A stretch of 64,000 nucleotides of DNA from Escherichia phage vB_EcoM-CHD94UKE2: sequence record MZ234031.1; one strand, written 5' to 3'. The notes under the pieces were generated by a model that was not told the origin of the DNA, ran no database searches, and was given only the letters and a program-made list of their open reading frames with translations. Below, piece by piece: positions 1 through 64,000 of the stretch; the first letter of the stretch is position 1, and the number at the start of each line of letters is the position of its first letter. The translations under genes were made by a program, and so were the position numbers.

Positions 1-969
1 ATGAAAACTGTAACTATCAATAAGGGTATCTACTTCGGTAAAGAAATCTCTGGAACTTTTGAGCTCTTAGGTGAATGGTTCCCAGATAATGCTCCGGTAG
101 ATGCACAAGGAGATGGTAAAGTTTTTGTTGAAATTGACGGTAAGCGTCGCGGTGTTTGGGTTTACAAATCAGACATTTCATATGATGGTGTAAAAGTTGA
201 AGAAGTTAAAGAATCATATGAAGATATGAAAACCCGCATTAATAAAAGATTTAATGTTATGGGAATGATGACGAATGGTATTATTAACGGAAACATTCGT
301 TCATTAATTATCTCTGGTGCGGCGGGTATTGGTAAAACGTATTCTTTAGATAAAGCTTTGAATAAAGCAAATGATAATGGATACATTGAATATAAAAGCA
401 TTAACGGTAAAATCTCCGGTATCGGTCTTTATGAACAACTTTGGAATAATCGTGAAGAGAATTCTGTCCTTTTGATTGATGATGTGGATGTTTTCTCTGA
501 TATGGACATTCTTAATCTTCTGAAAGCTGCTCTGGACACTGGAGAGACCCGTAAAGTCTGCTGGAGCACCGCATCTTCTTACTTAGAAGAAAAAGGCATT
601 GAGCGTGAGTTTGAATTTAAAGGAACGATTGTTTTTATCACAAACGTTGACATTGACCGCGAATTAGACCGTGGTACTAAACTTGCTCCACATTTACAAG
701 CATTAGTGTCCCGCTCGGTTTATTTGGATTTGGGTGTTCACACTAATGAAGAAATTATGGTCAGGGTTGAAGATGTTATTCTTTCAACTGACATGATGCA
801 AAAGCGCGGTCTTTCTGATGAAGAAACTTATAAAGCATTATCATGGATGAAAGTTAATGTTAATCGTTTACGCAATGTTTCACTGCGTACTGCTCTTTAT
901 CTTGCTGACTTTATTATGACCGACAAAAACGGTTGGGAAGAAATTGCTGAGGTTACTCTTCTGAAATAA
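1..969 (+). CDS. P-loop NTPase (AAA-like ATPase), nrdC-upstream region protein
   Basis: 322-aa ORF from ATG at window position 1 (5' end may be cut by window edge); Walker A GAAGIGKT and Walker B LLIDDVD. Confidence 0.6.
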   Translation: MKTVTINKGIYFGKEISGTFELLGEWFPDNAPVDAQGDGKVFVEIDGKRRGVWVYKSDISYDGVKVEEVKESYEDMKTRINKRFNVMGMMTNGIINGNIRSLIISGAAGIGKTYSLDKALNKANDNGYIEYKSINGKISGIGLYEQLWNNREENSVLLIDDVDVFSDMDILNLLKAALDTGETRKVCWSTASSYLEEKGIEREFEFKGTIVFITNVDIDRELDRGTKLAPHLQALVSRSVYLDLGVHTNEEIMVRVEDVILSTDMMQKRGLSDEETYKALSWMKVNVNRLRNVSLRTALYLADFIMTDKNGWEEIAEVTLLK

Positions 970-1070
970 TTCATAAGAGGACTTCTATGACAAAAAGGCA
1001 GTTCAGAAATAGATTATATGGACTGCCATTAAAAAGATGACTAGAATTAAACTGGTGAATGGAGGTAATG

Positions 1071-1373
1071 ATGTTATACTCAAAGGCTCGTGAAATTTAC
1101 GAAACTAAAATTAAAGAAGCAGTATTTAAGTTCGCAACGACAATGCGATGGACAAATGACTGGGAGTATTCAAAAAATCATAAGAAGCCCATGGTGACAA
1201 GAAAGGCTCATATGTTAGTGTTAATAGACCGTGAGCAGATTAAAGCCCGAGAAGCCCTCCAGAATCATAAAAAGGCTGCCTTTGAATGGTTTATGGATAA
1301 CACTGCTCCTGAGACTAAGAAAGCGGTAAGCGCATGGTTCAGTGGAAAAAATTGTGAAAGAAGTTTCTTTTAG
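1071..1373 (+). CDS. hypothetical protein (~100 aa)
   Basis: ORF 1059-1373; ATG at 1071 is 5 nt after GGAGG; start choice uncertain. Confidence 0.4.
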   Translation: MLYSKAREIYETKIKEAVFKFATTMRWTNDWEYSKNHKKPMVTRKAHMLVLIDREQIKAREALQNHKKAAFEWFMDNTAPETKKAVSAWFSGKNCERSFF

Positions 1374-1375
1374 TG

Positions 1376-1405
1376 GTTTACAAGACTGTTCCTCTGTGGT
1401 ACTAT
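1376..1405 (+). promoter_or_regulatory. T4-type early promoter (GTTTAC-N18-TACTAT)
   Basis: -35 GTTTAC 1376-1381, -10 TACTAT 1400-1405; near-identical copy at 27491-27520. Confidence 0.6.
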
Positions 1406-1433
1406 ACAACTATCAACTACGGAGGAACACAAA

Positions 1434-1961
1434 ATGAACGCTAAAGATATTTTCAACCTGGTAAATTACAACGATGGTAAATTTAAATCTGAAGCACAAA
1501 GTAAGTTCTTTAATGACATCTCAATCGAAGGTGAAATCACGGTTGACGGAGGACAAATTTACAAATCTCGTTGGAATTGGATCGTTATTATCGATGAGAT
1601 TGGTATTGTAGAAATTTACAAGAATACGAATAAAAATCGTACATTACACTGGTCTCGTGATACTAACGAACAGTACAAAAAGGATAAAGCATCTAAATTA
1701 TCTCGTGTAACTCAAGAAGATATTGAGTTCATCAAGAAAGATATTTTGATGTATGATAACTTAATTGCTGAAGAGCAAGCTGTTATTGATAAATTTGATG
1801 AGATTAAAGCTTCTCGTGAAATTCCTGATTTTATGAAAGAATCAGTAAATGAACGATACACTCTCATTTCAGAGCGTATTGAAACTTACAAAAAGCAAAG
1901 AGCTGAACGCCAGAATACTCTTCGGAAGTTTGAAGAACGGTTAAAGACGGTACTCGCATAA
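1434..1961 (+). CDS. hypothetical protein (175 aa), C-terminal helical region
   Basis: ATG preceded by GGAGG; downstream of early promoter. Confidence 0.55.
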   Translation: MNAKDIFNLVNYNDGKFKSEAQSKFFNDISIEGEITVDGGQIYKSRWNWIVIIDEIGIVEIYKNTNKNRTLHWSRDTNEQYKKDKASKLSRVTQEDIEFIKKDILMYDNLIAEEQAVIDKFDEIKASREIPDFMKESVNERYTLISERIETYKKQRAERQNTLRKFEERLKTVLA

Positions 1962-2016
1962 CCGCTTTATACCAAGGATGGTATAATGGTTCTAAGCCCT
2001 TTTAATTGAGATTATT

Positions 2017-2424
2017 ATGAAACAGTTGATAATTAAAAGATTGAATTTATTGATATGTTGTTTATGTATAGCAATTGCATATGGTTATTACGCAATTAAT
2101 GATTATATGCATTATAAAGATTATGATGTTACTGTAGTTAATACCATTACAGGAACACAAGGAAAAGGGTCTAGTTTATCGTTTATTGCCGTATATGAAC
2201 TCAAAGATGGTTATAGATTTAGTGAATATATTTCCCCAGAGATGTATTCATCAATAGAAAAAGGTGATAATATTACTGTAAGTTTACGTCCTTTCGACGT
2301 AAAACAGACATTGTTTGATAATATTGTTTGGTTCTTTGGAATGGTATTAGTTCAATCTGTGTGTGGTGCTTATATAGTCTGTTCCATCTTATTCTGTATA
2401 TTTAGTAAAATTGAAATTGAGTGA
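2017..2424 (+). CDS. hypothetical membrane protein (135 aa)
   Basis: ORF with N- and C-terminal hydrophobic segments. Confidence 0.5.
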   Translation: MKQLIIKRLNLLICCLCIAIAYGYYAINDYMHYKDYDVTVVNTITGTQGKGSSLSFIAVYELKDGYRFSEYISPEMYSSIEKGDNITVSLRPFDVKQTLFDNIVWFFGMVLVQSVCGAYIVCSILFCIFSKIEIE

Positions 2425-2431
2425 GGAAAAT

Positions 2432-3319
2432 ATGTCAGTAGTAATTAATAATGTCAATGCAGTAATTAAATCTTTAGTTAATAAAAAATTAAATGAATGG
2501 ACTGTACTTCGTCGTGGAGAGCCAGATAAATTTTTTCATAGATTTAACCCAACTTTGGATTTGAATGTTATTGACAGAGATGTTCATGCTGAAATTTTAG
2601 ATAAATTTAAAGTTGATATTGGGTTTGGGTTAGATAAACATTTGCAACGAACAAACGGATCTGGAATGGGTTTATCTAATCGCATCATGAAAGCCCTTAA
2701 TAAAATTGGAGCGTTGTCTCGTATTAATGCGAGTGAAATCCTTCGCAATTATAATAAAGGATATGACCTTTATGGTCGACTAATGCCGAAATTATCATTT
2801 GACCAAATGATTGCGGATTTGTGGGAAAATCAACGACGATTATTAGCATTAGGCGCTCGATTAGCTAAAGGTCTAGATAAACAAATGATTTTTAAGACCA
2901 ATAATACAGAAGACCTTAAATGCTTTAAATTTAGTACTCGTGGAGATGATTATTACATCAGAGCTCGCTCTACAGATTATGTTAATATGGGGCATCATCT
3001 CTGTTTAGCTTTTGAAGTTTTAAAAGAAGCCGGAACATTAGAATATGTGTCTGGTGCTAAATGTCCGATTGGTTCAAATTGCATTTTAATTTATCGCCCA
3101 GATGAATCCAGTTCAACTAAATTACCTACAAAACCTGTACCAGTTCGCAGTAATGAAAAACATTCTGAACAAATTGCTTATTTTAATAAGCAGATTGAAG
3201 AGCTAAATATTTCTATTCAGCAATATGATGATGAAATTTTCAGACTATCTGGATTGAGTAGTAAAGCTAAATCTGAGCGTGAAAAATTAATTAAAATCGT
3301 TGATTTACTTAAATCTTAA
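2432..3319 (+). CDS. hypothetical protein, paralogue A of a 4-gene array (295 aa)
   Basis: ATG 2432 after TGAGGAAAAT; C-terminal amphipathic helix; ORF-track start 2411 is TTG. Confidence 0.55.
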   Translation: MSVVINNVNAVIKSLVNKKLNEWTVLRRGEPDKFFHRFNPTLDLNVIDRDVHAEILDKFKVDIGFGLDKHLQRTNGSGMGLSNRIMKALNKIGALSRINASEILRNYNKGYDLYGRLMPKLSFDQMIADLWENQRRLLALGARLAKGLDKQMIFKTNNTEDLKCFKFSTRGDDYYIRARSTDYVNMGHHLCLAFEVLKEAGTLEYVSGAKCPIGSNCILIYRPDESSSTKLPTKPVPVRSNEKHSEQIAYFNKQIEELNISIQQYDDEIFRLSGLSSKAKSEREKLIKIVDLLKS

Positions 3320-3327
3320 GGAACACC

Positions 3328-4356
3328 ATGAAAACTCGTTCTCAAATTGAAGATATGGTTCGTAATGCCAGCTATACTCGTGATGTTATGACATTTTTGT
3401 GTGAAAATAATTTAGACCCTGATAAAGTTAATCGTGTTATTCATCACTTTAAGTATACGAATAGCAGTGAATGGGTGCGTAATTTTAGTAAAGCAGGGTA
3501 TATTACACAAATGACTGCTCGTGAACAGCTCACCGATTTCTGTAAAACTATTGATTATAAAAATCCTTTGATTGTTCAAGGCGTTGGTCAAAGTAAGGTC
3601 GATTTATCATCTGGATTTTTCAATCCAAATCATTATCGTATTGAATGGAGATTTATTGCTCTATTCCGTAAACAATTAAAGCAAATTTTGTCTACTGCTA
3701 GTCGATTAAAAGGCTCTGATATTAACTTAAAGAACCTGAAATTTGATGGTTATACTCTTCAGATGGAAGTAAGACCGTTAAAAGAAAATAATAGAACTGC
3801 ACGAATTAGCTTTAAGCCTAATACTAAAAATTCTCTTTCAATTTGTGAATGTCTTAAATCACAGCTGACAGAAGCATTTAAGTATATGGATGTTGTTGCT
3901 GCTGTTCAATCTAAGATTTTACCTCGTTTTGAGCGAAATTGGGAACATACAACAACATATGAACTTGATATGATCGTTTCATTTAAATATGAATTTTTGA
4001 GAAAGGATGAAATTGTTCAAGAGAAAAAGCAGGAAGTGCAAGATACCTTAAATTTAAATTTATCCAATTACTTATCAAACGATCCTAAATTTTGGATGTA
4101 TAGCTCAAGCAATATAGATGCATGTAAACTTAATAAAGTGAGTTTTCTTCCTACTGAAAATTCAAATTTTAAACCTGTAGAAAAATGGCACGCTGACGCG
4201 ATTGAGAAGTCTCTTAAGGCAGTAGATGATGAACTCGTTAAAGCGACCAATGAAGTGCTAGAAGCTGAAAAGGCGTTAGAACAAGCTCAGTCAAGGGTTC
4301 AAAATCTGACAAAGCAACGTTCTAAACTGAACAATGCACTAAATGCACTGAACTAG
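3328..4356 (+). CDS. hypothetical protein, paralogue B (342 aa)
   Basis: AAGGAA SD; N-terminus MKTRSQIEDM; C-terminal coiled-coil-like segment. Confidence 0.6.
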   Translation: MKTRSQIEDMVRNASYTRDVMTFLCENNLDPDKVNRVIHHFKYTNSSEWVRNFSKAGYITQMTAREQLTDFCKTIDYKNPLIVQGVGQSKVDLSSGFFNPNHYRIEWRFIALFRKQLKQILSTASRLKGSDINLKNLKFDGYTLQMEVRPLKENNRTARISFKPNTKNSLSICECLKSQLTEAFKYMDVVAAVQSKILPRFERNWEHTTTYELDMIVSFKYEFLRKDEIVQEKKQEVQDTLNLNLSNYLSNDPKFWMYSSSNIDACKLNKVSFLPTENSNFKPVEKWHADAIEKSLKAVDDELVKATNEVLEAEKALEQAQSRVQNLTKQRSKLNNALNALN

Positions 4357-4385
4357 TTTACTTTGCCACAAGGATGTGGTATAAT
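4356..4385 (+). promoter_or_regulatory. T4-type early promoter (GTTTAC-N18-TATAAT)
   Basis: -35 GTTTAC 4356-4361, -10 TATAAT 4380-4385, upstream of ATG 4414. Confidence 0.6.
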
Positions 4386-4413
4386 GTTTTTACTTTCTAC
4401 TGAGGAGATTATT

Positions 4414-5415
4414 ATGACTCGTAACGAATATATCAAATCATTCAATAGCGTTATTGATGATAAAGCTATACCGATGTTTGGCCAAAATAGCGTTCTTTCT
4501 ATTATCAATCAATGGCTCAATAGTGTTGATGCAAGTATTGTTTCTTCTACTAAATTTATTCATGAAATTCGTAAAATTTCTAGCCGTGTAGATAAAGATG
4601 TTATCAAGAAAACCTTTAAAGAGTCTCGTCTTCTTTCATATTTGGTTAATCGGGATATTCTTGGTAATTTTGGGAAAGAAATTAAACGAACTAAAGATGT
4701 AGTAGGATACAATTGGTTCGGTGATGTTAATTCTTATCATCTTAATATTAAAGAAGACCCTGAGAATATTTTTACTCGTCGTTGGATCAGTAATTTCAGA
4801 CTTTTTAAGAAACAAATTCTAAAATCAGCTTCTAAATTATGTTATGGCGATTATCGTCAAATTCATCCTTTGGCTTCTGATATGATTATCATAAAAGAAT
4901 ATGAACTTGATAAAAATAAAGTATCTATTTTTGTGAATTATGGATTTTTTACACCAGAAACTAACCAAAAGAATATTAATAAATTTTTCTCAATTGCTAG
5001 CACTATAACTCGTCAATTAGAGACCGCATTACTTTGTATGGAAACAGTAGAAAATATTCATACATATCCTTTTAAGAATATATGCGGTTGGGAAGGATAT
5101 AAACTCGTAATTAGCCTTCGTGAAGTGAAATGTGCTTATTCACCTACTGATAAAGAAATTTACCAACAAAAATGTGATGAAATTGTGAATACTCCTAAAG
5201 AAGAAACTACCCTTGAGGAACTAATGGAATGTCTTGATGATTCACCTGAACCGATAGAAATTCGTCCAGAAGTTATTGCACTAGAAAAAGCTTATAAAGA
5301 AGTTCTAGAAATTTCTAATAAAGCGCAGAAAGAATATGAGCAGGCTAAAAGGATTTGGGAAGAATCTGTTAATCGTCTTGATCGTCTGGAACAAGCTTTA
5401 CAGTTAATTAAGTAA
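4414..5415 (+). CDS. hypothetical protein, paralogue C (333 aa)
   Basis: ATG 4414 after GAGGAG; ORF-track start 4363 lies inside the promoter; C-terminal coiled-coil-like segment. Confidence 0.55.
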   Translation: MTRNEYIKSFNSVIDDKAIPMFGQNSVLSIINQWLNSVDASIVSSTKFIHEIRKISSRVDKDVIKKTFKESRLLSYLVNRDILGNFGKEIKRTKDVVGYNWFGDVNSYHLNIKEDPENIFTRRWISNFRLFKKQILKSASKLCYGDYRQIHPLASDMIIIKEYELDKNKVSIFVNYGFFTPETNQKNINKFFSIASTITRQLETALLCMETVENIHTYPFKNICGWEGYKLVISLREVKCAYSPTDKEIYQQKCDEIVNTPKEETTLEELMECLDDSPEPIEIRPEVIALEKAYKEVLEISNKAQKEYEQAKRIWEESVNRLDRLEQALQLIK

Positions 5416-5467
5416 TTTAAAGCCAAGGATGGCTCGGAGTATAAATCATTAACCAAGTGAGAAGAAC

Positions 5468-6394
5468 ATGAAAACTCGTAAACATTATATTGATTATTTT
5501 GACAGTCTTATTACTAAACATCGTAATTATCAGATAGGACACAGAGCAGTAATCAATAATATTCTTCGTGATTTTTTAGACTATATTGGATGGGAAAACC
5601 ATATTTGTAAAGATACACAAAATGCGTATTCACATTCTCTTGGTTCTTTGCTCGAGTGGTTCAAACGTTCCCGATTACTATCTTCTGTGATAGCTGTTAA
5701 TAATGTTAAAAAATTTATGTATCCAAGCTACATTGAGACTAATGTATCAAATGCTAGTGTTGTTACATTTAATATTATTAACGACGTGAAAAGAACTTAT
5801 TTAGAAGAATGGTTTTCTAAAGATAGTAAAGAAAAATTTGCTAGTGAATTTTCACACGAATTCAATAATAACGTGAATATGCTTTTTAAGCATTCTCGTA
5901 GACTGTTTTGTCATGGTGATAACCGTACTATTAATGTGAATGTAAAAGACTGGGTTACGGCTAAATTCACTCCATCGTCCCAGAATGGGCAATTTGAATT
6001 GTCAATTATCATTTGTGCTCCGCACGAGATATATAAAAACCTTCCGTATATGAAACCACGCGAAGCTAATAAACACAATGAAACTATTAGTTCTTTGGCT
6101 TATAATTTACGCGTGTTATTATCTGATATGGATGTAGTCAAATCCTTTGATGATAATACGAATTATGGTCTTTCGCTGTTTGAAACTAAATTTGTTATTA
6201 AATTAAAGGACCCTAGTGAATTTAAACCTACACCAAAATCCAATCATGGAAATGATACTATGAAAGAAGAACGCGAATATCTCAGTGCCCGTTTGATTGA
6301 AGTTGAAAAACAGATTGAAGAGCATACTAAAGTTCTTAAGGCTTTAACCGCCAAAGCAAATGGTTTACGTAATGCTATTGAGGTATTGAAATGA
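5468..6394 (+). CDS. hypothetical protein, paralogue D (308 aa)
   Basis: N-terminus MKTRKHYIDYF resembles paralogue B; C-terminal amphipathic helix. Confidence 0.6.
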   Translation: MKTRKHYIDYFDSLITKHRNYQIGHRAVINNILRDFLDYIGWENHICKDTQNAYSHSLGSLLEWFKRSRLLSSVIAVNNVKKFMYPSYIETNVSNASVVTFNIINDVKRTYLEEWFSKDSKEKFASEFSHEFNNNVNMLFKHSRRLFCHGDNRTINVNVKDWVTAKFTPSSQNGQFELSIIICAPHEIYKNLPYMKPREANKHNETISSLAYNLRVLLSDMDVVKSFDDNTNYGLSLFETKFVIKLKDPSEFKPTPKSNHGNDTMKEEREYLSARLIEVEKQIEEHTKVLKALTAKANGLRNAIEVLK

Positions 6395-6780
6395 AAAAGC
6401 GTTTATTAGAAGACATTGCAGCTTCAAGTAATTCCAGTTTAATTAAAATTATTATGGCTGGTGAGGAAGATGATATGGAAATGCGTGGAAAGATTCACGG
6501 CTGCGACGATTTAGATTTTAAACCTCCAGCATGGGATGCTATTATGGCTATGGTTGAACGACGTGAAAGAGCTTCTAAAAACGTTCCTAATTGCCCTGAA
6601 TGCGGTACTGAACAAGTTCAATTGATTAACTGGCGTAAACCAGAGCTTGAATATAAATGCCGTCAATGTAAACATAAATTCAGTAAGCATGCTCCGGAAA
6701 TGGTTAAATTGCCTGACTCTACTGAGTTCTTTAAAGAACTTGTGAGTGTTCAACCAATGCCTAATAATATTTTGGATTAA
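6391..6780 (+). CDS. zinc-ribbon protein (129 aa)
   Basis: CPECG...CRQCKH four-Cys motif; ATGA overlap with upstream gene. Confidence 0.55.
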
Positions 6781-6782
6781 AA

Positions 6783-7025
6783 ATGACCAAGCGTAAAGAA
6801 TATATGGAGGCTGCTGAAAAGGCAGTCCGTGAATTAGCAATAGCTTATTATAATGAACATGGTAAATTTCCTGATAGATACAGCGTGCTTAAATCTGCTT
6901 TAACTCGTTCATATAAAAATATGCTATCAGAAGTAAGTGATATTATATACAAACATAAAGAACAAACGGGCCAAAGTCTTGATTACGACGAGACTTTTAA
7001 ACAAGTACTAGGAATTAAGGAATAA
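6783..7025 (+). CDS. hypothetical protein (80 aa)
   Basis: ORF immediately upstream of nrdC. Confidence 0.45.
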
Positions 7026-7026
7026 T

Positions 7027-7290
7027 ATGTTTAAAGTATATGGTTATGATAGCAACATTCATAAATGTGTGTATTGCGATAATGCAAAACGTCTTTTGAC
7101 CGTGAAGAAACAGCCGTTTGAATTTATCAACATTATGCCGGAAAAAGGTGTTTTTGATGATGAGAAAATTGCTGAGCTTCTGACTAAACTAGGTCGTGAT
7201 ACTCAAATCGGCTTGACAATGCCCCAGGTATTTGCTCCTGATGGAAGTCATATTGGTGGATTTGACCAACTGCGAGAATATTTTAAATGA
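7027..7290 (+). CDS. nrdC: glutaredoxin/thioredoxin NrdC
   Basis: 87 aa, CVYC active site, AAGGAA SD; matches T4 NrdC by recall. Confidence 0.9.
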   Translation: MFKVYGYDSNIHKCVYCDNAKRLLTVKKQPFEFINIMPEKGVFDDEKIAELLTKLGRDTQIGLTMPQVFAPDGSHIGGFDQLREYFK

Positions 7291-7502
7291 TGCTCGAAGG
7301 AACTGACTATATTCATGATTACCGCGGAAGCGCGGTATATGTAGGTGATGAAGTTGCAGTTTATTATGGGTATAGAACTTTGATGACAGCCAAGGTTATT
7401 CAAATTAAAAATAATCGTGCTAAACTCGAAGTTTATTATTCTAATGGTGAAAAGTCTATTTCTAAGTGGAAATACGGCGATTGTATGGTTAAATTGGGGT
7501 AA
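7287..7502 (+). CDS. hypothetical protein (71 aa)
   Basis: ATGA overlap with nrdC stop. Confidence 0.45.
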   Translation: MMLEGTDYIHDYRGSAVYVGDEVAVYYGYRTLMTAKVIQIKNNRAKLEVYYSNGEKSISKWKYGDCMVKLG

Positions 7503-7504
7503 AT

Positions 7505-7675
7505 ATGATTTACGATATTAATGTATCAAGAACTCCGTCAATGGTTACTATTCCAGCCGAAGAACTAGATCGTCTTCAGAAAATTGAAGAGCTTCTTTGG
7601 GAAATTGAATCTGATTTGCCATCAGGATTAGAATCCTGGATTGATTATGAAGAACTTAATAAGCTTCGGGGTTAA
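7505..7675 (+). CDS. hypothetical protein (56 aa)
   Basis: short ORF, acidic; below 60-aa track cutoff, found by reading the sequence. Confidence 0.3.
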   Translation: MIYDINVSRTPSMVTIPAEELDRLQKIEELLWEIESDLPSGLESWIDYEELNKLRG

Positions 7676-7727
7676 ACCTTGGTGGGCGGCTAGATGGGAA
7701 ACTGTAGAGCCAGAGCCGGAAGAACCG

Positions 7728-7757
7728 GTTTACATTGATGAAGAAACAGTATATAAT
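7728..7757 (+). promoter_or_regulatory. T4-type early promoter (GTTTAC-N18-TATAAT)
   Basis: -35 7728-7733, -10 7752-7757, upstream of ATG 7798. Confidence 0.5.
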
Positions 7758-7797
7758 GAACCAACGATAAATGACTTAATTGATATGGAGATGGGAC

Positions 7798-8283
7798 ATG
7801 ATTACAGTAGATAAGTGGTTTAGAATTAATCGTGTTGATACAGGGCTATGTAATTACTGGCCGGAACTTAGTGCAGGTACTGTCTTTAAAGTTCGTGAAC
7901 TTGCAAAAGAATGCGAAGATGATATAGAACCTGATACTGGAATTATTGAAATTGAACTTTCCGACGGAAAGATTATTAACATCTATGATAAGCCAATTAC
8001 ATACTGGTGTTTGTGGAATACTGAATCCGTTGAAAATGGCGAAATTGAAGAAGTTGTAGAGAGAACTAGCCAAGATGTTCAGAAGCCTAAAGCCGCTTTT
8101 CAAGGTGAACGTATTTCATACGCATTAGCTAAATTAGCTGCGCAAGAAAATAACGATGGCTATGAAGGTAACCTGATGCAAGCTGCCGCAGAGTACATTG
8201 AATGGCTTGAAACTCAAATTTCTTTTTCTGACCAAAAGATTCGGCAATATAAGCGATTGCATCAAATGTTTTACAATACTTGA
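7798..8283 (+). CDS. pin: Pin-like protein (161 aa), assigned by size and position only
   Basis: ATG 7798 after GGAG; 161 aa between nrdC and gene 49 as in T4; ORF-track start 7780 is TTG. Confidence 0.45.
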   Translation: MITVDKWFRINRVDTGLCNYWPELSAGTVFKVRELAKECEDDIEPDTGIIEIELSDGKIINIYDKPITYWCLWNTESVENGEIEEVVERTSQDVQKPKAAFQGERISYALAKLAAQENNDGYEGNLMQAAAEYIEWLETQISFSDQKIRQYKRLHQMFYNT

Positions 8284-8499
8284 AAAAACTCAAAATTCTT
8301 TTTCTGACAGGACATTTTAATGAAAACCGAATTGGTTTATACTGAAAAGTTAAATGGCGGTAAGGTTTGGAAACTTTTTATTAAAGGACATTCTACGGAC
8401 CCTCATATGACCACTTGCGTAGGAACCTATTCTCGTCCTACTAAAAAGATGATTCGACAGTATAAACGATTGCATCGAATGTTTTACAATACTTAAAAA
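8213..8499 (+). repeat. imperfect direct repeats: 3' end of pin duplicated around a 135-bp unique insert
   Basis: 8213-8233 vs 8288-8308 (20/21); 8238-8287 vs 8451-8499 (about 45/50, all transitions). Confidence 0.8.
8320..8496 (+). CDS. small chimeric ORF (58 aa) sharing C-terminal 15 aa with Pin-like protein
   Basis: C-terminal MIRQYKRLHRMFYNT vs Pin KIRQYKRLHQMFYNT; weak SD. Confidence 0.35.
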   Translation: MKTELVYTEKLNGGKVWKLFIKGHSTDPHMTTCVGTYSRPTKKMIRQYKRLHRMFYNT

Positions 8500-8500
8500 T

Positions 8501-8539
8501 AATAAATACCCTTATCTATTTAAGGTAAGGGTATTTATT
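8501..8539 (+). promoter_or_regulatory. 14-bp perfect inverted repeat abutting the gene 49 start codon (possible RBS-sequestering hairpin)
   Basis: AATAAATACCCTTA 8501-8514 pairs with TAAGGGTATTTATT 8526-8539; ATG at 8540. Confidence 0.5.
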
Positions 8540-9013
8540 ATGTTATTGACTGGCAAATTATACAAAGAAGAAAAACAAAAATTTTATGATGCACAAAATG
8601 GTAAATGCTTAATTTGCCAACGAGAACTAAATCCTGACGTTCAAGCTAATCATCTTGATCATGACCATGAATTAAATGGACCAAAAGCAGGAAAGGTACG
8701 TGGATTGCTTTGTAATCTCTGCAATGCTGCAGAAGGTCAAATGAAGCACAAATTTAATCGTTCTGGCTTAAAGGGACAAGGTGTTGATTATCTTGAATGG
8801 TTAGAAAATTTACTTACTTATTTAAAATCCGATTACACCCAAAATAATATTCATCCTAACTTTGTTGGAGATAAATCAAAGGAATTTTCTCGTTTAGGAA
8901 AAGAGGAAATGATGGCCGAGATGCTTCAAAGAGGATTTGAATATAATGAATCTGACACCAAAACACAATTAATAGCTTCATTTAAGAAGCAGCTTAGAAA
9001 GAGTTTAAAATGA
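8540..9013 (+). CDS. 49: endonuclease VII (Holliday-junction resolvase)
   Basis: 157 aa, MLLTGKLYKEEKQ..., Cys cluster; matches T4 gp49 by recall. Confidence 0.9.
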   Translation: MLLTGKLYKEEKQKFYDAQNGKCLICQRELNPDVQANHLDHDHELNGPKAGKVRGLLCNLCNAAEGQMKHKFNRSGLKGQGVDYLEWLENLLTYLKSDYTQNNIHPNFVGDKSKEFSRLGKEEMMAEMLQRGFEYNESDTKTQLIASFKKQLRKSLK

Positions 9014-10827
9014 CAATTGAAAAAGAAATTGAAGGATTGATTCATAAAACTAATAAAGACCTTTTAAACGAGAATGCTAATAAAGATTCTCGTGTTTTTC
9101 CAACTCAACGGGACCTTATGGCTGGTATTGTGTCTAAACACATTGCCAAAAATATGGTCCCGTCTTTTATTATGAAAGCGCATGAAAGCGGAATTATTCA
9201 TTTCCATGATATTGATTATTCCCCTGCTCTTCCATTTACTAATTGTTGTTTAGTAGATTTAAAAGGAATGCTTGAAAACGGATTTAAGCTTGGTAATGCA
9301 CAGATTGAAACTCCTAAATCAATTGGCGTTGCTACTGCAATTATGGCGCAAATTACTGCACAGGTTGCTTCTCACCAATACGGCGGAACGACTTTTGCTA
9401 ATGTAGATAAAGTACTTTCTCCTTATGTTAAACGCACCTATGCAAAACATATTGAGGATGCAGAAAAATGGCAAATCGCTGATGCGTTAAATTATGCTCA
9501 ATCTAAAACAGAAAAAGATGTATACGATGCATTCCAAGCTTATGAATATGAAGTAAATACTCTCTTTAGTTCAAACGGACAGACTCCTTTTGTAACAATT
9601 ACATTTGGTACGGGAACTGACTGGACTGAACGAATGATTCAGAAAGCAATTCTGAAAAATCGTATTAAAGGTCTCGGTCGTGATGGGATAACTCCTATTT
9701 TCCCTAAGCTTGTTATGTTCGTTGAAGAAGGCGTTAATCTTTATAAAGACGATCCGAACTATGATATTAAGCAGCTTGCTTTAGAGTGTGCAAGCAAAAG
9801 GATGTATCCTGATATTATTTCAGCTAAGAACAATAAAGCTATCACCGGCTCATCTATTCCTGTTTCTCCAATGGGTTGCCGCAGTTTCTTGAGCGCGTGG
9901 AAAGATTCAACCGGTAATGAAATTCTTGATGGACGTAATAATCTTGGTGTTGTAACACTGAATCTTCCTCGTATTGCGTTGGATTCTTATATTGGAACAC
10001 AGTTCAATGAACAGAAATTTACTGAATTGTTCAATGAGCGAATGGATTTATGTTTTGAAGCTTTGATGTGTAGAATTAGTTCCTTAAAAGGAGTTAAAGC
10101 GACTGTTGCTCCTATTCTTTACCAAGAAGGTGCATTCGGGGTTCGTCTTAAACCTGATGACGACATAATTGAGTTATTTAAAAACGGTAGAAGTTCAGTG
10201 TCTTTAGGATACATTGGTATTCATGAATTGAATATTCTTGTCGGTCGTGATATTGGACAAGAAATTTTAACTAAAATGAATGCTCGTCTTAAACAGTGGG
10301 CTGAAAGAACTGGGTTTGCTTTTAGTTTGTATTCGACTCCTGCTGAAAACCTTTGTTATCGCTTCTGTAAACTTGATACAGAAAAATATGGAAGTGTAAA
10401 AGATGTTACCGATAAAGGATGGTACACTAACAGTTTCCATGTTTCAGTAGAAGAAAATATTACTCCGTTTGAAAAGATTTCTCGCGAAGCCCCATATCAT
10501 TTCATTGCGACAGGTGGTCACATTTCTTATGTTGAACTTCCTGATATGAAAAATAACCTAAAAGGTCTTGAGGCTGTCTGGGATTATGCTGCACAACATT
10601 TAGATTATTTTGGTGTTAATATGCCAGTAGATAAGTGTTTTACATGCGGAAGTACCCATGAAATGACTCCTACTGAAAACGGATTTGTTTGTTCTATTTG
10701 TGGAGAAACTGATCCTAAAAAGATGAACACAATAAGAAGAACATGCGGCTATCTTGGAACTCCTAGCGTTGTTCCATGGAATTTAGGTAAAATGAAAGAA
10801 ATGGTAAAACGAGTAAAACATGCATAG
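9010..10827 (+). CDS. nrdD: anaerobic ribonucleoside-triphosphate reductase NrdD (uninterrupted)
   Basis: 605 aa continuous ORF, C-terminal glycyl-radical motif RRTCGYLG; no intron. Confidence 0.95.
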   Translation: MTIEKEIEGLIHKTNKDLLNENANKDSRVFPTQRDLMAGIVSKHIAKNMVPSFIMKAHESGIIHFHDIDYSPALPFTNCCLVDLKGMLENGFKLGNAQIETPKSIGVATAIMAQITAQVASHQYGGTTFANVDKVLSPYVKRTYAKHIEDAEKWQIADALNYAQSKTEKDVYDAFQAYEYEVNTLFSSNGQTPFVTITFGTGTDWTERMIQKAILKNRIKGLGRDGITPIFPKLVMFVEEGVNLYKDDPNYDIKQLALECASKRMYPDIISAKNNKAITGSSIPVSPMGCRSFLSAWKDSTGNEILDGRNNLGVVTLNLPRIALDSYIGTQFNEQKFTELFNERMDLCFEALMCRISSLKGVKATVAPILYQEGAFGVRLKPDDDIIELFKNGRSSVSLGYIGIHELNILVGRDIGQEILTKMNARLKQWAERTGFAFSLYSTPAENLCYRFCKLDTEKYGSVKDVTDKGWYTNSFHVSVEENITPFEKISREAPYHFIATGGHISYVELPDMKNNLKGLEAVWDYAAQHLDYFGVNMPVDKCFTCGSTHEMTPTENGFVCSICGETDPKKMNTIRRTCGYLGTPSVVPWNLGKMKEMVKRVKHA

Positions 10828-11650
10828 GTATTATATAATTTATAAAATAACAAATATAATTAATTCAAAGGAATATATCGGTGCGCATAGCACCGATAAC
10901 ATAAATGACGGTTATATGGGGTCAGGAACATTGATTCGTGCCGCTTTATTAAAATATGGTAGAAAAAATTTTAATAAAGAAATTTTACATGTTTTTGATA
11001 ATGAAAAACAAATGTATGATAAAGAAGCTGAACTTGTAACCGAAGAGTATTGTCTAAAAGAAAATACATATAATATTAAACCTGGTGGAAAAGGTGGAAC
11101 TGCTTATGAACAGACACTTGAACATCGCCACAAAAATAGTTTAGCAAATAAAGGTAAAAAGAAAACAGCAGAAACTAAAATAGCTATTTCACGTGCTTTA
11201 AAGAAATATAAACGTACACCAGAGCATCAAGCAAATTTAAATAAAGCTGTAAGCATAGCTATGAAGCGAAAAGATGTTAGAAGTAAATTAGTTGGAGAGC
11301 GGTCTGAGAAAGATAAATTATCTATATCAAACGGTGTTAAAAAATATTACAATTCTTTGAGCGAAGAAGAACGCGAACTTCATCGCAAGCGAATTATTGA
11401 AGGTAAAAAGAATTCTCCCATGTCATTGGAATCTAGACAAAAGCTTTCAAAAGCTTTAAAAGGACTTCAAGTTGGTTCAAAAAATCCAATGTATGGAAAA
11501 ATTTCTCCAACTAGTAAAACCGTTTCAGTTGACGGTATTAAATATGATTCAATTAAAAAGTGCTCAAATGCCATAAAAGTTTCTAGACATCTTATACTGA
11601 AACGCTGTAATTCTACTGATGAAGCTTGGAAAAATTGGATATTATTATGA
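10820..11650 (+). CDS. free-standing GIY-YIG homing endonuclease (SegH-like by position)
   Basis: 276 aa; YIIYKITN...KEYIGAHS GIY-YIG core, C-terminal NUMOD-like basic repeats; overlaps nrdD stop and nrdG start. Confidence 0.8.
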   Translation: MHRYYIIYKITNIINSKEYIGAHSTDNINDGYMGSGTLIRAALLKYGRKNFNKEILHVFDNEKQMYDKEAELVTEEYCLKENTYNIKPGGKGGTAYEQTLEHRHKNSLANKGKKKTAETKIAISRALKKYKRTPEHQANLNKAVSIAMKRKDVRSKLVGERSEKDKLSISNGVKKYYNSLSEEERELHRKRIIEGKKNSPMSLESRQKLSKALKGLQVGSKNPMYGKISPTSKTVSVDGIKYDSIKKCSNAIKVSRHLILKRCNSTDEAWKNWILL

Positions 11651-12173
11651 ACTATGACAGAATATACCCGTGCTGCTTTGTGAATGGTCCTGGATGCAGG
11701 ACCGTTCTTTTCGTGAATATACCCGTGCTGCTTTGTGAATGGTCCTGGATGCAGGACCGTTCTTTTCGTTACAGGTTGTTTGCATAAATGCGAAGGGTGT
11801 TATAATAAATCAACATGGAATGCTAGAAATGGTATTCCATTCACTGGTGAAACACTAGAACAATTAATTGAATGTTTGAATAATGATTATATAGAAGGAT
11901 TAACTATAACCGGAGGTGACCCTCTTTATCCTGATAACAGAGACGTGATTCATTGCATCGTTCAAACAGTAAAAAAATCTTTATCCCAATAAAAGCATTT
12001 GGTTGTGGACAGGATATAAGTTTGAAGATATTAAACAACTAGAAATGCTTAAATATGTTGATGTTATTATTGATGGAAAGTATGAGAAAAATCTTCCGAC
12101 TAAAAAGCTGTGGCGAGGATCAGATAATCAGCGACTTTGGTCAAATACCTATGGGGTGTGGAAACATGATTAA
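11647..12173 (+). pseudogene. nrdG: nrdG (anaerobic RNR activase) disrupted by 55-bp tandem duplication and +1 frameshift
   Basis: MNYDRIYPC... start at 11647; radical-SAM CLHKCEGC in second frame (ORF 11735-11992); conserved SIWLWTGYK...WRGSDNQ C-terminus in third frame to stop 12171-12173. Confidence 0.8.
11660..11769 (+). repeat. perfect 55-bp tandem duplication inside nrdG
   Basis: 11660-11714 identical to 11715-11769. Confidence 0.95.
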
Positions 12174-12293
12174 ATTGAATTATATTATATTATGGATACT
12201 ATAAATGATATGATTTTTCATTTTGGTCCAGAATTTTATTCCCAATATAGTTTAGTGCTTATCAATGCTTGGTTAATTAATTAAGGGTAAAAT

Positions 12294-12509
12294 ATGTATA
12301 AATTTCGTAAAGGTTTAGCTGATTTTCTTACAACTGTAACATTCTTTCTGTTTATGGCAGTTGGAGCTATTTTCCTTATTCCTTTTATTGCTATATTTTT
12401 CGTGATTAGTTTAATTTCTCCAGAAAAGGGCTTATCTTCTAGTGAGTTTAATGAGCGTCTGGATAAAATTACTAACAAGCTGAATGCTGTTCTTGATAAA
12501 AAGGCTTAA
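12294..12509 (+). CDS. hypothetical membrane protein (71 aa)
   Basis: one long hydrophobic segment, AAGGG SD. Confidence 0.45.
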   Translation: MYKFRKGLADFLTTVTFFLFMAVGAIFLIPFIAIFFVISLISPEKGLSSSEFNERLDKITNKLNAVLDKKA

Positions 12510-12511
12510 TT

Positions 12512-12823
12512 ATGATTAGTTTTGAGCGGTATGTAGTAGAGAGTTGGAATGGTTTTGATATGTTCGGTAATGACTATTATTTCTATGAATGTAGTCTGAA
12601 CCCAAGCTTCTGGGCTGGACGTGAACAAGACCTCGAAGAAATCAACGCTCGTGCCGATTTGTTAGGTGAACTGCCTACTACTTATTTCACCTTTGATGAA
12701 TCCGGCTTCGTTATCCAGGTTTATTTTCCTGAAGAAAACTCTGGTGAGGATTCTGTTAATCCTCCTTATTGGGCTTACCAAGGAATTATTTCTCGTGGAA
12801 CAAAACTCGAACTTAAAGAATAA
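12512..12823 (+). CDS. hypothetical protein (103 aa)
   Basis: AAGG SD, acidic protein. Confidence 0.5.
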   Translation: MISFERYVVESWNGFDMFGNDYYFYECSLNPSFWAGREQDLEEINARADLLGELPTTYFTFDESGFVIQVYFPEENSGEDSVNPPYWAYQGIISRGTKLELKE

Positions 12824-13118
12824 GATTGAAGTCTATGGAATTCCAGATGAAGTAGGTCGTTGTCCTGGATGTCAATCAGTTACAAAACTTCTAAAGGAGC
12901 TCAATGCTCCTTTTACTTTCTATAAAGTTCTTACAAATAATGGTAAGATTGAGTATGATCGTCCACTGATTGTATCTCTTGCTAAACGCGCTGGATTCAC
13001 ATCTCTTAGCATTCGTTATCCAGTCATTTTCATTAATGATTCTAGACAAAAGAACATTAAACACTTCAAAGAAACTCTCATTTCACTTGGATATGATAGA
13101 GATATCATAGAAGACTAA
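12822..13118 (+). CDS. nrdH: glutaredoxin-like redoxin (NrdH-like by position); start codon unresolved
   Basis: KIEVYGIPDEVGRCPGCQ with CPGC active site; no in-frame ATG/GTG/TTG near the conserved N-terminus (ATT at 12825). Confidence 0.45.
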   Translation, partial: KIEVYGIPDEVGRCPGCQSVTKLLKELNAPFTFYKVLTNNGKIEYDRPLIVSLAKRAGFTSLSIRYPVIFINDSRQKNIKHFKETLISLGYDRDIIED

Positions 13119-13121
13119 GAC

Positions 13122-13140
13122 GGGCCCTCTGGGCCTTTCT
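13122..13140 (+). terminator. hairpin terminator-like element
   Basis: GGGCCC-TCT-GGGCCT followed by T-rich tract. Confidence 0.45.
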
Positions 13141-13215
13141 TTCTCACATTCTGTATATTACCATTCTAAGCTATCGTTCCCTTCTTATCATTCCCTAAAA
13201 TAATTTCACAAAGTT

Positions 13216-13245
13216 GTTTACAACAAGTTCAAACTGTGGTATTAT
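13216..13245 (+). promoter_or_regulatory. T4-type early promoter (GTTTAC-N18-TATTAT)
   Basis: -35 13216-13221, -10 13240-13245. Confidence 0.5.
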
Positions 13246-13275
13246 TAACATATGAATTGCCTTTGAGGATTTGAT

Positions 13276-13458
13276 ATGGTTGTGGTTGATAAAGAGATTA
13301 AAAAGGGACAATATTATTTTATTAATGGTAATGTTGTTCGTGTTACTTATGTAAACGGTTTTGAAGTTTATTATCTTATACTCAAGTTACATAAACAGAT
13401 GATTTGTGATCGTGCTGTATTTAGTTCAGTTGCTAAGGAAATTAAACTCCATGGGTAA
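13276..13458 (+). CDS. hypothetical protein (60 aa)
   Basis: GAGGA SD. Confidence 0.4.
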   Translation: MVVVDKEIKKGQYYFINGNVVRVTYVNGFEVYYLILKLHKQMICDRAVFSSVAKEIKLHG

Positions 13459-13744
13459 AACGTATCGTCGTAAAGATTTAAAAGTACGTGATTATGACTA
13501 TTTCGGAAAGCGTAAAGCTCCTGATGGTGTAAGTCATAAAGATATGGTTGAAAACATTTTTCGCTCTGATAAATGGCGTAGAATGAAAGGCATTGATTCA
13601 GAAGTTAAAGATGAGCTAAATCGTCAATTACGTAGTGAAGTAAGAAAGTTGAAAAAATCAGTTTACATTGACGATGATTTTGATTACAATACTTCTCAAC
13701 GAGTTGCTAAGCGCAAATCAAACGAGTGTTATCGTTATAGCTGA
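13451..13744 (+). CDS. hypothetical basic protein (97 aa)
   Basis: ATG 13451 (MGKTYRRKDLK...); ORF-track start 13406 overlaps upstream gene. Confidence 0.4.
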   Translation: MGKTYRRKDLKVRDYDYFGKRKAPDGVSHKDMVENIFRSDKWRRMKGIDSEVKDELNRQLRSEVRKLKKSVYIDDDFDYNTSQRVAKRKSNECYRYS

Positions 13745-13751
13745 GGAAAAT

Positions 13752-13883
13752 ATGAATATCAAACGCATGCTTTTTAAGCAAGGGCTATATACTTTAAATG
13801 CTACTCCAAAAGGAGATACAACTAAGTGGTTAGTAAATGACTGGATTAAATTTATTGATGAAAATGGTAATTGGGAAATTTAA
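13752..13883 (+). CDS. hypothetical protein (43 aa)
   Basis: ATG after GAGGAAAAT; short. Confidence 0.3.
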   Translation: MNIKRMLFKQGLYTLNATPKGDTTKWLVNDWIKFIDENGNWEI

Positions 13884-14084
13884 ATGAATCCTGAATCTAA
13901 ATTATCGCAGCGAATTGCTGAAGAACGCGCCAAATTTTTCCAGAACATGAAACACAATGGTATTGAGGATGAAGTTTTTCTAAATTGGTTCTGGAATAAT
14001 AAGTATGCAGCATGCGAAGGAGCTTTGTCATTGTCAGTCGCAATGATGTACGAAGGCTGGAAGGGTGCCAAAAAGTTTAGCTAA
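13884..14084 (+). CDS. hypothetical protein (66 aa)
   Basis: TAAATG junction; followed by terminator. Confidence 0.45.
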   Translation: MNPESKLSQRIAEERAKFFQNMKHNGIEDEVFLNWFWNNKYAACEGALSLSVAMMYEGWKGAKKFS

Positions 14085-14101
14085 GGGCTTCGGCCCTTTT
14101 T
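14085..14101 (+). terminator. intrinsic terminator (GGGC-UUCG-GCCC + T5)
   Basis: GGGCTTCGGCCC then TTTTT. Confidence 0.7.
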
Positions 14102-14136
14102 GGATAATAAAATTTTAATGCAATTGAGGATAATGT

Positions 14137-14463
14137 ATGACTATTCAAATTAAAAACGCCATCAATTCTTACGCATATGATAAAGTAGTTTCTCTGCTAG
14201 AAAAAGGCGATATTGTAACTCCTCAAATTTTGGATAAATGGGAAAAAGAGCTTCATCAGACGATGAAACAGAATGATCAGAAGATTGGACGCAATACTGT
14301 CCGTGAATTGTTGGTTCAATATATCTTGTCAGAATTTGATGTTAAAGCTTTTGGTGTAGAATCTAAAGCTTATCAAAAGCATGAAATTTCCGATAAAACT
14401 ATTCGTCGTATGAAAAATCAACGCAAGAAAAAATTTGCAGACCTGAAAATTACTAAGGTATAA
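14137..14463 (+). CDS. hypothetical protein (108 aa)
   Basis: GAGGA SD. Confidence 0.5.
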   Translation: MTIQIKNAINSYAYDKVVSLLEKGDIVTPQILDKWEKELHQTMKQNDQKIGRNTVRELLVQYILSEFDVKAFGVESKAYQKHEISDKTIRRMKNQRKKKFADLKITKV

Positions 14464-14465
14464 TT

Positions 14466-14681
14466 ATGAACGAAGCTCTTATTAACGATTTGCGTCTTGC
14501 CGGATATGAAGTAAATACAAATGGCATTGGTTTAACTCAAATTGAAGGAAACGGATTCATCCTTGAGTATGAATTTAGCCAATGGTGGTTATATGCCAAT
14601 TACGGCGAATTGATTGAATATGTTGACCAATTTGATTCACTAGATGCAGCTCTTGAAGCGGCTAAGTTGATGAATGTATGA
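14466..14681 (+). CDS. hypothetical protein (71 aa)
   Basis: AAGG SD. Confidence 0.45.
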   Translation: MNEALINDLRLAGYEVNTNGIGLTQIEGNGFILEYEFSQWWLYANYGELIEYVDQFDSLDAALEAAKLMNV

Positions 14682-14947
14682 AATTAATTAATATTTCTAT
14701 TGCTATTGAAAATTTTGGTATTTTCTATGTTGACCAATACATGAAAATTTCATTTTTCCCAAATAAAACTGGTGTTGGATATTGGGAAAGCCATGTTTCT
14801 GAATTAAATGAAAGTGAATATGTTAGTACACATAAAAAGTTTTTAGACTTTTTATATCGCGCTGATATTAATGATCATTACATAGATATTCATGAATTTA
14901 AAAAGATGATGGAGAAAGTGTTCCAAGCATACTGCTTACTTAGATAA
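14678..14947 (+). CDS. hypothetical protein (89 aa)
   Basis: ATGA overlap. Confidence 0.45.
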   Translation: MKLINISIAIENFGIFYVDQYMKISFFPNKTGVGYWESHVSELNESEYVSTHKKFLDFLYRADINDHYIDIHEFKKMMEKVFQAYCLLR

Positions 14948-15025
14948 CTGATATCCTCTATGCTTTAAGATAGATCTTCAAATATTATGATATAATAGAT
15001 CTATGAATTGAGCTAAGAGGTGAAA

Positions 15026-15583
15026 ATGTCAGAAACTAAGCCTAAATATAATTACGTAAACAATAAAGAGCTTTTACAAGCTATTATTGATTGGAAAACA
15101 GAATTAGCAAATAATAAAGACCCAAATAAAGTAGTTCGTCAGAATGATACTATCGGATTAGCCATTATGCTTATTGCAGAAGGCTTATCTAAACGTTTCA
15201 ACTTTTCAGGATACACCCAGTCTTGGAAACAAGAAATGATTGCAGATGGTATAGAAGCTTCTATTAAGGGGCTTCACAATTTTGATGAAACGAAATATAA
15301 AAACCCACATGCGTATATAACTCAAGCTTGTTTTAATGCATTTGTCCAACGTATTAAAAAAGAACGTAAGGAAGTTGCAAAGAAATATAGTTACTTCGTT
15401 CACAATGTCTATGACAGTCGTGACGACGATATGGTTGCGTTAGTAGATGAAACTTTTATTCAAGACATCTACGATAAAATGACGCATTACGAAGAATCAA
15501 CCTATAGAACACCGGGGGCTGAAAAGAAAAGTGTTGTAGACGATTCTCCTAGTTTGGATTTTTTATATGAGGCTAACGATTAA
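15026..15583 (+). CDS. 55: late-transcription sigma factor gp55
   Basis: 185 aa from ATG 15026 ([20 protein letters not shown]...); matches T4 gp55 by recall; ORF-track start 15020 is GTG. Confidence 0.9.
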
Positions 15584-15786
15584 CCTCTCCGGATTCTTGG
15601 AAGAAATACCTGAAGTTGAAGCTATTCCCTATTTACTTAAAATGTATCTCAGGGAAGTTTTAGCTCTTGACATTGATATTGATCCAGAAAATCCGTATGA
15701 TACCGCTTTTAAATCTAATGGTGTAGAATTAAACTATCGGTATCATTTAACAGATGATGATTTTTATTTTATATTAGAGAAATAAT

Positions 15787-16104
15787 ATGACTGATAAACC
15801 CGAAATTAATGATGAAGTGGAAAAGCTTATTTCTTCTATTGAAGAAAAGAACCGTCTTGAAGCAGAAAGAAAAGCAAATAAGTTATTGTCTAAAAACAAA
15901 CGCGAACTGAATCGTCTTTATAAGCACGCTCAGATCGCAGCTGAAAACAATAATTTTGCTCAATACGAATATGCTATCAAGAAAAGTCGGGATATTCTGA
16001 AACAGCCATATAACGATGAACTCATCAGTATTCTTTGGAAGACTACTAGATCGCAGATTGAGGATATGATTGATGCTTACACACGTAAAATTCAAGCGTC
16101 TTAA
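15787..16104 (+). CDS. hypothetical protein (105 aa), helical
   Basis: GAGA SD, TAATATG junction. Confidence 0.45.
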   Translation: MTDKPEINDEVEKLISSIEEKNRLEAERKANKLLSKNKRELNRLYKHAQIAAENNNFAQYEYAIKKSRDILKQPYNDELISILWKTTRSQIEDMIDAYTRKIQAS

Positions 16105-16519
16105 AATTAATGCAGGATTTACTGAATCTTTGAATGGTCATCTTTGTGTGAAAATTTCTGAAAAAGAATACCATGATAGTTCAATTAAAGAAGTTAATCC
16201 TCCTATTGTAAGAGCAGACCCCAATATGAAAGTGTGGGTTGATTCTTATCAAGTCAAAAAATGGTGGCAGTTATGAAAGATGAACACCCAGACTTCTGAA
16301 ATAGATTATAATAAAATTCGTTCCTCTAAAGAGGAAATGATGAGACGCTTTAAAGAGTCTCATGATAAAGCTAAAGCAGAAGGAACTATAAAATATAAGC
16401 GCATAAAATTTAAAAGTTCTAACGAGCCTCTGTATGGCGTATTATGTGGATAGGAGCTTCGGCTCCTATATTGCTTTATAAATTTTTGGTAAAATAAACC
16501 AAAACAAAGAGGATATTAA

Positions 16520-17722
16520 ATGAAAGTATGTATTTTTATGGCTCGAGGTCTTGAAGGTTGCGGTGTAACTAAATTTTCTCTTGAGCAGCGTGATTGGTTT
16601 ATTAAAAATGGTCATGAAGTAACTTTGGTTTATGCTAAAGATAAATCATTTACTCGTAATTGTGCGCATGATTATAAATCATTTTCAATTCCGGTTTTAT
16701 TAGCAAAAGAATACGATAAAACACTTAAGCTGGTAAATGATTGTGATATTCTAATTATCAATTCAGTTCCTGCTACTTCGGTTGAAGAAGACACTATTAA
16801 TAACTATAAAAAAATTATTGATAACATTAAACCTTCTGTTCGTGTTGTAGTTTATCAACATGACCATTCTTCTCTTTCTTTGCGCCGAAATTTGGGATTA
16901 GAAGAAACTGTTCGTCGAGCTGATGTTATTTTTAGCCATTCTGATAATGGTGATTTTAATAAAGTTCTGATGAAAGAATGGTATCCTGAAACAGTTTCTC
17001 TGTTTGATGATATTGAAGAAGCACCGACAGTATATAACTTTCAGCCTCCTATGGATATTGCGAAGGTTCGGTCAACCTACTGGAAAGATGTTTCTGAAAT
17101 TAACATGAATATCAACCGTTGGATTGGTCGTACGACTACATGGAAAGGTTTTTATCAGATGTTTGATTTTCATGAAAAACATCTTAAACCTGCAGGACTA
17201 AGTACTATTATGGAAGGTCTGGAACGTTCTCCAGCGTTCATTCCTATTAAAGAAAAAGGAATTCCATACGAGTATTATCGTCTTCATCAAGTAGACCAAA
17301 TTAAAATTGCTCCTAATTTGCCAACGCAAATTCTTGACCGTTATGTAAATAGCGAAATGCTTGAACGCATGAGTAAATCCGGATTTGGTTATCAGCTGAG
17401 TAAGTTGGACAAAAAATATCTACAACGTTCTTTAGAATATACTCATCTCGAGCTTGGTGCATGTGGAACAATTCCTGTTTTCTGGAAATCTACTGGCGAA
17501 AATTTAAAATTCCGTGTTGATAATACTCCTTTGACCTCACATGATAGCGGTATCATTTGGTTTGATGAAAATGACATGGAATCAACATTCGAGCGTATTA
17601 AAGAATTGTCATCTGACCGAGCTCTTTATGACCGTGAGCGAGAAAAAGCATATGAATTTTTGTATCAGCATCAAGATTCAAGCTTCTGTTTTAAAGAACA
17701 GTTTGACATTATTACAAAATAA
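16520..17722 (+). CDS. agt: DNA alpha-glucosyltransferase
   Basis: 400 aa, MKVCIFMARGLEGCGVTKFSLEQRDWFIKNGHEV...; matches T4 a-gt by recall. Confidence 0.9.
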   Translation: MKVCIFMARGLEGCGVTKFSLEQRDWFIKNGHEVTLVYAKDKSFTRNCAHDYKSFSIPVLLAKEYDKTLKLVNDCDILIINSVPATSVEEDTINNYKKIIDNIKPSVRVVVYQHDHSSLSLRRNLGLEETVRRADVIFSHSDNGDFNKVLMKEWYPETVSLFDDIEEAPTVYNFQPPMDIAKVRSTYWKDVSEINMNINRWIGRTTTWKGFYQMFDFHEKHLKPAGLSTIMEGLERSPAFIPIKEKGIPYEYYRLHQVDQIKIAPNLPTQILDRYVNSEMLERMSKSGFGYQLSKLDKKYLQRSLEYTHLELGACGTIPVFWKSTGENLKFRVDNTPLTSHDSGIIWFDENDMESTFERIKELSSDRALYDREREKAYEFLYQHQDSSFCFKEQFDIITK

Positions 17723-17723
17723 A

Positions 17724-17738
17724 GGGCTTCGGCCCTTT
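17724..17738 (+). terminator. intrinsic terminator hairpin (GGGCUUCGGCCC)
   Basis: GGGCTTCGGCCC + TTT directly after agt stop. Confidence 0.65.
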
Positions 17739-17898
17739 AGCTTTATACGGAGTTTGATATAATGATATTTCTTGGATATGTGATACTTTTTCTTGCATTT
17801 TATCTATTCACTAGAGCATGTTGGATTGGGTTCTTTAGCACTCCAGATGGATTTATTTCAATAATTTTATTTTGCATTTCAATGACGGTTCTTGATAT

Positions 17899-18918
17899 AT
17901 GAAAATTTTAAATTTAGGTGATTGGCATTTAGGCGTTAAAGCCGATGATGAGTGGGTTCAATCTATTCAGTTGGATGGAATTAAACAAGCAATAGAATAT
18001 TCTAAGAAAAATGGAATTACTACATGGATTCAATATGGCGATATTTTTGATGTGCGAAAAGCAATCACACATAAAACTATGGAGTTCGCCCGTGAAATAG
18101 TTCAAATGCTTGATGATGCTGGTATTACCCTACATACTGTTGTAGGAAACCATGATATGCACTTTAAAAATACTTTAACCCCAAATGCTTCTACTGAGCT
18201 TTTGGCTAAATATCCTAATGTTAAAGTATATGATAAGCCTACTACAGTAGATTTTGACGGATGTTTGATTGATTTAATTCCTTGGATGTGTGAAGAAAAT
18301 ACTGGTGAAATTCTTGAGCATATCAAAACTTCATCTGCTTCTTTTTGTGTTGGTCACTGGGAACTGAATGGATTTTATTTTTATAAAGGAATGAAATCTC
18401 ATGGTCTTGAACCTGATTTCCTTAAGACTTATAAAGAGGTGTGGTCTGGTCACTTCCATACTATTTCTGAGGCTGCTAACGTCAGATATATTGGGACACC
18501 ATGGACACTAACTGCAGGTGACGAGAATGACCCTCGTGGGTTCTGGATGTTTGACACAGAAACAGAACGAATGGAATTTATTCCAAACAATACTACCTGG
18601 CATCGTAGAATTCATTATCCATTTAAAGGAAAAATTGACTATAAAGATTTTACAAATCTATCAGTACGTGTTATAGTAACTGAAGTAGACAAAAATCTGA
18701 CGAAGTTCGAATCTGAACTAGAAAAAGTTGTGCATTCATTACGAGTTGTGTCAAAGATTGATAACTCTGTCGAGTCAGATGACAGTGAAGAAGTTGAAGT
18801 TCAATCTCTTCAGACGTTGATGGAAGAGTATATTAATGCAATTCCAGACATCACTGATTCTGACCGTGAAGCACTTATTCAATATGCAAATCAGCTATAT
18901 GTAGAGGCAACACAATGA
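17899..18918 (+). CDS. 47: recombination endonuclease subunit gp47 (Mre11-like)
   Basis: 339 aa, phosphoesterase motifs GDWHLG, GNHD. Confidence 0.9.
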   Translation: MKILNLGDWHLGVKADDEWVQSIQLDGIKQAIEYSKKNGITTWIQYGDIFDVRKAITHKTMEFAREIVQMLDDAGITLHTVVGNHDMHFKNTLTPNASTELLAKYPNVKVYDKPTTVDFDGCLIDLIPWMCEENTGEILEHIKTSSASFCVGHWELNGFYFYKGMKSHGLEPDFLKTYKEVWSGHFHTISEAANVRYIGTPWTLTAGDENDPRGFWMFDTETERMEFIPNNTTWHRRIHYPFKGKIDYKDFTNLSVRVIVTEVDKNLTKFESELEKVVHSLRVVSKIDNSVESDDSEEVEVQSLQTLMEEYINAIPDITDSDREALIQYANQLYVEATQ

Positions 18919-19178
18919 CTTTTGATGAATTTAAAAATGTTATGATGAGTCAGCATTTTGAATGCGAAGTAAAAGATGATATTGGGCATAAAGAAATTAT
19001 TGAATATTGGTTTGAACCGTTAGAGGTTGAAGATAATTGTATTAAAAAGGTTACAGTCTGCACTGACTGGGCTGTATCTTTTAACTTCAACATTTTAGAT
19101 AATGACACACCTAAATCATTACGAGATATGGCTGTATCTTGTATTAAGGATGCATACTGTGAAGTTTTCGACATTTGA
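18915..19178 (+). CDS. hypothetical protein (87 aa)
   Basis: ATGA overlap with gene 47 stop. Confidence 0.45.
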   Translation: MTFDEFKNVMMSQHFECEVKDDIGHKEIIEYWFEPLEVEDNCIKKVTVCTDWAVSFNFNILDNDTPKSLRDMAVSCIKDAYCEVFDI

Positions 19179-19361
19179 CATTAATGATGAATTCATAGCA
19201 AATATTGATTACACCGAAGAAGATTCTAGATATGTTGGAATAATTTATATCACATCAAAAGCAGCACAAGGTGTTGTTTGCATGGCTGAATTTGATGAAT
19301 ACTTTTTAGATTATGATGATATGATAGAATGGTCTAAAAGATACATTAAAAGGAATCTTTT

Positions 19362-21044
19362 GTGAAGAATTTTAAACTAAACCGAGTTAGGTATCAAAAT
19401 ATAATGTCAGTAGGTGGAAATCCTATTGACATTCAACTAGATAAGGTTCAAAAAACTCTTATTACTGGACGAAATGGTGGTGGTAAGTCTACTATGTTAG
19501 AAGCCATCACATTTGGGCTTTTTGGCAAGCCATTTCGTGATGTAAAGAAAGGTCAATTAATAAACAGCACAAATAAGAAAGAACTTTTAGTTGAACTGTG
19601 GATGGAATATGATGAGAAAAAGTACTATATCAAAAGAGGACAAAAACCGAACGTTTTCGAAATCACCGTTAACGGTACACGTCTTAATGAATCTGCCAGC
19701 AGTAAAGATTTCCAAGCAGAATTTGAACAGCTTATCGGAATGTCATATGCCAGTTTCAAGCAGATTGTTGTCCTTGGTACAGCAGGGTATACCCCTTTCA
19801 TGGGTTTGTCGACCCCTGCGCGAAGAAAGCTTGTGGAAGACCTGCTTGAGGTAGGAACATTAGCTGAAATGGATAAGCTTAATAAAGCACTAATACGTGA
19901 ATTAAATTCACAAAACCAAGTGCTTGATGTTAAAAAAGATAGTATTATCCAACAAATTAAAATATATAATGATAACGTTGAACGCCAGAAAAAATTAACG
20001 GGTGACAACCTTACTCGTCTTCAAAATATGTATGATGATTTGGCAAAAGAAGCTAGAACGCTAAAATCGGAAATAGAAGAAGCTAATGAAAGATTAGTTA
20101 ATATTGTTTTAGATGAAGACCCGACTGATGCATTTAATAAAATCGGTCAAGAAGCAGTTTTAATTAAATCAAAAATTGACTCGTATAATAAAGTCATTAA
20201 TATGTATCACGAAGGTGGATTATGTCCAACCTGCTTGTCACAATTAAGTTCCGGTGATAAAGTTGTTTCTAAAATTAAAGATAAAGTTTCTGAATGTACG
20301 CATTCGTTTGAACAGCTTTCAACACACCGTGATAATTTAAAAGTTCTTGTTGATGAATACCGAGATAATATTAAAACCCAACAGTCGTTGGCAAATGATA
20401 TTCGCAATAAAAAGCAATCTCTAATCACGACGGTAGATAAAGCTAAAAAAGTTAAAGCGGCTATAGAAAAAGCATCTTCTGAGTTTATTGACCATGCTGA
20501 TGAAATAGCACTGCTTCAAGAAGAACTTGATAAAATTGTTAAGACAAAAACTAATTTAGTAATGGAAAAATACCACCGAGGAATTTTGACTGATATGCTC
20601 AAAGATTCTGGTATTAAAGGTGCTATTATTAAAAAGTACATTCCATTATTTAATAAGCAGATTAACCATTATCTTAAAATAATGGAAGCGGATTATGTGT
20701 TTACATTAGATGAAGAATTTAATGAGACAATTAAATCCCGTGGTCGCGAAGATTTTAGTTATGCTTCATTTAGTGAAGGTGAAAAAGCAAGAATTGATAT
20801 TGCTCTTTTATTTACTTGGCGTGATATTGCTTCTATTGTATCTGGTGTTAGTATTAGTACATTAATACTCGATGAAGTGTTTGATGGGTCATTTGATGCC
20901 GAAGGTATTAAAGGTGTAGCTAATATTATAAATTCAATGAAAAACACTAATGTTTTTATAATTTCGCATAAAGACCATGACCCGCAAGAATATGGTCAGC
21001 ATCTTCAAATGAAGAAAGTTGGTCGATTTACTGTAATGGTTTAA
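19362..21044 (+). CDS. 46: recombination endonuclease subunit gp46 (Rad50-like ATPase)
   Basis: 560 aa, Walker A GRNGGGKST, CPTC zinc hook; apparent GTG start after AAGGAA. Confidence 0.9.
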   Translation: MKNFKLNRVRYQNIMSVGGNPIDIQLDKVQKTLITGRNGGGKSTMLEAITFGLFGKPFRDVKKGQLINSTNKKELLVELWMEYDEKKYYIKRGQKPNVFEITVNGTRLNESASSKDFQAEFEQLIGMSYASFKQIVVLGTAGYTPFMGLSTPARRKLVEDLLEVGTLAEMDKLNKALIRELNSQNQVLDVKKDSIIQQIKIYNDNVERQKKLTGDNLTRLQNMYDDLAKEARTLKSEIEEANERLVNIVLDEDPTDAFNKIGQEAVLIKSKIDSYNKVINMYHEGGLCPTCLSQLSSGDKVVSKIKDKVSECTHSFEQLSTHRDNLKVLVDEYRDNIKTQQSLANDIRNKKQSLITTVDKAKKVKAAIEKASSEFIDHADEIALLQEELDKIVKTKTNLVMEKYHRGILTDMLKDSGIKGAIIKKYIPLFNKQINHYLKIMEADYVFTLDEEFNETIKSRGREDFSYASFSEGEKARIDIALLFTWRDIASIVSGVSISTLILDEVFDGSFDAEGIKGVANIINSMKNTNVFIISHKDHDPQEYGQHLQMKKVGRFTVMV

Positions 21045-21099
21045 TTTATAAGAGATTATGCTTTAATTTATTAGAGTATAATCTCTATGGAGGAAAAAC

Positions 21100-21288
21100 A
21101 TGGAATATTCAACTGGACAGCATCTATTAACTATTCCTGAAATAAAACGATATATTCTGAGAAATAATTTTTCTAATGAAGAGCATATAGTTACTGAATC
21201 TATGCTTAGGAATGCATTTAAAGCAGAATATACAAAAATAATGTCCAATAGAAATGAAGCTTGGACTGTTACTGATTATTATGACTAA
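21100..21288 (+). CDS. hypothetical protein (62 aa)
   Basis: GGAGG SD. Confidence 0.45.
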   Translation: MEYSTGQHLLTIPEIKRYILRNNFSNEEHIVTESMLRNAFKAEYTKIMSNRNEAWTVTDYYD

Positions 21289-21297
21289 AGGTGTATT

Positions 21298-21687
21298 ATG
21301 ACTAAAATTACTGTGAATTATAACGTTGATGTAAAAGATATTCAGCCAAAACACGTGCGTTCTGAATCAAATCCACAAAACCAAAATAAAATTCGTCGAG
21401 CATGGGTTTTGTCTCTTTCTGATAACGCAATGGAAGTTATTCAGAACAAAATTAAATCTGCACCTGCTCGTCATGCGTATTATGAAGCTATCGATCGTGA
21501 AGTAAGTAATAAATGGATTGAACTAATGCGCAAACATACTACAGAATCCCTAAACGCCGGTGCTAAATTTATTATGACTTCATGTGGTGAACGTCTTGAA
21601 GATGATTATTGCGGTAATGCAGATGAACGTCTAATTGTTGCTGCTCAAATTGTTGCGGAAACAATTGCGGCTGATTTTAATCGTTAA
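21298..21687 (+). CDS. rpbA: RNA polymerase-binding protein RpbA (by size and position)
   Basis: 129 aa between 46 and 45. Confidence 0.55.
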
Positions 21688-21742
21688 TTGCTTTATTAAA
21701 TTAGTTATAAAATTAAATCTCATTTGAATTGAAGGAAATTAC

Positions 21743-22429
21743 ATGAAACTGTCTAAAGATACACTGAATATTTTGAAAAATTTCGCTACTATTAACTCTG
21801 GCATTATGCTTAAATCCGGTCAATTTATTATGACTCGCGCAGTTAATGGTACAACTTATGCGGAAGCAAATATTTCTGACGTTATTGATTTTGATGTAGC
21901 AATTTACGATTTGAACGGTTTTCTCGGTATTCTGTCTCTAGTTAATGATGATGCAGAAATTTCCCAGTCAGAAGATGGAAATATTAAAATTGCTGATGCT
22001 CGTTCAACAATTTTTTGGCCAGCAGCCGATCCGAGTACAGTAGTTGCTCCTAATAAACCAATTCCATTCCCGGTAGCATCTGTTGTTACTGAAATTAAAG
22101 CTGAAGACCTTCAACAACTGTTGCGTGTATCTCGTGGTCTGCAAATTGATACAATTGCTATCACGGTAAAAGAAGGTAAAATCGTAATTAACGGTTTTAA
22201 TAAAGTAGAAGATTCTGCTCTGACCCGTGTTAAATATTCTTTGACTCTTGGTGATTATGATGGTGAAAATACATTTAATTTCATTATCAATATGGCAAAT
22301 ATGAAAATGCAACCAGGAAATTATAAACTTCTGCTCTGGGCAAAAGGTAAACAAGGTGCTGCTAAATTTGAAGGTGAACACGCGAATTATGTAGTAGCTC
22401 TTGAAGCTGATTCTACCCACGATTTTTAA
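21743..22429 (+). CDS. 45: sliding clamp gp45
   Basis: 228 aa, matches T4 gp45 by recall. Confidence 0.95.
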   Translation: MKLSKDTLNILKNFATINSGIMLKSGQFIMTRAVNGTTYAEANISDVIDFDVAIYDLNGFLGILSLVNDDAEISQSEDGNIKIADARSTIFWPAADPSTVVAPNKPIPFPVASVVTEIKAEDLQQLLRVSRGLQIDTIAITVKEGKIVINGFNKVEDSALTRVKYSLTLGDYDGENTFNFIINMANMKMQPGNYKLLLWAKGKQGAAKFEGEHANYVVALEADSTHDF

Positions 22430-22433
22430 TAGA

Positions 22434-22448
22434 GGGCTTCGGCCCTTT
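22434..22448 (+). terminator. hairpin terminator (GGGCUUCGGCCC)
   Basis: GGGCTTCGGCCC + TTTAT. Confidence 0.6.
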
Positions 22449-22480
22449 ATAATTTACACTAAAACTTGAATGAGGAAATT

Positions 22481-23440
22481 ATGATTACCGTAAATGAAAA
22501 AGAACACATTCTTGAACAGAAATATCGTCCATCTACTATCGATGAATGTATTCTTCCCGCCTTTGATAAAGAAACCTTTAAATCTATTACAAGTAAAGGT
22601 AAGATTCCACATATTATTCTTCATTCTCCTTCTCCAGGAACAGGTAAAACAACTGTAGCAAAAGCATTGTGTCATGATGTAAATGCTGATATGATGTTTG
22701 TAAATGGATCAGACTGTAAAATTGATTTCGTTCGCGGTCCTTTGACTAATTTTGCCAGTGCAGCTTCATTTGATGGTCGTCAAAAAGTAATCGTTATTGA
22801 TGAATTTGACCGTTCAGGGCTAGCAGAGTCTCAGCGACATCTTCGTTCATTTATGGAAGCTTATAGTTCAAACTGTAGTATTATTATTACTGCTAACAAT
22901 ATTGATGGTATTATTAAACCACTTCAGTCACGCTGCCGAGTTATTACATTCGGTCAACCGACCGATGAAGATAAAATTGAAATGATGAAGCAGATGATTC
23001 GTCGATTGACTGAAATCTGTAAGCATGAAGGAATTGCTATAGCTGATATGAAAGTTGTAGCAGCTTTGGTTAAAAAGAATTTTCCTGATTTTCGTAAAAC
23101 TATTGGCGAGCTCGATAGTTATTCATCTAAAGGTGTTTTGGATGCTGGTATTTTATCACTGGTTACTAACGATCGTGGTGCTATTGATGATGTTCTTGAG
23201 TCTCTCAAAAATAAAGATGTTAAACAACTCAGAGCTTTAGCACCAAAATATGCAGCTGATTATTCGTGGTTCGTGGGTAAACTTGCCGAAGAAATCTATA
23301 CACGCGTAACTCCGCAAAGTATTATTCGTATGTATGAAATTATTGGTGAAAATAACCAGTATCATGGTATTGCAGCTAATACTGAATTGCATCTAGCTTA
23401 TCTTTTCATTCAGTTAGCATGTGAAATGCAGTGGAAGTGA
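22481..23440 (+). CDS. 44: clamp-loader subunit gp44
   Basis: 319 aa from ATG 22481 ([17 protein letters not shown]), Walker A GTGKTT. Confidence 0.95.
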
Positions 23441-23441
23441 T

Positions 23442-24005
23442 ATGAGCTTATTTGAAGATGATATTCAATTAAACGAGCATCAAGTTGCTTGGTATTCAAA
23501 AGATTGGACAGCTGTCCAATCCGCTGCTGATTCTTTTAAAGAAAAAGCTGAAAATGAATTTTTTGAAATAATTGGAGCTATTAATAATAAAACTAAATGC
23601 TCTATTGCTCAAAAAGATTATTCAAAATACATGGTTGAGAATGCATTATCACAATTTCCTGAATGCATGCCAGCTGTATATGCTATGAATTTAATTGGAT
23701 CAGGTTTAAGTGATGAAGCTCATTTTAATTATCTGATGGCTGCAGTTCCTCGTGGTAAAAGATATGGTAAATGGGCAAAACTGGTTGAAGATTCCACCGA
23801 AGTATTGATTATTAAGTTACTTGCTAAACGGTATCAAGTTAATACAAATGATGCAATTAACTATAAATCAATTCTTACTAAAAATGGAAAACTTCCTTTA
23901 GTATTAAAAGAACTAAAAGGTTTAGTCACGGATGATTTTTTGAAAGAAGTGACTAAGAACGTAAAAGAACAGAAACAACTCAAAAAACTAGTATTGGAAT
24001 GGTAA
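23442..24005 (+). CDS. 62: clamp-loader subunit gp62
   Basis: 187 aa from ATG 23442 ([14 protein letters not shown]...). Confidence 0.9.
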
Positions 24006-24006
24006 A

Positions 24007-24375
24007 ATGATTGAAATTACTCTTAAAAAACCTGAAGATTTTCTGAAAGTAAAAGAAACTTTGACTCGTATGGGAATTGCTAATAATAAAGATAAAGTTC
24101 TGTATCAGTCCTGTCATATTCTTCAGAAAAAAGGACTATACTATATCGTTCATTTTAAAGAAATGCTTCGTATGGATGGTCGCCAAGTTGAAATGACAGA
24201 AGAAGATGAAGTTCGTCGTGATTCGATTGCATGGCTGTTAGAAGATTGGGGACTGATTGAAATCGTTCCTGGTCAAAGAACTTTTATGAAAGATTTAACT
24301 AATAACTTCCGAGTTATTTCTTTTAAACAAAAACATGAATGGAAGCTCGTTCCTAAATATACGATTGGTAATTAA
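24007..24375 (+). CDS. regA: translational repressor RegA
   Basis: 122 aa, MIEITLKKPEDFLKVKETLTRMGIANNKDKVLYQSCHIL... Confidence 0.85.
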   Translation: MIEITLKKPEDFLKVKETLTRMGIANNKDKVLYQSCHILQKKGLYYIVHFKEMLRMDGRQVEMTEEDEVRRDSIAWLLEDWGLIEIVPGQRTFMKDLTNNFRVISFKQKHEWKLVPKYTIGN

Positions 24376-24376
24376 T

Positions 24377-24598
24377 ATGACTGCTATAACTCCGCAAGAA
24401 TACATGGCGTCTCTTAAAGAAAAATATAATCTTTCTGCAACAGAAACACTTTTTGATTTACCAGAAAACCTTCAACTAAAATTTCAGGTAGAATTTCAAA
24501 AATTAATTCATCCAGAACAAAAACACTTTACCGCAGTCGTTAAGTCAATTAATGCAGATGGAATGACAATTTTTCACCGACAAATAGTACTAATTTAA
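24377..24598 (+). CDS. hypothetical protein (73 aa)
   Basis: ATG 24377 directly after regA stop. Confidence 0.45.
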   Translation: MTAITPQEYMASLKEKYNLSATETLFDLPENLQLKFQVEFQKLIHPEQKHFTAVVKSINADGMTIFHRQIVLI

Positions 24599-24602
24599 GC
24601 AA

Positions 24603-24621
24603 GGGGCTTCGGCCCCTTATT
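24603..24621 (+). terminator. hairpin terminator (GGGGCUUCGGCCCC)
   Basis: GGGGCTTCGGCCCC + TTATTT. Confidence 0.6.
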
Positions 24622-24640
24622 TGGAGTATAATATATCAAG

Positions 24641-24658
24641 AGCCTAATAACTCGGGCT
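24641..24658 (+). promoter_or_regulatory. gp43 translational operator hairpin
   Basis: AGCCT-AATAACTC-GGGCT, 5-bp stem and 8-nt loop, 18 nt before gene 43 ATG. Confidence 0.8.
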
Positions 24659-24676
24659 ATAAACTAAGGAATATCT

Positions 24677-27373
24677 ATGAAAGAATTTTATATCTCTATT
24701 GAAACAGTCGGAAATAACATCGTTGAACGTTATATTGATGAAAACGGAAAGGAACGTACTCGTGAAGTAGAATATCTTCCGACTATGTTTAGGCATTGTA
24801 AGGAAGAGTCAAAGTACAAAGACATCTATGGTAAAAACTGCGCTCCTCAAAAATTTCCATCAATGAAAGATGCTCGAGATTGGATGAAACGAATGGAAGA
24901 CATCGGTCTCGAAGCTCTCGGTATGAACGATTTTAAACTCGCTTATATCAGTGATACATATGGTTCAGAAATTGTTTATGACCGAAAATTTGTTCGTGTA
25001 GCTAACTGTGACATTGAGGTTACTGGTGATAAATTTCCTGACCCAATGAAAGCTGAATATGAAATTGATGCTATCACTCATTATGATTCAATTGACGATC
25101 GTTTTTACGTCTTTGATTTGTTGAATTCAATGTACGGTTCAGTATCAAAATGGGATGCAAAGTTAGCTGCTAAGCTTGACTGTGAAGGTGGTGATGAAGT
25201 TCCTCAAGAAATTCTTGACCGAGTAATTTATATGCCATTCGATAATGAGCGTGATATGCTCATGGAATATATCAATCTTTGGGAACAGAAACGACCTGCT
25301 ATTTTTACTGGTTGGAATATTGAGGGATTTGACGTTCCGTATATCATGAATCGCGTTAAAATGGTTCTCGGTGAACGCAGTATGAAACGTTTCTCTCCAA
25401 TCGGTCGAGTAAAATCTAAACTAATTCAAAATGTGTACGGTAGCAAAGAAATTTATTCTATTGATGGCGTATCTATTCTTGATTATTTAGATTTGTATAA
25501 GAAATTCGCATTTACTAATTTGCCGTCATTCTCTTTGGAATCAGTTGCTCAACATGAAACCAAAAAAGGTAAATTACCATACGACGGTCCTATTAATAAA
25601 CTTCGTGAGACTAATCATCAACGATACATTAGTTATAACATCATTGACGTAGAATCAGTTCAAGCAATTGATAAAATTCGCGGGTTTATCGATCTAGTTT
25701 TAAGTATGTCTTATTATGCTAAAATGCCTTTTTCTGGTGTAATGAGTCCTATTAAAACTTGGGATGCTATTATTTTTAACTCATTGAAAGGTGAACATAA
25801 GGTTATTCCTCAACAGGGTTCGCACGTTAAACAGAGTTTTCCGGGTGCATTTGTGTTTGAACCTAAACCAATTGCTCGTCGATATATTATGAGTTTTGAC
25901 TTGACGTCTCTGTATCCGAGCATTATTCGTCAGGTTAACATTAGTCCTGAAACTATTCGTGGTCAGTTTAAAGTTCATCCAATTCATGAATATATCGCAG
26001 GAACAGCTCCTAAACCAAGTGATGAATATTCTTGTTCTCCGAATGGATGGATGTATGATAAGCATCAAGAAGGTATCATTCCAAAGGAAATCGCTAAAGT
26101 ATTTTTCCAGCGTAAAGATTGGAAAAAGAAAATGTTCGCTGAAGAAATGAATGCCGAAGCTATTAAAAAGATTATTATGAAAGGCGCAGGGTCTTGTTCA
26201 ACTAAACCAGAAGTTGAACGATATGTTAAGTTCAGTGATGATTTCTTAAATGAACTATCGAATTACACCGAATCCGTTCTCAATAGTCTGATTGAGGAAT
26301 GTGAAAAAGCAGCTACACTTGCTAACACAAATCAGCTGAACCGTAAAATTCTTATTAACAGTCTTTATGGTGCTCTTGGTAATATTCATTTCCGTTACTA
26401 TGATTTGCGAAATGCTACTGCTATCACAATTTTCGGTCAAGTCGGTATTCAGTGGATTGCTCGTAAAATTAATGAATATCTAAATAAAGTATGTGGAACT
26501 GATGGTGAAGATTTCATTGCCGCGGGTGATACTGATTCGGTATATGTTTGTGTAGATAAAGTAATTGAAAAAGTAGGTCTTGACCGCTTTAAAGAACAAA
26601 ATGATTTAGTTGAATTCATGAATCAGTTTGGTAAGAAAAAGATGGAACCTATGATTGATGTTGCATATCGTGAGTTATGTGATTATATGAATAATCGCGA
26701 GCATCTGATGCATATGGACCGTGAAGCTATTTCTTGCCCTCCACTTGGTTCAAAGGGCGTTGGTGGATTTTGGAAAGCGAAAAAGCGTTATGCTCTGAAC
26801 GTTTATGATATGGAAGATAAACGATTTGCTGAACCGCATCTAAAAATCATGGGTATGGAAACTCAACAGAGTTCAACACCAAAAGCAGTGCAAGAAGCTC
26901 TCGAAGAAAGTATTCGTCGTATTCTTCAGGAAGGTGAAGAGTCTGTCCAAGAATATTACAAAAACTTCGAGAAAGAATATCGTCAGCTTGACTATAAAGT
27001 TATTGCTGAAGTAAAAACTGCGAACGATATAGCGAAATATGATGATAAAGGTTGGCCAGGATTTAAATGTCCGTTCCATATTCGCGGTGTGCTAACTTAT
27101 CGTCGAGCTGTTAGTGGTCTGGGTGTAGCTCCAATTTTGGATGGAAATAAAGTAATGGTTCTTCCATTGCGTGAAGGAAATCCATTTGGTGACAAGTGCA
27201 TTGCTTGGCCGTCGGGCACAGAACTTCCAAAAGAAATTCGTTCTGATGTACTATCTTGGATTGACTACTCAACTTTGTTCCAAAAATCGTTTGTTAAACC
27301 GCTTGCGGGCATGTGTGAATCGGCTGGTATGGACTATGAAGAAAAAGCTTCGTTAGACTTCCTGTTTGGCTGA
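24677..27373 (+). CDS. 43: DNA polymerase gp43 (family B)
   Basis: 898 aa; motifs SLYPS, KILINSLYG, AGDTDS. Confidence 0.97.
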   Translation: MKEFYISIETVGNNIVERYIDENGKERTREVEYLPTMFRHCKEESKYKDIYGKNCAPQKFPSMKDARDWMKRMEDIGLEALGMNDFKLAYISDTYGSEIVYDRKFVRVANCDIEVTGDKFPDPMKAEYEIDAITHYDSIDDRFYVFDLLNSMYGSVSKWDAKLAAKLDCEGGDEVPQEILDRVIYMPFDNERDMLMEYINLWEQKRPAIFTGWNIEGFDVPYIMNRVKMVLGERSMKRFSPIGRVKSKLIQNVYGSKEIYSIDGVSILDYLDLYKKFAFTNLPSFSLESVAQHETKKGKLPYDGPINKLRETNHQRYISYNIIDVESVQAIDKIRGFIDLVLSMSYYAKMPFSGVMSPIKTWDAIIFNSLKGEHKVIPQQGSHVKQSFPGAFVFEPKPIARRYIMSFDLTSLYPSIIRQVNISPETIRGQFKVHPIHEYIAGTAPKPSDEYSCSPNGWMYDKHQEGIIPKEIAKVFFQRKDWKKKMFAEEMNAEAIKKIIMKGAGSCSTKPEVERYVKFSDDFLNELSNYTESVLNSLIEECEKAATLANTNQLNRKILINSLYGALGNIHFRYYDLRNATAITIFGQVGIQWIARKINEYLNKVCGTDGEDFIAAGDTDSVYVCVDKVIEKVGLDRFKEQNDLVEFMNQFGKKKMEPMIDVAYRELCDYMNNREHLMHMDREAISCPPLGSKGVGGFWKAKKRYALNVYDMEDKRFAEPHLKIMGMETQQSSTPKAVQEALEESIRRILQEGEESVQEYYKNFEKEYRQLDYKVIAEVKTANDIAKYDDKGWPGFKCPFHIRGVLTYRRAVSGLGVAPILDGNKVMVLPLREGNPFGDKCIAWPSGTELPKEIRSDVLSWIDYSTLFQKSFVKPLAGMCESAGMDYEEKASLDFLFG

Positions 27374-27386
27374 TAGAATAAATCTA

Positions 27387-27407
27387 GGGACCTCCGGGTC
27401 CCTTTTT
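27387..27407 (+). terminator. intrinsic terminator
   Basis: GGGACC-TCCG-GGTCCC + TTTTT. Confidence 0.7.
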
Positions 27408-27490
27408 CATACAAGTAATATAAATCTATACTTAGGAAAAATAGATGATTCTAGGTCCTGTAAATTCATTAAAAATTTTTTCACAAAACT

Positions 27491-27520
27491 GTTTACAAGA
27501 CTGTTCCTCTGTGGTACTAT
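27491..27520 (+). promoter_or_regulatory. T4-type early promoter (GTTTAC-N18-TACTAT)
   Basis: about 45-bp near-identity with the promoter at 1376. Confidence 0.6.
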
Positions 27521-27554
27521 ACAATTATCAACTAATACGGATTTGGAGAATAAA

Positions 27555-27791
27555 ATGAAAATTGTTATGGGATGCTTAGCAGTTTGTTTAGTTGCATTAG
27601 CAGCAGTTCCATTTGTTAGTGTTGAAAATGATACTCAACCTGTGATTGAATCTAGCACCGTTATTCACACTAATGGTAAAATATCAGTTAAAATTGATGA
27701 TAATCTTCATGTGAATACTAATGGAACGCTGGGTGTTCAATTAGGTAATATCTGTGTAAGCACTACTGGAGTAATTACTACTTGTATTTGA
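27555..27791 (+). CDS. small secreted protein (78 aa) with N-terminal signal peptide
   Basis: MKIVMGCLAVCLVALAAVPF...; GGAGAATAAA SD; ORF-track 27366 start runs through terminator and promoter. Confidence 0.5.
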   Translation: MKIVMGCLAVCLVALAAVPFVSVENDTQPVIESSTVIHTNGKISVKIDDNLHVNTNGTLGVQLGNICVSTTGVITTCI

Positions 27792-27801
27792 GGAAATTAT
27801 T

Positions 27802-28182
27802 ATGAAAATCGCTATTTTGGTTATTGCATTAGGTCTTACTGGTTGTGTAGCTCAAGGACCGGTAGTAAATCAGTCTGATGCAGGAAAAATTGTAAACTGT
27901 TCAAGCAAATTTTATAATCCTAATGTCAAGTGTTATAAAGAAGCTCCAAAGCAAACAGTCGAACAAATGCAGGCGAATTTTGACGAAGCTATTCGTCCAG
28001 ATGAATCTGCTCAAGCATATCGTAATTCTGATGTAATTACACGCGAAGAAAAAATTGAAAACTACTGCGCCGAAATTTGGGCTAATTGGGCTAATAATTA
28101 CCAATGGCGTACTGGTAAAAATGCTCCGATGGAGTATGTAGTGAATTCTTATAATTCATGCGTAAAAAATTTGACTAAGTGA
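27802..28182 (+). CDS. predicted lipoprotein (126 aa)
   Basis: signal peptide with lipobox LTGC (MKIAILVIALGLTGCVAQ), GAGGAAA SD. Confidence 0.6.
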   Translation: MKIAILVIALGLTGCVAQGPVVNQSDAGKIVNCSSKFYNPNVKCYKEAPKQTVEQMQANFDEAIRPDESAQAYRNSDVITREEKIENYCAEIWANWANNYQWRTGKNAPMEYVVNSYNSCVKNLTK

Positions 28183-28189
28183 GGAAAAC

Positions 28190-28441
28190 ATGGAAACTTT
28201 AGTAGCAGGTTCAATTTTTATGGTTTTAGTATCAGGCGTGTTGGCTATTATTATATACATGCTTCCATGGTTTATCGCCTTGATGCGTGGGTCAAAATCG
28301 ACAGTAGGAATCTTTTTCACATCTTTACTGTTTAACTGGTCAATTATTGGTTGGTTTATTACATTTATTTGGTCAATTGTAGGTGAAACTAAAAAGTCTG
28401 CGCAGCCAAATCAGGTAATTATCATCAGAGAGAAGGAATGA
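28190..28441 (+). CDS. imm: superinfection immunity protein Imm (by size, topology and position)
   Basis: 83 aa, two hydrophobic segments, between 43 and 42. Confidence 0.6.
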   Translation: METLVAGSIFMVLVSGVLAIIIYMLPWFIALMRGSKSTVGIFFTSLLFNWSIIGWFITFIWSIVGETKKSAQPNQVIIIREKE

Positions 28442-28587
28442 AAAGCAAAATTATAGCAGTGTTGCTTTTAATCTTGATGGTTATAATAAGTATATACTAT
28501 AGTGTAACGGTTCCTCTTATGATTCCAACTATTATTTTAGGTTGGAGTTTATTACTGTTACAAATTAAATATGAATGCATCAATTGA
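28438..28587 (+). CDS. small membrane protein (49 aa)
   Basis: ATGA overlap with imm stop; hydrophobic. Confidence 0.35.
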   Translation: MKSKIIAVLLLILMVIISIYYSVTVPLMIPTIILGWSLLLLQIKYECIN

Positions 28588-28594
28588 GGTTTAA

Positions 28595-29335
28595 ATGATT
28601 AACGATTATATGACAGTTGAAGAAATCCGTCTTGATTTGGGTCTTGCATTAAAGGAAAAAGATTTCGTAATTGATAAAACCGGGGTTAAAACTATTGAAA
28701 TTATTGGTGCATCATTTGTAGCAGATGAACCTTTTATTTTTGGCGCTCTTAATGATGAATACATTCAGCGTGAACTTGAATGGTATAAATCTAAGAGCTT
28801 GTTCGTTAAAGATATTCCAGGTGAAACACCGAAGATTTGGCAGCAGGTAGCATCTTCTAAAGGCGAAATTAACTCGAATTATGGTTGGGCTATCTGGTCA
28901 GAAGATAACTATGCTCAGTATGATATGTGTTTAGCTGAACTTGGTCAAAATCCTGATTCTCGACGTGGTATCATGATTTATACTCGTCCATCCATGCAAT
29001 TTGACTACAATAAAGATGGTATGTCAGATTTCATGTGTACGAATACAGTACAGTACCTGATTCGTGATAAGAAAGTCAATGCAGTAGTAAGCATGCGCTC
29101 AAATGACGTGGTCTTCGGATTCCGTAATGATTATGCATGGCAAAAATACGTATTAGATAAATTAGTATCTGATTTGAATGCAGGCGATTCAACTCGTCAG
29201 TATAAAGCAGGTTCTATTATATGGAATGTTGGAAGTCTTCATGTATATTCTCGTCATTTTTACTTGGTTGATCATTGGTGGAATACTGGCGAAACTCATA
29301 TTGTGAAAAAAGATTATAACGGTGAGTGGAAATGA
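28595..29335 (+). CDS. 42: dCMP hydroxymethylase gp42
   Basis: 246 aa, matches T4 gp42 by recall. Confidence 0.9.
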   Translation: MINDYMTVEEIRLDLGLALKEKDFVIDKTGVKTIEIIGASFVADEPFIFGALNDEYIQRELEWYKSKSLFVKDIPGETPKIWQQVASSKGEINSNYGWAIWSEDNYAQYDMCLAELGQNPDSRRGIMIYTRPSMQFDYNKDGMSDFMCTNTVQYLIRDKKVNAVVSMRSNDVVFGFRNDYAWQKYVLDKLVSDLNAGDSTRQYKAGSIIWNVGSLHVYSRHFYLVDHWWNTGETHIVKKDYNGEWK

Positions 29336-30174
29336 TTCAATTCGTAATTCCAAGCTATCAACGCGTAGGGGCAGTTTCTGCCCTTGATATGTTTCCGACT
29401 GATTATGAACCACATATTGTAGTGCGTGAACACGAAGAAAAAGCTTATTATGATGCTTATGGGTCTAGAGCTAAAATTGTAACTATTCCTGATGATGTTA
29501 ATGGAATTGCCGGTACTCGTAAAGCAATTACTGATATGTATGCAGGTCAACGAATCTGGATGATTGATGATGATACTACTATTCGTATGAGTTCAATACG
29601 AAAGAGAGACGATAAACGGCGCGTAGATAAAATTAATCAATTAACTCGTGAACAGTTCTATGAATTAATTCAATACGTTGAGGATGCTATGGATTGCGGG
29701 TATTATCACGGTCATGCTCGTCTACCAATTTTTAAAATTACTTCATCTTGGGGTAATTATCGTGAAAACTCATATGGATTCACGAATACATGGTATGACC
29801 TCGGAAAACTTACGACAGAACAAATTGGGTATGGAAAAATTGATTTATGTGAAGATATGTACGCATTTCTCAATTTAATTAATCAAGGTTATCCGCATTT
29901 GGCCTTGTTCAAATATCTAGTTGTATCTGGAAAATCACACGCTCCCGGCGGGTGCAGTTCAATTCGTAGTAATTCTAAACATAATAGAGCGCTTGAACAA
30001 ATCAATAGAGAGTTTCCAGAGCAAGCTCGTTGGAAAACTTCTAATATTGAAAAACGAAAATCGTTGGGTGAAGAAGACGAGCCATTAAAGGTTCTTCGCA
30101 TGTGTGTTTCTCGTAAAGAAAAATCAGAAGCATTTCATAAGTTTAATGCTATTCATCCAATAGCAGTTGATTAA
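29332..30174 (+). CDS. glycosyltransferase with DxD motif (possibly beta-glucosyl-HMC alpha-glucosyltransferase-like), not T4 beta-gt
   Basis: 280 aa, RIWMIDDDTTI motif; occupies the slot between 42 and uvsX. Confidence 0.5.
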   Translation: MIQFVIPSYQRVGAVSALDMFPTDYEPHIVVREHEEKAYYDAYGSRAKIVTIPDDVNGIAGTRKAITDMYAGQRIWMIDDDTTIRMSSIRKRDDKRRVDKINQLTREQFYELIQYVEDAMDCGYYHGHARLPIFKITSSWGNYRENSYGFTNTWYDLGKLTTEQIGYGKIDLCEDMYAFLNLINQGYPHLALFKYLVVSGKSHAPGGCSSIRSNSKHNRALEQINREFPEQARWKTSNIEKRKSLGEEDEPLKVLRMCVSRKEKSEAFHKFNAIHPIAVD

Positions 30175-30251
30175 TGCCTAAATTTATTGTGTTATAATTA
30201 CTCTATCTTTAACCAGTGAGGAAAATATAATGATGCCTATGGAAAAAATGA

Positions 30252-31433
30252 ATGTCTATTGCAGATTTAAAATCCCGTTTGATTAAAGCTTCCACTTCTA
30301 AAATGACTGCTGAGCTGACTACATCTAAATTCTTTAATGAAAAGGATGTAATTCGTACAAAAATTCCAATGCTTAATATTGCTATTTCTGGTGCGATTGA
30401 TGGTGGTATGCAGTCTGGTTTAACTATTTTCGCAGGGCCTTCTAAACACTTTAAATCAAATATGTCTTTGACTATGGTTGCGGCGTATTTGAACAAATAT
30501 CCTGACGCGGTTTGTCTATTCTATGATAGCGAATTTGGTATTACTTCAGCTTATTTGCGATCCATGGGAGTTGATCCGGAACGTGTAATTCATACACCAA
30601 TCCAGTCAGTTGAACAGCTGAAAATTGATATGGTGAATCAGCTTGAAGCTATTGAGCGTGGTGAAAAAGTTATTGTATTCATCGACTCAATTGGTAATAT
30701 GGCTTCTAAGAAAGAAACGGAAGATGCCTTGAATGAAAAATCTGTGGCAGATATGACTCGTGCTAAATCACTGAAGTCATTATTCCGTATTGTTACTCCT
30801 TATTTTAGTATTAAAAACATTCCATGTGTTGCGGTTAACCACACAATTGAAACAATTGAAATGTTTAGTAAGACCGTGATGACAGGTGGTACAGGCGTAA
30901 TGTATTCGGCTGATACTGTATTCATTATCGGTAAGCGTCAGATTAAAGATGGTTCTGATCTTCAGGGGTATCAATTTGTTCTAAATGTAGAAAAATCTCG
31001 TACCGTTAAAGAAAAAAGTAAATTCTTTATTGATGTTAAATTTGACGGTGGCATCGATCCTTATTCTGGATTGTTAGATATGGCTCTAGAATTAGGATTT
31101 GTAGTAAAACCTAAGAATGGTTGGTATGCTCGTGAATTTCTTGACGAAGAAACCGGTGAGATGATTCGCGAAGAAAAATCTTGGCGTGCAAAAGATACCA
31201 ACTGCACTACATTCTGGGGTCCTTTATTTAAGCATCAACCATTCCGAGATGCTATTAAACGTGCTTATCAGTTAGGTGCTATTGATAGTAATGAAATTGT
31301 TGAAGCTGAAGTTGATGAATTGATTAACTCAAAGGTTGAAAAATTTAAATCTCTAGAAAGTAAAAGTAAATCAGCTGCTGATTTAGAAACTGACCTCGAG
31401 CAGTTAAGTGATATGGAAGAATTTAATGAATAA
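30252..31433 (+). CDS. uvsX: recombinase UvsX (RecA-like)
   Basis: 393 aa, Walker A GPSKHFKS. Confidence 0.95.
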   Translation: MSIADLKSRLIKASTSKMTAELTTSKFFNEKDVIRTKIPMLNIAISGAIDGGMQSGLTIFAGPSKHFKSNMSLTMVAAYLNKYPDAVCLFYDSEFGITSAYLRSMGVDPERVIHTPIQSVEQLKIDMVNQLEAIERGEKVIVFIDSIGNMASKKETEDALNEKSVADMTRAKSLKSLFRIVTPYFSIKNIPCVAVNHTIETIEMFSKTVMTGGTGVMYSADTVFIIGKRQIKDGSDLQGYQFVLNVEKSRTVKEKSKFFIDVKFDGGIDPYSGLLDMALELGFVVKPKNGWYAREFLDEETGEMIREEKSWRAKDTNCTTFWGPLFKHQPFRDAIKRAYQLGAIDSNEIVEAEVDELINSKVEKFKSLESKSKSAADLETDLEQLSDMEEFNE

Positions 31434-31770
31434 AGATGATTTAGACTTAGATCTAGAAATTATCGATGAATCCCCCTCTTCGGAGGGGGAAGAAGAAAGA
31501 AAAGAACGTCTTTTTAATGAGTCTCTTAAGATAATTAAATCTGCTATGGAAAATGTTATCCAGGAGATTGTCATTAAACTAGAAGATGGTTCTACACATA
31601 TAGTGTATGTAACTAAACTGGATTGGGTTGATGGAAAGGTTGTAATGGACTTTGCTGTTCTTGACCAAGAAAGAAAAGCTGAGTTAGCTCCTCATGTAGA
31701 AAAATGTATTACAATGCAACTGCAAGATGCATTTAATAAAAGGTCAAAGAAAAAATTTAAATTCTTTTAA
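31426..31770 (+). CDS. 40: head vertex assembly protein gp40 (by position)
   Basis: ATG 31426 overlapping uvsX stop; between uvsX and 41. Confidence 0.55.
   Translation: MNKDDLDLDLEIIDESPSSEGEEERKERLFNESLKIIKSAMENVIQEIVIKLEDGSTHIVYVTKLDWVDGKVVMDFAVLDQERKAELAPHVEKCITMQLQDAFNKRSKKKFKFF
31472..31489 (+). other. stable UUCG-tetraloop hairpin inside gene 40 coding sequence
   Basis: CCCCCTC-TTCG-GAGGGGG, no downstream T-run. Confidence 0.6.
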
Positions 31771-31779
31771 GGAGTAAGT

Positions 31780-33207
31780 GTGGTAGAAATTATTCTTTCT
31801 CATCTCATATTTGATCAAGCTTATTTTTCAAAAGTTTGGCCATATATGGATTCAGAATATTTTGAAAGTGGTCCAGCTAAAAATACATTCAAATTAATTA
31901 AATCTCATGTCAATGAGTATCATAGCGTTCCATCTATTAATGCGTTAAATGTTGCATTAGAAAATAGTTCATTTACTGAAACAGAATATTCTGGTGTAAA
32001 AACACTTATTTCAAAACTAGCTGATTCTCCGGAAGACCACAGCTGGTTAGTAAAAGAAACAGAAAAATATGTTCAGCAAAGGGCGATGTTTAATGCTACG
32101 TCTAAAATAATCGAAATTCAAACTAATGCTGAGCTTCCTCCGGAAAAACGAAATAAGAAAATGCCAGATGTAGGTGCTATTCCTGACATCATGCGCCAAG
32201 CATTATCAATTTCATTTGATAGTTACGTTGGTCATGATTGGATGGATGACTACGAAGCACGCTGGCTATCTTATATGAATAAAGCTCGTAAAGTTCCATT
32301 TAAACTCAGAATTCTAAACAAAATTACGAAAGGCGGAGCTGAAACTGGAACACTGAACGTTTTAATGGCTGGCGTTAACGTTGGTAAGTCATTAGGTCTG
32401 TGTTCATTGGCAGCAGATTATTTGCAGCTCGGACATAATGTTCTTTACATTTCCATGGAAATGGCAGAAGAAGTCTGTGCTAAGCGTATTGACGCTAACA
32501 TGCTTGATGTTTCTCTTGATGACATTGATGATGGGCATATTTCTTACGCTGAGTATAAAGGAAAAATGGAAAAATGGCGTGAGAAATCTACTCTCGGCCG
32601 TTTAATCGTTAAACAGTATCCTACTGGTGGAGCAGATGCTAATACATTTCGGTCGCTTTTAAATGAATTAAAGCTCAAGAAGAATTTTGTTCCAACAATC
32701 ATTATTGTTGACTATCTAGGTATTTGTAAATCTTGCCGCATTAGAGTTTATTCAGAAAATAGTTACACAACTGTTAAAGCCATCGCAGAAGAATTGCGTG
32801 CTCTGGCTGTTGAAACTGAAACTGTTCTTTGGACTGCAGCACAGGTTGGTAAACAAGCTTGGGACTCTTCCGATGTTAACATGAGTGATATCGCAGAATC
32901 TGCTGGTCTTCCAGCGACAGCTGATTTTATGCTTGCGGTCATTGAAACCGAGGAGTTAGCAGCTGCTGAACAACAACTCATTAAGCAAATCAAATCACGA
33001 TATGGTGATAAGAATAAATGGAATAAGTTTTTGATGGGTGTTCAAAAAGGAAATCAGAAATGGGTAGAAATTGAACAAGATTCTACTCCAACTGAAGTGA
33101 ACGAAGTAGCAGGTTCACAACAGATTCAGGCTGAACAGAATCGCTATCAAAGAAACGAATCGACTCGAGCTCAGTTAGATGCTTTGGCGAATGAATTAAA
33201 ATTTTAG
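31780..33207 (+). CDS. 41: replicative helicase gp41 (DnaB-like)
   Basis: 475 aa, GTG start 5 nt after AAGGAG, Walker A GVNVGKS. Confidence 0.95.
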   Translation: MVEIILSHLIFDQAYFSKVWPYMDSEYFESGPAKNTFKLIKSHVNEYHSVPSINALNVALENSSFTETEYSGVKTLISKLADSPEDHSWLVKETEKYVQQRAMFNATSKIIEIQTNAELPPEKRNKKMPDVGAIPDIMRQALSISFDSYVGHDWMDDYEARWLSYMNKARKVPFKLRILNKITKGGAETGTLNVLMAGVNVGKSLGLCSLAADYLQLGHNVLYISMEMAEEVCAKRIDANMLDVSLDDIDDGHISYAEYKGKMEKWREKSTLGRLIVKQYPTGGADANTFRSLLNELKLKKNFVPTIIIVDYLGICKSCRIRVYSENSYTTVKAIAEELRALAVETETVLWTAAQVGKQAWDSSDVNMSDIAESAGLPATADFMLAVIETEELAAAEQQLIKQIKSRYGDKNKWNKFLMGVQKGNQKWVEIEQDSTPTEVNEVAGSQQIQAEQNRYQRNESTRAQLDALANELKF

Positions 33208-33236
33208 TTTACAAGCTGACAAGACTATGGTATAGT
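33207..33236 (+). promoter_or_regulatory. T4-type early promoter (GTTTAC-N18-TATAGT)
   Basis: -35 33207-33212, -10 33231-33236. Confidence 0.5.
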
Positions 33237-33265
33237 AGTCTTGTTGGTTAAATGAGGAGATTGTT

Positions 33266-33448
33266 ATGGAATTGGTAAAGGTAGTTTTTATGGGGTGGTT
33301 TAAGAATGAAAGCACGTTTACTAAAGAAACCACAATGATGAAAGATGACGTTCAATGGGCTACTACTCAGTATGCTGAAGTTAATAAAGCATTAGTTAAA
33401 GCTTTCATTGATGACAAGAAAGTATGTGAAGTGGATTGCCGAGGATAA
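33266..33448 (+). CDS. dmd: Dmd (discriminator of mRNA degradation; antitoxin against RnlA/LsoA)
   Basis: 60 aa, MELVKVVFMGWFKNES... Confidence 0.8.
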   Translation: MELVKVVFMGWFKNESTFTKETTMMKDDVQWATTQYAEVNKALVKAFIDDKKVCEVDCRG

Positions 33449-33449
33449 T

Positions 33450-33707
33450 ATGCATATTGTTTTATTTAAACCTACTCCGTATAACGTCAGGAAAAATACA
33501 CAATTCAAAGCACTTATTGCCGATACGTGGGAATTGGTGTTAGATATTCCAGCAGAAGAAAGTCCTCCATTTGGTCGAGTGGAATTTATTAAGTTTGCTG
33601 TTCGCCCTACGAAGCGGCAGATTCGTCAGTGTAAAAGGTATTTTCGTAAGATCGTTAAGCTAGAGAAACAGTTTGTAACATGTGATTACGCAAAAGTTTT
33701 AAAATAA
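33450..33707 (+). CDS. hypothetical protein (85 aa)
   Basis: ATG 33450 after GAGGA. Confidence 0.45.
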   Translation: MHIVLFKPTPYNVRKNTQFKALIADTWELVLDIPAEESPPFGRVEFIKFAVRPTKRQIRQCKRYFRKIVKLEKQFVTCDYAKVLK

Positions 33708-33765
33708 CTGTTTACTTTTATTGGAAATTGAGATACTATAAACATAAACTACTGAGGAGATTATC

Positions 33766-34059
33766 ATGAAAAAATTTATCTTTGCTACAATTTTTGCTTT
33801 AGCTTCTTGTGCTGCTCAGCCTGCTATGGCAGGTTATGATAAAGATTTGTGCGAATGGTCTATGACTGCGGATCAGACTGAGGTTGAAACTCAAATTGAA
33901 GCAGATATTATGAATATCGTTGAGCGTGATCGTCCTGAAATGAAAGCTGAAGTGCAAAAACAGCTTAAGTCTGGTGGTGTAATGCAGTATAATTACGTTC
34001 TGTATTGTGATAAAAACTTTAATAATAAAAATATCATCGCTGAAGTGGTAGGTGAATAA
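33766..34059 (+). CDS. sp: Spackle periplasmic protein
   Basis: 97 aa, signal peptide MKKFIFATIFALASCAAQPAMA. Confidence 0.75.
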   Translation: MKKFIFATIFALASCAAQPAMAGYDKDLCEWSMTADQTEVETQIEADIMNIVERDRPEMKAEVQKQLKSGGVMQYNYVLYCDKNFNNKNIIAEVVGE

Positions 34060-34071
34060 TTAGAGGCTAAT

Positions 34072-34236
34072 ATGAAAACGTTTAAAGAATTTATCAAAGA
34101 AGATATGGTCGCTGGAGATTCAGGTGGTAGTCCTGAAAATATCTCTACTGGAACAACGTCAGGCGCTGTAGTAAATAAAGGTCCTGAACAGATTCCTAAA
34201 AAGAAAAAAGAGGAATCTAAAGAAAAAGAAGAGTAA
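34072..34236 (+). CDS. hypothetical protein (54 aa), Lys/Glu-rich tail
   Basis: short ORF found by reading. Confidence 0.35.
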   Translation: MKTFKEFIKEDMVAGDSGGSPENISTGTTSGAVVNKGPEQIPKKKKEESKEKEE

Positions 34237-34238
34237 AA

Positions 34239-35267
34239 ATGTCATCAATACCTTGGATTGATAATGAGTTTGCATACCGTGCATTAGCTCATTTACCTAA
34301 ATTCACACAAGTAAATAATAGTTCAACTTTTAAATTACGGTTTAGATGCCCAGTTTGTGGAGATTCAAAAACCGACCAGAATAAAGCCCGTGGATGGTAT
34401 TATGGTGATAATAATGAAGGAAATATTCATTGTTATAACTGTAACTATCATGCACCAATCGGAATATATTTAAAGGAGTTTGAACCTGATTTATATCGTG
34501 AGTATATCTTTGAAATAAGAAAAGAAAAAGGTAAAAGTCGTCCAGTAGAAAAACCTAAAGAACTTCCTAAACAACCTGAGAAGAAAATAATTAAATCTCT
34601 TCCGTCATGTGTTAGATTAGATAAACTGGCGGAAGACCATCCAATTATAAAATATGTAAAAGCTCGTTGTATTCCAAAGGATAAATGGAAATATCTTTGG
34701 TTTACAACCGAATGGCCTAAATTAGTTAATAGCATAGCACCGGGAACATATAAAAAGGAAATTTCTGAGCCTCGTCTTGTTATTCCAATTTATAATGCTA
34801 ATGGAAAAGCTGAGTCTTTTCAAGGACGCGCATTAAAGAAAGATGCTCCTCAAAAATATATCACCATCAAAGCTTATCCTGAAGCAACAAAAATTTATGG
34901 AGTCGAACGAGTTAAAGATGGTGATGTATATGTTCTAGAAGGACCTATAGATTCACTTTTTATTGAAAATGGTATAGCTATTACGGGTGGTCAATTAGAC
35001 CTAGAAGTTGTTCCATTTAAAGATAGACGAGTGTGGGTTTTAGATAATGAACCTCGTCACCCTGACACTATTAAACGAATGACTAAATTAGTTGATGCAG
35101 GAGAAAGGGTTATGTTTTGGGATAAATCTCCCTGGAAATCAAAAGATGTTAATGATATGATTAGAAAGGAAGGTGCAACCACTGAACAAATTATGGAATA
35201 TATGAAAAATAATATTGCCCAGGGGTTAATGGCTAAAATGCGGCTATCTAAATATGCTAAGATTTAA
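34239..35267 (+). CDS. 61: DNA primase gp61
   Basis: 342 aa, zinc ribbon CPVCGDS...CYNCNYH. Confidence 0.95.
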   Translation: MSSIPWIDNEFAYRALAHLPKFTQVNNSSTFKLRFRCPVCGDSKTDQNKARGWYYGDNNEGNIHCYNCNYHAPIGIYLKEFEPDLYREYIFEIRKEKGKSRPVEKPKELPKQPEKKIIKSLPSCVRLDKLAEDHPIIKYVKARCIPKDKWKYLWFTTEWPKLVNSIAPGTYKKEISEPRLVIPIYNANGKAESFQGRALKKDAPQKYITIKAYPEATKIYGVERVKDGDVYVLEGPIDSLFIENGIAITGGQLDLEVVPFKDRRVWVLDNEPRHPDTIKRMTKLVDAGERVMFWDKSPWKSKDVNDMIRKEGATTEQIMEYMKNNIAQGLMAKMRLSKYAKI

Positions 35268-35464
35268 ATTAACCCAACTAAAGCAAATGCTAAATCTACG
35301 AATGTATCAAGAGTAACTACTGGAATACTAACGCCATGAGCAATAGCAACTGGCGATAAAACAAAATTCCAAAGTAAAATTCCTATCATAGCAGTAATAG
35401 TAAAAGCTATACGTTTCTTATTACCTTTTATGGCATTAACAAGTGCCATTAATTTTTGTACCAT
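35264..35464 (-). CDS. small hydrophobic protein (66 aa), convergent to gene 61
   Basis: minus-strand ORF with AGGAGG 4 nt upstream of ATG; not overlapped by a plus-strand gene. Confidence 0.5.
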   Translation of the reverse strand: MVQKLMALVNAIKGNKKRIAFTITAMIGILLWNFVLSPVAIAHGVSIPVVTLDTFVDLAFALVGLI

Positions 35465-35537
35465 ATGTCCTCCTTATTGCTTTATATATTTATTGTATAA
35501 TTAATCTACTAACCCATGAATTGAAAGGAAAAATAAC

Positions 35538-36053
35538 ATGCCACATTTCAACGAATGTAGTCAACTGATCGAAGGCGCTGATAAAGCTCAAAATGAATAT
35601 TGGGATATTCTCGGTGATGAAAAAGACCCGCTGCAGGTAATGCTTGATATGCAGAAATCTTTACAGATTCGTTTAGCAAATGACCGCGAATACTGTTATC
35701 ATCCAGATAAATTAGAAACTGCCGGTGATGTTGTTTCTTGGATGCGTGAACAAAAAGACTGTATTGATGATGAATTCCGCGAACTTCTGACTTCTCTTGG
35801 TGAAATGTCACGTGGTGAAAAAGATGCATCGGCAGTTTGGAAAAAATGGAAAGCACGTTATATTGAAGCGCAAGAAAAACGCATTGATGAAATGTCCCCA
35901 GAAGATCAGCTCGAAATTAAATTTGAGCTTGTGGATATATTTCATTTCGTATTAAATATGTTTGCTGGCCTTGGAATGAATGCGGAAGAAATCTTTAAAC
36001 TTTATTATTTGAAAAATAAACATAATTTTGAACGTCAAGATAATGGGTATTAA
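35538..36053 (+). CDS. 56: dCTPase/dCTP pyrophosphatase gp56
   Basis: 171 aa, matches T4 gp56 by recall. Confidence 0.85.
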   Translation: MPHFNECSQLIEGADKAQNEYWDILGDEKDPLQVMLDMQKSLQIRLANDREYCYHPDKLETAGDVVSWMREQKDCIDDEFRELLTSLGEMSRGEKDASAVWKKWKARYIEAQEKRIDEMSPEDQLEIKFELVDIFHFVLNMFAGLGMNAEEIFKLYYLKNKHNFERQDNGY

Positions 36054-36717
36054 ACAAAAATTTTATAGAACATATATCGTAAAAGTTAGGACGCCGAAAG
36101 GCGTCTTTTGGTACGCTGGGAAACATGAATCATTTATTGTAAATCCATATGATGATAAATATCCGGGGTCAGGCAAAATACTATGGAACATATATCGTAA
36201 GTATGGTTTTAATTATAAAATACGTTGGTCAAAATGCCATGGTTCTAGAGAAAAATCATATGAAGTTGAACGCGAGCTAATATCTGCATTAAAACGTAAA
36301 CACCCAGATACTTGCATTAATATTTCTCCTGGTGGTCAGGGTGGAGAAGGAAGAAAATGGACTGAGCAACAACGATTAGAACATAAACTTAGATTAAACA
36401 ATCCTGAAACAAAAACTCGGATGAAGAATTCACAACGTATAGCCCAAAATAGAGCAGAACGAAAAGCTCGGCAATCTGAAGTAATGAAAAAGTTTTATTC
36501 GAATGGCGGAAATAAAAAGATTTCAGAAGGAACTTCAAGGGCGCAAAGAAAAGCGCCGCATTGGCATGAACCGCTTAAAAGCGAAATACATGAGTTATGG
36601 GTTTCTTTAGGTAAACCAGCAACAGGCCCGGTTGTAAAGGCGCTTAAAGGAAAATATGATGTAACAAGTTCAGCTCTTAAGAATTTAATTTACTTATTCA
36701 GAAAAGAAGATGTATAA
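36043..36717 (+). CDS. degenerate GIY-YIG endonuclease-like protein (SegF-like by position and size)
   Basis: 224 aa from ATG 36043; YPGSGKILWNIYRKYG resembles YMGSGTLIRAALLKYG of the 10820 GIY-YIG protein. Confidence 0.55.
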   Translation: MGIKQKFYRTYIVKVRTPKGVFWYAGKHESFIVNPYDDKYPGSGKILWNIYRKYGFNYKIRWSKCHGSREKSYEVERELISALKRKHPDTCINISPGGQGGEGRKWTEQQRLEHKLRLNNPETKTRMKNSQRIAQNRAERKARQSEVMKKFYSNGGNKKISEGTSRAQRKAPHWHEPLKSEIHELWVSLGKPATGPVVKALKGKYDVTSSALKNLIYLFRKEDV

Positions 36718-36720
36718 ATA
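36713..36720 (+). promoter_or_regulatory. late promoter TATAAATA upstream of soc
   Basis: exact TATAAATA 31 nt before soc ATG. Confidence 0.7.
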
Positions 36721-36750
36721 ATCATGTAATTTAAATAAAAGGAGAATTAC

Positions 36751-36996
36751 ATGGCTAGTACTCGCGGTTATGTTAATATTAAAACATTTGAGCAGAAATT
36801 AGATGGAAATAAGAAAATTGAAGGAAAGGAAATTTCTGTAGCTTTCCCTCTTTATTCTGACGTTCACAAAATTTCTGGTGCTCATTACCAGACGTTCCCT
36901 TCAGAAAAAGCAGCATATACTACTGTATATGAAGAAAATCAGCGTACTGAATGGATTGCTGCAAACGAAGATTTGTGGAAAGTAACTGGTGGTTAA
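36751..36996 (+). CDS. soc: small outer capsid protein Soc
   Basis: 81 aa, MASTRGYVNIKTFEQKLDGNKKIEGKEISVAFPLYSDVHK... Confidence 0.95.
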   Translation: MASTRGYVNIKTFEQKLDGNKKIEGKEISVAFPLYSDVHKISGAHYQTFPSEKAAYTTVYEENQRTEWIAANEDLWKVTGG

Positions 36997-37003
36997 TAAT
37001 TCA

Positions 37004-37028
37004 AGGACTCCTTCGGGAGTCCTTTTTT
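37004..37028 (+). terminator. intrinsic terminator
   Basis: AGGACTCC-TTCG-GGAGTCCT + T6. Confidence 0.75.
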
Positions 37029-37038
37029 CATTTAAATG

Positions 37039-37068
37039 GTTTACTTTCCAAAATGAGTATGGTATAAT
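37039..37068 (+). promoter_or_regulatory. T4-type early promoter (GTTTAC-N18-TATAAT)
   Basis: -35 37039-37044, -10 37063-37068. Confidence 0.6.
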
Positions 37069-37094
37069 AGAATTATCTTATAGAGGAGAGCGCT

Positions 37095-37301
37095 ATGTTA
37101 AATCGTTGGATTAAACCGAATGAAGATTTAGATATTATCATTTCACGACACGTAATGAAGAAATATGAATTGCAACCATGGTCTACAGAAGTTGTTGTGC
37201 ATTCATTTATGATGTACGCAGATGGTTCTGTTGAATTTAATGCAGAGATTCGATACGATTATGGCGAGAAGCAAGTTGAATTCAAAAGAGGCTTTTTGTA
37301 A
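37095..37301 (+). CDS. hypothetical protein (68 aa)
   Basis: GAGGAG SD. Confidence 0.45.
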   Translation: MLNRWIKPNEDLDIIISRHVMKKYELQPWSTEVVVHSFMMYADGSVEFNAEIRYDYGEKQVEFKRGFL

Positions 37302-37642
37302 TGTTTATCTTTAATTGGTTTAAAAATTTCTTTACGGATTTTTTCTCTACAGTTCCTGGGGAAGGTGTAGTTCCTATTTCAAATGACGACCTTCCTTTAA
37401 CTGTAGTTGAGTATGTTTATATGGGAGATGGAACAGTAGAAGCAGTCACTATGACTTATGAAGAAGCCCAAGAATATTATAAAAATCCTTGGCGCTGGTC
37501 AGTACCTACTACATCATCTAATGCACAGAATACACAGTCTAGTTCTGATTCATATGATACTAATGTTCCTGTTCATGTATGGACGGGCGATTCATGTGGA
37601 AGTTCTTGTGATTCTAGTTGTTCATCTACATCTTGTGATTGA
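37301..37642 (+). CDS. hypothetical protein (113 aa) with Ser/Cys-rich C-terminus
   Basis: C-terminus [18 protein letters not shown]. Confidence 0.45.
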
Positions 37643-37650
37643 GGAAAATT

Positions 37651-38136
37651 ATGGAAGCAATTTTGTTTGAAATGTCTATCAATAGTATTAGTATGGCGTT
37701 TGTCAAGGATGTTCCAATTACCGTAGCAGTAATGATTGATAAAAGATATGACAATGACATGTATCTAGTAGAAGATTTTATTTCAATGCCAGTTCCAGAA
37801 GATGTTGAAATAAAACTTAAAAAGATCGGAATTATTGAAACTGTACAAAATTCTCCATTTATGGCAATTCAAGCATTTACTAAATCTAACTATATTGATG
37901 TTGCTGAAGCATACTATAATAATAAACCGTTATCCTTCTATTCATATGATTCAATATATGACTGGAAAATTGATAAGGGAAATAAATTTATAATTACGGA
38001 CGAAAGTGCGCTATCATATTTTATTACCTCTTTATGGAATAATTTAAATCCTAATTTGCTAAAAATTCATGAATTTGACGGTGTCCATACTATTGTTTTA
38101 GGTAAAATAAATGAAAGCTCTCAAGAAGATTCTTGA
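37651..38136 (+). CDS. hypothetical protein (161 aa)
   Basis: ATG 37651 after GAGGAAA; size and position fit T4 mrh but sequence not recognised. Confidence 0.45.
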
Positions 38137-38314
38137 ATGGTTCAATAGACCAAACTCAATGTACATTGATGATGGTTGGGTTGAACAAGCAAATAAAGAA
38201 ATGCAGAACGAATCAGAAGAATGGATGAAATCAATGATTAGTGCTGAGAAAGAAAAGAAATTAGAACGCTCAGCGCTTAAATTAATGAGAGACATCTATG
38301 GGGATAAATCGTGA
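38111..38314 (+). CDS. hypothetical protein (67 aa)
   Basis: ORF; start overlaps upstream gene by 26 nt. Confidence 0.4.
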
Positions 38315-38475
38315 ACAAAGATATGACGTTAGAAGAGGCTAAAGCAAAAGCAAATGAAGCATTGGATTTGCTTCTTAAAATTGGCAGTAAAATGATGGAA
38401 GAAAATGAGAAATATATCCAGGAAAACAAAATTCCTGACGGCCCATTAGTAGGCAAGAGGAAATCACATGATTGA
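38311..38475 (+). CDS. hypothetical protein (54 aa)
   Basis: GTG start after GGGGA; short. Confidence 0.3.
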
Positions 38476-38938
38476 AGTAGCAAAACATTATTCAATAGAA
38501 TTTATGTCTAAAGAAGGTAAATCAGTAAATACACTTGACAAAAAGTGCTCGTTAATTATTCCTTTAGCAGAAAATCCGGATATTTTAATTAAAGATATAA
38601 AAGAAAGAAAATACCCAGAAAATGTTATTCTAATTATAAAGCATACTGAAGATATTTTGCAGAATACTGATTCACCGTTTTCTTCTTCTGAAGCTTTAAC
38701 TATTAAAGGCTATAAAAGAGCTCATGAATATGGTCTTTTTGACCTGTTTGAAGACGATAAAGTTAAATTAGCGAGTCAACCTTCTAAAAGTAAAACATTC
38801 ATTATTGAAGATATTAAAGATATAAATGCATTCGTTAAGATGGTCTGGGCTCATTTTGATGTTGGACTACGCTGGAGAATGTCCGAAGAAGAAAGAAAGA
38901 TTATTGAAGCTAATCGTCAATTTGGTTTTTATCGCTAG
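38468..38938 (+). CDS. hypothetical protein (156 aa)
   Basis: GAGGAA SD. Confidence 0.5.
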
Positions 38939-38946
38939 GAATTAAT

Positions 38947-39129
38947 ATGGATTTATTTGAGATGTTAGAAGATAATCATTCTACGAATATCCAGAATGAT
39001 TCTAGTGATTATAAGAAAGAGTACCGTATAGTATTACAGAATTATGGAATTGAAGCCCCAGATGCTCTTCTAGAAGAACTAGCTTCATACCATCTTGACC
39101 CTCCGCCTTGGGCTCCTTGGGCAAAATAA
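38947..39129 (+). CDS. hypothetical protein (60 aa)
   Basis: AGGAA SD. Confidence 0.4.
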   Translation: MDLFEMLEDNHSTNIQNDSSDYKKEYRIVLQNYGIEAPDALLEELASYHLDPPPWAPWAK

Positions 39130-39140
39130 TTCAAAAAGTT

Positions 39141-39170
39141 GTTTACTTTCCTTTCTAACGATGATATGAT
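39141..39170 (+). promoter_or_regulatory. T4-type early promoter (GTTTAC-N18-TATGAT)
   Basis: -35 39141-39146, -10 39165-39170. Confidence 0.45.
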
Positions 39171-39196
39171 AGCTTCTGAAGTATACGGAGGCTATC

Positions 39197-39820
39197 ATGA
39201 TTATTAATCTTGCAGATGTTGAACAGTTATCTATAAAAGCTGAAAGCGTTGATTTTCAATATGATATGTATAAAAAGGTCTGTGAAAAATTTACTGACTT
39301 TGAGCAGTCTGTTCTTTGGCAATGTATGGAAGCTAAAAAGAATGAAGAGCTTCATCGGCAATTGAATAAAATCATTAAAAAGCATTTAACTAAATCGCCT
39401 TATCAGTTATATCGTGGTATATCAAAATCGACAAAAGAACTTATTAAAGATTTACAAGTTGGAGAAGTGTTTTCAACGAACAGGGTAGATTCATTTACTA
39501 CTAGTTTGCATACAGCGTGTTCTTTTTCTTATGCTGAATATTTTACTAAAATAATACTTCGTTTAAAAACTAATAAAGCTTTTAATTATTCTGACCATAT
39601 CAGCGATATTATACTTTCTTCTCCTAATACTGAGTTTAAGTACACGTATGAAGATACTGATGGGCTAGATTCAGAGCGTACTGATAACTTAATGATGATT
39701 GTGCGTGAACAAGAATGGATGATTCCAATTGGAAAGTATAGAATAACTTCTATTTCAAAAGAAAAATTACACGATTCATTTGGAACATTTAAAGTTTATG
39801 ATATTGAGGTAGTTGAATGA
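39197..39820 (+). CDS. modB: ADP-ribosyltransferase ModB-like
   Basis: 207 aa; R (YRGI), STN and EQEWMIP motifs consistent with the R-S-E ART fold; size and order as in T4. Confidence 0.6.
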   Translation: MIINLADVEQLSIKAESVDFQYDMYKKVCEKFTDFEQSVLWQCMEAKKNEELHRQLNKIIKKHLTKSPYQLYRGISKSTKELIKDLQVGEVFSTNRVDSFTTSLHTACSFSYAEYFTKIILRLKTNKAFNYSDHISDIILSSPNTEFKYTYEDTDGLDSERTDNLMMIVREQEWMIPIGKYRITSISKEKLHDSFGTFKVYDIEVVE

Positions 39821-40419
39821 AATACTCAGTAATGCAACTAAAAGATTTTAAAATAAAATCAATGGATGCATCGGTGCGTGCTTCTATTCGTGAAGAATTA
39901 CTTTCTGAAGGGTTTAATTTATCTGAAATTGAACTTTTAATTCATTGTATTACTAATAAGCCAGATGACCATACTTGGTTAAATGAAATAATCAAATCTC
40001 GTTTGGTTCCAAACGATAAACCTCTTTGGAGAGGTGTTCCAGCTGAGACTAAACAAGTATTAAATCAAGGAATTGATATTATTACATTTGATAAAGTCGT
40101 ATCAGCTTCATATGATAAAAATATAGCTCTACATTTTGCTTCCGGTTTAGAGTATAACACACAAGTTATTTTTGAATTCAAAGCTCCTATGGTATTCAAT
40201 TTCCAGGAGTATGCTATAAAAGCTCTGCGCTGTAAAGAATACAATCCAAACTTTAAGTTTCCGGATAGCCATCGTTATCGTAATATGGAATTAGTTTCAG
40301 ATGAACAAGAAGTAATGATACCAGCTGGAAGTGTATTTAGAATTGCAGATAGATATGAGTATAAAAAGTATTCAACATACACTATCTATACTCTTGATTT
40401 TGAAGGATTTAATCTATAA
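39817..40419 (+). CDS. modA: ADP-ribosyltransferase ModA-like
   Basis: 200 aa; WRGV, SAS, EQEVMIP motifs; paralogue of upstream gene. Confidence 0.6.
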   Translation: MKYSVMQLKDFKIKSMDASVRASIREELLSEGFNLSEIELLIHCITNKPDDHTWLNEIIKSRLVPNDKPLWRGVPAETKQVLNQGIDIITFDKVVSASYDKNIALHFASGLEYNTQVIFEFKAPMVFNFQEYAIKALRCKEYNPNFKFPDSHRYRNMELVSDEQEVMIPAGSVFRIADRYEYKKYSTYTIYTLDFEGFNL

Positions 40420-40475
40420 TGGAAGGACTTAGATTCATTATACCATGAAATTTTTGAAGCATTTTTCATAAAATT

Positions 40476-40505
40476 GTTTACAAGCCAAGGTAAAAATGTT
40501 ATAGT
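40476..40505 (+). promoter_or_regulatory. T4-type early promoter (GTTTAC-N18-TATAGT)
   Basis: -35 40476-40481, -10 40500-40505. Confidence 0.5.
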
Positions 40506-40540
40506 ATAGTAGTCAATCGTCCGTAAGATGTGAGAAAAAT

Positions 40541-41287
40541 ATGAAACTGTCTAATAATCAAATTCGTAAAATTAAACGTCGTTTAGAGCACACTCAGGCA
40601 TCTGCAAAAAGACGTTCTAAAGATTTTAACTTAGACTTCAATTACATTAAGAATATTTTAGATCAAAAAGTTTGTGCCTATTCAGGAGAACCTTTTGATA
40701 ATCGTATTGAAGGAGAGAAATTATCATTAGAACGTTTTGATAATAACATTGGATACATTAAAGGGAATGTTATTGCAGTAAAGAAAAAGTATAATACATT
40801 TCGTTCTGATTATACTTTAGAAGAGTTGATTGAAAAACGGGATTTATTTGCTTTGCGAATTGGTCGTTCATCTGCGAAAAAAGTTCATAAACTAAATTTA
40901 GATGAAAAGAAATGGGCTAAAATCAAAAAGACTTATAATCAAATTAAAGCTATACAGAAAAAGCGTGAAAATCGAATTGAACACATTTCTCAGCTTTCTA
41001 AATCAAAACAGACCTCTGACATTAAGCTAAGAATTATAGCACTTAAAGCTCGTATTGATGGTTCTCGCATAGCAGAAGGCGCTGAAGTTGTTAAACTGAA
41101 CGTTCTTCTTAAAGGCTCGGATTGGAAAATTGTGAAAAAGTTGTCAGAAGCAGAAATGCAATATGATGTGTGTGATAAAATTATTCAAGGTGTAGAGCGG
41201 TATCAAAACTTGTCTTTTATTGATAAACTTAAACTGAAAAGAGGATACCCGCTAAATTGTTCAATTTTTAAACTTATCCGAGGATAA
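40541..41287 (+). CDS. hypothetical basic protein (248 aa)
   Basis: size and position fit T4 srd but sequence not recognised. Confidence 0.45.
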   Translation: MKLSNNQIRKIKRRLEHTQASAKRRSKDFNLDFNYIKNILDQKVCAYSGEPFDNRIEGEKLSLERFDNNIGYIKGNVIAVKKKYNTFRSDYTLEELIEKRDLFALRIGRSSAKKVHKLNLDEKKWAKIKKTYNQIKAIQKKRENRIEHISQLSKSKQTSDIKLRIIALKARIDGSRIAEGAEVVKLNVLLKGSDWKIVKKLSEAEMQYDVCDKIIQGVERYQNLSFIDKLKLKRGYPLNCSIFKLIRG

Positions 41288-41288
41288 T

Positions 41289-41600
41289 ATGGTTTATGTA
41301 TATGCGATAGTTTACCGAGACAAAGACGGATTTACGGCGCCAGTTCCACTTGATGAACATCGTCCTGCTGTGTTTTTTGAAAGAGAGATTGCTGATAGAG
41401 TTTTTACTACTCTCAAAGACCAATATAAACTAGCTTTAGGTATGGGAATTCCAAGACTAGTTGAGACTCCACGCAAGTTTTGGTTTAATAAAATAGAAGT
41501 TAAACATGTTAAGCCTGATGTAGATACACAAAGATTATATCAACGAATTCTAGATACTGGGCGTATTGTTAGTATTCCAATTGCAGGGACTTTCCGATGA
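41289..41600 (+). CDS. hypothetical protein (103 aa)
   Basis: ORF immediately upstream of dda. Confidence 0.45.
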   Translation: MVYVYAIVYRDKDGFTAPVPLDEHRPAVFFEREIADRVFTTLKDQYKLALGMGIPRLVETPRKFWFNKIEVKHVKPDVDTQRLYQRILDTGRIVSIPIAGTFR

Positions 41601-42916
41601 CATTTGATGATTTGACAGAAGGCCAGAAAAATGCCTTTAACATCGTTATGAGGGCTATTAAAGAAAAGAAACATCATGTAACTATTAATGGACCTGCTGG
41701 TACTGGTAAGACTACTCTTACTAAGTTCATCATTGAAGCTTTAATATCTACGGGTGAAACTGGTATTATTTTAGCAGCTCCTACACATGCAGCTAAAAAG
41801 ATTCTTTCAAAACTGTCGGGGAAAGAAGCGAGTACTATTCACAGTATTCTTAAAATTAACCCAGTTACGTATGAAGAAAACGTTCTTTTTGAACAGAAGG
41901 AAGTACCAGATTTAGCTAAATGCAGGGTATTAATCTGCGACGAAGCGTCAATGTATGATAGAAAGCTATTTAAAATTCTGCTTTCAACTATTCCACCTTG
42001 GTGTACTATAATTGGAATAGGTGATAATAAGCAAATTAGACCTGTTGATCCAGGAGAAAATACTGCTTATATCAGTCCATTCTTTACACATAAAGATTTT
42101 TATCAGTGTGAACTCACTGAAGTTAAACGCAGTAATGCTCCTATTATTGATGTAGCTACTGACGTTCGTAACGGTAAGTGGATTTATGATAAAGTTGTTG
42201 ACGGGCATGGAGTACGTGGATTTACTGGTGATACCGCTTTACGCGATTTTATGGTAAATTATTTTTCAATCGTCAAATCTCTAGATGATTTGTTTGAAAA
42301 TCGCGTAATGGCATTTACGAATAAATCTGTTGACAAGTTAAATAGCATTATTCGTAAAAAGATTTTTGAAACTGATAAAGATTTTATTGTCGGTGAAATT
42401 ATTGTAATGCAGGAACCATTAATTAAAACATATAAAATTGATGGAAAGCCTGTGTCAGAAATTATTTTTAATAACGGACAATTAGTTCGTATTATAGAAG
42501 CAGAGTATACATCAACATTTGTTAAAGCTCGTGGTGTTTCTGGAGAATACTTAATTCGTCATTGGGATTTAACAGTAGAAACTTACGGCGATGATGAATA
42601 TTATCGTGAAAAGATTAAAATAATTTCATCTGATGAAGAGCTATATAAGTTTAACCTATTTTTAGGTAAAACAGCAGAAACTTATAAAAACTGGAATAAG
42701 GGTGGAAAAGCTCCATGGAGTGATTTTTGGGATGCTAAATCACAGTTTAGTAAAGTGAAAGCACTTCCTGCATCAACATTCCATAAAGCGCAGGGTATGT
42801 CTGTAGACCGTGCTTTCATCTATACACCTTGTATTCATTATGCAGATGCTGAATTGGCTCAACAACTTCTTTATGTTGGTGTTACCCGTGGTCGTTATGA
42901 CGTATTTTATGTGTGA
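41597..42916 (+). CDS. dda: DNA helicase Dda (SF1)
   Basis: 439 aa, Walker A GPAGTGKTT. Confidence 0.95.
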   Translation: MTFDDLTEGQKNAFNIVMRAIKEKKHHVTINGPAGTGKTTLTKFIIEALISTGETGIILAAPTHAAKKILSKLSGKEASTIHSILKINPVTYEENVLFEQKEVPDLAKCRVLICDEASMYDRKLFKILLSTIPPWCTIIGIGDNKQIRPVDPGENTAYISPFFTHKDFYQCELTEVKRSNAPIIDVATDVRNGKWIYDKVVDGHGVRGFTGDTALRDFMVNYFSIVKSLDDLFENRVMAFTNKSVDKLNSIIRKKIFETDKDFIVGEIIVMQEPLIKTYKIDGKPVSEIIFNNGQLVRIIEAEYTSTFVKARGVSGEYLIRHWDLTVETYGDDEYYREKIKIISSDEELYKFNLFLGKTAETYKNWNKGGKAPWSDFWDAKSQFSKVKALPASTFHKAQGMSVDRAFIYTPCIHYADAELAQQLLYVGVTRGRYDVFYV

Positions 42917-42922
42917 GGATAT

Positions 42923-43183
42923 ATGATTAACATCAATTCAAAATATTTAAATCGTCTAATAGATTGTATAAGGAAGCATACTAATAAGCAAGATAATCTC
43001 GATGTTATGGTAACAGGAGCTGAGCTCCTTCATAAGCTTTATCTTATAAGTGATACTATATTAGCAATTAAACGAATTGAAAAACAATCATATCACAGTA
43101 ATACAGATACGGTAATTACACTAGATGAAAGTGTCTGTAAATTACTAATTAAATTTGAGGAAGCTATTCGTGGAAATAACTAA
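42923..43183 (+). CDS. hypothetical protein (86 aa), first of three tandem similar small ORFs
   Basis: ORF after dda. Confidence 0.45.
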   Translation: MININSKYLNRLIDCIRKHTNKQDNLDVMVTGAELLHKLYLISDTILAIKRIEKQSYHSNTDTVITLDESVCKLLIKFEEAIRGNN

Positions 43184-43415
43184 AGACCAGTTTTATCTGC
43201 TTCAAGATAAAGTGAGCGAAATTTATGAAATAGCTTATAGTAAAAATCGTGAAACTGTAAAAATTGAATCTAGTAAGTTGATGCTTCAATTAGAAGAAAT
43301 TGAACGAGATTTAATTGCGTTAGAATTCTTTTGTGGTGAAGTGAAAACTGTCACAATCAGTGATTATGTTTTAGGTGAAATTAGCTATCTTTATAAGGCG
43401 ATTATTAATGATTGA
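43170..43415 (+). CDS. hypothetical protein (81 aa), second tandem ORF
   Basis: GTG 43170 after GAGGAA; start uncertain. Confidence 0.4.
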   Translation: MEITKDQFYLLQDKVSEIYEIAYSKNRETVKIESSKLMLQLEEIERDLIALEFFCGEVKTVTISDYVLGEISYLYKAIIND

Positions 43416-43650
43416 ATTAAGTTGGTGTCAGTTTAAATCTCTTATGACAAATGTTAAAGCTGTCATTGAGAAAAATTCTGGTCCTGAAAATATTACTATT
43501 CGCGAAAAAGCTTTAAAGATAATATACAGTCTTGAAGAGATGCAAAAAGATATTGAATCTATGGCAAAATTTATTGATGAACCTATTAATAAAGTTTATA
43601 TTCAAGACTATACTGTAGGCCAAATTCGCGATTTAGCGAGGAAAATTTAA
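43408..43650 (+). CDS. hypothetical protein (80 aa), third tandem ORF
   Basis: ATG 43408; start uncertain. Confidence 0.35.
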   Translation: MIELSWCQFKSLMTNVKAVIEKNSGPENITIREKALKIIYSLEEMQKDIESMAKFIDEPINKVYIQDYTVGQIRDLARKI

Positions 43651-44333
43651 TGTTTGATTTTATTATAGATTTTGAAACAATGGGAAGTGGTGAAAAAGCA
43701 GCTGTTATTGATTTAGCTGTAATTGCTTTTGACCCTAACCCAGAAGTAGTTGAAACATTTGATGAATTAGTTTCACGCGGCATTAAAATCAAATTTGATT
43801 TAAAAAGCCAAAAAGGACATCGTCTTTTTACTAAAAGCACTATCGAATGGTGGAAAAATCAGTCTCCTGAAGCTCGAAAAAATATTGCACCGTCCGATGA
43901 AGATGTAAGCACTATCGACGGTATTGCGAAATTTAATGATTACATCAATGCACATAATATCGATCCTTGGAAATCTCAAGGCTGGTGCCGTGGAATGTCG
44001 TTTGATTTTCCAATTTTAGTCGATCTCATTCGTGATATTCAACGTCTTAATGGTGTTTCTGAGAATGAACTTGACACATTTAAGTTAGAACCATGTAAAT
44101 TCTGGAATCAGCGTGATATTCGTACCAGAATTGAAGCACTTCTGCTTGTTCGTGATATGACCACGTGTCCTCTTCCAAAAGGAACTTTAGATGGATTCGT
44201 TGCGCATGATTCTATTCATGACTGCGCGAAAGACATCCTGATGATGAAGTACGCTTTGCGATATGCTATGGGTCTTGAAGATGCTCCATCAGAGGAAGAT
44301 TGCGATCCTCTATCTCTTCCAACAAAACGATAA
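43650..44333 (+). CDS. dexA: exonuclease A DexA
   Basis: 227 aa, MFDFIIDFETMGSGEKAAVIDLAVIAF (DEDD-like exonuclease N-terminus). Confidence 0.85.
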   Translation: MFDFIIDFETMGSGEKAAVIDLAVIAFDPNPEVVETFDELVSRGIKIKFDLKSQKGHRLFTKSTIEWWKNQSPEARKNIAPSDEDVSTIDGIAKFNDYINAHNIDPWKSQGWCRGMSFDFPILVDLIRDIQRLNGVSENELDTFKLEPCKFWNQRDIRTRIEALLLVRDMTTCPLPKGTLDGFVAHDSIHDCAKDILMMKYALRYAMGLEDAPSEEDCDPLSLPTKR

Positions 44334-44339
44334 AAAGTT

Positions 44340-44369
44340 GTTTACTTCCTCGGTTAGTTGTGGTATTAT
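44340..44369 (+). promoter_or_regulatory. T4-type early promoter (GTTTAC-N18-TATTAT)
   Basis: -35 44340-44345, -10 44364-44369. Confidence 0.5.
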
Positions 44370-44396
44370 AACACCATAGCTACTGAGGATAATAAA

Positions 44397-44897
44397 ATGA
44401 AAATTTATCGTGTTGAATCATCGTTTAGTATTCTTGATTATGAAGATGCTATAACAATACGTCGAAATCTTTGTGTTCAAATAACGCCGTACAGGAGTAT
44501 AATAGATTCATGGAGCGAAGAGTGGCTATTACACGTAGGTTATGACAGACCTAATTTTATGCATCATAGCGATAATAATAAAAGAATTCCTTTACCACAC
44601 GAAGATAAACTATTAGTTAAAAACGCTAATATAGTAATTAATACTAAGTTCAAGAAAGATTATGTTGGAGTAGAATATCATATTCCAGGATGGTTTATAG
44701 CTCTTTATCATTTTGCTTTCGCTAGCGAATATGATATGATGAGATGGTTCACACGAGAAGAGCGTGAAGAATTAGCTTCGAAAGGATTTTATCTTGCTGT
44801 ATACGAAGTACCAGATGACCAAGTTATCGTTGGCGGGCATCAAGTAATGTTCCGTAAATCCCATGCTGAACTTGTAGATTTTATTGAAATGAGATAA
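44397..44897 (+). CDS. hypothetical protein (166 aa)
   Basis: ATG 44397 after GAGGA; ORF-track start 44358 lies in the promoter. Confidence 0.5.
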   Translation: MKIYRVESSFSILDYEDAITIRRNLCVQITPYRSIIDSWSEEWLLHVGYDRPNFMHHSDNNKRIPLPHEDKLLVKNANIVINTKFKKDYVGVEYHIPGWFIALYHFAFASEYDMMRWFTREEREELASKGFYLAVYEVPDDQVIVGGHQVMFRKSHAELVDFIEMR

Positions 44898-44899
44898 TT

Positions 44900-45445
44900 A
44901 TGAAATTTAATTATAATCCTGAATACACACCGAATCCGGCAGCTAAACTGATTGATTTTGACGTTGTAAGTACTTATGTATGCCCTGTTAAACCACTGGA
45001 AATTAAGGAACCTACTATGACTACCGCTATTGAAATCGGCAAAACCTACAAACTGGTTGAACCTAAAATTAAAACTAATGCCTTGATTTCTGGTCATAAA
45101 ACTCTGACTGATGTTTTTGGCGAAGGCGAATTTATTGTTGAAGAATTTGCCAAAAGTGAGTGGTTTGACAAATCTTACGTCATCCACGGTCGCCGGTTAG
45201 ATAATAACAAAATAAAGAAAAACCTGGTTTATGAAGATGAGTTCATCCTGTTCCAAGAAGTTGAAGAACAAGACCCTACAGACCTGTTGTGTGCTGCTGT
45301 GTCTATCCGTCGTCCTTTTGATAATCCTATCTGTGGTTGGGTAACAGACCAGTGGATTGAAGATGGTGTTGAGCTTCTGAACGTTGTCCATGCAGGAGAT
45401 TTTAGTGTAGTACCTCGTAGTGCGGTGGTAGCTATTTTGAATTAA
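44900..45445 (+). CDS. hypothetical protein (181 aa)
   Basis: ORF directly after upstream stop. Confidence 0.5.
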   Translation: MKFNYNPEYTPNPAAKLIDFDVVSTYVCPVKPLEIKEPTMTTAIEIGKTYKLVEPKIKTNALISGHKTLTDVFGEGEFIVEEFAKSEWFDKSYVIHGRRLDNNKIKKNLVYEDEFILFQEVEEQDPTDLLCAAVSIRRPFDNPICGWVTDQWIEDGVELLNVVHAGDFSVVPRSAVVAILN

Positions 45446-45447
45446 TA

Positions 45448-45477
45448 GTTTACAAACTCTTGGGACCAGAGTATAAT
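45448..45477 (+). promoter_or_regulatory. T4-type early promoter (GTTTAC-N18-TATAAT)
   Basis: -35 45448-45453, -10 45472-45477; -10 embedded in GGACC...GGTCC palindrome. Confidence 0.55.
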
Positions 45478-45521
45478 GGTCCTGTGGAGTATAAAATCTT
45501 TTTAACAAGTGAGAGATAACT

Positions 45522-46010
45522 ATGATTATTAATATTGGTGAAATTGCTCGTGTATCTGATAAATCCCGTTCTAAAGCAGCAGGAAAATTGGTCGAAGTTG
45601 TAAGCATTCAGCTTAAACACGGTGTTAAAGATGAAGATTCTGAAGTAAAAGTACGTATCATTGCTAAAGATGGAATGTCTAAGCCCCAGTTTGGTTATGT
45701 TCGATGGAAATTTCTTGAGCCTGCGTTTTTGAAAGCTGTTCCTGCTAAAGGAATTGAAACGATTGATACTTCGCATGTAGGTGTAGACTTTAAGTGGAAA
45801 CTCGGTCAAGCTATCAAGTTCATTGCTCCTTGTGAATTTAAATTTATCAAAGATGATGGAAAGGCTGTTTATACTCGCGCTATGTGTGGATACATTACCG
45901 ATCAATGGGTAGAAGATGGCGTTAAGTTGTACAACGTGGTATTTTTAGGAACATATAAAGTCATTCCTGAAAGTTGGATTAAACACTACAGCAATGCTCT
46001 CTATGCATAA
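45522..46010 (+). CDS. hypothetical protein (162 aa)
   Basis: size and position fit T4 motB but sequence not recognised; paralogous to the 181-aa upstream protein. Confidence 0.5.
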   Translation: MIINIGEIARVSDKSRSKAAGKLVEVVSIQLKHGVKDEDSEVKVRIIAKDGMSKPQFGYVRWKFLEPAFLKAVPAKGIETIDTSHVGVDFKWKLGQAIKFIAPCEFKFIKDDGKAVYTRAMCGYITDQWVEDGVKLYNVVFLGTYKVIPESWIKHYSNALYA

Positions 46011-46040
46011 AGTTTAAAATTTTTTCATAAAACTATATAC

Positions 46041-46083
46041 ATCAGTAGTTGATTATGGTACTATATCAATATCAACTACTGAT
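46041..46083 (+). repeat. 13-bp perfect inverted repeat flanking a promoter -10-like TGGTACTATA
   Basis: ATCAGTAGTTGAT 46041-46053 pairs with ATCAACTACTGAT 46071-46083. Confidence 0.8.
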
Positions 46084-46181
46084 ACAGAAAACAACTTGGA
46101 GAATAAAATGGATAATTCGTTAAAGGTGCGCTGATACTCTTCTGAAACGCATCGCTCCAATGTTCAATTAATGAGGAAATT

Positions 46182-46400
46182 ATGATGAAACGTAAAATTG
46201 TTCAGAATTGCACTAATGATGAATTTGAAGATGTATTATTCGATCCAGATTTGGTAGTAGTTCAAAAGGAACACACTATCAAGTTTACTCACTTGACTTC
46301 GGTTTATGTGTATGAAAAGGTTGGGGATAAACAACCAATTTACGGTGTATTTCGTGAAATCACTGAAGATGGTACAACTTACTGGAAGGAAATTTATTAA
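46182..46400 (+). CDS. hypothetical protein (72 aa)
   Basis: GAGGAAATT SD, ATGATG start. Confidence 0.4.
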
Positions 46401-46813
46401 TGGCTATTAAATTTGAAGTTAATAAATGGTATCAATTTAAAAATAAACAAGCTCAAGAAAATTTTATTAAAGACCATACTGATAACGGAATCTATGCACG
46501 CCGTTTAGGTATGCATCCTTTTAAAATTTTAGATGTGGATGCTCTTGGGCGTCCTATTAAAATTATGTCATTTGCTGGAAATTTAGTACTATCTTCTGGT
46601 AAAGATATTTTGGATGAAGATTTTATTTGGCTTTCATCGAATGAAGCTGAATTCTTTAATGAAGTTGAAAATCCATACCAGGCAGCTGAAGAGCAGGAAG
46701 AATCTGCACCGATAACTGATCAATCTAAATTCCCTGTAATGAAAGTTACTATTGAAAATGATGAACAGGCATGGTCCTTGTATCAGATGTTGAAAGCTCA
46801 CTTTAAGGAATAA
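46400..46813 (+). CDS. hypothetical protein (137 aa)
   Basis: TAATG junction. Confidence 0.45.
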
Positions 46814-46815
46814 TT

Positions 46816-46992
46816 ATGCCGCTTTATGATTATAAATGTCAATCAAAAGACTGCGCAAAAGAATACGAAAAAATCAAGAAAATTTCTGAAAGAGATACTG
46901 ATGTATGTCCTGATTGTCATCGGATTGCTATTCGGTTAGTCTCTGCCCCTAAGCATGTGAATGGCGGATTTTACGACTTACTTAAAGGGTAA
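46816..46992 (+). CDS. FmdB-type zinc-ribbon protein (58 aa)
   Basis: MPLYDYKCQSKDC...CPDCH, characteristic MPxYxYxC N-terminus. Confidence 0.5.
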   Translation: MPLYDYKCQSKDCAKEYEKIKKISERDTDVCPDCHRIAIRLVSAPKHVNGGFYDLLKG

Positions 46993-46994
46993 TT

Positions 46995-47366
46995 ATGTTT
47001 AAAATCGGTAAGAAATATCGCATTCGCGAAGGTGAAGAAAAGAAATATCTATTTTCTGCTATTTATAGGAATGGTTCTATTAATGCTGTAATATCTACAA
47101 GCGAATTTATCGTTGAAGATATGAAAGGTAATAATGTTACAATGATTAGTACAGCATCTGGAAATGACGGAAAAATTCTTCACAGTTTTCAGAGTAATGT
47201 TCTAATTTATGATGAAGAATTTGACTTCTTCGAAGAAGTTCCCGAAGGTTTTGCTTTTGAATGCACTATCACTATGAAATCTGGTGACCCTCTTTCTTTT
47301 ACAGTTAAAGATGAAGGAAGTCGCTTGAGAATTATTAGTCTTCTTCAAGCCATTAAATTTAAGTGA
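46995..47366 (+). CDS. hypothetical protein (123 aa)
   Basis: AAGGG SD. Confidence 0.5.
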   Translation: MFKIGKKYRIREGEEKKYLFSAIYRNGSINAVISTSEFIVEDMKGNNVTMISTASGNDGKILHSFQSNVLIYDEEFDFFEEVPEGFAFECTITMKSGDPLSFTVKDEGSRLRIISLLQAIKFK

Positions 47367-47632
47367 AAATTATGAAATATATTAATCGTTCTATCGCGGC
47401 ATTAGTATTAGCAGTGTCTTTAGTAGGATGTACTGATGCTGATAATGCAACCAAAGTTTTGTCTTCAAGCGGTTTTACTAATATTGAAATCACTGGATAT
47501 AACTGGTTCGGTTGTTCTGAAAATGATTTCCAACATACTGGATTTCGTGCTATTGGACCTACTGGGCAGAAAGTAGAAGGAACAGTATGTTCTGGGCTGT
47601 TCTTTAAGGATTCAACTATTCGTTTTAAATAA
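47363..47632 (+). CDS. predicted lipoprotein (89 aa)
   Basis: signal peptide with lipobox LVGC. Confidence 0.5.
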   Translation: MKIMKYINRSIAALVLAVSLVGCTDADNATKVLSSSGFTNIEITGYNWFGCSENDFQHTGFRAIGPTGQKVEGTVCSGLFFKDSTIRFK

Positions 47633-47633
47633 A

Positions 47634-47652
47634 AGGCCTTCGGGCCTTTAGC
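47634..47652 (+). terminator. hairpin terminator (AGGCC-UUCG-GGCCU)
   Basis: AGGCCTTCGGGCCT + TTAGCTTT. Confidence 0.55.
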
Positions 47653-47701
47653 TTTATGATTACCGGAGTATAATATTCCCGAAACCAAACGAGGATAAGT
47701 G

Positions 47702-49519
47702 ATGATTAAGAATGAAATTAAAATTCTGAGCGATATTGAACATATCAAAAAGCGTAGCGGCATGTACATTGGCTCTTCTGCTAATGAAATGCATGAGCGC
47801 TTTCTGTTTGGTAAATGGGAAAGTGTTCAGTATGTACCTGGTCTTGTTAAGCTTATTGATGAAATTATCGATAACTCAGTAGATGAAGGTATTCGTACTA
47901 AGTTTAAATTCGCAAATAAAATTAATGTTACTATTAAAAACAATCAAGTAACAGTTGAAGATAACGGTCGTGGTATTCCACAAGCGATGGTTAAAACACC
48001 TACCGGTGAAGAAATTCCTGGTCCAGTTGCTGCATGGACTATTCCAAAAGCGGGTGGTAACTTCGGTGATGATAAAGAACGCGTCACCGGCGGTATGAAT
48101 GGTGTTGGTTCTAGTTTGACAAACATTTTTTCTGTGATGTTTGTCGGTGAAACTGGTGATGGTCAAAATAATATTGTAGTTCGTTGTTCAAATGGCATGG
48201 AAAATAAATCATGGGAAGATATTCCTGGAAAATGGAAAGGAACTCGTGTTACTTTCATTCCAGATTTTATGTCATTTGAAACTAATGAATTATCTCAAGT
48301 TTATCTTGACATTACACTAGATCGTCTCCAGACACTTGCTGTTGTTTATCCTGATATTCAATTTACCTTTAATGGTAAAAAGGTTCAGGGCAATTTTAAG
48401 AAATATGCACGACAGTATGATGAACATGCTATCGTTCAAGAACAAGAAAATTGTTCTATTGCGGTTGGTCGTTCACCCGACGGTTTTCGTCAATTAACAT
48501 ACGTCAATAACATTCATACTAAGAATGGTGGCCATCACATTGACTGTGTTATGGATGATATTTGTGAAGACCTTATTCCACAAATCAAACGCAAGTTCAA
48601 AATTGATGTAACTAAAGCACGCGTTAAAGAATGTTTGACTATCGTTATGTTTGTTCGTGATATGAAAAACATGCGATTTGATTCTCAAACTAAAGAGCGT
48701 TTGACTTCTCCATTTGGTGAAATCCGTAGTCATATTCAGCTTGATGCTAAAAAGATTTCACGTGCTATTTTGAATAATGAAGCAATTCTGATGCCAATTA
48801 TTGAAGCTGCTTTGGCTCGTAAATTGGCGGCAGAAAAAGCAGCAGAAACTAAAGCAGCTAAAAAGGCATCTAAAGCTAAGGTTCATAAACATATCAAAGC
48901 GAATCTTTGTGGTAAAGATGCTGATACTACATTGTTCTTGACTGAGGGTGATTCTGCTATCGGATATCTTATTGATGTTCGTAATAAAGAACTTCATGGT
49001 GGTTATCCATTACGTGGTAAAGTTCTCAACAGTTGGGGTATGTCATATGCTGATATGCTTAAAAACAAAGAACTATTTGATATTTGCGCAATCACTGGAT
49101 TAGTTCTTGGTGAAAAAGCTGAAAACTTGAATTATCATAATATTGCTATTATGACTGATGCTGACCATGATGGTCTAGGAAGCATTTATCCTTCTCTGCT
49201 TGGATTTTTTAGTAATTGGCCAGAACTGTTTGAGCAAGGAAGAATTCGCTTCGTCAAAACTCCTGTAATCATCGCTCAGGTCGGTAAAAAACAAGAATGG
49301 TTTTATACAGTCGCTGAATATGAGAGTGCCAAAGATGCTCTACCTAAACATAGCATCCGTTATATTAAAGGACTTGGCTCTTTGGAAAAATCTGAATATC
49401 GTGAGATGATTCAAAACCCAGTATATGATGTTGTTAAACTTCCTGAGAACTGGAAAGAGCTTTTTGAAATGCTCATGGGAGATAATGCTGACCTTCGTAA
49501 AGAATGGATGAGCCAGTAG
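47702..49519 (+). CDS. 39: DNA topoisomerase II large (ATPase) subunit gp39, unsplit
   Basis: 605 aa from ATG 47702 (MIKNEIKILSDIEHIKKRSGMYIGS, GyrB-like); no separate gene 60. Confidence 0.9.
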   Translation: MIKNEIKILSDIEHIKKRSGMYIGSSANEMHERFLFGKWESVQYVPGLVKLIDEIIDNSVDEGIRTKFKFANKINVTIKNNQVTVEDNGRGIPQAMVKTPTGEEIPGPVAAWTIPKAGGNFGDDKERVTGGMNGVGSSLTNIFSVMFVGETGDGQNNIVVRCSNGMENKSWEDIPGKWKGTRVTFIPDFMSFETNELSQVYLDITLDRLQTLAVVYPDIQFTFNGKKVQGNFKKYARQYDEHAIVQEQENCSIAVGRSPDGFRQLTYVNNIHTKNGGHHIDCVMDDICEDLIPQIKRKFKIDVTKARVKECLTIVMFVRDMKNMRFDSQTKERLTSPFGEIRSHIQLDAKKISRAILNNEAILMPIIEAALARKLAAEKAAETKAAKKASKAKVHKHIKANLCGKDADTTLFLTEGDSAIGYLIDVRNKELHGGYPLRGKVLNSWGMSYADMLKNKELFDICAITGLVLGEKAENLNYHNIAIMTDADHDGLGSIYPSLLGFFSNWPELFEQGRIRFVKTPVIIAQVGKKQEWFYTVAEYESAKDALPKHSIRYIKGLGSLEKSEYREMIQNPVYDVVKLPENWKELFEMLMGDNADLRKEWMSQ

Positions 49520-49548
49520 TTTACTTTACCACAAGGATGTGGTATAAT
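49519..49548 (+). promoter_or_regulatory. T4-type early promoter (GTTTAC-N18-TATAAT)
   Basis: -35 49519-49524, -10 49543-49548. Confidence 0.6.
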
Positions 49549-49573
49549 TAATTGGGCAAATGAGGATATTGAA

Positions 49574-49777
49574 ATGAAATCATATAAAGTAAATTTAGAA
49601 CTTTTTGATAAAGCAGTTCATCGAGAATATAGAATCATTCAACGCTTTTTCGATATGGGAGAAGCTGAAGAGTTTAAAAACCGCTTTAAGGATATTAGAG
49701 ATAAAATTCAATCCGACACCGCAACTAAAGATGAACTACTAGAAGTTGCTGAAGTTATTAAACGCAATATGAATTAA
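49574..49777 (+). CDS. hypothetical protein (67 aa)
   Basis: GAGGA SD. Confidence 0.45.
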
Positions 49778-49787
49778 TGAGGAAATT

Positions 49788-51965
49788 ATGATTATCACCA
49801 CTGAAAAAGAAACAATTCTTGGTAATGGTTCTAAATCAAAAGCATTTAGCATCACAGCATCTCCTAAAGTATTTAAAATTCTATCATCTGATTTGTACAC
49901 AAACAAGATTCGCGCAGTAGTCCGTGAATTGATTACCAACATGATTGATGCCCATGCTCTCAATGGAAATCCTGAAAAATTTATCATTCAAGTTCCTGGA
50001 CGTTTAGACCCACGATTTGTTTGTCGAGATTTTGGTCCGGGTATGAGTGATTTTGATATTCAGGGTGATGATAATTCTCCTGGGTTGTATAATTCATACT
50101 TCAGTTCATCTAAAGCTGAATCTAATGACTTTATTGGCGGATTTGGTTTAGGTTCTAAATCTCCGTTTAGTTATACTGATACGTTTAGTATTACTTCGTA
50201 TCATAAAGGTGAAATTCGTGGTTATGTAGCTTACATGGATGGTGATGGCCCACAGATTAAACCTACATTCGTAAAAGAAATGGGTCCAGATGATAAAACT
50301 GGTATTGAAATCGTAGTTCCAGTTGAAGAAAAAGACTTTAGAAACTTTGCTTATGAAGTTTCTTATATCATGCGACCATTCAAAGATTTGGCTATCATTA
50401 ATGGTCTTGACCGCGAAATTGATTATTTTCCGGATTTTGATGATTATTACGGCATAAATCCAGAAAGATACTGGCCTGATCGTGGTGGATTATATGCTAT
50501 CTATGGCGGTATTGTTTATCCTATCGATGGTGTTATTAAAGACCGTAACTGGCTAAGCATTCGTAATGAAGTGAATTACATTAAGTTTCCAATGGGTTCG
50601 CTTGATATTGCTCCATCACGCGAAGCTCTTTCACTAGATGATCGTACTCGTAAAAATATTATTGAACGAGTTAAAGAACTCAGTGAGAAAGCATTTAATG
50701 AAGATGTAAAACGATTTAAAGAATCTACATCTCCTCGTCACACATATCGTGAATTGATGAAGATGGGATATTCTGCTCGAGATTATATGATTAGTAATTC
50801 AGTCAAATTCACGACTAAAAATCTGTCATATAAAAAGATGCAGAGCATGTTTGAACCTGACAATAAGTTATGTAATGCAGGAGTTGTGTATGAAGTAAAT
50901 CTTGATCCTCGACTGAAGCGCATTAAGCAAAGTCATGAAACTTCAGCCGTTGCATCAAGTTATCGTCTGTTTGGTATTAATACAACAAAAATTAATATCG
51001 TTATTGATAATATTAAAAATCGTGTTAATATTGTTCGTGGATTAGCACGAGCGTTAGATGATAGTGAATTTAATAACACTTTGAATATTCATCATAATGA
51101 GCGTCTTCTGTTTATTAATCCAGAAGTAGAATCGCAGATTGATTTGCTTCCTGATATTATGGCGATGTTTGAAAGTGATGAAGTTAACATTCATTATTTG
51201 TCAGAAATTGAAGCTTTAGTTAAAAGCTATATTCCAAAGGTAGTTAAAAGTAAAGCTCCTCGTCCTAAAGCTGCTACAGCATTTAAGTTTGAAATTAAAG
51301 ACGGGCGCTGGGAAAAAGAGGAATTATTTACGCTCACATCAGAAGCAGATGAAATTACTGGGTATGTAGCGTATATGCATCGTTCTGATATTTTCTCTAT
51401 GGATGGTACTACATCTCTTTGTCATCCATCTATGAATATTTTGATTCGTATGGCTAATCTTATTGGCATTAATGAGTTTTATGTTATTCGTCCGCTTTTG
51501 CAGAAAAAGGTAAAAGAACTCGGTCAGTGCCAATGTATTTTTGAAACTCTGCGTGATTTATATGTAGATGCTTTTGATGATGTAGATTATGATAAGTACG
51601 TAGGTTATTCAAGTTCAGCTCAACGATATATTGATAAAATTATCAAGTATCCTGAACTAGATTTTATGATGAAGTACTTCAGTACAGATGAAGTTTCTGA
51701 AGAATATACACGACTCGCTAATATAGTTAGTTCATTGCGCGGTGTATATTTTAATGGTGGAAAAGATACCATCGGTCATGATATCTGGACAGTAACTAAT
51801 CTTTTTGATGTATTATCAAATAATGCTTCAAAAAACAGTGATAAAATGGTTGCTGAGTTTACCAAGAAATTCCGTATTGTTTCCGACTTCATCGGATATC
51901 GCAACTCTTTAAGTGATGATGAAGTTTCCCAAATCGCTAAAACTATGAAGGCCCTTGCGGCCTAA
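49788..51965 (+). CDS. rIIA: rIIA protein
   Basis: 725 aa, matches T4 rIIA by recall. Confidence 0.95.
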
Positions 51966-51976
51966 TAAGGAAAATT

Positions 51977-52915
51977 ATGTACAATATTAAATGCCTGACC
52001 AAAAACGAACAAGCTGAAATTGTTAAACTGTATTCAAGTGGTAATTACACCCAGCAGGAATTGGCTGATTGGCAAGGTGTATCGGTTGACACAATCCGTC
52101 GTGTTTTGAAAAATGCTGAAGAAGCAGAACGCTCTAAAGTTACTATTAGCGGTGACATTACAGTTAAAGTTAATAGCGATGCAGTTATTGCTCCAGTTGC
52201 TAAATCTGACATTATTTGGAATGCATCTAAAAAATTCATTTCAATTACTGTTGACGGTGTAACTTATAACGCAACTCCTAATACTCATTCAAACTTCCAG
52301 GAAATTCTTAATCTGCTTGTAGCGGATAAGTTGGAAGAAGCGGCACAAAAAATTAATGTTCGTCGCGCTGTTGAAAAATATATTTCCGGCGATGTTCGAA
52401 TTGAAGGTGGAAGCTTATTCTATCAAAATATTGAATTGCGGTCTGGTTTGGTTGATCGTATTCTTGATTCGATGGAAAAAGGCGAAAACTTTGAATTTTA
52501 TTTTCCGTTCTTGAAAAATCTGCTGGAAAACCCAAGCCAGAAAGCGGTATCTCGACTCTTTGATTTCTTGGTAGCAAACGATATTGAAATTACAGAAGAT
52601 GGTTACTTCTATGCTTGGAAAGTAGTTCGTAGCAATTACTTTGATTGTCACTCAAACACTTTTGATAACAGTCCTGGTAAAGTAGTTAAAATGCCGCGTA
52701 CTCGTGTGAATGACGATGATACGCAAACTTGTTCCCGCGGTTTGCATGTATGTTCTAAATCTTATATTCGTCACTTTGGCAGTTCAACCAGCCGAGTCGT
52801 AAAAGTTAAAGTACATCCGCGTGATGTAGTATCAATTCCGATTGATTACAACGATGCTAAAATGCGTACCTGCCAATACGAAGTAGTTGAAGACGTTACT
52901 GAACAATTTAAATAA
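51977..52915 (+). CDS. rIIB: rIIB protein
   Basis: 312 aa, matches T4 rIIB by recall. Confidence 0.95.
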   Translation: MYNIKCLTKNEQAEIVKLYSSGNYTQQELADWQGVSVDTIRRVLKNAEEAERSKVTISGDITVKVNSDAVIAPVAKSDIIWNASKKFISITVDGVTYNATPNTHSNFQEILNLLVADKLEEAAQKINVRRAVEKYISGDVRIEGGSLFYQNIELRSGLVDRILDSMEKGENFEFYFPFLKNLLENPSQKAVSRLFDFLVANDIEITEDGYFYAWKVVRSNYFDCHSNTFDNSPGKVVKMPRTRVNDDDTQTCSRGLHVCSKSYIRHFGSSTSRVVKVKVHPRDVVSIPIDYNDAKMRTCQYEVVEDVTEQFK

Positions 52916-52928
52916 GGGCTTCGGCCCT
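52914..52928 (+). terminator. hairpin (GGGCUUCGGCCC) after rIIB
   Basis: GGGCTTCGGCCC, weak T tract. Confidence 0.45.
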
Positions 52929-52943
52929 TAACTAAGGAAAATT

Positions 52944-53138
52944 ATGTTAGGTTATCAAGCACGAGTAAAAGAAGAATACGATCAATTAATGCTCAAAATT
53001 AATGCACTTAGCAATTTTTTAGAAAGCACAAAGTTTCTAACGGTTAGTGCAGTTGAGCAAGAATTGCTACTTTCGCAGTTTATCTCAATGAAATCTTACG
53101 CAGATTGTTTAGAAAAAAGAATTGCACAATTCAAATAA
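52944..53138 (+). CDS. hypothetical protein (64 aa)
   Basis: AAGGAAA SD. Confidence 0.45.
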   Translation: MLGYQARVKEEYDQLMLKINALSNFLESTKFLTVSAVEQELLLSQFISMKSYADCLEKRIAQFK

Positions 53139-53143
53139 AATAA

Positions 53144-53163
53144 GGGCTTCGGCCCTTTTGTTT
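53144..53163 (+). terminator. intrinsic terminator
   Basis: GGGCTTCGGCCC + TTTTGTTTT. Confidence 0.7.
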
Positions 53164-53201
53164 TAAGGGAAATTATGATTCCGACATAAAGGAAAGTTTA
53201 A

Positions 53202-53759
53202 ATGCAGAAAACGAATCCGGGTTTGCAGAGACTATTTCAGATTCCGTCATTTACCCTATCGAACAGTGACTTGACTAGTGAAATGAAGGTCAAAATTGCT
53301 GATACTGCAAGATACTCTTTAAAACAAAACCCGAACCAGGATAAAGCAGAAGTTATCGAAAGATGTCGTATCGCTGTGTACGCAGAGTTTTTTGTGGCAG
53401 ATTGGCTAAGAGGGTATGTTAACAAAGGCCAAGAGGATGTTAATGACCCGTATACATACGCATGGGATGTACTGGCGCATCCAAAATACTGCGGGCTTCG
53501 TGTAGAAGTTAAGACACATCAAACTGACTCACGTTGGATTTCGGTAACAACAGGATGCAGCGGAGAGTATCCATATGGTTCTGGAATAAATCTAGGGCCC
53601 ATTCTAAATCATCAAGTCGCTGACTGTATAATTATATTCAACACTAAAGAAATTCATCCAGGTGTCATCCAGTACACTCCGAAGTTCATCGGTGACAGAG
53701 AAGACCTTCGTAAGGTTGTAAGAAAAAGCAACTACAATGGATGGTATCTTTCCATTTAA
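53202..53759 (+). CDS. denB: endonuclease IV DenB-like (by size and position)
   Basis: 185 aa downstream of rIIB. Confidence 0.55.
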   Translation: MQKTNPGLQRLFQIPSFTLSNSDLTSEMKVKIADTARYSLKQNPNQDKAEVIERCRIAVYAEFFVADWLRGYVNKGQEDVNDPYTYAWDVLAHPKYCGLRVEVKTHQTDSRWISVTTGCSGEYPYGSGINLGPILNHQVADCIIIFNTKEIHPGVIQYTPKFIGDREDLRKVVRKSNYNGWYLSI

Positions 53760-53775
53760 AAATTTTCACAAAACG

Positions 53776-53805
53776 GTTTACATACCACAAGGACTGTGGT
53801 ACTAT
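53776..53805 (+). promoter_or_regulatory. T4-type early promoter (GTTTAC-N18-TACTAT)
   Basis: -35 53776-53781, -10 53800-53805. Confidence 0.55.
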
Positions 53806-53832
53806 ACAACTATCAGCTACGGAGGAGTAAAA

Positions 53833-54096
53833 ATGAAATTTAAATTTTATTACGCTAAACATAAAATTACCGGTGAATTTATTGCATTTACGACTTCAAC
53901 TACAGATGAAGGAGATATTTTTACTGCAGTATTTTTATCAAAATGGGAATCAGATCAACCTTACTTATCATCACGTGAAGATCTCCAACGATTAGTTAAT
54001 GGAGAATATAATGATTCATGGTCATATTTAGTCCATGATTGTGTTAAAAAGGCAATAAAACAAAAACACTTGGAAATCGTTGAGATTGAACTATGA
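53833..54096 (+). CDS. hypothetical protein (87 aa)
   Basis: ATG 53833 after GGAGGAG. Confidence 0.45.
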   Translation: MKFKFYYAKHKITGEFIAFTTSTTDEGDIFTAVFLSKWESDQPYLSSREDLQRLVNGEYNDSWSYLVHDCVKKAIKQKHLEIVEIEL

Positions 54097-54281
54097 GTTC
54101 ATTATGGTGGTGTTTCGTTTGGTTAATTAGTATTCCATTAATTTGTTTAACATTTACTTTTGTGATGAGGTTATTATGAAAATTTTGAATTCTGTGCTTA
54201 TTGCTTGTGCGTGGTGGGTTGCGCAAGTTTCAGCAGTAGTAGTTGGTATTCACATTTATTACGAATATTTTTAAAAAAGTT

Positions 54282-54311
54282 GTTTACAAGACTGTTCTTC
54301 CGTGGTATTAT
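54282..54311 (+). promoter_or_regulatory. T4-type early promoter (GTTTAC-N18-TATTAT)
   Basis: -35 54282-54287, -10 54306-54311. Confidence 0.5.
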
Positions 54312-54339
54312 TACCCTATCAACTACGGAGGAACAGAAA

Positions 54340-54453
54340 ATGAAAAAGATTGTTAAAGCTATATGGAATGTAGTTATAATACTAATAGTTTTGAGTATAT
54401 TCCCAATCGTTTTAATGATTGATGTATTAAACGCTTACTTTGGATTTATGTGA
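54340..54453 (+). CDS. small hydrophobic peptide (37 aa)
   Basis: ATG after GGAGGAACAGAAA. Confidence 0.35.
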   Translation: MKKIVKAIWNVVIILIVLSIFPIVLMIDVLNAYFGFM

Positions 54454-54460
54454 GGAAAAT

Positions 54461-54658
54461 ATGAAGCGTAAACGCAGTGCTTTTACATTTATTGAATGGT
54501 TTTTCGATAATATTTTTCCGGCTTTATTCATTTTCATGCTGATTTTTGCTTTAGGTTCAGTTGTAGTTGGAATCTATTTGATGACAGTAGTCGGAATTGA
54601 TATTCATCAAAATGGTTTAAAATCCGTAGTTGAAACAATTTGGAACGGTGTAAAATGA
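54461..54658 (+). CDS. small membrane protein (65 aa)
   Basis: ATG 54461 after GAGGAAAAT. Confidence 0.4.
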   Translation: MKRKRSAFTFIEWFFDNIFPALFIFMLIFALGSVVVGIYLMTVVGIDIHQNGLKSVVETIWNGVK

Positions 54659-54773
54659 TGAATTTGCTGAGCGGTTGGTTTTATATTCTTATGTTTTACA
54701 TTGGCGCAAATTTTCCATATTGGATGGGATGGTCAACAACTGCGTTTGGATTTTATACTCCTTGAGGTGAATT

Positions 54774-54989
54774 ATGAAAATCTTTAAAGATGTAAAAGTT
54801 GGTGAAATTTTCTGTTTAGATAACGGTGATCAGTTAATTCGTATTTCACCTCTTAAGAGCACTAGCGAGAAACCGACAGTTAACGCTACTTTAGCAAACA
54901 ATAGTAATGAACGTTTCTGTATTGAAAATGATACTGAAACTTATACCGTAGAAGAGTTTTGGGAATTGAGCGTCGACTGCGACGATTAA
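54774..54989 (+). CDS. hypothetical protein (71 aa)
   Basis: GAGGTGAATT SD. Confidence 0.45.
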   Translation: MKIFKDVKVGEIFCLDNGDQLIRISPLKSTSEKPTVNATLANNSNERFCIENDTETYTVEEFWELSVDCDD

Positions 54990-55049
54990 TTTAATGGCCG
55001 TGTGTATTCATGCGGCCTTGGAGTAGAAAATAATTTAGAGGAAATTAAT

Positions 55050-55508
55050 ATGAAATACATGACTGTTACTGATCTGAATAATGCAGGCGCTACCGTTATT
55101 GGTACAATCAAGAACGGTGAATGGTTTTTGGGAGTTCCACATAAAGATATTTTATCTAAACCTGGATTTTACTTTTTAGTAAGTAAATTAGATGGTCGTC
55201 CATTTAGTAATCCATGTGTGTCTGCACGATTTTATGTAGGTAATCAGCGTTCTAAGCAAGGATTTAGTGCGGTTCTAAGTCATATTCGTCAACGTCGGTC
55301 TCAGCTTGCGCGTACTATTGCAAATAACAATGTTCCATACACAGTATTTTATCTGCCTGCTTCTAAGATGAAACCTCTGACTACGGGATTTGGAAAAGGT
55401 CAGTTAGCTTTGGCGTTTATTCGTAATCATCATTCTGAGTATCAAACACTTGAAGAAATGAACCGTATGTTGGCTGATAACTTTAAATTCGTTTTGCAGG
55501 CATATTAA
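55050..55508 (+). CDS. ndd: nucleoid disruption protein Ndd-like (by size and position)
   Basis: 152 aa from ATG 55050 after GAGGAAATTAAT; directly upstream of stp. Confidence 0.55.
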
Positions 55509-55588
55509 TGAGTAATTTCCACAACGAACATGTGATGCAGTTCTATCGTAATAATTTTAAAACTAAAGGCGTCTTCGGACGCCAGTGA
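55508..55588 (+). CDS. stp: Stp peptide (activator of the host PrrC anticodon nuclease)
   Basis: 26 aa [31 protein letters not shown] overlap with upstream stop. Confidence 0.7.
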
Positions 55589-55595
55589 GGAAAAT

Positions 55596-55754
55596 ATAAA
55601 TATTGCAAAATTATTAGGAGTTATTTCATTTATTTGTTGGATAGTAGCATGTGTTTTAACTATCTGTATTGATGTCAGCAGTGTGTTTTCGCAAGCTTTA
55701 GCTCAGGGTATGTGTGCATATTTAACATTTGTGTTGTTATCTACTAATGATTAA
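55596..55754 (+). CDS. small membrane protein, ac-like by position; no canonical start codon
   Basis: ATA occupies the start position after TGAGGAAAAT; hydrophobic 52 codons. Confidence 0.3.
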   Translation: MNIAKLLGVISFICWIVACVLTICIDVSSVFSQALAQGMCAYLTFVLLSTND

Positions 55755-55887
55755 GAAAATCTTGGGCTATTCATTAGCCCTTGCTATTTTATTGATAGCA
55801 TTATATTACGGAATAATGTTCGGATTAATTCAAGTCGTGCTTTTCATTTCTGATGTTATTATGGCACTACATTCACTAGTATGGTAA
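55747..55887 (+). CDS. small membrane protein (46 aa)
   Basis: ATG overlapping upstream stop; hydrophobic. Confidence 0.35.
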   Translation: MIKKILGYSLALAILLIALYYGIMFGLIQVVLFISDVIMALHSLVW

Positions 55888-55891
55888 ATTT

Positions 55892-57220
55892 ATGCAACTG
55901 AATAATCGTGATTTAAAAAGTATCATTGATAATGAAGCATTGGCTTATGCTATGTACACGGTTGAAAATCGTGCCATTCCAAATATGATTGACGGATTTA
56001 AGCCAGTTCAACGATTTGTTATTGCTCGAGCTCTTGATTTGGCACGAGGAAATAAAGATAAGTTTCACAAACTCGCTTCTATCGCAGGCGGTGTAGCGGA
56101 CCTTGGATATCATCATGGTGAAAACTCTGCGCAAGACGCAGGTGCTTTGATGGCTAACACTTGGAATAATAACTTTCCTCTGTTAGACGGTCAAGGAAAC
56201 TTTGGTTCTCGTACTGTCCAAAAGGCAGCAGCAAGTCGTTATATTTTTGCTCGTGTAAGTAAAAATTTCTATAACGTATATAAAGATACTGAATATGCTC
56301 CAGTACATCAAGATAAAGAACACATTCCGCCTGCTTTCTATTTGCCTATTATTCCTACTGTTCTTCTTAATGGCGTTTCCGGTATTGCAACTGGTTATGC
56401 AACTTACATTCTTCCTCATAGTGTTTCTTCTGTCAAGAAAGCTGTACTGCAAGCTCTTCAAGGAAAGAAAGTAACTAAACCGAAGGTAGAATTCCCAGAA
56501 TTTCGTGGTGAAGTCGTTGAAATTGATGGGCAATATGAAATTCGTGGAACATATAAGTTTACTTCACGAACTCAAATGCATATCACTGAGATTCCATATA
56601 AGTATGATCGTGAAACTTATGTGAGTAAAATCTTAGACCCGCTTGAAGATAAAGGCTTCATTACATGGGATGATGCTTGTGGTGAGCATGGCTTTGGCTT
56701 CAAAGTTAAATTCCGAAAAGAATACTCTTTGAGCGATAATGAAGAAGAACGCCATGCAAAAATTATGAAAGACTTCGGGTTGATTGAGCGTCGTTCCCAG
56801 AATATTACCGTCATTAATGAGAAAGGAAAGCTGCAAGTTTACGATAATGTAGTTGATTTAATCAAAGACTTCGTTGAAGTTCGTAAAACTTATGTCCAAA
56901 AACGAATTGATAACAAAATCAAAGAAACTGAATCAGCATTTCGTTTAGCTTTTGCCAAGGCACATTTCATTAAGAAAGTAATTTCAGGTGAAATTGTTGT
57001 ACAAGGTAAAACTCGCAAAGAACTGACCGAAGAACTTTCTAAAATTGATATGTATTCTTCTTATGTTGATAAACTAGTTGGAATGAACATTTTTCATATG
57101 ACTTCCGACGAAGCAAAGAAACTTGCTGAAGAAGCTAAAGCCAAAAAAGAAGAAAACGAATATTGGAAAACTACTGATGTAGTTACAGAATACACCAAAG
57201 ATTTAGAGGAAATCAAATGA
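55892..57220 (+). CDS. 52: DNA topoisomerase II medium subunit gp52
   Basis: 442 aa, GyrA-like N-terminus. Confidence 0.95.
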   Translation: MQLNNRDLKSIIDNEALAYAMYTVENRAIPNMIDGFKPVQRFVIARALDLARGNKDKFHKLASIAGGVADLGYHHGENSAQDAGALMANTWNNNFPLLDGQGNFGSRTVQKAAASRYIFARVSKNFYNVYKDTEYAPVHQDKEHIPPAFYLPIIPTVLLNGVSGIATGYATYILPHSVSSVKKAVLQALQGKKVTKPKVEFPEFRGEVVEIDGQYEIRGTYKFTSRTQMHITEIPYKYDRETYVSKILDPLEDKGFITWDDACGEHGFGFKVKFRKEYSLSDNEEERHAKIMKDFGLIERRSQNITVINEKGKLQVYDNVVDLIKDFVEVRKTYVQKRIDNKIKETESAFRLAFAKAHFIKKVISGEIVVQGKTRKELTEELSKIDMYSSYVDKLVGMNIFHMTSDEAKKLAEEAKAKKEENEYWKTTDVVTEYTKDLEEIK

Positions 57221-57366
57221 GTCCATTCATTGGTATCACAAGCGCTGCATTAGTATCTGGTGGCATTTTACTGGCGGGTTTAGGTGTTGTTCCTGCCGTA
57301 GCAGGAGGTCTTCTTGCGTTCGGAATTCAACGTGTTATCATGACAGTTATCACAGTCATGCAGTAA
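57217..57366 (+). CDS. small Gly/Ala-rich membrane protein (49 aa)
   Basis: ATGA overlap with gene 52 stop. Confidence 0.4.
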   Translation: MSPFIGITSAALVSGGILLAGLGVVPAVAGGLLAFGIQRVIMTVITVMQ

Positions 57367-57371
57367 TTTTA

Positions 57372-57396
57372 GGGAGAGCCTCGGCTCTCCCTTTTT
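57372..57396 (+). terminator. intrinsic terminator
   Basis: GGGAGAGC-CTCG-GCTCTCCC + TTTTT. Confidence 0.75.
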
Positions 57397-57421
57397 ATTT
57401 CAAAAATTTTTTCACAAAACG

Positions 57422-57451
57422 GTTTACAACCAAAGCATACTGTGGTACTAT
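57422..57451 (+). promoter_or_regulatory. T4-type early promoter (GTTTAC-N18-TACTAT)
   Basis: -35 57422-57427, -10 57446-57451. Confidence 0.55.
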
Positions 57452-57455
57452 ACAA

Positions 57456-57478
57456 CTATCAAATAAATGAACTGAAAC
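57456..57478 (+). promoter_or_regulatory. conserved 23-nt leader element CTATCAAATAAATGAACTGAAAC (second copy at 57801-57823)
   Basis: identical 23-mer begins 5 nt after the -10 of two consecutive early promoters; contains ATG-AAC-TGA minicistron. Confidence 0.7.
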
Positions 57479-57500
57479 AAACAACCCGGAGATACAAAAA

Positions 57501-57728
57501 ATGAAATTTAAAATCGAAAACGAAATCGTTAAAGCTAAAAATGCTCTGACTGCTAACAAACTGGTTGTAGATGGTATTGAATATGATATCTGTGGAGTTC
57601 GTGAAGAAAAACCTGGTGTTCTGACTTTCTTCACAATGATTTTTAAATTTAAAGGTGACACAGAATTCAAACAGTTTGATTTTGCCCATGAAGACGAAAT
57701 CGAAGTTCGTAATCTGAACATTAAGTAA
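57501..57728 (+). CDS. hypothetical protein (75 aa)
   Basis: GGAGA SD. Confidence 0.5.
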   Translation: MKFKIENEIVKAKNALTANKLVVDGIEYDICGVREEKPGVLTFFTMIFKFKGDTEFKQFDFAHEDEIEVRNLNIK

Positions 57729-57767
57729 GTACTTTATTAGAGCTCTTGAAAAAGAGTGCAAAAAAGT

Positions 57768-57796
57768 GTTTACTTCTGCTTTAAACATGATACTAT
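57768..57796 (+). promoter_or_regulatory. T4-type early promoter (GTTTAC-N17-TACTAT) for motA
   Basis: -35 57768-57773, -10 57791-57796. Confidence 0.55.
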
Positions 57797-57833
57797 AGAC
57801 CTATCAAATAAATGAACTGAAACGGAGATTAAA

Positions 57834-58469
57834 ATGTCTAAAGTAACTTACATCATCAAAGCTTCTAACGATATTCTGAATGAAAAAACTGCTGCGATTT
57901 TAATTACCATTGCTAAGAAAGATTTCATTACAGCTGCAGAAGTTCGTGAGGTGCATCCAGATTTAGGCAATGCAGTAGTTAATAGTAATATTGGGGTATT
58001 GATTAAAAAAGGCCTGGTGGAGAAATCTGGTGATGGATTAATCATTACTGGTGAAGCTCAGGATATTATTTCAAATGCAGCAACTTTATACGCACAGGAA
58101 AACGCTCCGGAACTGCTGAAAAAACGAGCAACTCGTAAAGCTCGCGAAATTACTTCTGATATGGAAGAAGATAAAGACTTCATGTTAAAACTTTTAGATG
58201 AAAATGGATTTGTTCTTAAAAAGGTTGAAACTTACCGCAGTAACTATCTCGCTATTTTAGAAAAACGCACTCACGGAATTCGTAATTTTGAAATTAACAA
58301 CAATGGAAATATGCGAATTTTTGGATACAAAATGATGGAACATCATATTCAGAAATTTACTGACATCGGAATGTCATGTAAAATCGCTAAAAACGGTAAT
58401 GTGTATCTTGACATTAAACGTTCGGCAGAAAACATTGAAGCTGTAATCACTGTAGCATCTGAACTGTGA
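57834..58469 (+). CDS. motA: middle-transcription activator MotA
   Basis: 211 aa, MSKVTYIIKASNDILNEKTAAILITIAKKDFITAAEVREVHPDLGN... Confidence 0.95.
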   Translation: MSKVTYIIKASNDILNEKTAAILITIAKKDFITAAEVREVHPDLGNAVVNSNIGVLIKKGLVEKSGDGLIITGEAQDIISNAATLYAQENAPELLKKRATRKAREITSDMEEDKDFMLKLLDENGFVLKKVETYRSNYLAILEKRTHGIRNFEINNNGNMRIFGYKMMEHHIQKFTDIGMSCKIAKNGNVYLDIKRSAENIEAVITVASEL

Positions 58470-58479
58470 GGAATAAATA

Positions 58480-58809
58480 ATGAACAAGTTAGAAATTGTC
58501 AATGAACTTCGTCGTTGTGTAGAACCTACTCAAGAGGGTTGGGACATCTGGTACCATGGAGCTTATCTTGGAACTATCGTAAAGATTAAGACTGGCAAAT
58601 ACATGATTATTCGTGAAAGTAAAGATGCTCCAGTAGGTATTCGCAATAATTTCATGGCAGCTATAAGTTCCTTTATGGATTCAGCTTACGAAATTTACCT
58701 TGCTGATTATAAAGAATTCCATGAATCTCAACCAGTTATTCGCTCAATTGGTGTTAACAAAGCTCAACAGAAAACTTTATGGCAACGTATTAAAGGATGG
58801 TTTAAATGA
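58480..58809 (+). CDS. hypothetical protein (109 aa)
   Basis: GAGGAATAAATA SD. Confidence 0.5.
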   Translation: MNKLEIVNELRRCVEPTQEGWDIWYHGAYLGTIVKIKTGKYMIIRESKDAPVGIRNNFMAAISSFMDSAYEIYLADYKEFHESQPVIRSIGVNKAQQKTLWQRIKGWFK

Positions 58810-58961
58810 AAACATTTAAAATTGTCGTAGAATTTTATAACGGCGAAGGTGTAGTCCATCTTAAAGCGGCCAACCAGTTTGATGCGGTAAGAGTATATTG
58901 TCAATGCTTTGAAAGTTCTAAACAAGCTATAAAAATTAAAAGTGTTGAGGAAACCAAATGA
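58806..58961 (+). CDS. hypothetical protein (51 aa)
   Basis: ATGA overlaps at both ends. Confidence 0.35.
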
Positions 58962-59425
58962 AAACCTTCAAAGAGCGTCTTGAATTATTAGACCTGGCTT
59001 TATTACGTGAAACTCCAGAAAGTCTAGCAGCTAAATTACAGGCCTATGGCGACTACACCGAATATACGGAAGAGGATGTTTTAGAAGAGGTTCCTGAAAT
59101 CTGTTGGCAAGTAGCTCATTGGAACAATAATGAAAAATATCAACGTCGAATTGTGTGTGCAGCCAACCGCTTTAAGTTAAAAGATGGTGGGACTCTGGTT
59201 ATTCCTGGTGCTCGTCATTATTCTAAAGATATGGCTGAAGTTCTTGACCAGGTAAGTGATAAACTTGTATCAGACCATGTTTGTGGTGAAGACCAAGGAT
59301 TTATTGACCAGTATAGCAATTACTGGACACGTGAAGAAGCAATGATTATTGCAACTTACGCTGGACAAGTGCGTATTGAACGTGGTGGTAGTGAAAAAGA
59401 ACTTTACTCTGAGGACCTTTACTAA
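58958..59425 (+). CDS. hypothetical protein (155 aa)
   Basis: GAGGAAA SD. Confidence 0.5.
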
Positions 59426-59721
59426 TGAATATTAAAAAGTTTCAAATTGATGGAATTAAGAATCAAATCCAGGCGTTGGAATATGCCAATAAAATGATGT
59501 CAACTAATTGGGGAATTTATACAAATGAACCGGCATTTCAGTTCTGTGATATGGAATTCACTAAAAAGCTCGTAGGAAAAGATTATGTATGCCCATTTAG
59601 TTTTCCGGTAAATGGAATGCTAAAACCTGCTTTACGCGATCTTTATATTGCGATGAACGAAGAAATGATAAAAGAATTAAAACGTCAACTGAAGGTGATT
59701 CAATTTGGCCAGGGAAATTAA
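59425..59721 (+). CDS. hypothetical protein (98 aa)
   Basis: TAATG junction. Confidence 0.5.
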   Translation: MNIKKFQIDGIKNQIQALEYANKMMSTNWGIYTNEPAFQFCDMEFTKKLVGKDYVCPFSFPVNGMLKPALRDLYIAMNEEMIKELKRQLKVIQFGQGN

Positions 59722-60006
59722 TTCAAAATCTGATTATTTTAATTCTCTCAATGATAAAGATAAAAATCTAATACGGCATTTTATTGTTGAGATGGGATAT
59801 ACTGATACACGTGATTTAAGAGAACATATATTTGAATGTGGTGTAGCTAAAAAGTTTTCATTCACATGCAAATGTTTAAGAGAGGTAATTCAGCATTATG
59901 AACAATTTAGTCGCAAAACATAATTTTAATAAAGCTTCTGTCCATAAAGATAAGAAGAAAGCGTTTAAAGAATCTAATCGCAAACAGAAACATAAGGGGA
60001 AGGTCT

Positions 60007-60285
60007 ATGATTATTGATTCTCAATCTGTGGTTCAATATACAATCAAAATTGATATTCTAGAAAAGCTATATAAGTTTCTACCAAATTTATACCACTCAA
60101 TTGTTAATGAATTAGTTGAAGAACTACATCTTGAGAATAATGATTTCTTGATTGGAACTTATAAAGACCTCTCAAAAGCAGGATATTTTTACGTAATTCC
60201 AGCTCCAGGAAAAAGTATTGATGATGTATTAAAAACTATAATGATTTATGTCCATGATTATGAAATTGAAGATTATTTCGAATGA
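60007..60285 (+). CDS. acidic protein (92 aa)
   Basis: AAGGGGAAGG SD; net negative charge; size and position fit T4 arn but sequence not recognised. Confidence 0.4.
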   Translation: MIIDSQSVVQYTIKIDILEKLYKFLPNLYHSIVNELVEELHLENNDFLIGTYKDLSKAGYFYVIPAPGKSIDDVLKTIMIYVHDYEIEDYFE

Positions 60286-60434
60286 GTTATAATCTTGAAA
60301 TGGTAATCGAGCATAATGTAGCTCAGGAACGTGAGTCGTTCAAGGAATTCGTAGAAAAAATTTTTGAAGAAAATAACACAGACCAGTTTACAAATCAAAC
60401 GTCTGATGATATTATAACAAAGTCAACTAATTGA
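60282..60434 (+). CDS. hypothetical protein (50 aa)
   Basis: ATGA overlap. Confidence 0.3.
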   Translation: MSYNLEMVIEHNVAQERESFKEFVEKIFEENNTDQFTNQTSDDIITKSTN

Positions 60435-60447
60435 GTGGTATAAGTTA

Positions 60448-60720
60448 ATGAATAAAAATATTGATACAGTTCGTGAAATTATTACTGTTGCGTCTATTTT
60501 GATTAAATTTTCCAGAGAAGATATTGTTGAGAATCGCGCTAATTTTATTGCATTTCTGAATGAGATTGGAGTAACGCATGAAGGTAGAAAGTTAAATCAG
60601 AATTCATTCCGTAAAATTGTTTCTGAATTAACTCAAGAAGATAAGAAAACCCTCATCGACGAATTCAACGAGGGTTTTGAGGGTGTATATCGATATCTAG
60701 AGATGTATACGAACAAATAA
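60448..60720 (+). CDS. asiA: anti-sigma-70 factor AsiA
   Basis: 90 aa, MNKNIDTVREIITVASILIKFSREDIVENRANFIAFLNEIG... Confidence 0.95.
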   Translation: MNKNIDTVREIITVASILIKFSREDIVENRANFIAFLNEIGVTHEGRKLNQNSFRKIVSELTQEDKKTLIDEFNEGFEGVYRYLEMYTNK

Positions 60721-61377
60721 TTATTTAGCCCTTCCTAATATTCTGGCCGCCTGAGCACATATTGATTCAAGGCGGTCATTACTTATATGATCATTTCTAT
60801 ACCAGTACATGGTTATTGTTCCAGCATAGATATTATCCAAATTAAAATATGGACAACTGTACATGTAGTTTATTTCGGGAGTAGGCTTTTTAGTTGGTAA
60901 AAAAGCAAATTTTGAGTCGGAATAATAATGACGTCCATTTAAATGAACTGTATATTCATCCATAGTTTTATCAACAGGATATCCTCCAAGTGATTTTTCA
61001 CTTATTGTTGAAGGTAATTTTCCTTCATATGCTATAATATCAACAAAATAGTTTAAGTTTTTAGGGCGGAAAGAATACACCGCACTAAAGTCTGCCTCAG
61101 ATGATATATGAACTATCTGGAGTTGTTCCAGGGCGACAGATTCAAAGCGTGCATTTCTTTCCTTTTCAATAATTTCACTGTATGTTTCATACTTTGATTG
61201 CTTATAGTACTCAAAGAAACTATCTCCCCTATACCAAACAATCGCCATCATAAATAAAAGAATTACGACAGCTACCCGGGAAGCAAGAACTTTCCCGGTA
61301 GCGTTATCTTTGAACAAGCGATCTAGAACACCAAACAGAATACCAGAGGGCGAAAATGATATTCTAGGTGCTGCCAT
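60721..61377 (-). CDS. t: holin T
   Basis: 218 aa, N-terminal TM helix then large periplasmic domain; AAGGAGGG SD; abuts asiA stop. Confidence 0.95.
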   Translation of the reverse strand: MAAPRISFSPSGILFGVLDRLFKDNATGKVLASRVAVVILLFMMAIVWYRGDSFFEYYKQSKYETYSEIIEKERNARFESVALEQLQIVHISSEADFSAVYSFRPKNLNYFVDIIAYEGKLPSTISEKSLGGYPVDKTMDEYTVHLNGRHYYSDSKFAFLPTKKPTPEINYMYSCPYFNLDNIYAGTITMYWYRNDHISNDRLESICAQAARILGRAK

Positions 61378-61407
61378 AGACCCTCCTTTTAAGGGTATTT
61401 ATTCACA

Positions 61408-62190
61408 TTATACTCTTGGACCATATATTGCTCCAACATTTTGCCATGTTGGAGCGGACCCTATGACAGCATAACCAGCAGCGCCGCCATTATATTCAGA
61501 TCCTTGACCGCGAATATTGCATCTACCTCCCGCGGAACCTACTTCACCACCGTTTCCACCATTATAGATACCATTCACGGATCCTGAGCCAGGTGCAGAA
61601 ATAGTACCGCCAGTCGCGCCTGATTGCATATCAATAGATCCTCCTGGCGCACCAAAAGGACGACCGCCACCACCACCAAAGGTCAATCTCATTTGTGAAA
61701 AAGGAGAATAATATCCGCCGCCGCCACCGCCGCCACCGCCTGCAATAGCTCCGCCATTATTAATTCTTAGTCTCCCACCAATATCGTTTTGAATACAATG
61801 ACCTCCAGCTGAGCCAGGACTATTGCTACCGCCATTACCTCCACGACCATACATCGTTACGCCATGTATATTTAACTGAACATATTCATTTGGTGTATCT
61901 CCGTACATGAAGAATAAAGGAACATCTTTAGAATAAGAAACGATATCACCAACAATATTGAATACAATAGGTGCACCGCCAGCTTCAAAGCATCTATCAC
62001 GGAACCACTGACCATTAAAATTGTGGTTTGCTCCTACAGTATGAATAATTTCTCGTGAGCGACCTGCAAATTGACTCATCCAGCAAGGAACACCCAATCT
62101 TAATTGACCAGCCGCTTGACTCATCCAGCGCTGTCCTGTTTCATTTGCGGCTGAACTTCCAATCCAACCAGGAACACCAACTACTGCCAT
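61408..62190 (-). CDS. 38: tail-fibre adhesin gp38 (T2-type, glycine-rich motifs)
   Basis: 260 aa with poly-Gly blocks ([26 protein letters not shown]) separated by variable segments. Confidence 0.75.
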
Positions 62191-62200
62191 AATTTATACT

Positions 62201-62220
62201 CCAAAGGGGGCATTTCCCCC
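62201..62220 (-). terminator. hairpin between genes 37 and 38
   Basis: GGGGG-AAATG-CCCCC on minus strand, short U tract. Confidence 0.4.
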
Positions 62221-62226
62221 TTGTTG

Positions 62227-64000
62227 TTAGAATTTAAAATATTTACTAATTTTGCGAGCAATTTTAGTAAAGAGAGGCGTTTTCAATTCTTTAATTTCTT
62301 CACTCATTTCCTGAATAGCCTTAATTAAAAGAGCATTCACAGCAGAGTTAGAAATTGTCAGAACATCAGATCCATCAACTTCAACTTTAGATACAGCTTC
62401 CGGTAATTCCTTTTCAAGGTCCTGAGCAATAATACCAACTTCACGTTTAATAACACTACGGTCTTTAATAGACTTAACTTTATCGTAAATATAAACTTTC
62501 AGTCGGCAAACTTTTTCGACTGCTCCATATTCTAATTCTTCTTTATTAATCTTGAGACGGGAGTCAGAACGAATATACACATCGCTAAAGCTACCATTTC
62601 CTGGTGTATAAAAGAATCCATCATGATGGAATTCAAACACAGCTTGTGGGTGTCCAGCATCAGGAGAAGCCTCCGTGGATCCGACACGAATGATTGCTTG
62701 CCCCCACTGTGATGGAATACGACGCATACCAAAGTCAACAGCGGTGCTATATCCTTGATTGGTTATAACGCTTCTTGCTTTAAGAATAGGATAATAACTA
62801 TCTTGACCAACATAACCATGATCAACGAATAATGGAGCTTCTACTCGCCATTGGTTGCCCCAATCACCCGGTTGTCTAGCAATCCATCCAGAACCGTTAA
62901 TGTGTACACGGTCACGGTTAACGTTAACCATTGCGGTATTTTGCGGGTTTAACGCAATCTCACCATTGTTTGTGATATGTACTGCCGCCTGAGAAGCATA
63001 GCTATAAAATGCTAGCGAATTATCAGCACCACCCTTGCCAATATACCAGTTACCAGTCCCGTCTATGTCACCGCGAATATGCAAAGAATTACTAGCAGTT
63101 GTTGATAATACAATAGAATCATTAGGTGCATTGATTGTTAACCGACCTGTCATCGTATCACCGCCTTTACCTAGGCGAGTATTCAAGGCAGCATCTAAAT
63201 TGGTTGCATCGTTGTATTTCTTCCAGATTGAACCAGCAATGTTACCATCAGTGTTCAAGAATGCTGCGCCAGCATAAACTCGGCTTTGTGACATGAATCG
63301 GCCAGACGGCAAGAAACGCCATATAGCTAATTCAGTGGCTGTAGTTCCAGTAGCGGATAAATCACCCTGAGCAACGATACGATATTCTGAACTAGCAATA
63401 TCCATACCAGAAGCCATAGTAATATTTGTTACAGTGTTTTTCTGTTTAACAATTGGCGCAAACTGGTTTTTATTTGAATCGTCAATAGCCTGATATAATG
63501 GCGCAATGGTAGTATTCTGATTTGCGTAAGTATTAGAACCAGAACCGCTAGCAGGGGCTTGAATATATGCTCCTGGAGCAAGTGAAATTTTCTGATTAGC
63601 ACCAAGATTAACAGCAGCAGTGATATTCAGCAATCCCCTAAAGTTTTGTTGAGCAGTCCAAGTGTGTGATCCGTCTTCAAGAACAACACGACGACAAGTA
63701 TTAGTCCTACTTCCTGGATTACCAGCGATACGAACAACGAAATAACGATAGTTCGCCTGAGATACAGTACCGCGCCACACTTGAACAGTTCGACCCGTTC
63801 CGGTATGTTCGCTAGGACCGACAGAAAACATAACCAGGTTTCCATCAATCGTGCCCCAATCCATATTTGCTGGCATATTCTTTATTTTGTTCAAAGGAAC
63901 ACTAAACATACTACCAGGGACAAAATCAAAGGTTTGCCAATCTAACTCCGCTAATTGAGCTTTAATACCACCCATACCCAAAGTAATTGGCAGAGAATAA
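62227..64000 (-). CDS. 37: long tail fibre distal subunit gp37, C-terminal part (5' end beyond window)
   Basis: open frame continues to window edge; C-terminal SDSRLKINKEELEY... chaperone-like domain. Confidence 0.85.
   Translation of the reverse strand, partial: YSLPITLGMGGIKAQLAELDWQTFDFVPGSMFSVPLNKIKNMPANMDWGTIDGNLVMFSVGPSEHTGTGRTVQVWRGTVSQANYRYFVVRIAGNPGSRTNTCRRVVLEDGSHTWTAQQNFRGLLNITAAVNLGANQKISLAPGAYIQAPASGSGSNTYANQNTTIAPLYQAIDDSNKNQFAPIVKQKNTVTNITMASGMDIASSEYRIVAQGDLSATGTTATELAIWRFLPSGRFMSQSRVYAGAAFLNTDGNIAGSIWKKYNDATNLDAALNTRLGKGGDTMTGRLTINAPNDSIVLSTTASNSLHIRGDIDGTGNWYIGKGGADNSLAFYSYASQAAVHITNNGEIALNPQNTAMVNVNRDRVHINGSGWIARQPGDWGNQWRVEAPLFVDHGYVGQDSYYPILKARSVITNQGYSTAVDFGMRRIPSQWGQAIIRVGSTEASPDAGHPQAVFEFHHDGFFYTPGNGSFSDVYIRSDSRLKINKEELEYGAVEKVCRLKVYIYDKVKSIKDRSVIKREVGIIAQDLEKELPEAVSKVEVDGSDVLTISNSAVNALLIKAIQEMSEEIKELKTPLFTKIARKISKYFKF

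What the first reader, a model, noticed from the sequence alone, without database searches (positions are those of the whole stretch)
27491..28587. Secreted-protein and lipoprotein pair with its own early promoter directly upstream of imm
Between gene 43 and imm sit a 78-aa protein with a signal peptide (MKIVMGCLAVCLVALAAVPF) and a 126-aa predicted lipoprotein (lipobox LTGC), followed by the 83-aa two-helix Imm-like protein and a 49-aa hydrophobic peptide. This is a four-gene envelope-targeted module in the superinfection-immunity locus. A lipoprotein here is not something I recall from T4 and could be an additional superinfection-exclusion or envelope-modifying factor.
Basis: partly seen in the sequence, partly recalled or inferred. 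Interest (0 to 1): 0.55.

Follow-up and report, generated by a model that had tools for sequence, protein, structure and literature searches.

The report
Standard T-even imm locus, extra ORF
This is the ordinary superinfection-immunity locus of a T4-like coliphage: the "new" lipoprotein is T4's own uncharacterised gene imm.1, and only the small 78-residue exported protein is missing from T4, though hundreds of other T-even phages carry it.

Summary
The four ORFs, their hydrophobic N-termini, the LTGC lipobox and an early-type promoter are all at the stated coordinates.

- **Source.** The window is a Tequatrovirus, 100% identical here to phages slur03, slur14 and Lutter.
- **126-aa lipoprotein.** It is the orthologue of T4 imm.1 (Pfam DUF5481, 1e-70; 97.6% identical, same position).
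- **83-aa ORF.** It is T4 imm.
- **49-aa ORF.** It is "42.1" of RB32. It is present but unannotated in T4 RefSeq.
- **78-aa ORF.** It is the only one absent from T4. It is a 247-bp cassette at the imm.1 start codon, found in 325 phage records. T2 carries an unrelated gene in the same slot.

The four genes are not one module. ORF78 and 42.1 have separate distributions. Only imm.1 and imm travel together, in ten lineages and three genomic contexts, next to spackle in Mosigvirus. Even they occur apart.

imm.1 is under strong purifying selection (pN/pS 0.05). Its export signal and paired cysteines are conserved. It has no structural or sequence relatives of known function.

My inference is that Imm.1 is an outer-membrane-anchored periplasmic early protein acting beside Imm.

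The locus is already known and of low interest, with one testable lead.

The parts
27386..27408 (+). Intrinsic-terminator-like hairpin (AGGGACC-TCCG-GGTCCCT) plus T-run, directly after gene 43
   Evidence: Terminator scan. Conserved in T4 and T2. Annotated as a terminator in phage Lutter.
27491..27520 (+). Early-type sigma-70 promoter (GTTTAC -35, TG-extended TACTAT -10) with an A/T-rich upstream stretch. It drives the imm transcription unit.
   Evidence: The same element is conserved in T4, RB32, T2 and metagenomic relatives. Annotated as a promoter in Lutter. The match to the T4 early-promoter consensus rests on my own knowledge; the transcription start was not measured.
27555..27791 (+). 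ORF78: accessory small exported or anchored protein. It has an N-terminal 19-21-residue hydrophobic segment and a ~55-residue beta-rich domain with two conserved C-terminal Cys (C67, C77). PHROG 4189.
   Evidence: It is a 247-bp indel relative to T4, bounded by an ATGAAAAT repeat. Found in 325 phage records. pN/pS 0.38.
27802..28182 (+). imm.1 orthologue (Pfam DUF5481): predicted lipoprotein with lipobox LTGC, Cys15 and Val at +2. The mature part is helical with Cys pairs 33/44 and 89/120.
28190..28441 (+). imm: superinfection immunity protein, two hydrophobic segments, 97.6% identical to T4 Imm
   Evidence: Pfam PF14373 at 7.7e-16, PHROG 1039.
28438..28587 (+). ORF49 = gene '42.1' of RB32: 49-aa protein with two hydrophobic segments. 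Its start overlaps the imm stop (ATGA).
   Evidence: PHROG 3610 at 1.5e-25. Annotated as 42.1 in RB32. Intact but unannotated in T4 RefSeq. Protein-level homologues at 43-65% identity in Mosig-, Dhaka- and Winklervirus and in metagenomic lineages.
28460..28487 (+). Middle-promoter-like site inside ORF49: TGCTTTT MotA-box-like, 12-bp spacer, TATAAT. It would serve gene 42.
   Evidence: Sequence read directly. Lutter annotates a promoter here. The MotA-box consensus is from my own knowledge; function not tested.

Best explanation
Shown: this is the canonical Tequatrovirus imm transcription unit. The order is gene 43, terminator, early promoter, [optional cassette], imm.1, imm, 42.1, gene 42. The 126-aa lipoprotein is the orthologue of T4 imm.1, an annotated gene of unknown function. 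The 83-aa protein is Imm. The 49-aa protein is 42.1. ORF78 occupies a variable cassette slot exactly at the imm.1 start codon. That slot is empty in T4 and RB32, filled by ORF78 here, and filled by an unrelated 83-aa gene in T2. Inferred mechanism for Imm.1: it is made within minutes of infection from the early promoter and exported by Sec. It is lipidated at Cys15 by the host Lgt/LspA/Lnt pathway. [quoted passage not shown] There a disulfide-stabilised helical domain faces the periplasm. It acts beside Imm as a further envelope or superinfection factor. Its target would be something invariant among T-even phages or their hosts, such as the incoming tail-tip or injection machinery, or the envelope itself, rather than a specific receptor. 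It is not an obligate Imm subunit. ORF78 is an independently mobile, periplasm-exposed accessory protein of unknown role. The identity part is near certain (~0.95). The functional part is a guess at about 0.35.
For: Identity. The region is 100% identical to slur03, slur14 and Lutter, and 518 phage records match it. The T4 annotation and alignment agree. DUF5481 scores 1e-70 and PF14373 7.7e-16. RB32 names the 49-aa gene 42.1. Export. The PS51257-type pattern is met (K2, uncharged h-region, LTGC, Cys15). A lipobox is kept in T4-type, Mosigvirus, P0022, P0023, S16, Klebsiella-phage and Moonvirus forms. The two forms without the Cys keep an AHA signal-peptidase site, so periplasmic location is the conserved feature. 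C89 and C120 are invariant in 9 lineages. C33 and C44 are present or absent together, as expected for periplasmic disulfides. Selection. pN/pS is 0.05 within Tequatrovirus. Linkage. The imm.1-type gene sits directly 5' of imm, 7-61 nt away, in Tequatrovirus, contigs L014, L016, L021 and L027, Mosigvirus, Gelderlandvirus, Moonvirus and a Klebsiella T4-like phage. In Mosigvirus the pair has moved between 61.4 and sp, the other known exclusion gene. Record counts of Imm.1 and Imm match 1:1 in Tequatrovirus (~500) and Mosigvirus (~155). Not receptor-specific. T2 and T4 Imm.1 are about 97% identical, although these phages use different receptors (established knowledge).
Against: There is no functional evidence for Imm.1. 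No paper in the library addresses it beyond one speculative mention. Imm alone is protective when expressed (PMC12373910). From memory, Lu and Henning 1989 showed that imm on a plasmid suffices and that disrupting imm abolishes immunity, so Imm.1 is neither necessary nor sufficient in those assays. The pair is separable. Dhakavirus and Gaprivervirus have imm directly after gene 43 with no imm.1. Karamvirus CC31 has the lipoprotein with no imm beside it, and Enterobacter phages are scarce among Imm hits. The AF2 model is only moderate (pLDDT 63), and Foldseek found nothing significant. Two lineages lack the lipid-attachment Cys.
Confidence: 0.55

Rival explanations
1. One reading: a four-gene, co-functioning envelope module that contains a lipoprotein not found in T4, acting as an additional exclusion factor.
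For: All four products have hydrophobic export or membrane segments and share one early transcription unit.
Against: The lipoprotein is T4 imm.1. ORF78 is absent from T4, RB32 and about a third of Tequatroviruses. T2 replaces it with an unrelated gene, and in Dhakavirus it sits at another locus. The 49-aa gene stays near gene 43 in Mosigvirus and Winklervirus without imm, and it is missing from contig L014, which has imm.1-imm.
Confidence: 0.05
2. Imm.1 has nothing to do with superinfection. It is an envelope-directed early protein with another role, such as countering a host envelope or periplasmic defence, modifying the wall or outer membrane, or supporting lysis timing. Its position next to imm reflects only shared early expression in a plastic region downstream of gene 43.
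For: Imm and the lipoprotein each occur alone in some genera. Imm suffices by itself. The region between genes 43 and 42 is a cassette hot-spot.
Against: The pair stays adjacent after translocation to a different locus in Mosigvirus, where it lands beside sp, and in contig L016. Adjacency holds in ten lineages even though Imm.1 has diverged to 15-44% identity to the window protein.
Confidence: 0.3
3. Imm.1 is a receptor-masking exclusion lipoprotein of the T5 Llp / Cor type. It would bind the phage's outer-membrane receptor from the periplasmic side.
For: It is a predicted outer-membrane lipoprotein made early by a lytic phage, like Llp (PMC9586334, listed).
Against: No sequence or fold similarity to any solved structure, and no PADLOC, NCBIfam or PHROG link. 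It is about 97% identical between T2-type and T4-type phages that use different receptors. Two lineages are not lipidated.
Confidence: 0.08
4. ORF78, a type II membrane protein, and Imm.1, an outer-membrane lipoprotein, form a two-component spanin (Rz/Rz1-like) lysis pair.
For: The order 'N-terminal anchor protein, then lipoprotein' superficially resembles a separated i-spanin/o-spanin pair.
Against: T4, RB32 and many others have Imm.1 without ORF78. The genes are expressed from an early, not late, promoter. ORF78's periplasmic part is short and beta-rich, not coiled-coil. Imm.1 is a 110-residue helical domain, not a short proline-rich o-spanin. T-even spanins are pseT.3/pseT.2 elsewhere in the genome (own knowledge).
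Confidence: 0.02
5. The 49-aa ORF is not a gene. It is only the promoter and leader region of gene 42 that happens to be open.
For: It contains a middle-promoter-like site. It is unannotated in T4 RefSeq. Its pN/pS is only 0.39.
Against: It is open and of constant length in 11 distinct Tequatrovirus alleles examined, with tblastn matches in 764 phage records. Protein-level similarity of 43-65% persists in genera and lineages where the flanks differ. PHROG 3610 matches at 1.5e-25. Its start is coupled to the imm stop.
Confidence: 0.1

Closest known systems
Phage T4 gene imm.1 (NP_049661; Pfam DUF5481)
   Same: Same position (gene 43, promoter, imm.1, imm), 97.6% amino-acid identity, the same lipobox region (LAGC in T4, LTGC here) and the same four mature-region cysteines.
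   Different: One residue longer, from a 1-nt indel at the C-terminus. Here it is preceded by the ORF78 cassette, which also supplies a new ribosome-binding site. The RefSeq product name 'iduronate sulfatase' has no support in Pfam.
Phage T4 Imm (PF14373 Imm_superinfect)
   Same: The 83-aa ORF is 97.6% identical and scores 58 bits against a cut-off of 27.9. Imm blocks entry of superinfecting T-even DNA (PMC7677548; PMC12373910).
   Different: None of note.
RB32 gene 42.1 (ABI94867) / PHROG 3610
   Same: The 49-aa ORF has the same length, the same position and the same overlap with the imm stop codon.
   Different: 85.7% identity. The gene is simply not annotated in T4 RefSeq.
T5 Llp and Cor-type exclusion lipoproteins
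   Same: Small outer-membrane lipoproteins made by the infecting phage that protect the infected cell (one search list).
   Different: No homology. Imm.1 does not co-vary with receptor use. No phenotype is known.
T4 Spackle (gp61.3)
   Same: Early, Sec-exported, small helical periplasmic protein with a disulfide. Its gene is adjacent to imm.1-imm in Mosigvirus (PMC7677548).
   Different: No Spackle chain appeared among the best 50 of 87 Foldseek PDB matches, and none was significant. There is no sequence similarity, and Spackle is not lipidated.
Lipoprotein genes upstream of imm in Gelderlandvirus S16 (gp27), Moonvirus and Klebsiella T4-like phages
   Same: Same position, a lipobox (LAGC or LTGC), the two C-terminal Cys, and a shared VVPASxVGxVR-type motif with DUF5481 members P0022 and P0023.
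   Different: 146-149 aa. They fall below the DUF5481 Pfam threshold. Profile-profile alignment covers only the first 30 columns. In Karamvirus CC31 the same protein has no imm next to it.

Membership tests
Bacterial lipoprotein (Lgt/LspA substrate; PROSITE PS51257-type pattern): Imm.1 | K/R in the first 7 residues, an uncharged hydrophobic stretch, a lipobox [LVI][ASTVI][GAS]C, and the Cys at position 15-35 | tested here: met
   MKIAILVIALGLTGC has K2, no charge in residues 3-14, LTGC and Cys15. The rule was applied by hand; SignalP and LipoP were not available.
Bacterial lipoprotein: Imm.1 | Lipobox Cys conserved in homologues | tested here: inconclusive
   Present in T4-type, Mosigvirus, P0022, P0023, S16, Klebsiella-phage and Moonvirus forms. 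Absent in P0005 and P0006, which have AHA signal-peptidase-I sites instead.
Bacterial lipoprotein: Imm.1 | Actual lipid modification and outer-membrane sorting | not testable with these tools
   Needs palmitate labelling, globomycin treatment and membrane fractionation. Outer-membrane sorting is inferred only from Val at +2.
Pfam DUF5481 (Imm.1 family) | Score above the Pfam gathering threshold | tested here: met
   235.1 bits against a cut-off of 27, covering profile positions 1-103 of 103.
Pfam PF14373 Imm_superinfect (T4 Imm) | Score above the gathering threshold, and two hydrophobic segments | tested here: met
   58.2 bits against 27.9. Hydropathy shows two segments. 97.6% identical to T4 Imm.
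Sec signal peptide cleaved by signal peptidase I: ORF78 | A short n-region, an h-region of about 7-15 residues, and a small-x-small cleavage site followed by a polar mature part | tested here: inconclusive
   K2 and an A14-L15-A16 motif are present. However, the hydrophobic stretch runs 19-21 residues (3-21/23) and grows to about 28 through 7-residue duplications in relatives, which looks more like a membrane anchor. One duplicated variant creates a lipobox (VALAAC, P0017).
Llp/Cor-type receptor-blocking exclusion lipoproteins | Homology to Llp or Cor, or co-variation with receptor specificity | tested here: not met
   No hits in Pfam, PHROGs, NCBIfam, PADLOC, PDB sequences or Foldseek PDB. 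T2 and T4 alleles are about 97% identical.
Two-component spanin (i-spanin plus o-spanin) | An obligately paired type II membrane protein and lipoprotein, with late expression | tested here: not met
   Imm.1 occurs without ORF78 in T4, RB32 and others. The promoter is early-type. The predicted folds do not fit.
Superinfection exclusion factor (functional class) | Expression reduces infection by the same or related phages | not testable with these tools
   Known for Imm. There are no data for Imm.1, ORF78 or 42.1.

The most novel reading that the evidence does not exclude
Imm.1-type lipoproteins are an unrecognised third component of T-even superinfection immunity. They would be anchored on the periplasmic face of the outer membrane and work together with inner-membrane Imm, and alongside Spackle, to trap or misdirect the incoming tail tip or DNA. 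That would help explain how Imm blocks DNA entry, which is still poorly understood. ORF78 would be a further strain-variable add-on to the same barrier.
Probability: 0.25. Interest if true: 0.55.

Novelty: already known. Interest (0 to 1): 0.22.

Why it matters
As found, it matters little. The genes are annotated in hundreds of T-even genomes, and the key one is T4's own imm.1. The useful residue is comparative. A strongly constrained, exported, usually lipidated protein is encoded directly upstream of imm in most T4-like genera, and it followed imm when the pair moved next to spackle in Mosigvirus. No open-access paper addresses its function. How Imm stops DNA entry is still poorly understood, so a cheap T4 experiment is justified: delete imm.1 alone and together with imm and sp.

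Tried and rejected
- **Literature.** Searches for imm.1 and DUF5481 gave only one speculative mention (PMC5885020). The T4 genome review, the Lu et al. 1993 Imm topology paper and the Mol Cell accessory-gene paper are not held. The supplements of PMC12373910 contain none of these proteins' sequences.
- **Structure.** The AF2 models were moderate: Imm.1 pLDDT 63 and ORF78 pLDDT 70. Foldseek against PDB gave nothing with E below 0.7 for either. BFVD returned only ORF78's own orthologues. The afdb50 library was unavailable. A PDB sequence search with the Imm.1 profile returned zero hits.
- **ORF78 and adenovirus fibre.** ORF78 shows a weak resemblance to adenovirus-fibre shaft repeats (Pfam E=0.052; Foldseek E of about 2). 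I rejected it as not significant.
- **Other libraries.** NCBIfam and PADLOC gave nothing meaningful.
- **IMG/VR.** The scan gave only 5 near-identical loci.
- **Link to the S16/Moon/Klebsiella lipoproteins.** Profile-profile alignment covered only the signal peptide plus a short motif. Homology of the whole proteins is therefore probable, not proven.
- **Readings considered and rejected.** Spanin pair; Llp-like receptor mask; a very short lipoprotein signal in ORF78 (Cys7 and Cys11 lie too close to the N-terminus).

Full report
**What is in the sequence**

Four same-strand ORFs lie between gene 43 (DNA polymerase, 24677-27373) and gene 42 (dCMP hydroxymethylase, 28595-29335).
- ORF78, 27555-27791
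- a 126-aa ORF, 27802-28182
- an 83-aa ORF, 28190-28441
- a 49-aa ORF, 28438-28587, whose ATG overlaps the stop codon of the 83-aa ORF

Just after gene 43 there is a terminator-like hairpin followed by a T-run (27386-27408). About 85 nt further on is a promoter-like site, GTTTAC(A)-17-TACTAT with an upstream TG (27491-27520). The finding's start coordinate is the -35 element of that promoter.

**Where the window comes from**

The 1.2-kb region is 100% identical to Escherichia phages slur03, slur08, slur14 and Lutter. It matches 518 phage records, almost all Tequatrovirus (T4-like). Lutter's annotation shows the same layout: terminator, promoters, two hypothetical proteins, "immunity to superinfection", then genes 42, a beta-glucosyl-HMC-alpha-glucosyltransferase and uvsX.

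- T4 RefSeq annotates imm.1 (125 aa) and imm (83 aa) between genes 43 and 42.
- A direct alignment of the window with T4 is collinear at about 97% nucleotide identity. It has one clean 247-bp gap in T4 that corresponds exactly to ORF78 plus the ribosome-binding site that follows it.
- T4 Imm.1 begins MKIAILVIALGLAGC. T4 therefore has the same predicted lipoprotein at the same place, 97.6% identical.
- The 49-aa ORF is also intact in T4 DNA, with 3 conservative substitutions, although RefSeq does not annotate it. RB32 annotates it as gene 42.1.

Three of the four genes are thus direct T4 orthologues. The statement that the lipoprotein is not in T4 is wrong.

**ORF78 is a cassette, not part of a fixed module**

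- tblastn finds ORF78 in 325 phage records. By comparison, about 500 Tequatrovirus records carry T4-type imm.1.
- The slot between the early promoter and the imm.1 ATG has at least three states. It is empty in T4, RB32, IME340, SF2-1 and L008. It holds ORF78 here and in L006, L007, L009 and L010. In T2 it holds an unrelated, non-hydrophobic 83-aa ORF.
- The ORF78 and T2 cassettes share the 3' junction GAGGAAATTATT-ATG and the same upstream promoter.
- The ORF78 indel is bounded by an 8-nt repeat, ATGAAAAT, formed by the two start codons.
- In Dhakavirus phage dhaeg, a 62%-identical homologue lies at an unrelated locus near a nudix hydrolase and the e lysozyme gene.

ORF78's hydrophobic N-terminus runs 19-21 residues and contains an ALA motif. 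It could be either a cleaved signal peptide or a type II anchor. Relatives carry 7-residue tandem duplications inside it, and one of these creates a lipobox (VALAAC in P0017, named "Lipoprotein" in UniRef). The remaining ~55 residues are predicted as six short beta-strands (pLDDT 75-90) with two conserved C-terminal cysteines. Nothing significant matched in PDB or BFVD apart from its own orthologues. pN/pS is 0.38 over four alleles.

**The 49-aa gene (42.1) is real but not tied to imm**

- It is open in all 11 distinct Tequatrovirus alleles examined, and tblastn matches it in 764 phage records.
- It has 43-65% protein-level relatives in Mosigvirus, Dhakavirus, Winklervirus and metagenomic lineages.
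- In Mosigvirus and Winklervirus it remains downstream of gene 43 with no imm beside it. Contig L014 has imm.1-imm-42 without it.
- Its coding sequence also contains a middle-promoter-like site, TGCTTTT-12 bp-TATAAT at 28463-28487, presumably serving gene 42 (the consensus is from my own knowledge).

**Imm.1: what can be said**

*A narrow family.* A word-indexed search of 5.8 billion proteins found 6 clusters. A full HMMER pass over 1.84 billion representatives with a profile found 6 hits, adding only P0022 and P0023. There is no solved relative, no significant fold match, and no hit in NCBIfam or PADLOC. The RefSeq name "iduronate sulfatase" has no support, because Pfam sees only DUF5481.

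*Export is the conserved feature.* The lipobox pattern is met here by hand-applied rule. It is kept in T4-type, Mosigvirus, P0022 and P0023 forms. P0005 and P0006 replace the Cys but keep an AHA cleavage site. Cys89 and Cys120 are invariant in every lineage. Cys33 and Cys44 are both present or both absent, the pattern expected of periplasmic disulfides. AF2 gives a helical protein in which the C-terminal helices 81-104 and 110-125 score pLDDT of about 82.

*Selection.* Within Tequatrovirus, pN/pS is 0.05. That is as tight as imm (0.07) and gene 42 (0.08). Between lineages Imm.1 drops to 32-44% identity while the neighbouring polymerase C-terminus stays at 67-92%.

*Linkage to imm.* The imm.1-type gene lies directly 5' of imm in all of these:
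- Tequatrovirus
- four metagenomic lineages: L014/L015, L016, L021/L022 and L027
- Mosigvirus
- Gelderlandvirus S16
- Moonvirus
- a Klebsiella T4-like phage

In Mosigvirus the pair has left the 43-42 interval and sits between 61.4 and sp, the other known exclusion gene. The S16, Moonvirus and Klebsiella proteins fall below the DUF5481 threshold. Even so, they are lipoproteins with the same two C-terminal Cys and share a VVPASxVGxVR-type motif with P0022 and P0023. Pairwise BLASTP gives 1e-7 and 6e-5, and hhalign gives 96.5% probability over the first 30 columns only.

*The pair is separable.* Dhakavirus JS10 and Gaprivervirus SP18 have imm straight after gene 43. Karamvirus CC31 has the lipoprotein between genes 43 and 42 with no imm. 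Imm homologues occur in more than 1,800 phage records, including phages of Mycobacterium and Acinetobacter.

**How it most likely works**

- *Shown:* this is an early-type transcription unit encoding envelope-directed proteins, one of which (Imm) is a known blocker of superinfecting DNA entry (PMC7677548; PMC12373910).
- *Inferred:* Imm.1 is exported, lipidated at Cys15 and sorted to the outer membrane, because residue +2 is Val and not Asp. It exposes a disulfide-stabilised helical domain to the periplasm.
- T2-type and T4-type phages use different outer-membrane receptors (established knowledge). Their Imm.1 proteins are nevertheless about 97% identical. A receptor mask of the Llp/Cor kind is therefore unlikely.
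- The target should be something invariant within the genus: the incoming injection apparatus, the envelope, or Imm itself.
- Imm alone protects cells, and each gene can exist without the other. Imm.1 is therefore best seen as a parallel or accessory factor, not an obligate subunit.
- I put this functional reading at about 0.35, and an unrelated envelope role at about 0.3.

**Comparison with what is known, and verdict**

Every element is already annotated in public genomes. The central "novel lipoprotein" is T4 imm.1. ORF78 is a common strain-variable accessory gene of unknown function. The finding is an accurate reading of the sequence with a mistaken claim of novelty. What remains worth a bench test is the widely conserved lipoprotein-imm pairing, for which the open-access literature offers no function.

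Noticed in passing
window 29326-30174: The 282-aa ORF after gene 42 is a T2/T6-type beta-glucosyl-HMC-alpha-glucosyltransferase (Pfam TAGT 1e-9, PHROG 842 at 1.4e-88). T4 has b-gt plus the homing endonuclease segA at this position, so the phage's DNA glucosylation is T2/T6-like rather than T4-like.
   Followed up: partly
window 28460-28487: A MotA-box-like TGCTTTT, a 12-bp spacer and TATAAT lie inside the 49-aa ORF, upstream of gene 42. A coding sequence and a probable middle promoter overlap here.
   Followed up: partly
window 24377-24598: A 73-aa ORF (MTAITPQEYMASLKEK...) lies between regA and gene 43. It corresponds in position to Lutter gp049. T4 has only a 78-nt gap there, so this is another cassette-type difference from T4. 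In related contigs, the 71-72-aa genes at this position carry the Pfam family Phage_RB18_ORF43; the window ORF itself was not scanned.
   Followed up: no
L005 2237-2488 (phage T2): T2 carries an unrelated, non-hydrophobic 83-aa ORF in the same slot as ORF78. It uses the same promoter and the same 3' junction (GAGGAAATTATT-ATG), and has no family hit in NCBIfam or PADLOC.
   Followed up: partly
P0011, P0017, P0018 (ORF78 relatives): Relatives carry 7-residue tandem duplications (CLVALAA-type) inside the N-terminal hydrophobic segment, lengthening it to about 28 residues. In P0017 the duplication creates a lipobox (VALAAC), which explains the UniRef name 'Lipoprotein'.
   Followed up: partly
L002 5228-5377 (T4 record 26227-26376) and T4 imm.1: T4 RefSeq does not annotate the 49-aa gene 42.1, although the ORF is intact. 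It also labels imm.1 'iduronate sulfatase', a name with no Pfam support that has spread to T2, KNP5, ECML-134 and other records.
   Followed up: yes
L028 1162-1602 (Karamvirus CC31): The Imm.1-like lipoprotein sits between genes 43 and 42 with no imm gene beside it. Enterobacter phages are rare among Imm tblastn hits, so this genus appears to keep the lipoprotein without Imm.
   Followed up: partly
L003 2495-3530 (Mosigvirus JS09): imm.1, imm and sp (spackle) form one contiguous cluster between 61.4 and 61.2. Both known T-even exclusion genes are therefore together with imm.1.
   Followed up: yes

Follow-up and report, generated by a model that had tools for sequence, protein, structure and literature searches.

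The stretch analysed (64,000 nucleotides of Escherichia phage vB_EcoM-CHD94UKE2, record MZ234031.1, hereafter the window) carries, between gene 42 and uvsX, a gene whose product raises two questions: which DNA glycosyltransferase occupies this slot, and which sugar would it place on the phage DNA? An earlier note, made from the sequence alone, had described a 280-residue enzyme with a GT-A-like DxD motif, distinct from the T4 beta-glucosyltransferase, and had read it together with an intact alpha-gt as the sign of a T2/T6-like glucosylation pattern.

The gene and its neighbourhood

The open reading frame was called mechanically from a GTG codon at 29326 to 30174 on the + strand, which corresponds to a product of 282 residues. 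The ATG at 29332 yields a product of 280 residues and is also the annotated start in phages vB_EcoM-G3F7 (G3F7), vB_Eco_Geo (Geo) and T2 and in other records; this start was adopted in Table 1. The protein was thus present where the earlier note had placed it, with both neighbours assigned by Pfam. The peptide RIWMIDDDTTI, which had been quoted as the motif, was located at residues 74–84, and the alpha-gt gene, described as intact, was recovered as an open reading frame matching the AGT family over the full profile. The alpha-gt product additionally matched PHROG 2888 (E 6.8e-223) and was 92% identical to the alpha-gt of Geo.

Table 1. Genes of the glucosylation pathway and boundaries of the slot (positions in the window).
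Gene	Product	Position	Strand	Evidence and remarks
a-gt (alpha-gt)	DNA alpha-glucosyltransferase, 400 aa	16520..17722	+	Pfam AGT PF11440, E 1.8e-237, full profile
gene 42 homologue	dCMP hydroxymethylase, 246 aa	28595..29335	+	Pfam Thymidylat_synt, E 1.1e-15; T4 gene 42 position
ba-gt (also g-gt, TAGT)	280 aa	29332..30174	+	GT-A fold (predicted model); DDD motif at residues 79–81
uvsX	recombinase	30252..31433	+	Pfam T4_UVSX_C, E 4.7e-39, and RecA; downstream boundary of the slot

The start codon of ba-gt shares bases with the stop codon of the gene 42 homologue (sequence ATGA, four-base overlap), and this overlap suggests that the two genes are co-transcribed and translationally coupled. Around ba-gt, 11 sigma-70-like promoter matches were found, compared with 10.5 expected from shuffled sequences, and the terminator search returned a single hairpin (29366–29386) at chance level inside the open reading frame. 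An independent transcription unit was therefore rejected, since both promoter- and terminator-like matches stood at the level of shuffled sequence.

Downstream, ba-gt is separated from uvsX by a gap of just 77 bp without segA, whereas in T4 this homing endonuclease gene sits between b-gt and uvsX. When T4 SegA was compared with the window by tblastn, a match was obtained at 10826–11164 (50% identity, E 9e-27), within an open reading frame of 276 residues (10820–11650, +), and a weaker one at 36055–36345 (E 8e-5), within an open reading frame of 229 residues (36028–36717, +). Both look like homing-endonuclease-like genes sited elsewhere than T4 segA. Upstream of gene 42, a hydrophobic open reading frame of 49 residues (28438–28587, +) is flanked by an imm-like gene and by gene 42; in G3F7 and Geo its sole annotation is hypothetical protein, and T4, T2 and T6 have about 150 bp of intergenic sequence at the same place.

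Assignment of the slot enzyme

The product of ba-gt was matched over residues 1–275 by PHROG 842 (beta-glucosyl-HMC-alpha-glucosyltransferase, E 4e-88) and reached 39.1 bits against Pfam PF20691 (TAGT, TET-associated glycosyltransferase), for which the gathering cut-off is 27.5. The alignment with the T2 and T6 enzymes, which had been proposed as a check, gave identities of 97% and 96%, respectively, over all 280 residues. These enzymes share the length, the slot and the DDD motif with that of the window, and an alpha-gt is likewise present in both genomes. In the records compared, the slot holds a gene of 843 bp in T2 and one of 840 bp in T6, and the order 42/ba-gt/uvsX is common to T2, T6, G3F7 and Geo. 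Relative to the T2 enzyme about seven residues differ (R11H, V50I, I89M, K95R, R97C, I101V, S202A/H203Q, P251S), and no functional difference is indicated by these substitutions.

In the T6 gene of 840 bp (AP018814/NC_054907, positions 3135–3974 of the retrieved segment) the motif is shorter by one Asp (RIWMI-DDTTI). Since another T6 record (MH550421) carries a gene of 843 bp at the same place, the missing residue reflects either a variant phage stock or an error of assembly and is not a hallmark of T6; as an explanation for the different gentiobiosylation of T2 and T6 it was accordingly dropped.

The T4 beta-glucosyltransferase (Pfam PF09198, as cited in PMC13216743) occupies the same slot downstream of gene 42 and also glucosylates hmC DNA from UDP-glucose, but it differs from the enzyme of the window in length (351 versus 280 residues), in acceptor (bare hmC, as opposed to alpha-glucosyl-hmC for ba-gt) and in fold (GT-B, as cited in PMC13216743, versus GT-A). 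When the two proteins were compared by BLASTP, the best alignment covered 35 residues with an E value of 4.1, in agreement with the view that the slot does not hold a T4-type gene. By sequence comparison, homology of the ba-gt product was found neither to T4 beta-gt nor to the alpha-gt of the window itself. A beta-gt hidden elsewhere was also considered and rejected: tblastn with the T4 protein (E≤1) gave no match in the window and none in the remaining approximately 104 kb of the G3F7 genome, searched in three pieces that cover all but a junction of 54 nt, which by its coordinates lies inside the G3F7 tail-fibre gene (record positions 62144–65092).

The search of solved structures by sequence returned no relative of ba-gt at E≤1, and the fold was therefore tested on a predicted model (AF2). 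With a mean pLDDT of 68.9, and values below 50 at residues 126–151 and 194–211, the model is of moderate quality; it consists of a single Rossmann-like alpha/beta/alpha domain resembling solved GT-A enzymes. In GT-A enzymes the DxD motif is expected where a core strand ends; in the model D79-D80-D81 follows directly after the predicted strand 74–77, and in the alignment all 10 homologues, the most distant at 31% identity, retain it unchanged. The motif would presumably confer metal dependence and act in catalysis. The cellular GT-A enzymes of the GT2 family (Staphylococcus aureus TarP, 6h1j; cellulose, chondroitin and hyaluronan synthases) are only 7–16% identical in sequence; they act on polysaccharide or teichoic acid acceptors, whereas the acceptor of the enzyme of the window would be a sugar on DNA, and this enzyme has no membrane domain.

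The match to the enzymes of T2 and T6, the intact alpha-gt and the searches for a T4-type beta-gt, which found none, uphold the T2/T6-like type proposed by the earlier note: the gene is assigned, with a probability of about 95%, as a T2/T6-type beta-glucosyl-HMC-alpha-glucosyltransferase (ba-gt, g-gt, TAGT PF20691) that acts as the second DNA glucosyltransferase. None of the results spoke against this assignment.

Expected product and alternative readings

Gene identity, fold class, motif, presence of alpha-gt and absence of beta-gt were computed here; for product and proportions, the source is published experimental work on phages whose gene is identical or nearly so. According to the proposed pathway, hm-dCMP would be made by the gene 42 product and 5-hydroxymethylcytosine would be introduced into the phage DNA by replication. 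The alpha-gt would then attach glucose to hmC in alpha linkage and so provide the substrate of ba-gt, which would add a second glucose from UDP-glucose in beta-1,6 linkage to form gentiobiosyl-hmC, a divalent metal presumably being held by its DDD motif. By analogy, the DNA of the phage is expected to contain bare hmC, alpha-glucosyl-hmC and gentiobiosyl-hmC side by side, but no beta-glucosyl-hmC. In the DNA of Geo and vB_Eco_BGP (BGP), 5-hmdC, alpha-glucosyl and alpha-gentiobiosyl deoxycytidine were determined by HPLC/MS at roughly 1:2:2, that is, with about 40% gentiobiosyl cytosine, and the beta-glucosylated form was not detected (PMC13390438). The ba-gt deletion mutant of T6 is described as having alpha-glucosyl-hmC only (PMC11078745; bioRxiv 10.64898/2026.02.25.707755).

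The extent to which ba-gt acts could nevertheless be small. The protein is slightly nearer to that of T2 (97%) than to that of T6 (96%), and the gentiobiosyl shares of these two phages, as quoted in PMC13390438, PMC11078745 and bioRxiv 10.64898/2026.02.25.707755, are 5% and 72%, a difference of about 14-fold in literature values for nearly identical ba-gt proteins. An intact enzyme that contributes little, as in T2 with about 5% of hmC gentiobiosylated, would leave the DNA essentially alpha-monoglucosylated. This is unlikely, however, since an identical gene is present in Geo and BGP, whose gentiobiosyl level lies between those of T2 and T6 and is not negligible. It is still less probable that the substitutions relative to T2 and T6 (e.g., K95, R97, S202–H203), in combination with the divergent alpha-gt, give a ratio unlike that of any characterised phage; the sequence gives no pointer to an unusual ratio, and phages with an identical ba-gt have already been measured. 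If it were true, it could help to explain the difference in gentiobiosylation between T2 and T6. The ratio of mono- to diglucosylated cytosine in the present phage cannot be predicted from sequence, because the alpha-gt shares no more than 92% identity with the Geo protein and because T2 and T6 differ so widely.

A different sugar or linkage, comparable to the arabinosyl systems of RB69-like Mosigvirus phages, would yield a product other than gentiobiose. Arabinosylating relatives of T4 are known (PMC13390438), and members of the TAGT family are also known from phages that modify their DNA by a different chemistry, as well as alone without alpha- or beta-gt (PMC13216743). Such a product is nevertheless highly improbable in view of the near-identity to the T2 and T6 enzymes, the presence of both alpha-gt and gene 42 in the window, and the complete identity to the protein of Geo and BGP, in whose DNA gentiobiosyl-hmC was directly detected.

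Occurrence and relevance to phage defence

In a megablast search with ba-gt, 478 phage records were matched, 474 of which cover at least 80% of the query; they belong mostly to Tequatroviruses of Escherichia, Shigella, Yersinia and Salmonella, and the RefSeq gene name in the matches is beta-glucosyl-HMC-alpha-glucosyltransferase. The T4 beta-gt gene in the same search matched 29 records, mostly T4 and close relatives. A non-T4 gene is therefore the normal state of the slot: ba-gt is its usual occupant in T4-like coliphages, and the finding is correct but ordinary. Positions 15000–39000 of the window are 100% identical to Escherichia phages vB_EcoM-G3F7 and G3F10, and the genes of Geo and BGP are 100% identical to ba-gt of the window (Geo protein, 280/280). 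Gene, slot, fold, product and relevance to defence systems have all been published already, and no new biology is involved. In the records KM607002 (RB55) and KM607003 (RB59), a T4-type b-gt that is 100% identical to that of T4 is labelled "beta-glucosyl-HMC-alpha-glucosyl-transferase", a database misannotation that could mislead surveys based on names.

The pattern of hmC glucosylation decides the fate of T-even phages against glucose-specific defences, among which the excision of alpha-glucosyl-hmC by Brig1, the BapA/Brig3 pair and type IV restriction of the GmrSD/BrxU type have been published. Gentiobiosyl-hmC is resistant to Brig1 and BapA in vitro, and the loss of ba-gt is described as raising the sensitivity of T6 to the Brig1 glycosylase and as turning its DNA into a substrate of the BapA glucosidase (PMC11078745; bioRxiv 10.64898/2026.02.25.707755). 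It is therefore useful to know that the present phage has both alpha-gt and ba-gt, for annotation as well as for the prediction of host range and of sensitivity to defence systems.

Follow-up and report, generated by a model that had tools for sequence, protein, structure and literature searches.

Here we report that a small gene lying on the strand opposite to its neighbours, between the primase gene 61 and the dCTPase gene 56 of Escherichia phage vB_EcoM-CHD94UKE2, belongs to a protein family conserved among T4-type phages, and that T4 itself carries an intact copy that its reference annotation omits. The DNA analysed is a 64,000-nucleotide (nt) segment of a Tequatrovirus (T4-like) genome (MZ234031.1; hereafter referred to as the window), in which the gene forms a 66-codon open reading frame (ORF) on the minus strand. 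Comparisons of substitution patterns across related phages show that the ORF is a real gene under protein-level selection. Its strand and a conserved late-type box upstream of its start codon indicate that the gene is very probably expressed late in infection, and its product is predicted to be a small protein of the inner membrane.

The ORF begins with ATG and occupies, according to both the ORF listing and the sequence itself, much of the minus strand of the 61–56 intergenic space (Table 1). A preliminary description of this DNA had characterized it as hydrophobic, 66 codons long and preceded by AGGAGG at a distance of 4 nt, and had given the intergenic space as 270 bp; sequence, hydropathy and the coordinates of the two flanking genes (gene 61 ending at 35267 and gene 56 starting at 35538) bear out each of these points. 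Read on the minus strand, the start region is ordered AATAAATA-TATAAAGCAATA-AGGAGG-ACAT-ATG, with AGGAGG at 35474–35469 and ATG at 35464–35462, and a GGAG-type Shine–Dalgarno sequence precedes the ORF in all of the orthologues examined. On the 3′ side of gene 56 follow a GIY-YIG segF-like ORF and then soc, as they do in T4. A 501-bp stretch around the ORF is 100% identical to the Escherichia phages vB_EcoM-G3F7 and G3F10, and the window protein is already present in GenBank as the hypothetical protein QZI81745.1 (G3F7; G3F7_068). A hidden Markov model (HMM) search against 725 six-frame ORFs detected no paralogue in the window. The ORF had also been described as the only convincing minus-strand ORF of the early region, which holds for lengths of at least 60 amino acids; the GenBank record of a near-identical phage annotates two further minus-strand coding sequences there, of 40 and 35 amino acids.

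Table 1. Positions in the window of the ORF, its signals and the neighbouring elements.
Feature	Position	Strand	Basis
CDS of the 66-aa small membrane protein (predicted)	35264–35464	−	PHROG 2024; orthologue of RB69ORF029w
Shine–Dalgarno sequence AGGAGG, 4 nt before ATG	35469–35474	−	Direct sequence reading
Late-promoter-like box AATAAATA, ending 22 nt before ATG (putative activity)	35487–35494	−	
Convergent stop codons of the ORF and primase gene 61, 4-nt overlap	35264–35267	Both	Coordinates
Gene 61 (primase)	34239–35267	+	ORF listing
Gene 56 (dCTPase)	35538–36053	+	ORF listing
Terminator-like hairpin ATGGCATTAACAAGTGCCAT with T-run, after gene 61	35430–35459	+	Terminator scan
Middle-promoter-like site for gene 56	35477–35501	+	Sequence reading

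Pairwise Nei–Gojobori comparisons gave ratios of non-synonymous to synonymous substitution (dN/dS) between 0.10 and 0.36: 0.16–0.30 within Tequatrovirus, 0.10 within Mosigvirus and ~0.35 within Gaprivervirus. Between genera the ratio is ~0.22, at synonymous sites that are saturated (pS 0.7–0.8) and with proteins that are ~50% identical. These low ratios (0.1–0.35), together with the saturation at synonymous sites in comparisons across genera, show that the protein is the target of selection. The window protein shares 53% identity with its HX01 counterpart, compared with 73% for both gp61 and gp56, and 47% with that of VR26, compared with 61% for gp61 and 82% for gp56. Judged from these alignments, it evolves faster than the products of the neighbouring genes and is still clearly constrained.

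The gene is widely distributed among relatives of T4. A tblastn search found the ORF protein in 692 phage records, in 685 of them at 80% coverage or more; ~500 of the 692 are at least 80% identical (Tequatrovirus) and 190 are less than 60% identical (Mosigvirus, Gaprivervirus and others). A second, diverged type (hereafter type B) occupies the same slot in ~130 further records. In Gaprivervirus phages there are two copies in tandem, the second of them diverged (23% identity), and type B is the sole copy, adjoining the primase stop codon, in Dhakavirus JS10, Marfavirus Klebsiella phage PhiKpNIH-6, Mosugukvirus Pectobacterium phage PM2, Kanagawavirus Kosakonia phage 305 and others. Our conservation sample covered eight genera; the ORF retains 63–67 codons with no disruption of the frame in Tequatrovirus, Mosigvirus, Gaprivervirus, Dhakavirus, Marfavirus, Mosugukvirus and Kanagawavirus, the hosts of which range from Escherichia to Klebsiella, Pectobacterium and Kosakonia. 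The ORF thus persists in close relatives, T4 and T2 included, in line with the conservation check that had been proposed for it. As single departures from this pattern, a scripted ortholog extraction recovered no intact ORF from ECCR664, and the record of an evolved T4-like phage, T4_ev240, has a 1-nt deletion in an A-run that shifts the reading frame, which hints at either dispensability in the laboratory or a sequencing error.

The position of the gene is as conserved as its frame. Convergence with the 3′ end of gene 61, and abutment on it, were found in the window, T4, T2, HX01, VR26, JK42, JS10, PhiKpNIH-6, PM2, Kosakonia phage 305 and RB69, and the identical 4-nt overlap of the stop codons recurs in T4, T2, HX01, JK42, PhiKpNIH-6, Kosakonia phage 305, RB69 and the second copy of VR26. 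The gene 61 side is constant, whereas the neighbour on the other side varies (gene 56, dam, an HNH endonuclease gene or other ORFs). The arrangement, which the preliminary description had considered unusual, is in fact the syntenic standard of T4-type phages, shared by T4, T2, RB69 and, with both types taken together, roughly 800 other records. In T4, dam sits between the ORF and gene 56. The earlier remark that T4 has dam nearby and the window has none agrees with the T4 gene order and with our searches: tblastn with T4 Dam yielded no homologue in the window (best E = 3.2), and there is no match at E ≤ 1 in the whole genome of G3F7, the nearest sequenced relative.

All of these proteins fall into one family. 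Residues 2–66 of the window protein align with positions 1–65 of the 65-position profile of PHROG 2024 (E = 2.4e-30), a family labelled as of unknown function, and type B members match the same profile (E = 1.7e-15 to 2.8e-28). The T2 record annotates the ORF as a hypothetical protein, and the RB69 copy has been annotated as RB69ORF029w (NP_861719) since the original submission in 2003. The T4 copy is intact, with 66 codons and 92% identity to the window protein; it lies at 17738..17938 of NC_000866, in the 309-bp space between dam and gene 61, where RefSeq has no feature, and the exact T4 protein is absent from the NCBI protein sources of a 15-billion-sequence collection. A profile search of 1.84 billion representative proteins returned six matches, all within the family, and a word-indexed profile search of a 5.8-billion-sequence collection (90% identity) returned 115 clusters, all on T4-like contigs, many of ~160–175 kb. 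Ten related loci were found in IMG/VR. The name given to family members is 'hypothetical protein', the exceptions being a single 'Holin' in UniRef and scattered 'DNA packaging ATPase' labels. As far as these collections reach, the family is confined to T4-type phages. PHROG 2024, with RB69ORF029w, is the closest known counterpart and does not differ from the window gene: the length, the position convergent with gene 61 and the predicted single transmembrane (TM) segment are the same. To this, sequence comparison adds that an intact copy is present but unannotated in T4, that type B belongs to the same family and that the core of a late promoter is conserved throughout.

The T4 late promoter is TATAAATA at positions −13 to −6 (PMC1524935). 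The box AATAAATA upstream of the ORF would place a late transcription start at about 35481; the resulting leader would be 17 nt long and include the Shine–Dalgarno sequence. An ATAAATA core lies 20–28 nt upstream of the ATG in eight of the eight genera sampled. The base at −13 varies: it is A in the window, in the Mosigvirus phages HX01, JK42 and RB69 and in JS10, G in T4 and T2 (GATAAATA) and in PM2, and C in VR26, and the box is a perfect TATAAATA in PhiKpNIH-6 and Kosakonia phage 305. A at −13 is the commonest variant in T4, found in 9 of 50 late sites listed (PMC2988020), and T at this position is poorly conserved among T4 relatives (PMC1524935). The G of T4 and T2 is a rarer deviation from the consensus and counts against a late promoter, and the RB69 site, at 16032, is absent from the HMM-based list of 31 RB69 late promoters of Nolan et al.

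ATAAATA is four-fold depleted in the window, with 10 copies observed compared with 38.4 ± 6.5 in shuffled sequences, and the remaining copies precede late genes, among them TATAAATA at 36713 before soc and GAATAAATA at 61403 on the minus strand, 18 nt ahead of the holin gene t. Of the 55 ATAAATA sites in the G3F7 genome, 25 have an ORF with a Shine–Dalgarno sequence and ATG 5–45 nt downstream, compared with 1.8 ± 1.4 for random positions; these 25 include the site that precedes the ORF described here. In T4, early and middle transcripts all have one polarity, and late transcripts alone use both (Geiduschek and Kassavetis, PMC2988020). The ORF is on the strand of the late genes t, 38 and 37 (60.7–64 kb), opposite to the early genes of the window. 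Late expression, suggested in the preliminary description, is very probable given this late-strand orientation and the AATAAATA core conserved in eight genera, from which we also infer late-promoter activity of the site. Our literature search found no paper describing the gene or its expression, apart from supplement entries for RB69ORF029w, and the T4 transcriptome and proteome papers searched do not mention antisense or unannotated features.

The protein is predicted to have one main membrane-spanning helix. Kyte–Doolittle means over 19 residues are ~2.0 for residues 19–41 and 1.86 for residues 45–66, and an AlphaFold2 model computed from an eight-sequence alignment (mean pLDDT 76) contains helices at residues 2–12, 16–42 and 52–63. 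The N-terminal helix, amphipathic with a hydrophobic moment of 1.73, precedes the basic segment KGNKKR. An orientation with the N terminus inside is likely, because five basic and no acidic residues precede the long helix and D53 and D57 follow it. The charged cluster (K13, K16, K17 and R18) is exclusively N-terminal, and the chain ends in ...LAFALVGLI. The C-terminal segment contains E, H and R in type B and Kosakonia phage proteins and there lacks membrane character; one TM helix followed by a periplasmic interfacial helix is therefore the favoured topology. In the Tequatrovirus form, the C-terminal segment, with its hydropathy of 1.86, may instead be a second TM helix, which would make a two-helix hairpin. 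For RB69ORF029w, a single TM segment at residues 21–41 was given by a TMHMM-type prediction (Nolan et al. 2006, supplement).

In an 11-sequence alignment of both types, W32, N33, P38, G44, P48 and V50 are invariant and A40 and G64 nearly so. They define a core, W-N-x4-P-x5-G-x3-P-x-V, within and after one hydrophobic helix, and the invariant residues fall in the outer half of the membrane helix and in the loop that follows. The protein has no match in Pfam or NCBIfam at E ≤ 10 and none in PADLOC. PDB sequence profiles gave noise only (E = 1.6), Foldseek gave no matches against the PDB, and against BFVD it returned only family members and weak small-helix noise; the rank-1 'Holin' match in BFVD is a family member with an unverified name, and other holin-named matches have E > 5. 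In an in silico digest, LMALVNAIK is the only tryptic peptide likely to be detectable.

The 5′ end of the ORF and the DNA upstream of it overlap elements of the early strand. The arms of the terminator-like hairpin after gene 61 (35430–35449, followed by the T-run) lie inside codons 6–12 of the ORF, and the equivalent hairpin is annotated as a terminator in Yersinia phage fPS-2. The middle-promoter-like site for gene 56 consists of TTGCTTTA at 35477–35484, which we take to match the MotA-box consensus, an 11-nt spacer and TATAAT at 35496–35501. For fPS-2, a middle promoter has been predicted at the corresponding position, and in T4 the counterpart is found upstream of gene 56 and oriA. On the other strand, the spacer of the window site contains the late box of the ORF, and ~25 bp are common to the late box and the gene 56 middle promoter (the oriA region in T4). 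These overlaps, along with the missing annotation in the T4 RefSeq record, would fit a non-gene whose open frame is a by-product of conserved regulatory DNA (the gene 61 terminator, the middle promoter or the oriA region), a reading that we regard as extremely improbable. The hairpin is kept in Tequatrovirus and absent from Mosigvirus and Gaprivervirus, yet outside Tequatrovirus the frame persists with its length and start signals; the hairpin therefore does not explain the conservation of the ORF and is ruled out as its cause. The regulatory elements account for only ~30 of the ORF's 201 nt, substitutions cluster at synonymous sites, and an open frame of 66 codons, which at such a composition has an estimated chance of less than 1% per frame, recurs in every genus.

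Two further explanations accept the gene and assign it another kind of product or action. In one, the main product would be an RNA antisense to primase gene 61, which would shut primase off late or resolve convergent transcription, with the protein being secondary. The gene is invariably linked to the 3′ end of gene 61, the 4-nt stop overlap in most genera means that a late transcript must enter gene 61, and no minus-strand terminator-like site was detected for ~3.5 kb downstream of the ORF, so the transcript probably runs antisense into gene 61. The term antisense, applied to the gene itself in the preliminary description, is imprecise, as the ORF and gene 61 overlap by only 4 nt. However, a promoter for antisense RNA would require neither an open frame of 66 codons nor a strong Shine–Dalgarno sequence, both of which are kept across eight genera, and the dN/dS values of 0.1–0.36, the saturated synonymous sites and the spread of invariant residues over the protein speak against an RNA as the main product, which we consider improbable. 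Because the protein is selected, an RNA role can only be additional; the run into gene 61 may be a secondary function and a possible reason why the gene is locked to the primase stop codon. In the other, which takes up the toxin-like peptide of the preliminary description, the protein would form pores or be toxic to the membrane (as a holin, pinholin or toxin) and would depolarize the inner membrane at the end of infection, as its small size, strong hydrophobicity, late expression and possible two membrane segments might suggest. Transcripts reading through gene 61 on the early strand would be antisense to the ORF, as the antitoxin RNA of a type I toxin would be, but show no sign of a regulatory role. 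UniRef gives one member (A0A482MZV5) the name 'Holin', and Nolan et al. noted that some novel ORFs of T4-like phages appear to be deleterious when cloned, a general remark that does not concern this ORF. Against this stand several observations: the protein matches no holin family in Pfam at E ≤ 10; the 'Holin' name is a single automatic label, unverified, set against hundreds of entries called 'hypothetical protein'; a T holin is already encoded by the phage, at 60721–61377 on the minus strand, and G3F7 annotates a holin, rI and a spanin-like Rz1 lipoprotein; and the gene adjoins no lysis gene. The C terminus of a holin is typically a hydrophilic tail rich in charges, whereas here the charged region is N-terminal and the C terminus is hydrophobic. 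The invariant polar and proline residues suggest specific contact instead, and we hold a pore or toxin to be hardly likely.

The best explanation, and in our judgement a likely one, is that this conserved T4-type gene is expressed late and encodes an inner-membrane protein that makes helix–helix contact with a partner. The gene would be transcribed late from its own gp55-type promoter and translated from its strong Shine–Dalgarno sequence, and the 66-residue product would insert into the inner membrane. The N-terminal amphipathic helix and the KGNKKR cluster would lie on the cytoplasmic side, one TM helix would span roughly residues 19–42, and the C-terminal segment of ~24 residues would face or re-enter the periplasmic leaflet. 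As the invariant residues are polar, aromatic, proline or glycine, the protein would act through a specific intramembrane or juxtamembrane contact with a membrane partner, rather than as an unspecific pore. Both this topology and the action through a partner are deduced from the sequences and the model.

Which partner this would be is a matter of conjecture: as the protein has no similarity to any characterized protein, a functional guess draws on its architecture and timing. The partner could belong to the envelope machinery at the end of infection, with a role in the timing or inhibition of lysis around holin T or in late superinfection exclusion, a suggestion that we make tentatively and consider doubtful; counter-defence is another envelope role that can be guessed at. 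A more specific version, in which T4 has a missing component of the T-even end-game at the membrane (a modulator of holin T or of lysis inhibition, or a late superinfection or anti-defence factor) and read-through from its gene silences primase late, seems to us rather unlikely. If it were true, the component would have escaped screens because RefSeq-based libraries omit the ORF and because a single tryptic peptide, LMALVNAIK, is likely to be detectable.

Known systems offer partial parallels. T4 soc is likewise a small late gene in an early block, and in the window it lies ~1.3 kb away, at 36751–36996, behind its TATAAATA box; soc, however, shares its strand with the early genes, and its product is a soluble capsid decoration protein, whereas the ORF is on the opposite strand and encodes a predicted membrane protein. 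Holin T and antiholin RI are late as well, and the ORF protein likely resembles them in having a single N-terminal membrane helix with a periplasmic C terminus; the t gene of the window has the same AATAAATA variant 18 nt before its ATG. T (218 amino acids) and RI (97 amino acids) have sizeable periplasmic domains, compared with ~24 residues past the helix in the ORF protein. Neither sequence nor profile similarity to holin T or RI was found for the ORF protein, and the gene is not located with the lysis genes. AcrZ, MgrB and MgtS are small bacterial membrane proteins that regulate larger membrane complexes. By analogy only, the ORF protein may be compared with them, being of similar size, with a single helix and a few conserved polar or aromatic residues, and with a proposed action through the binding of a partner within the membrane; there is no homology, and the protein described here is of phage origin.

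The gene was already catalogued as hypothetical, and it is an ordinary sequence feature of these phages, in an arrangement that is the rule. Because the T4 reference lacks this conserved orthologue, RB69ORF029w was counted as a 'novel ORF' specific to RB69, and gene-by-gene screens of T4 will have missed the ORF. What Nolan et al. 2006 state on RB69ORF029w calls for small corrections on two points: T4 does have an orthologue, unannotated, and a late-type box upstream of the ORF is conserved. Very few late-type genes run clockwise within the long block of early genes, and this is one of them; its conservation from Escherichia to Kosakonia phages probably reflects a useful role at the membrane late in infection.

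The 66-codon minus-strand gene has an intact T4 orthologue of the same length (NC_000866, 17738..17938; positions 4239-4439 of L001, our T4 locus), which lies in the 309-bp gap between dam and gene 61. The T4 RefSeq record carries no feature at these coordinates, and no entry from NCBI sources in the protein collection searched matches the T4 protein sequence exactly. In the record of T4_ev240 (LR597657; L023), a 1-nt deletion at about codon 16, by which the run AATAAGAAACG becomes AATAA-AAACG, shifts the frame, and the resulting 41-aa remnant is the sole annotation of the gene there. Either the A-run was misread in sequencing, or the gene has been lost from an evolved laboratory phage. The Gaprivervirus phages VR26, VR25 and VR20 (loci L004, L013, L014 and L016, positions 1495-1901) encode two diverged small membrane proteins in tandem, with ~23% identity between the copies and 8 nt between the genes, the second copy adjoining the primase stop codon. 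Other genera retain just one of the two protein types.

What separates gene 56 from the small ORF (35465-35537) differs among close relatives (loci L001, L002 and L018). This interval is empty in the window, is occupied by dam in T4, and in T2 carries a 181-aa ORF as well as dam. An HNH or homing endonuclease of ~650 bp takes this position in many other Tequatroviruses. The complete genome of vB_EcoM-G3F7 (G3F7), the nearest relative, has no dam gene. Beyond gene 56, the segF-like ORF contains an internal ATAAATA at 36155 and is followed by soc, which starts at 36751, with TATAAATA at 36713. According to the G3F7 annotation, the early region also contains two further putative minus-strand CDSs, of 40 and 35 aa.

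Features in and around the 61-56 region and elsewhere on the minus strand
Feature	Position	Strand	Details
Terminator-like hairpin and downstream run	35430-35459	+	Perfect 8-bp hairpin ATGGCATTAACAAGTGCCAT, then TAATTTTTGT; early strand
Middle-promoter-like site, gene 56	35477-35501	+	MotA box TTGCTTTA, 11-nt spacer, then TATAAT
Late box of small ORF	35487-35494	-	Inside spacer of gene 56 middle-promoter-like site, opposite strand
GIY-YIG segF-like homing endonuclease ORF, 229 aa	36028-36717	+	26-nt overlap with end of gene 56
Tiny annotated CDS	~12506-12628 (G3F7 12451-12573)	-	Early region; G3F7 record annotation
Tiny annotated CDS	~46053-46160 (G3F7 45998-46105)	-	Early region; G3F7 record annotation
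Perfect TATAAATA	47060-47067	- (late strand)	Within plus-strand early gene 46995-47366

Copies of the late-promoter core ATAAATA are strongly depleted: the window has 10, versus 38.4 ± 6.5 expected, and the 168-kb G3F7 genome has 55. Of these G3F7 copies, 45% are located 5-45 nt upstream of an ORF with a Shine-Dalgarno sequence and an ATG. The perfect minus-strand match within the early gene at 46995-47366 has no ORF downstream; it may drive late antisense transcription, or it may have survived by chance.

The terminator-like hairpin directly 3′ of gene 61 falls within codons 6-12 of the small ORF on the opposite strand. It is kept in Tequatrovirus only, and a terminator is annotated at the equivalent site in the record of Yersinia phage fPS-2. 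The T4 counterpart of the middle-promoter-like site of gene 56 is the oriA promoter region. Because the spacer of this site also contains the small ORF's late box on the opposite strand, ~25 bp would be common to two divergent predicted promoters of different temporal classes.

Follow-up and report, generated by a model that had tools for sequence, protein, structure and literature searches.

Between the endonuclease gene denB and gene 52 of Escherichia phage vB_EcoM-CHD94UKE2, the reading frame that follows stp is preceded by a well-spaced ribosome-binding site and opens with ATA where a start codon should stand. Which gene is this, how did it come to carry ATA, and what would such a change do to its expression? 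We addressed these questions in a 64,000-nucleotide stretch of sequence record MZ234031.1, hereafter called the window, and by comparison with related phages and metagenomic contigs.

Organization of the region between denB and gene 52

Positions 53202-57220 of the window are a T-even early block in the order denB, 87-aa ORF, ndd.6, ndd.5, ndd.4, DUF7248 ORF, ndd.2, ndd.1, ndd, stp, ac, 52.1 and gene 52 (Table 1). An earlier note on this DNA had described mostly hydrophobic small ORFs together with Stp ahead of gene 52, and seven small hydrophobic ORFs were indeed found where it had placed them; the interval also contains two soluble proteins that it did not name, ndd.1 and Ndd. Because each of the small ORFs of the block has both a PHROG family match (E = 3e-17 to 2e-43) and a counterpart among T4 genes, they are not chance ORFs. 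The PF08133 family matched by the stp product is that of Stp, activator of the anticodon nuclease and inhibitor of type IC restriction. Start and stop codons overlap in several places, the ATG of ndd.6 sharing bases with the stop codon of the 87-aa ORF (ATGA) and the ATG of stp, which lies directly downstream of ndd, sharing bases with the ndd stop codon (TAATG). The promoter upstream of the 87-aa ORF fits the consensus TTTACW-N17-TAYWAT published for PST/T4 PeSL elements (PMC4122927).

T4 ndd.3 corresponds to the +1 frame of the 5′ part of the DUF7248 ORF and T4 ndd.2a to its 3′ part; judged from this alignment, the 65-aa ORF is the intact version of the gene annotated in T4 as ndd.3 and ndd.2a. 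The cluster of small peptides was presented in the earlier note as noteworthy in itself, a view that we do not share: the block is the annotated ndd-52 region of T4, most of which can be deleted. A T4 deletion extending from rIIB to part of 52.1 removes 12 genes, including ac, and leaves the phage viable (PMC9712115).

Table 1. Features of the denB to gene 52 block, in window coordinates.
Feature	Position	Strand	Description
denB (endonuclease IV)	53202..53759	+	185 aa; upstream edge of block; endonuclease/DenB annotation in G3F7, WilhelmHis and T4
T4-type early promoter	53777..53805	+	TTTACA-17-TACTAT with TG; then CTACGGAGGA and ATG; conserved in T4
87-aa soluble ORF	53833..54096	+	phrog_2390; mostly deleted in T4
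ndd.6	54093..54179	+	28 aa; GRAVY 1.76; phrog_8851, E=3e-17; 27/28 residues identical to T4 ndd.6
ndd.5	54176..54274	+	32 aa; hydrophobic, GRAVY 1.25; phrog_5011, E=4e-26; no differences from T4 ndd.5
Second T4-type early promoter	54283..54311	+	TTTACA-17-TATTAT with TG; upstream of ndd.4
ndd.4	54340..54453	+	37 aa; hydrophobic, GRAVY 1.81; phrog_3098, E=4e-21; aligns with T4 ndd.4 residues 6-42
DUF7248 ORF (membrane protein)	54461..54658	+	65 aa; GRAVY 0.85; PF23906, E=6.5e-19, residues 6-63/65; phrog_2401
ndd.2	54655..54765	+	36 aa; aromatic-rich, moderately hydrophobic (GRAVY 0.62); phrog_4135; 35/36 residues identical to T4 ndd.2
ndd.1	54774..54989	+	71 aa; soluble, GRAVY -0.47; phrog_2183; T4 ndd.1 counterpart
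ndd (nucleoid disruption protein)	55050..55508	+	152 aa; soluble; Ndd annotation in relatives; aligns with T4 Ndd
stp	55508..55588	+	26 aa; PF08133, E=4.2e-20, residues 1-26; differs from T4 Stp by L17F only
Tetraloop hairpin	55568..55583	+	GGCGUC-UUCG-GACGCC; -11.5 kcal/mol; within stp (3′ end), shortly before ac ribosome site
ac ribosome-binding region	55586..55595	+	TGAGGAAAAT; overlaps stp stop codon TGA; GAGG 5 nt from start position
ac start codon ATA	55596..55598	+	Third position (A, 55598) is derived
ac reading frame	55596..55754	+	52 codons; GRAVY 1.51; otherwise intact; location matches the ac annotations of WilhelmHis, U115 and T4
52.1	55747..55887	+	46 aa; hydrophobic, GRAVY 1.80; Pfam DUF7396 PF24129, E=4.8e-22; aligned with T4 52.1
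gene 52 (topoisomerase II medium subunit)	55892..57220	+	442 aa; one substitution relative to T4 gp52; downstream edge of block

The reading frame downstream of stp

The frame that follows stp had been proposed as a possible ac homologue, and direct alignment of its product with T4 Ac bears this out, the sole differences being A27V and a one-codon Thr insertion. The product matches phrog_2501 over residues 1-51 (E=2.7e-24), its N-terminal span is hydrophobic, and it conserves an SVF-QA-AQG motif that is also present in the type-B paralogue; Ac function requires residue G38. The order stp-ac-52.1/52 is common to T4, WilhelmHis, U115 and RB33. A profile search of Pfam and NCBIfam found no Ac model, and the placement rests on PHROGs and on the direct comparison with T4. 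Sequence, synteny and phrog_2501 membership thus identify the ORF at 55596-55754 as the orthologue of ac. In phage PP01, Ac with the Thr insertion is reported to be functional (bioRxiv 10.1101/2025.06.30.662393). This insertion is a common variant, and some relatives have a second ac paralogue. We also considered 52.1 as a paralogue of Ac and rejected it, no similarity being found between the two.

Ribosome-site spacing with ATA in place of the start codon, as originally described for this frame, was confirmed: TGAGGAAAAT is directly followed by ATA. The same 10-mer occurs at 54451-54460, there preceding the ATG of the DUF7248 ORF, and the ac ribosome site (anti-SD duplex of -6.5 kcal/mol) is unchanged from that of phages with an ATG-initiated ac. 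The Shine-Dalgarno is strong and optimally spaced, and ribosomes terminating on stp arrive 7 nt upstream of the ac start. The canonical start codon by which an expressible ac would be recognized is not found behind this site, and a scan of the ORF frame revealed no in-frame ATG, GTG or TTG, upstream or nearby, before the GTG at 55683. A read-through fusion of Stp and Ac was ruled out, as ac is offset from stp by one frame (+1). Initiation at GTG 55683, the first canonical in-frame start, would yield a 23-aa C-terminal fragment of Ac; we find such a downstream restart extremely unlikely, as no Shine-Dalgarno precedes this codon and the fragment would be devoid of the N-terminal transmembrane segment.

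Distribution and origin of the ATA allele

Searches with 45-mers centred on the ATG start codon retrieved 420 phage records in two upstream contexts (351 and 69). The ATA-centred 45-mer matched only G3F7, G3F10 and PM123, all three from one study, which brings the tally of ac start codons to ATG in 420/423 records and ATA in 3/423. With ATA placed in the second upstream context, the search gave zero matches among phage records, and no ATH allele of the ac start was detected in a scan of IMG/VR and JGI metagenomes; the ATG allele is present in five IMG/VR contigs. A conserved non-AUG (AUN) start is not what is observed here, with ATA confined to a single lineage (three records) against 420 records with ATG. 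Relatives sharing ATA with normal expression had been named in the earlier note as an observation that would speak against its reading of the codon; the relatives that carry ATA are all from the same lineage, so this objection does not arise.

Close relatives place the change precisely. Over the ~4.5 kb compared, base 55598 is the sole difference between WilhelmHis and the window, and IMG/VR contig L007 is identical to the window across the ~400-bp segment from stp to gene 52, apart from its ATG. The window and G3F10 show no differences over 40000-64000, and the first 42 kb of the window correspond to G3F10 plus one 55-bp duplication. From these alignments, we conclude that ATA is a recent, lineage-private, single G-to-A transition at 55598 from ATG. 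In PM123, which is a laboratory-bred phage, ATA is located within a window-type patch of ~1 kb (54625-55604) with CHD16UKE1-type flanks; as read from this mosaic, PM123 acquired ATA through a recombinant patch of ~1 kb. The allele is private to one lineage of wastewater isolates, most likely CHD94UKE2 with G3F7 and G3F10, these phages having been isolated from wastewater of clinics and the DSMZ (PMC8614997).

The four ATA sequences all come from one laboratory, and the genome has oddities elsewhere, namely a 55-bp perfect tandem duplication (11660-11769) and a split nrdG, features that would be compatible with a sequencing or assembly error and a real G at 55598. We nevertheless regard such an error as very unlikely. 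Base 55598 is outside any homopolymer run and, because the same base is carried not just by the window but by three assemblies that were deposited separately, one of them the recombinant PM123 with flanks from a different parent, ATA is real rather than a read error.

The ac gene is absent from the annotations of G3F7, G3F10 and PM123, gene callers having dropped it silently. The stp gene is likewise unannotated in these three records, as in several others, and in G3F7 52.1 is annotated as starting at a TTG located 5′ of the T4-type ATG. ATA is a real but ordinary strain-level mutation that leaves what is known of these genes unchanged; ac mutants of such kind have been known since the 1960s. 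The finding is chiefly of concern to annotators and to those who work with these phages. Members of the lineage are phage-therapy candidates.

Predicted effect of ATA on Ac and 52.1

The published ac product of T4 is a small membrane protein that causes infected cells to accumulate acridines; a 2025 preprint proposes that Ac blocks the AcrAB-TolC efflux pump (bioRxiv 10.1101/2025.06.30.662393). The transition at 55598 converted the ac start from ATG to ATA while leaving the ribosome site and the remaining frame unaltered. AUA is a poor partner for the initiator tRNA, and Ac should thus be made at only a small fraction of its usual level; the predicted outcome is an allele of ac that is hypomorphic or null and, by extension, a phage tolerant of acriflavine or proflavine. 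In vivo reporters in E. coli place AUA starts at 0.1-3% of AUG (bioRxiv 10.1101/063800), and knock-out, deletion and G38R point mutants of ac are all acriflavine-resistant (bioRxiv 10.1101/2025.06.30.662393). We consider it likely that the locus is a standard T-even block in which a recent ATG-to-ATA start change would give a hypomorphic or null ac, with acridine tolerance as the predicted consequence.

Translation of 52.1 would be expected to drop too. The gene lacks a ribosome site, its ATG not being preceded by a Shine-Dalgarno (anti-SD duplex of +0.9 versus -6.5 kcal/mol for ac), and this ATG shares bases with the stop codon of ac (ATGATTAA). Given these two features, translation of 52.1 is probably reduced through coupling to ac.

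AUA is not a dead start codon, and the ac allele may be leaky. An AUG-to-AUA change in T4 rIIB (Belin 1979, as cited in PMC5499595) left ~15% of translation at 25 C, with a larger loss at higher temperature and a temperature-sensitive phenotype; the same source reports that an AUA start on infA mRNA equalled AUG in vitro. Given the strong Shine-Dalgarno and the nearby termination of stp, residual Ac could be substantial. AUA behind GAGG might even supply enough Ac for wild-type or temperature-dependent acridine sensitivity, making the change near neutral, and both the intact ribosome site, with its 5-nt spacing, and the intact remainder of the ORF are consistent with this idea. We hold it to be rather unlikely, since the in vivo reporter values reach just a few percent of AUG at best, since the retention of ATG in 420 of the 423 records argues that ac does not accept AUA as a substitute, and since resistance conferred by one missense change (G38R) suggests a function that is easily lost (bioRxiv 10.1101/2025.06.30.662393). 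The lack of secondary decay in the ac ORF fits a very recent event and also continued low-level use.

If ac is indeed hypomorphic or null, as we favour, the ATA lineage probably differs from the near-identical WilhelmHis (Bas35) in its response to acridine-type compounds. The pair formed by WilhelmHis and the window, one base apart over the ~4.5 kb compared, is usable for studying Ac function, AUA initiation and 52.1 coupling.

The T4 deletion from rIIB to 52.1 is viable (PMC9712115) and T2 (MH751506) carries a nonsense codon in ac, hence ac is dispensable; because it is, nothing requires the ATA allele to be adaptive. Removal of the ac start by selection is improbable in our view, whether the agent was an acridine antiseptic or another intercalator in wastewater from hospitals, for example, or a cost of Ac on the uropathogenic host used for isolation. 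Such selection would be in line with the origin of the isolates in wastewater of clinics and the DSMZ, with the persistence of ATA through 20 breeding rounds into PM123 (both PMC8614997), with the finding that acriflavine inhibition of T4 is due to ac (PMC13250531), and with the start-codon base being the only one that differs from WilhelmHis over the ~4.5 kb compared. However, the allele arose once among ~423 records and is absent from IMG/VR and JGI metagenomes, five of the six bred phages have ATG-type sequence, and one neutral change in a dispensable gene is explanation enough. We rate as distinctly improbable the specific form in which ATA would have been selected for lowering or abolishing Ac, a conditional (temperature-dependent) allele providing escape from acridine-type intercalators, whether antiseptics or natural products, in clinical wastewater. 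Were this true, a phage would here have discarded, in nature, a gene that makes it sensitive to a chemical anti-phage defence.

Comparison with known systems

The infC and pcnB genes of E. coli have AUU starts that are conserved and regulatory. The ac allele resembles them in having a near-cognate AUN codon behind a good ribosome site, but here the codon is lineage-private and every other relative has ATG. The T4 rIIB mutant of Belin 1979, as cited in PMC5499595, has an identical transition in a phage of this kind, likewise in a non-essential early gene, although its gene and leader differ and the residual level measured there is not quantitatively transferable to ac.

With T4 ac itself (Ac, 51 aa, NP_049877), the likeness is that of an orthologue in the same slot between stp and 52.1. 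The acridine-resistant T4 ac mutants are viable loss-of-function alleles that confer acriflavine resistance (bioRxiv 10.1101/2025.06.30.662393); unlike in these classical mutants, the lesion here is in the start codon, the source is a wastewater isolate rather than laboratory selection, and the phenotype is predicted. A sequenced stock of T2 provides an independent inactivating point mutation of ac, in which codon 13 changed from TCA to TAA; it is a premature stop and not a start change, and the stp-ac junction of T2 is also different. Finally, the T4 ndd-52 cluster, whose products (ndd.2 to ndd.6, ac and 52.1) are predicted small membrane proteins, shares with the window the same genes, order, early promoters and overlapping starts and stops, whereas the 87-aa ORF and the 65-aa DUF7248 ORF, both intact here, are represented in T4 by a deletion remnant and by the frameshift-split ndd.3/ndd.2a, respectively.

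Identification of the ac homologue

The window phage is a T4-type Tequatrovirus whose plus strand corresponds to the T4 minus strand. As the earlier note had described, the ORF directly following stp carries a ribosome-site motif and ATA where a start codon is expected: TGAGGAAAAT lies at 55586-55595, followed by ATA, and the 65-aa ORF has the same 10-mer ahead of its ATG at 54461. Its proposed identity as the acridine-sensitivity gene ac was borne out, its translation matching the T4 membrane protein Ac (51 aa) except for A27V and one extra Thr codon close to the C-terminus; in T4, WilhelmHis (Bas35) and U115 the annotated ac occupies this same position. Such a Thr insertion is common, and Ac carrying it in phage PP01 was reported to be functional (bioRxiv 10.1101/2025.06.30.662393). 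The suggested surrounding cluster of small hydrophobic peptides was also confirmed, with seven such ORFs of 28-65 codons (GRAVY 0.62 to 1.81); the same interval holds two soluble proteins that had gone unmentioned, ndd.1 and Ndd. Each small ORF of the block has a full-length PHROG family match (E=3e-17 to 2e-43), and all genes of the block are either annotated in T4 or belong to an existing family.

Features of the denB-gene 52 block (window positions) and related loci in comparison stretches (L-numbers)
Feature	Position	Strand	Remark
denB	53202-53759	+	
87-aa ORF	53833-54096	+	soluble; phrog_2390; between denB and ndd.6
ndd.6	54093-54179	+	
ndd.5	54176-54274	+	
ndd.4	54340-54453	+	
65-aa ORF	54461-54658	+	Pfam DUF7248
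ndd.2	54655-54765	+	
ndd.1	54774-54989	+	soluble protein
ndd	55050-55508	+	soluble protein (Ndd)
stp	55508-55588	+	Pfam PF08133
ATA ORF (ac)	55596-55754	+	
52.1	55747-55887	+	Pfam DUF7396
gene 52	55892-57220	+	
Ac paralogue / stp-hybrid loci	L006:3893-4217; L017:397-721; L013:397-552		
Stp-like peptide ORFs	L019:1501-1578; L023:401-478; L021:383-475; L020:401-481; L022:401-481		0/5 annotated

The block also differs from the T4 reference. The DUF7248 gene is intact in the window and corresponds to two overlapping annotated ORFs in T4; since ndd.3 (26 aa) corresponds to the 5′ portion read in the +1 frame and ndd.2a (40 aa) to the 3′ portion, the T4 pair is a split form produced by a frameshift or a sequence error. 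The 87-aa gene is almost wholly deleted in T4, where the promoter survives together with eight codons (MKIAEIEL) that have a GGAG site of their own; the stop of this remnant continues to overlap the ndd.6 ATG, an arrangement that would preserve translational coupling. Two similar early-promoter modules (53777-53835 and 54283-54342), each TTTACA-N17-TAYTAT followed by CTATCARCTACGGAGGA and ATG, flank the 87-aa ORF, ndd.6 and ndd.5. They match the promoter consensus of PeSL recombination elements, which have been implicated in ndd.4/ndd.5 exchange (PMC4122927).

Origin and distribution of the ATA allele

Over window positions 40000-64000, vB_EcoM-G3F10 (MZ234038) is 100% and G3F7 99.9% identical to the window. 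In the first 42 kb, the window differs from G3F10 solely by carrying a perfect 55-bp tandem duplication (11660-11769). This duplication lies just past a homing-endonuclease gene, near the 5′ end of nrdG, the anaerobic ribonucleotide reductase activase gene, and shifts its reading frame; nrdG is split again further downstream, near 11992-12003, in both phages.

A four-way alignment places ATG in WilhelmHis and U115 and ATA in the window and G3F7. WilhelmHis and the window differ by a single base, 55598, over the ~4.5 kb compared, and an IMG/VR contig (L007) is identical to the window from stp to gene 52 (~400 bp) except for its ATG. Public records were probed with 45-mers that had the variable base at their centre, which forces each 28-base seed word to include it. 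The ATA probe matched G3F7, G3F10 and PM123 only, and the ATG probe 351 records. For a second upstream context found in many relatives, the ATG version matched 69 further records and the ATA version none. Five IMG/VR contigs carry the ATG allele; A, C or T at the equivalent position was found in no IMG/VR or JGI metagenome contig. Relatives sharing the ATA with normal expression had been named earlier as a refutation; those that share it all belong to one lineage. The allele is not a conserved non-AUG start, and the distribution points to a recent change private to that lineage.

PM123 arose in laboratory breeding as a recombinant of CHD16UKE1, G3G7, CHD94UKE2 and 101117BS1 (PMC8614997). Its sequence (L005) carries a ~1-kb window-type patch from 54625 to 55604, ATA included, between CHD16UKE1-type flanks, and therefore inherited the ATA rather than acquiring it independently; one crossover falls within ac, between 55604 and 55675. 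A base-calling error at 55598 is argued against because PM123, an independent assembly whose flanks differ, shares this base. Nothing points to selection for the allele; selection by intercalators in clinical wastewater is possible.

Predicted effect on Ac, 52.1 and phenotype

The ac Shine-Dalgarno, a GAGG placed 5 nt upstream with an anti-SD duplex of −6.5 kcal/mol, is intact. No ATG, GTG or TTG that could rescue initiation occurs in frame ahead of the GTG at 55683, which has no ribosome site before it. In E. coli reporters AUA initiates at 0.1-3% of the AUG level (bioRxiv 10.1101/063800), a T4 rIIB AUG-to-AUA mutant retained ~15% translation at 25 °C and was temperature-sensitive (Belin 1979, as cited in PMC5499595), and on one mRNA in vitro AUA was on par with AUG (PMC5499595). 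A cautious reading is that Ac would be made at a strongly reduced level, perhaps still above zero, and the allele is predicted to be a hypomorph or a null. A tetraloop hairpin (GGCGUC-UUCG-GACGCC, 55568-55583, −11.5 kcal/mol) lies within the last stp codons, directly 5′ of the ac ribosome site; it is missing from the Kagunavirus stp homologue and the T2/F1 junction.

Because 52.1 has no Shine-Dalgarno (anti-SD duplex +0.9 kcal/mol) and its ATG overlaps the ac stop (ATGATTAA), its translation is probably tied to ribosomes that complete ac and would drop along with it. T4 shows this overlap too, as does RB33 with its different ac paralogue. Gene 52, which begins 4 nt past the 52.1 stop, has a weak ribosome site (−2.8 kcal/mol).

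T4 becomes acriflavine-resistant when ac is knocked out, deleted or changed by G38R, and E. coli expressing Ac is sensitised, the authors proposing that Ac inserts in the membrane and blocks AcrAB-TolC (bioRxiv 10.1101/2025.06.30.662393); T4 acriflavine sensitivity is likewise ascribed to ac elsewhere (PMC13250531). From these phenotypes and a reduced supply of Ac, the window phage is predicted to be acridine-resistant, or partly so. The gene is dispensable, since T4 remains viable after a 3,254-bp deletion that runs from rIIB to 52.1 and takes out 12 genes, ac among them (PMC9712115). T2 MH751506 (L012:520-561) has a nonsense codon in ac (TCA to TAA at codon 13), an independent loss-of-function allele; its record annotates a 13-aa "ac".

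Ac paralogues and Stp-like peptides

Ac paralogues fall into type A (MNIAKLLGVISFICW..., T4 and the window) and type B (MKFVHGIAFFCWFFLC...), which are 43% identical and share an SVF-QA-AQG motif. RB33 has type B only, tandem copies with B ahead of A occur in 101117BS1 and JLBYU22, and T2 and F1 have the tail of a type-B gene joined to the stp 3′ end, giving a hybrid Stp C-terminus.

A tblastn search with Stp matched 796 phage records, Salmonella phages accounting for 128, with the weakest E-values near 1. Siphoviruses of several groups unrelated to T4 encode Stp-like peptides, mostly unannotated, that are 25-30 aa long and have the core MSN(F/W)HNEH(V/I)MQ(F/W)YR; examples are found in Kagunavirus RP180 and, with one substitution, PDP21P8. 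More divergent forms, one being MSNWHNEHIMQWYRRRIK..., are found in Drexlerviridae (Bas11, Veterinaerplatzvirus) and a Swiduovirus. A text search for literature connecting Stp with these groups found none.

Comparison with known ac alleles

Loss-of-function mutants of ac have been known since the 1960s. The sole new item here is a start-codon allele of the gene, unremarked in public records; gene callers skipped ac in those that carry it. Because a single base separates them over the ~4.5 kb compared, the window phage and WilhelmHis make a handy pair in which to test what Ac does and how AUA initiates.
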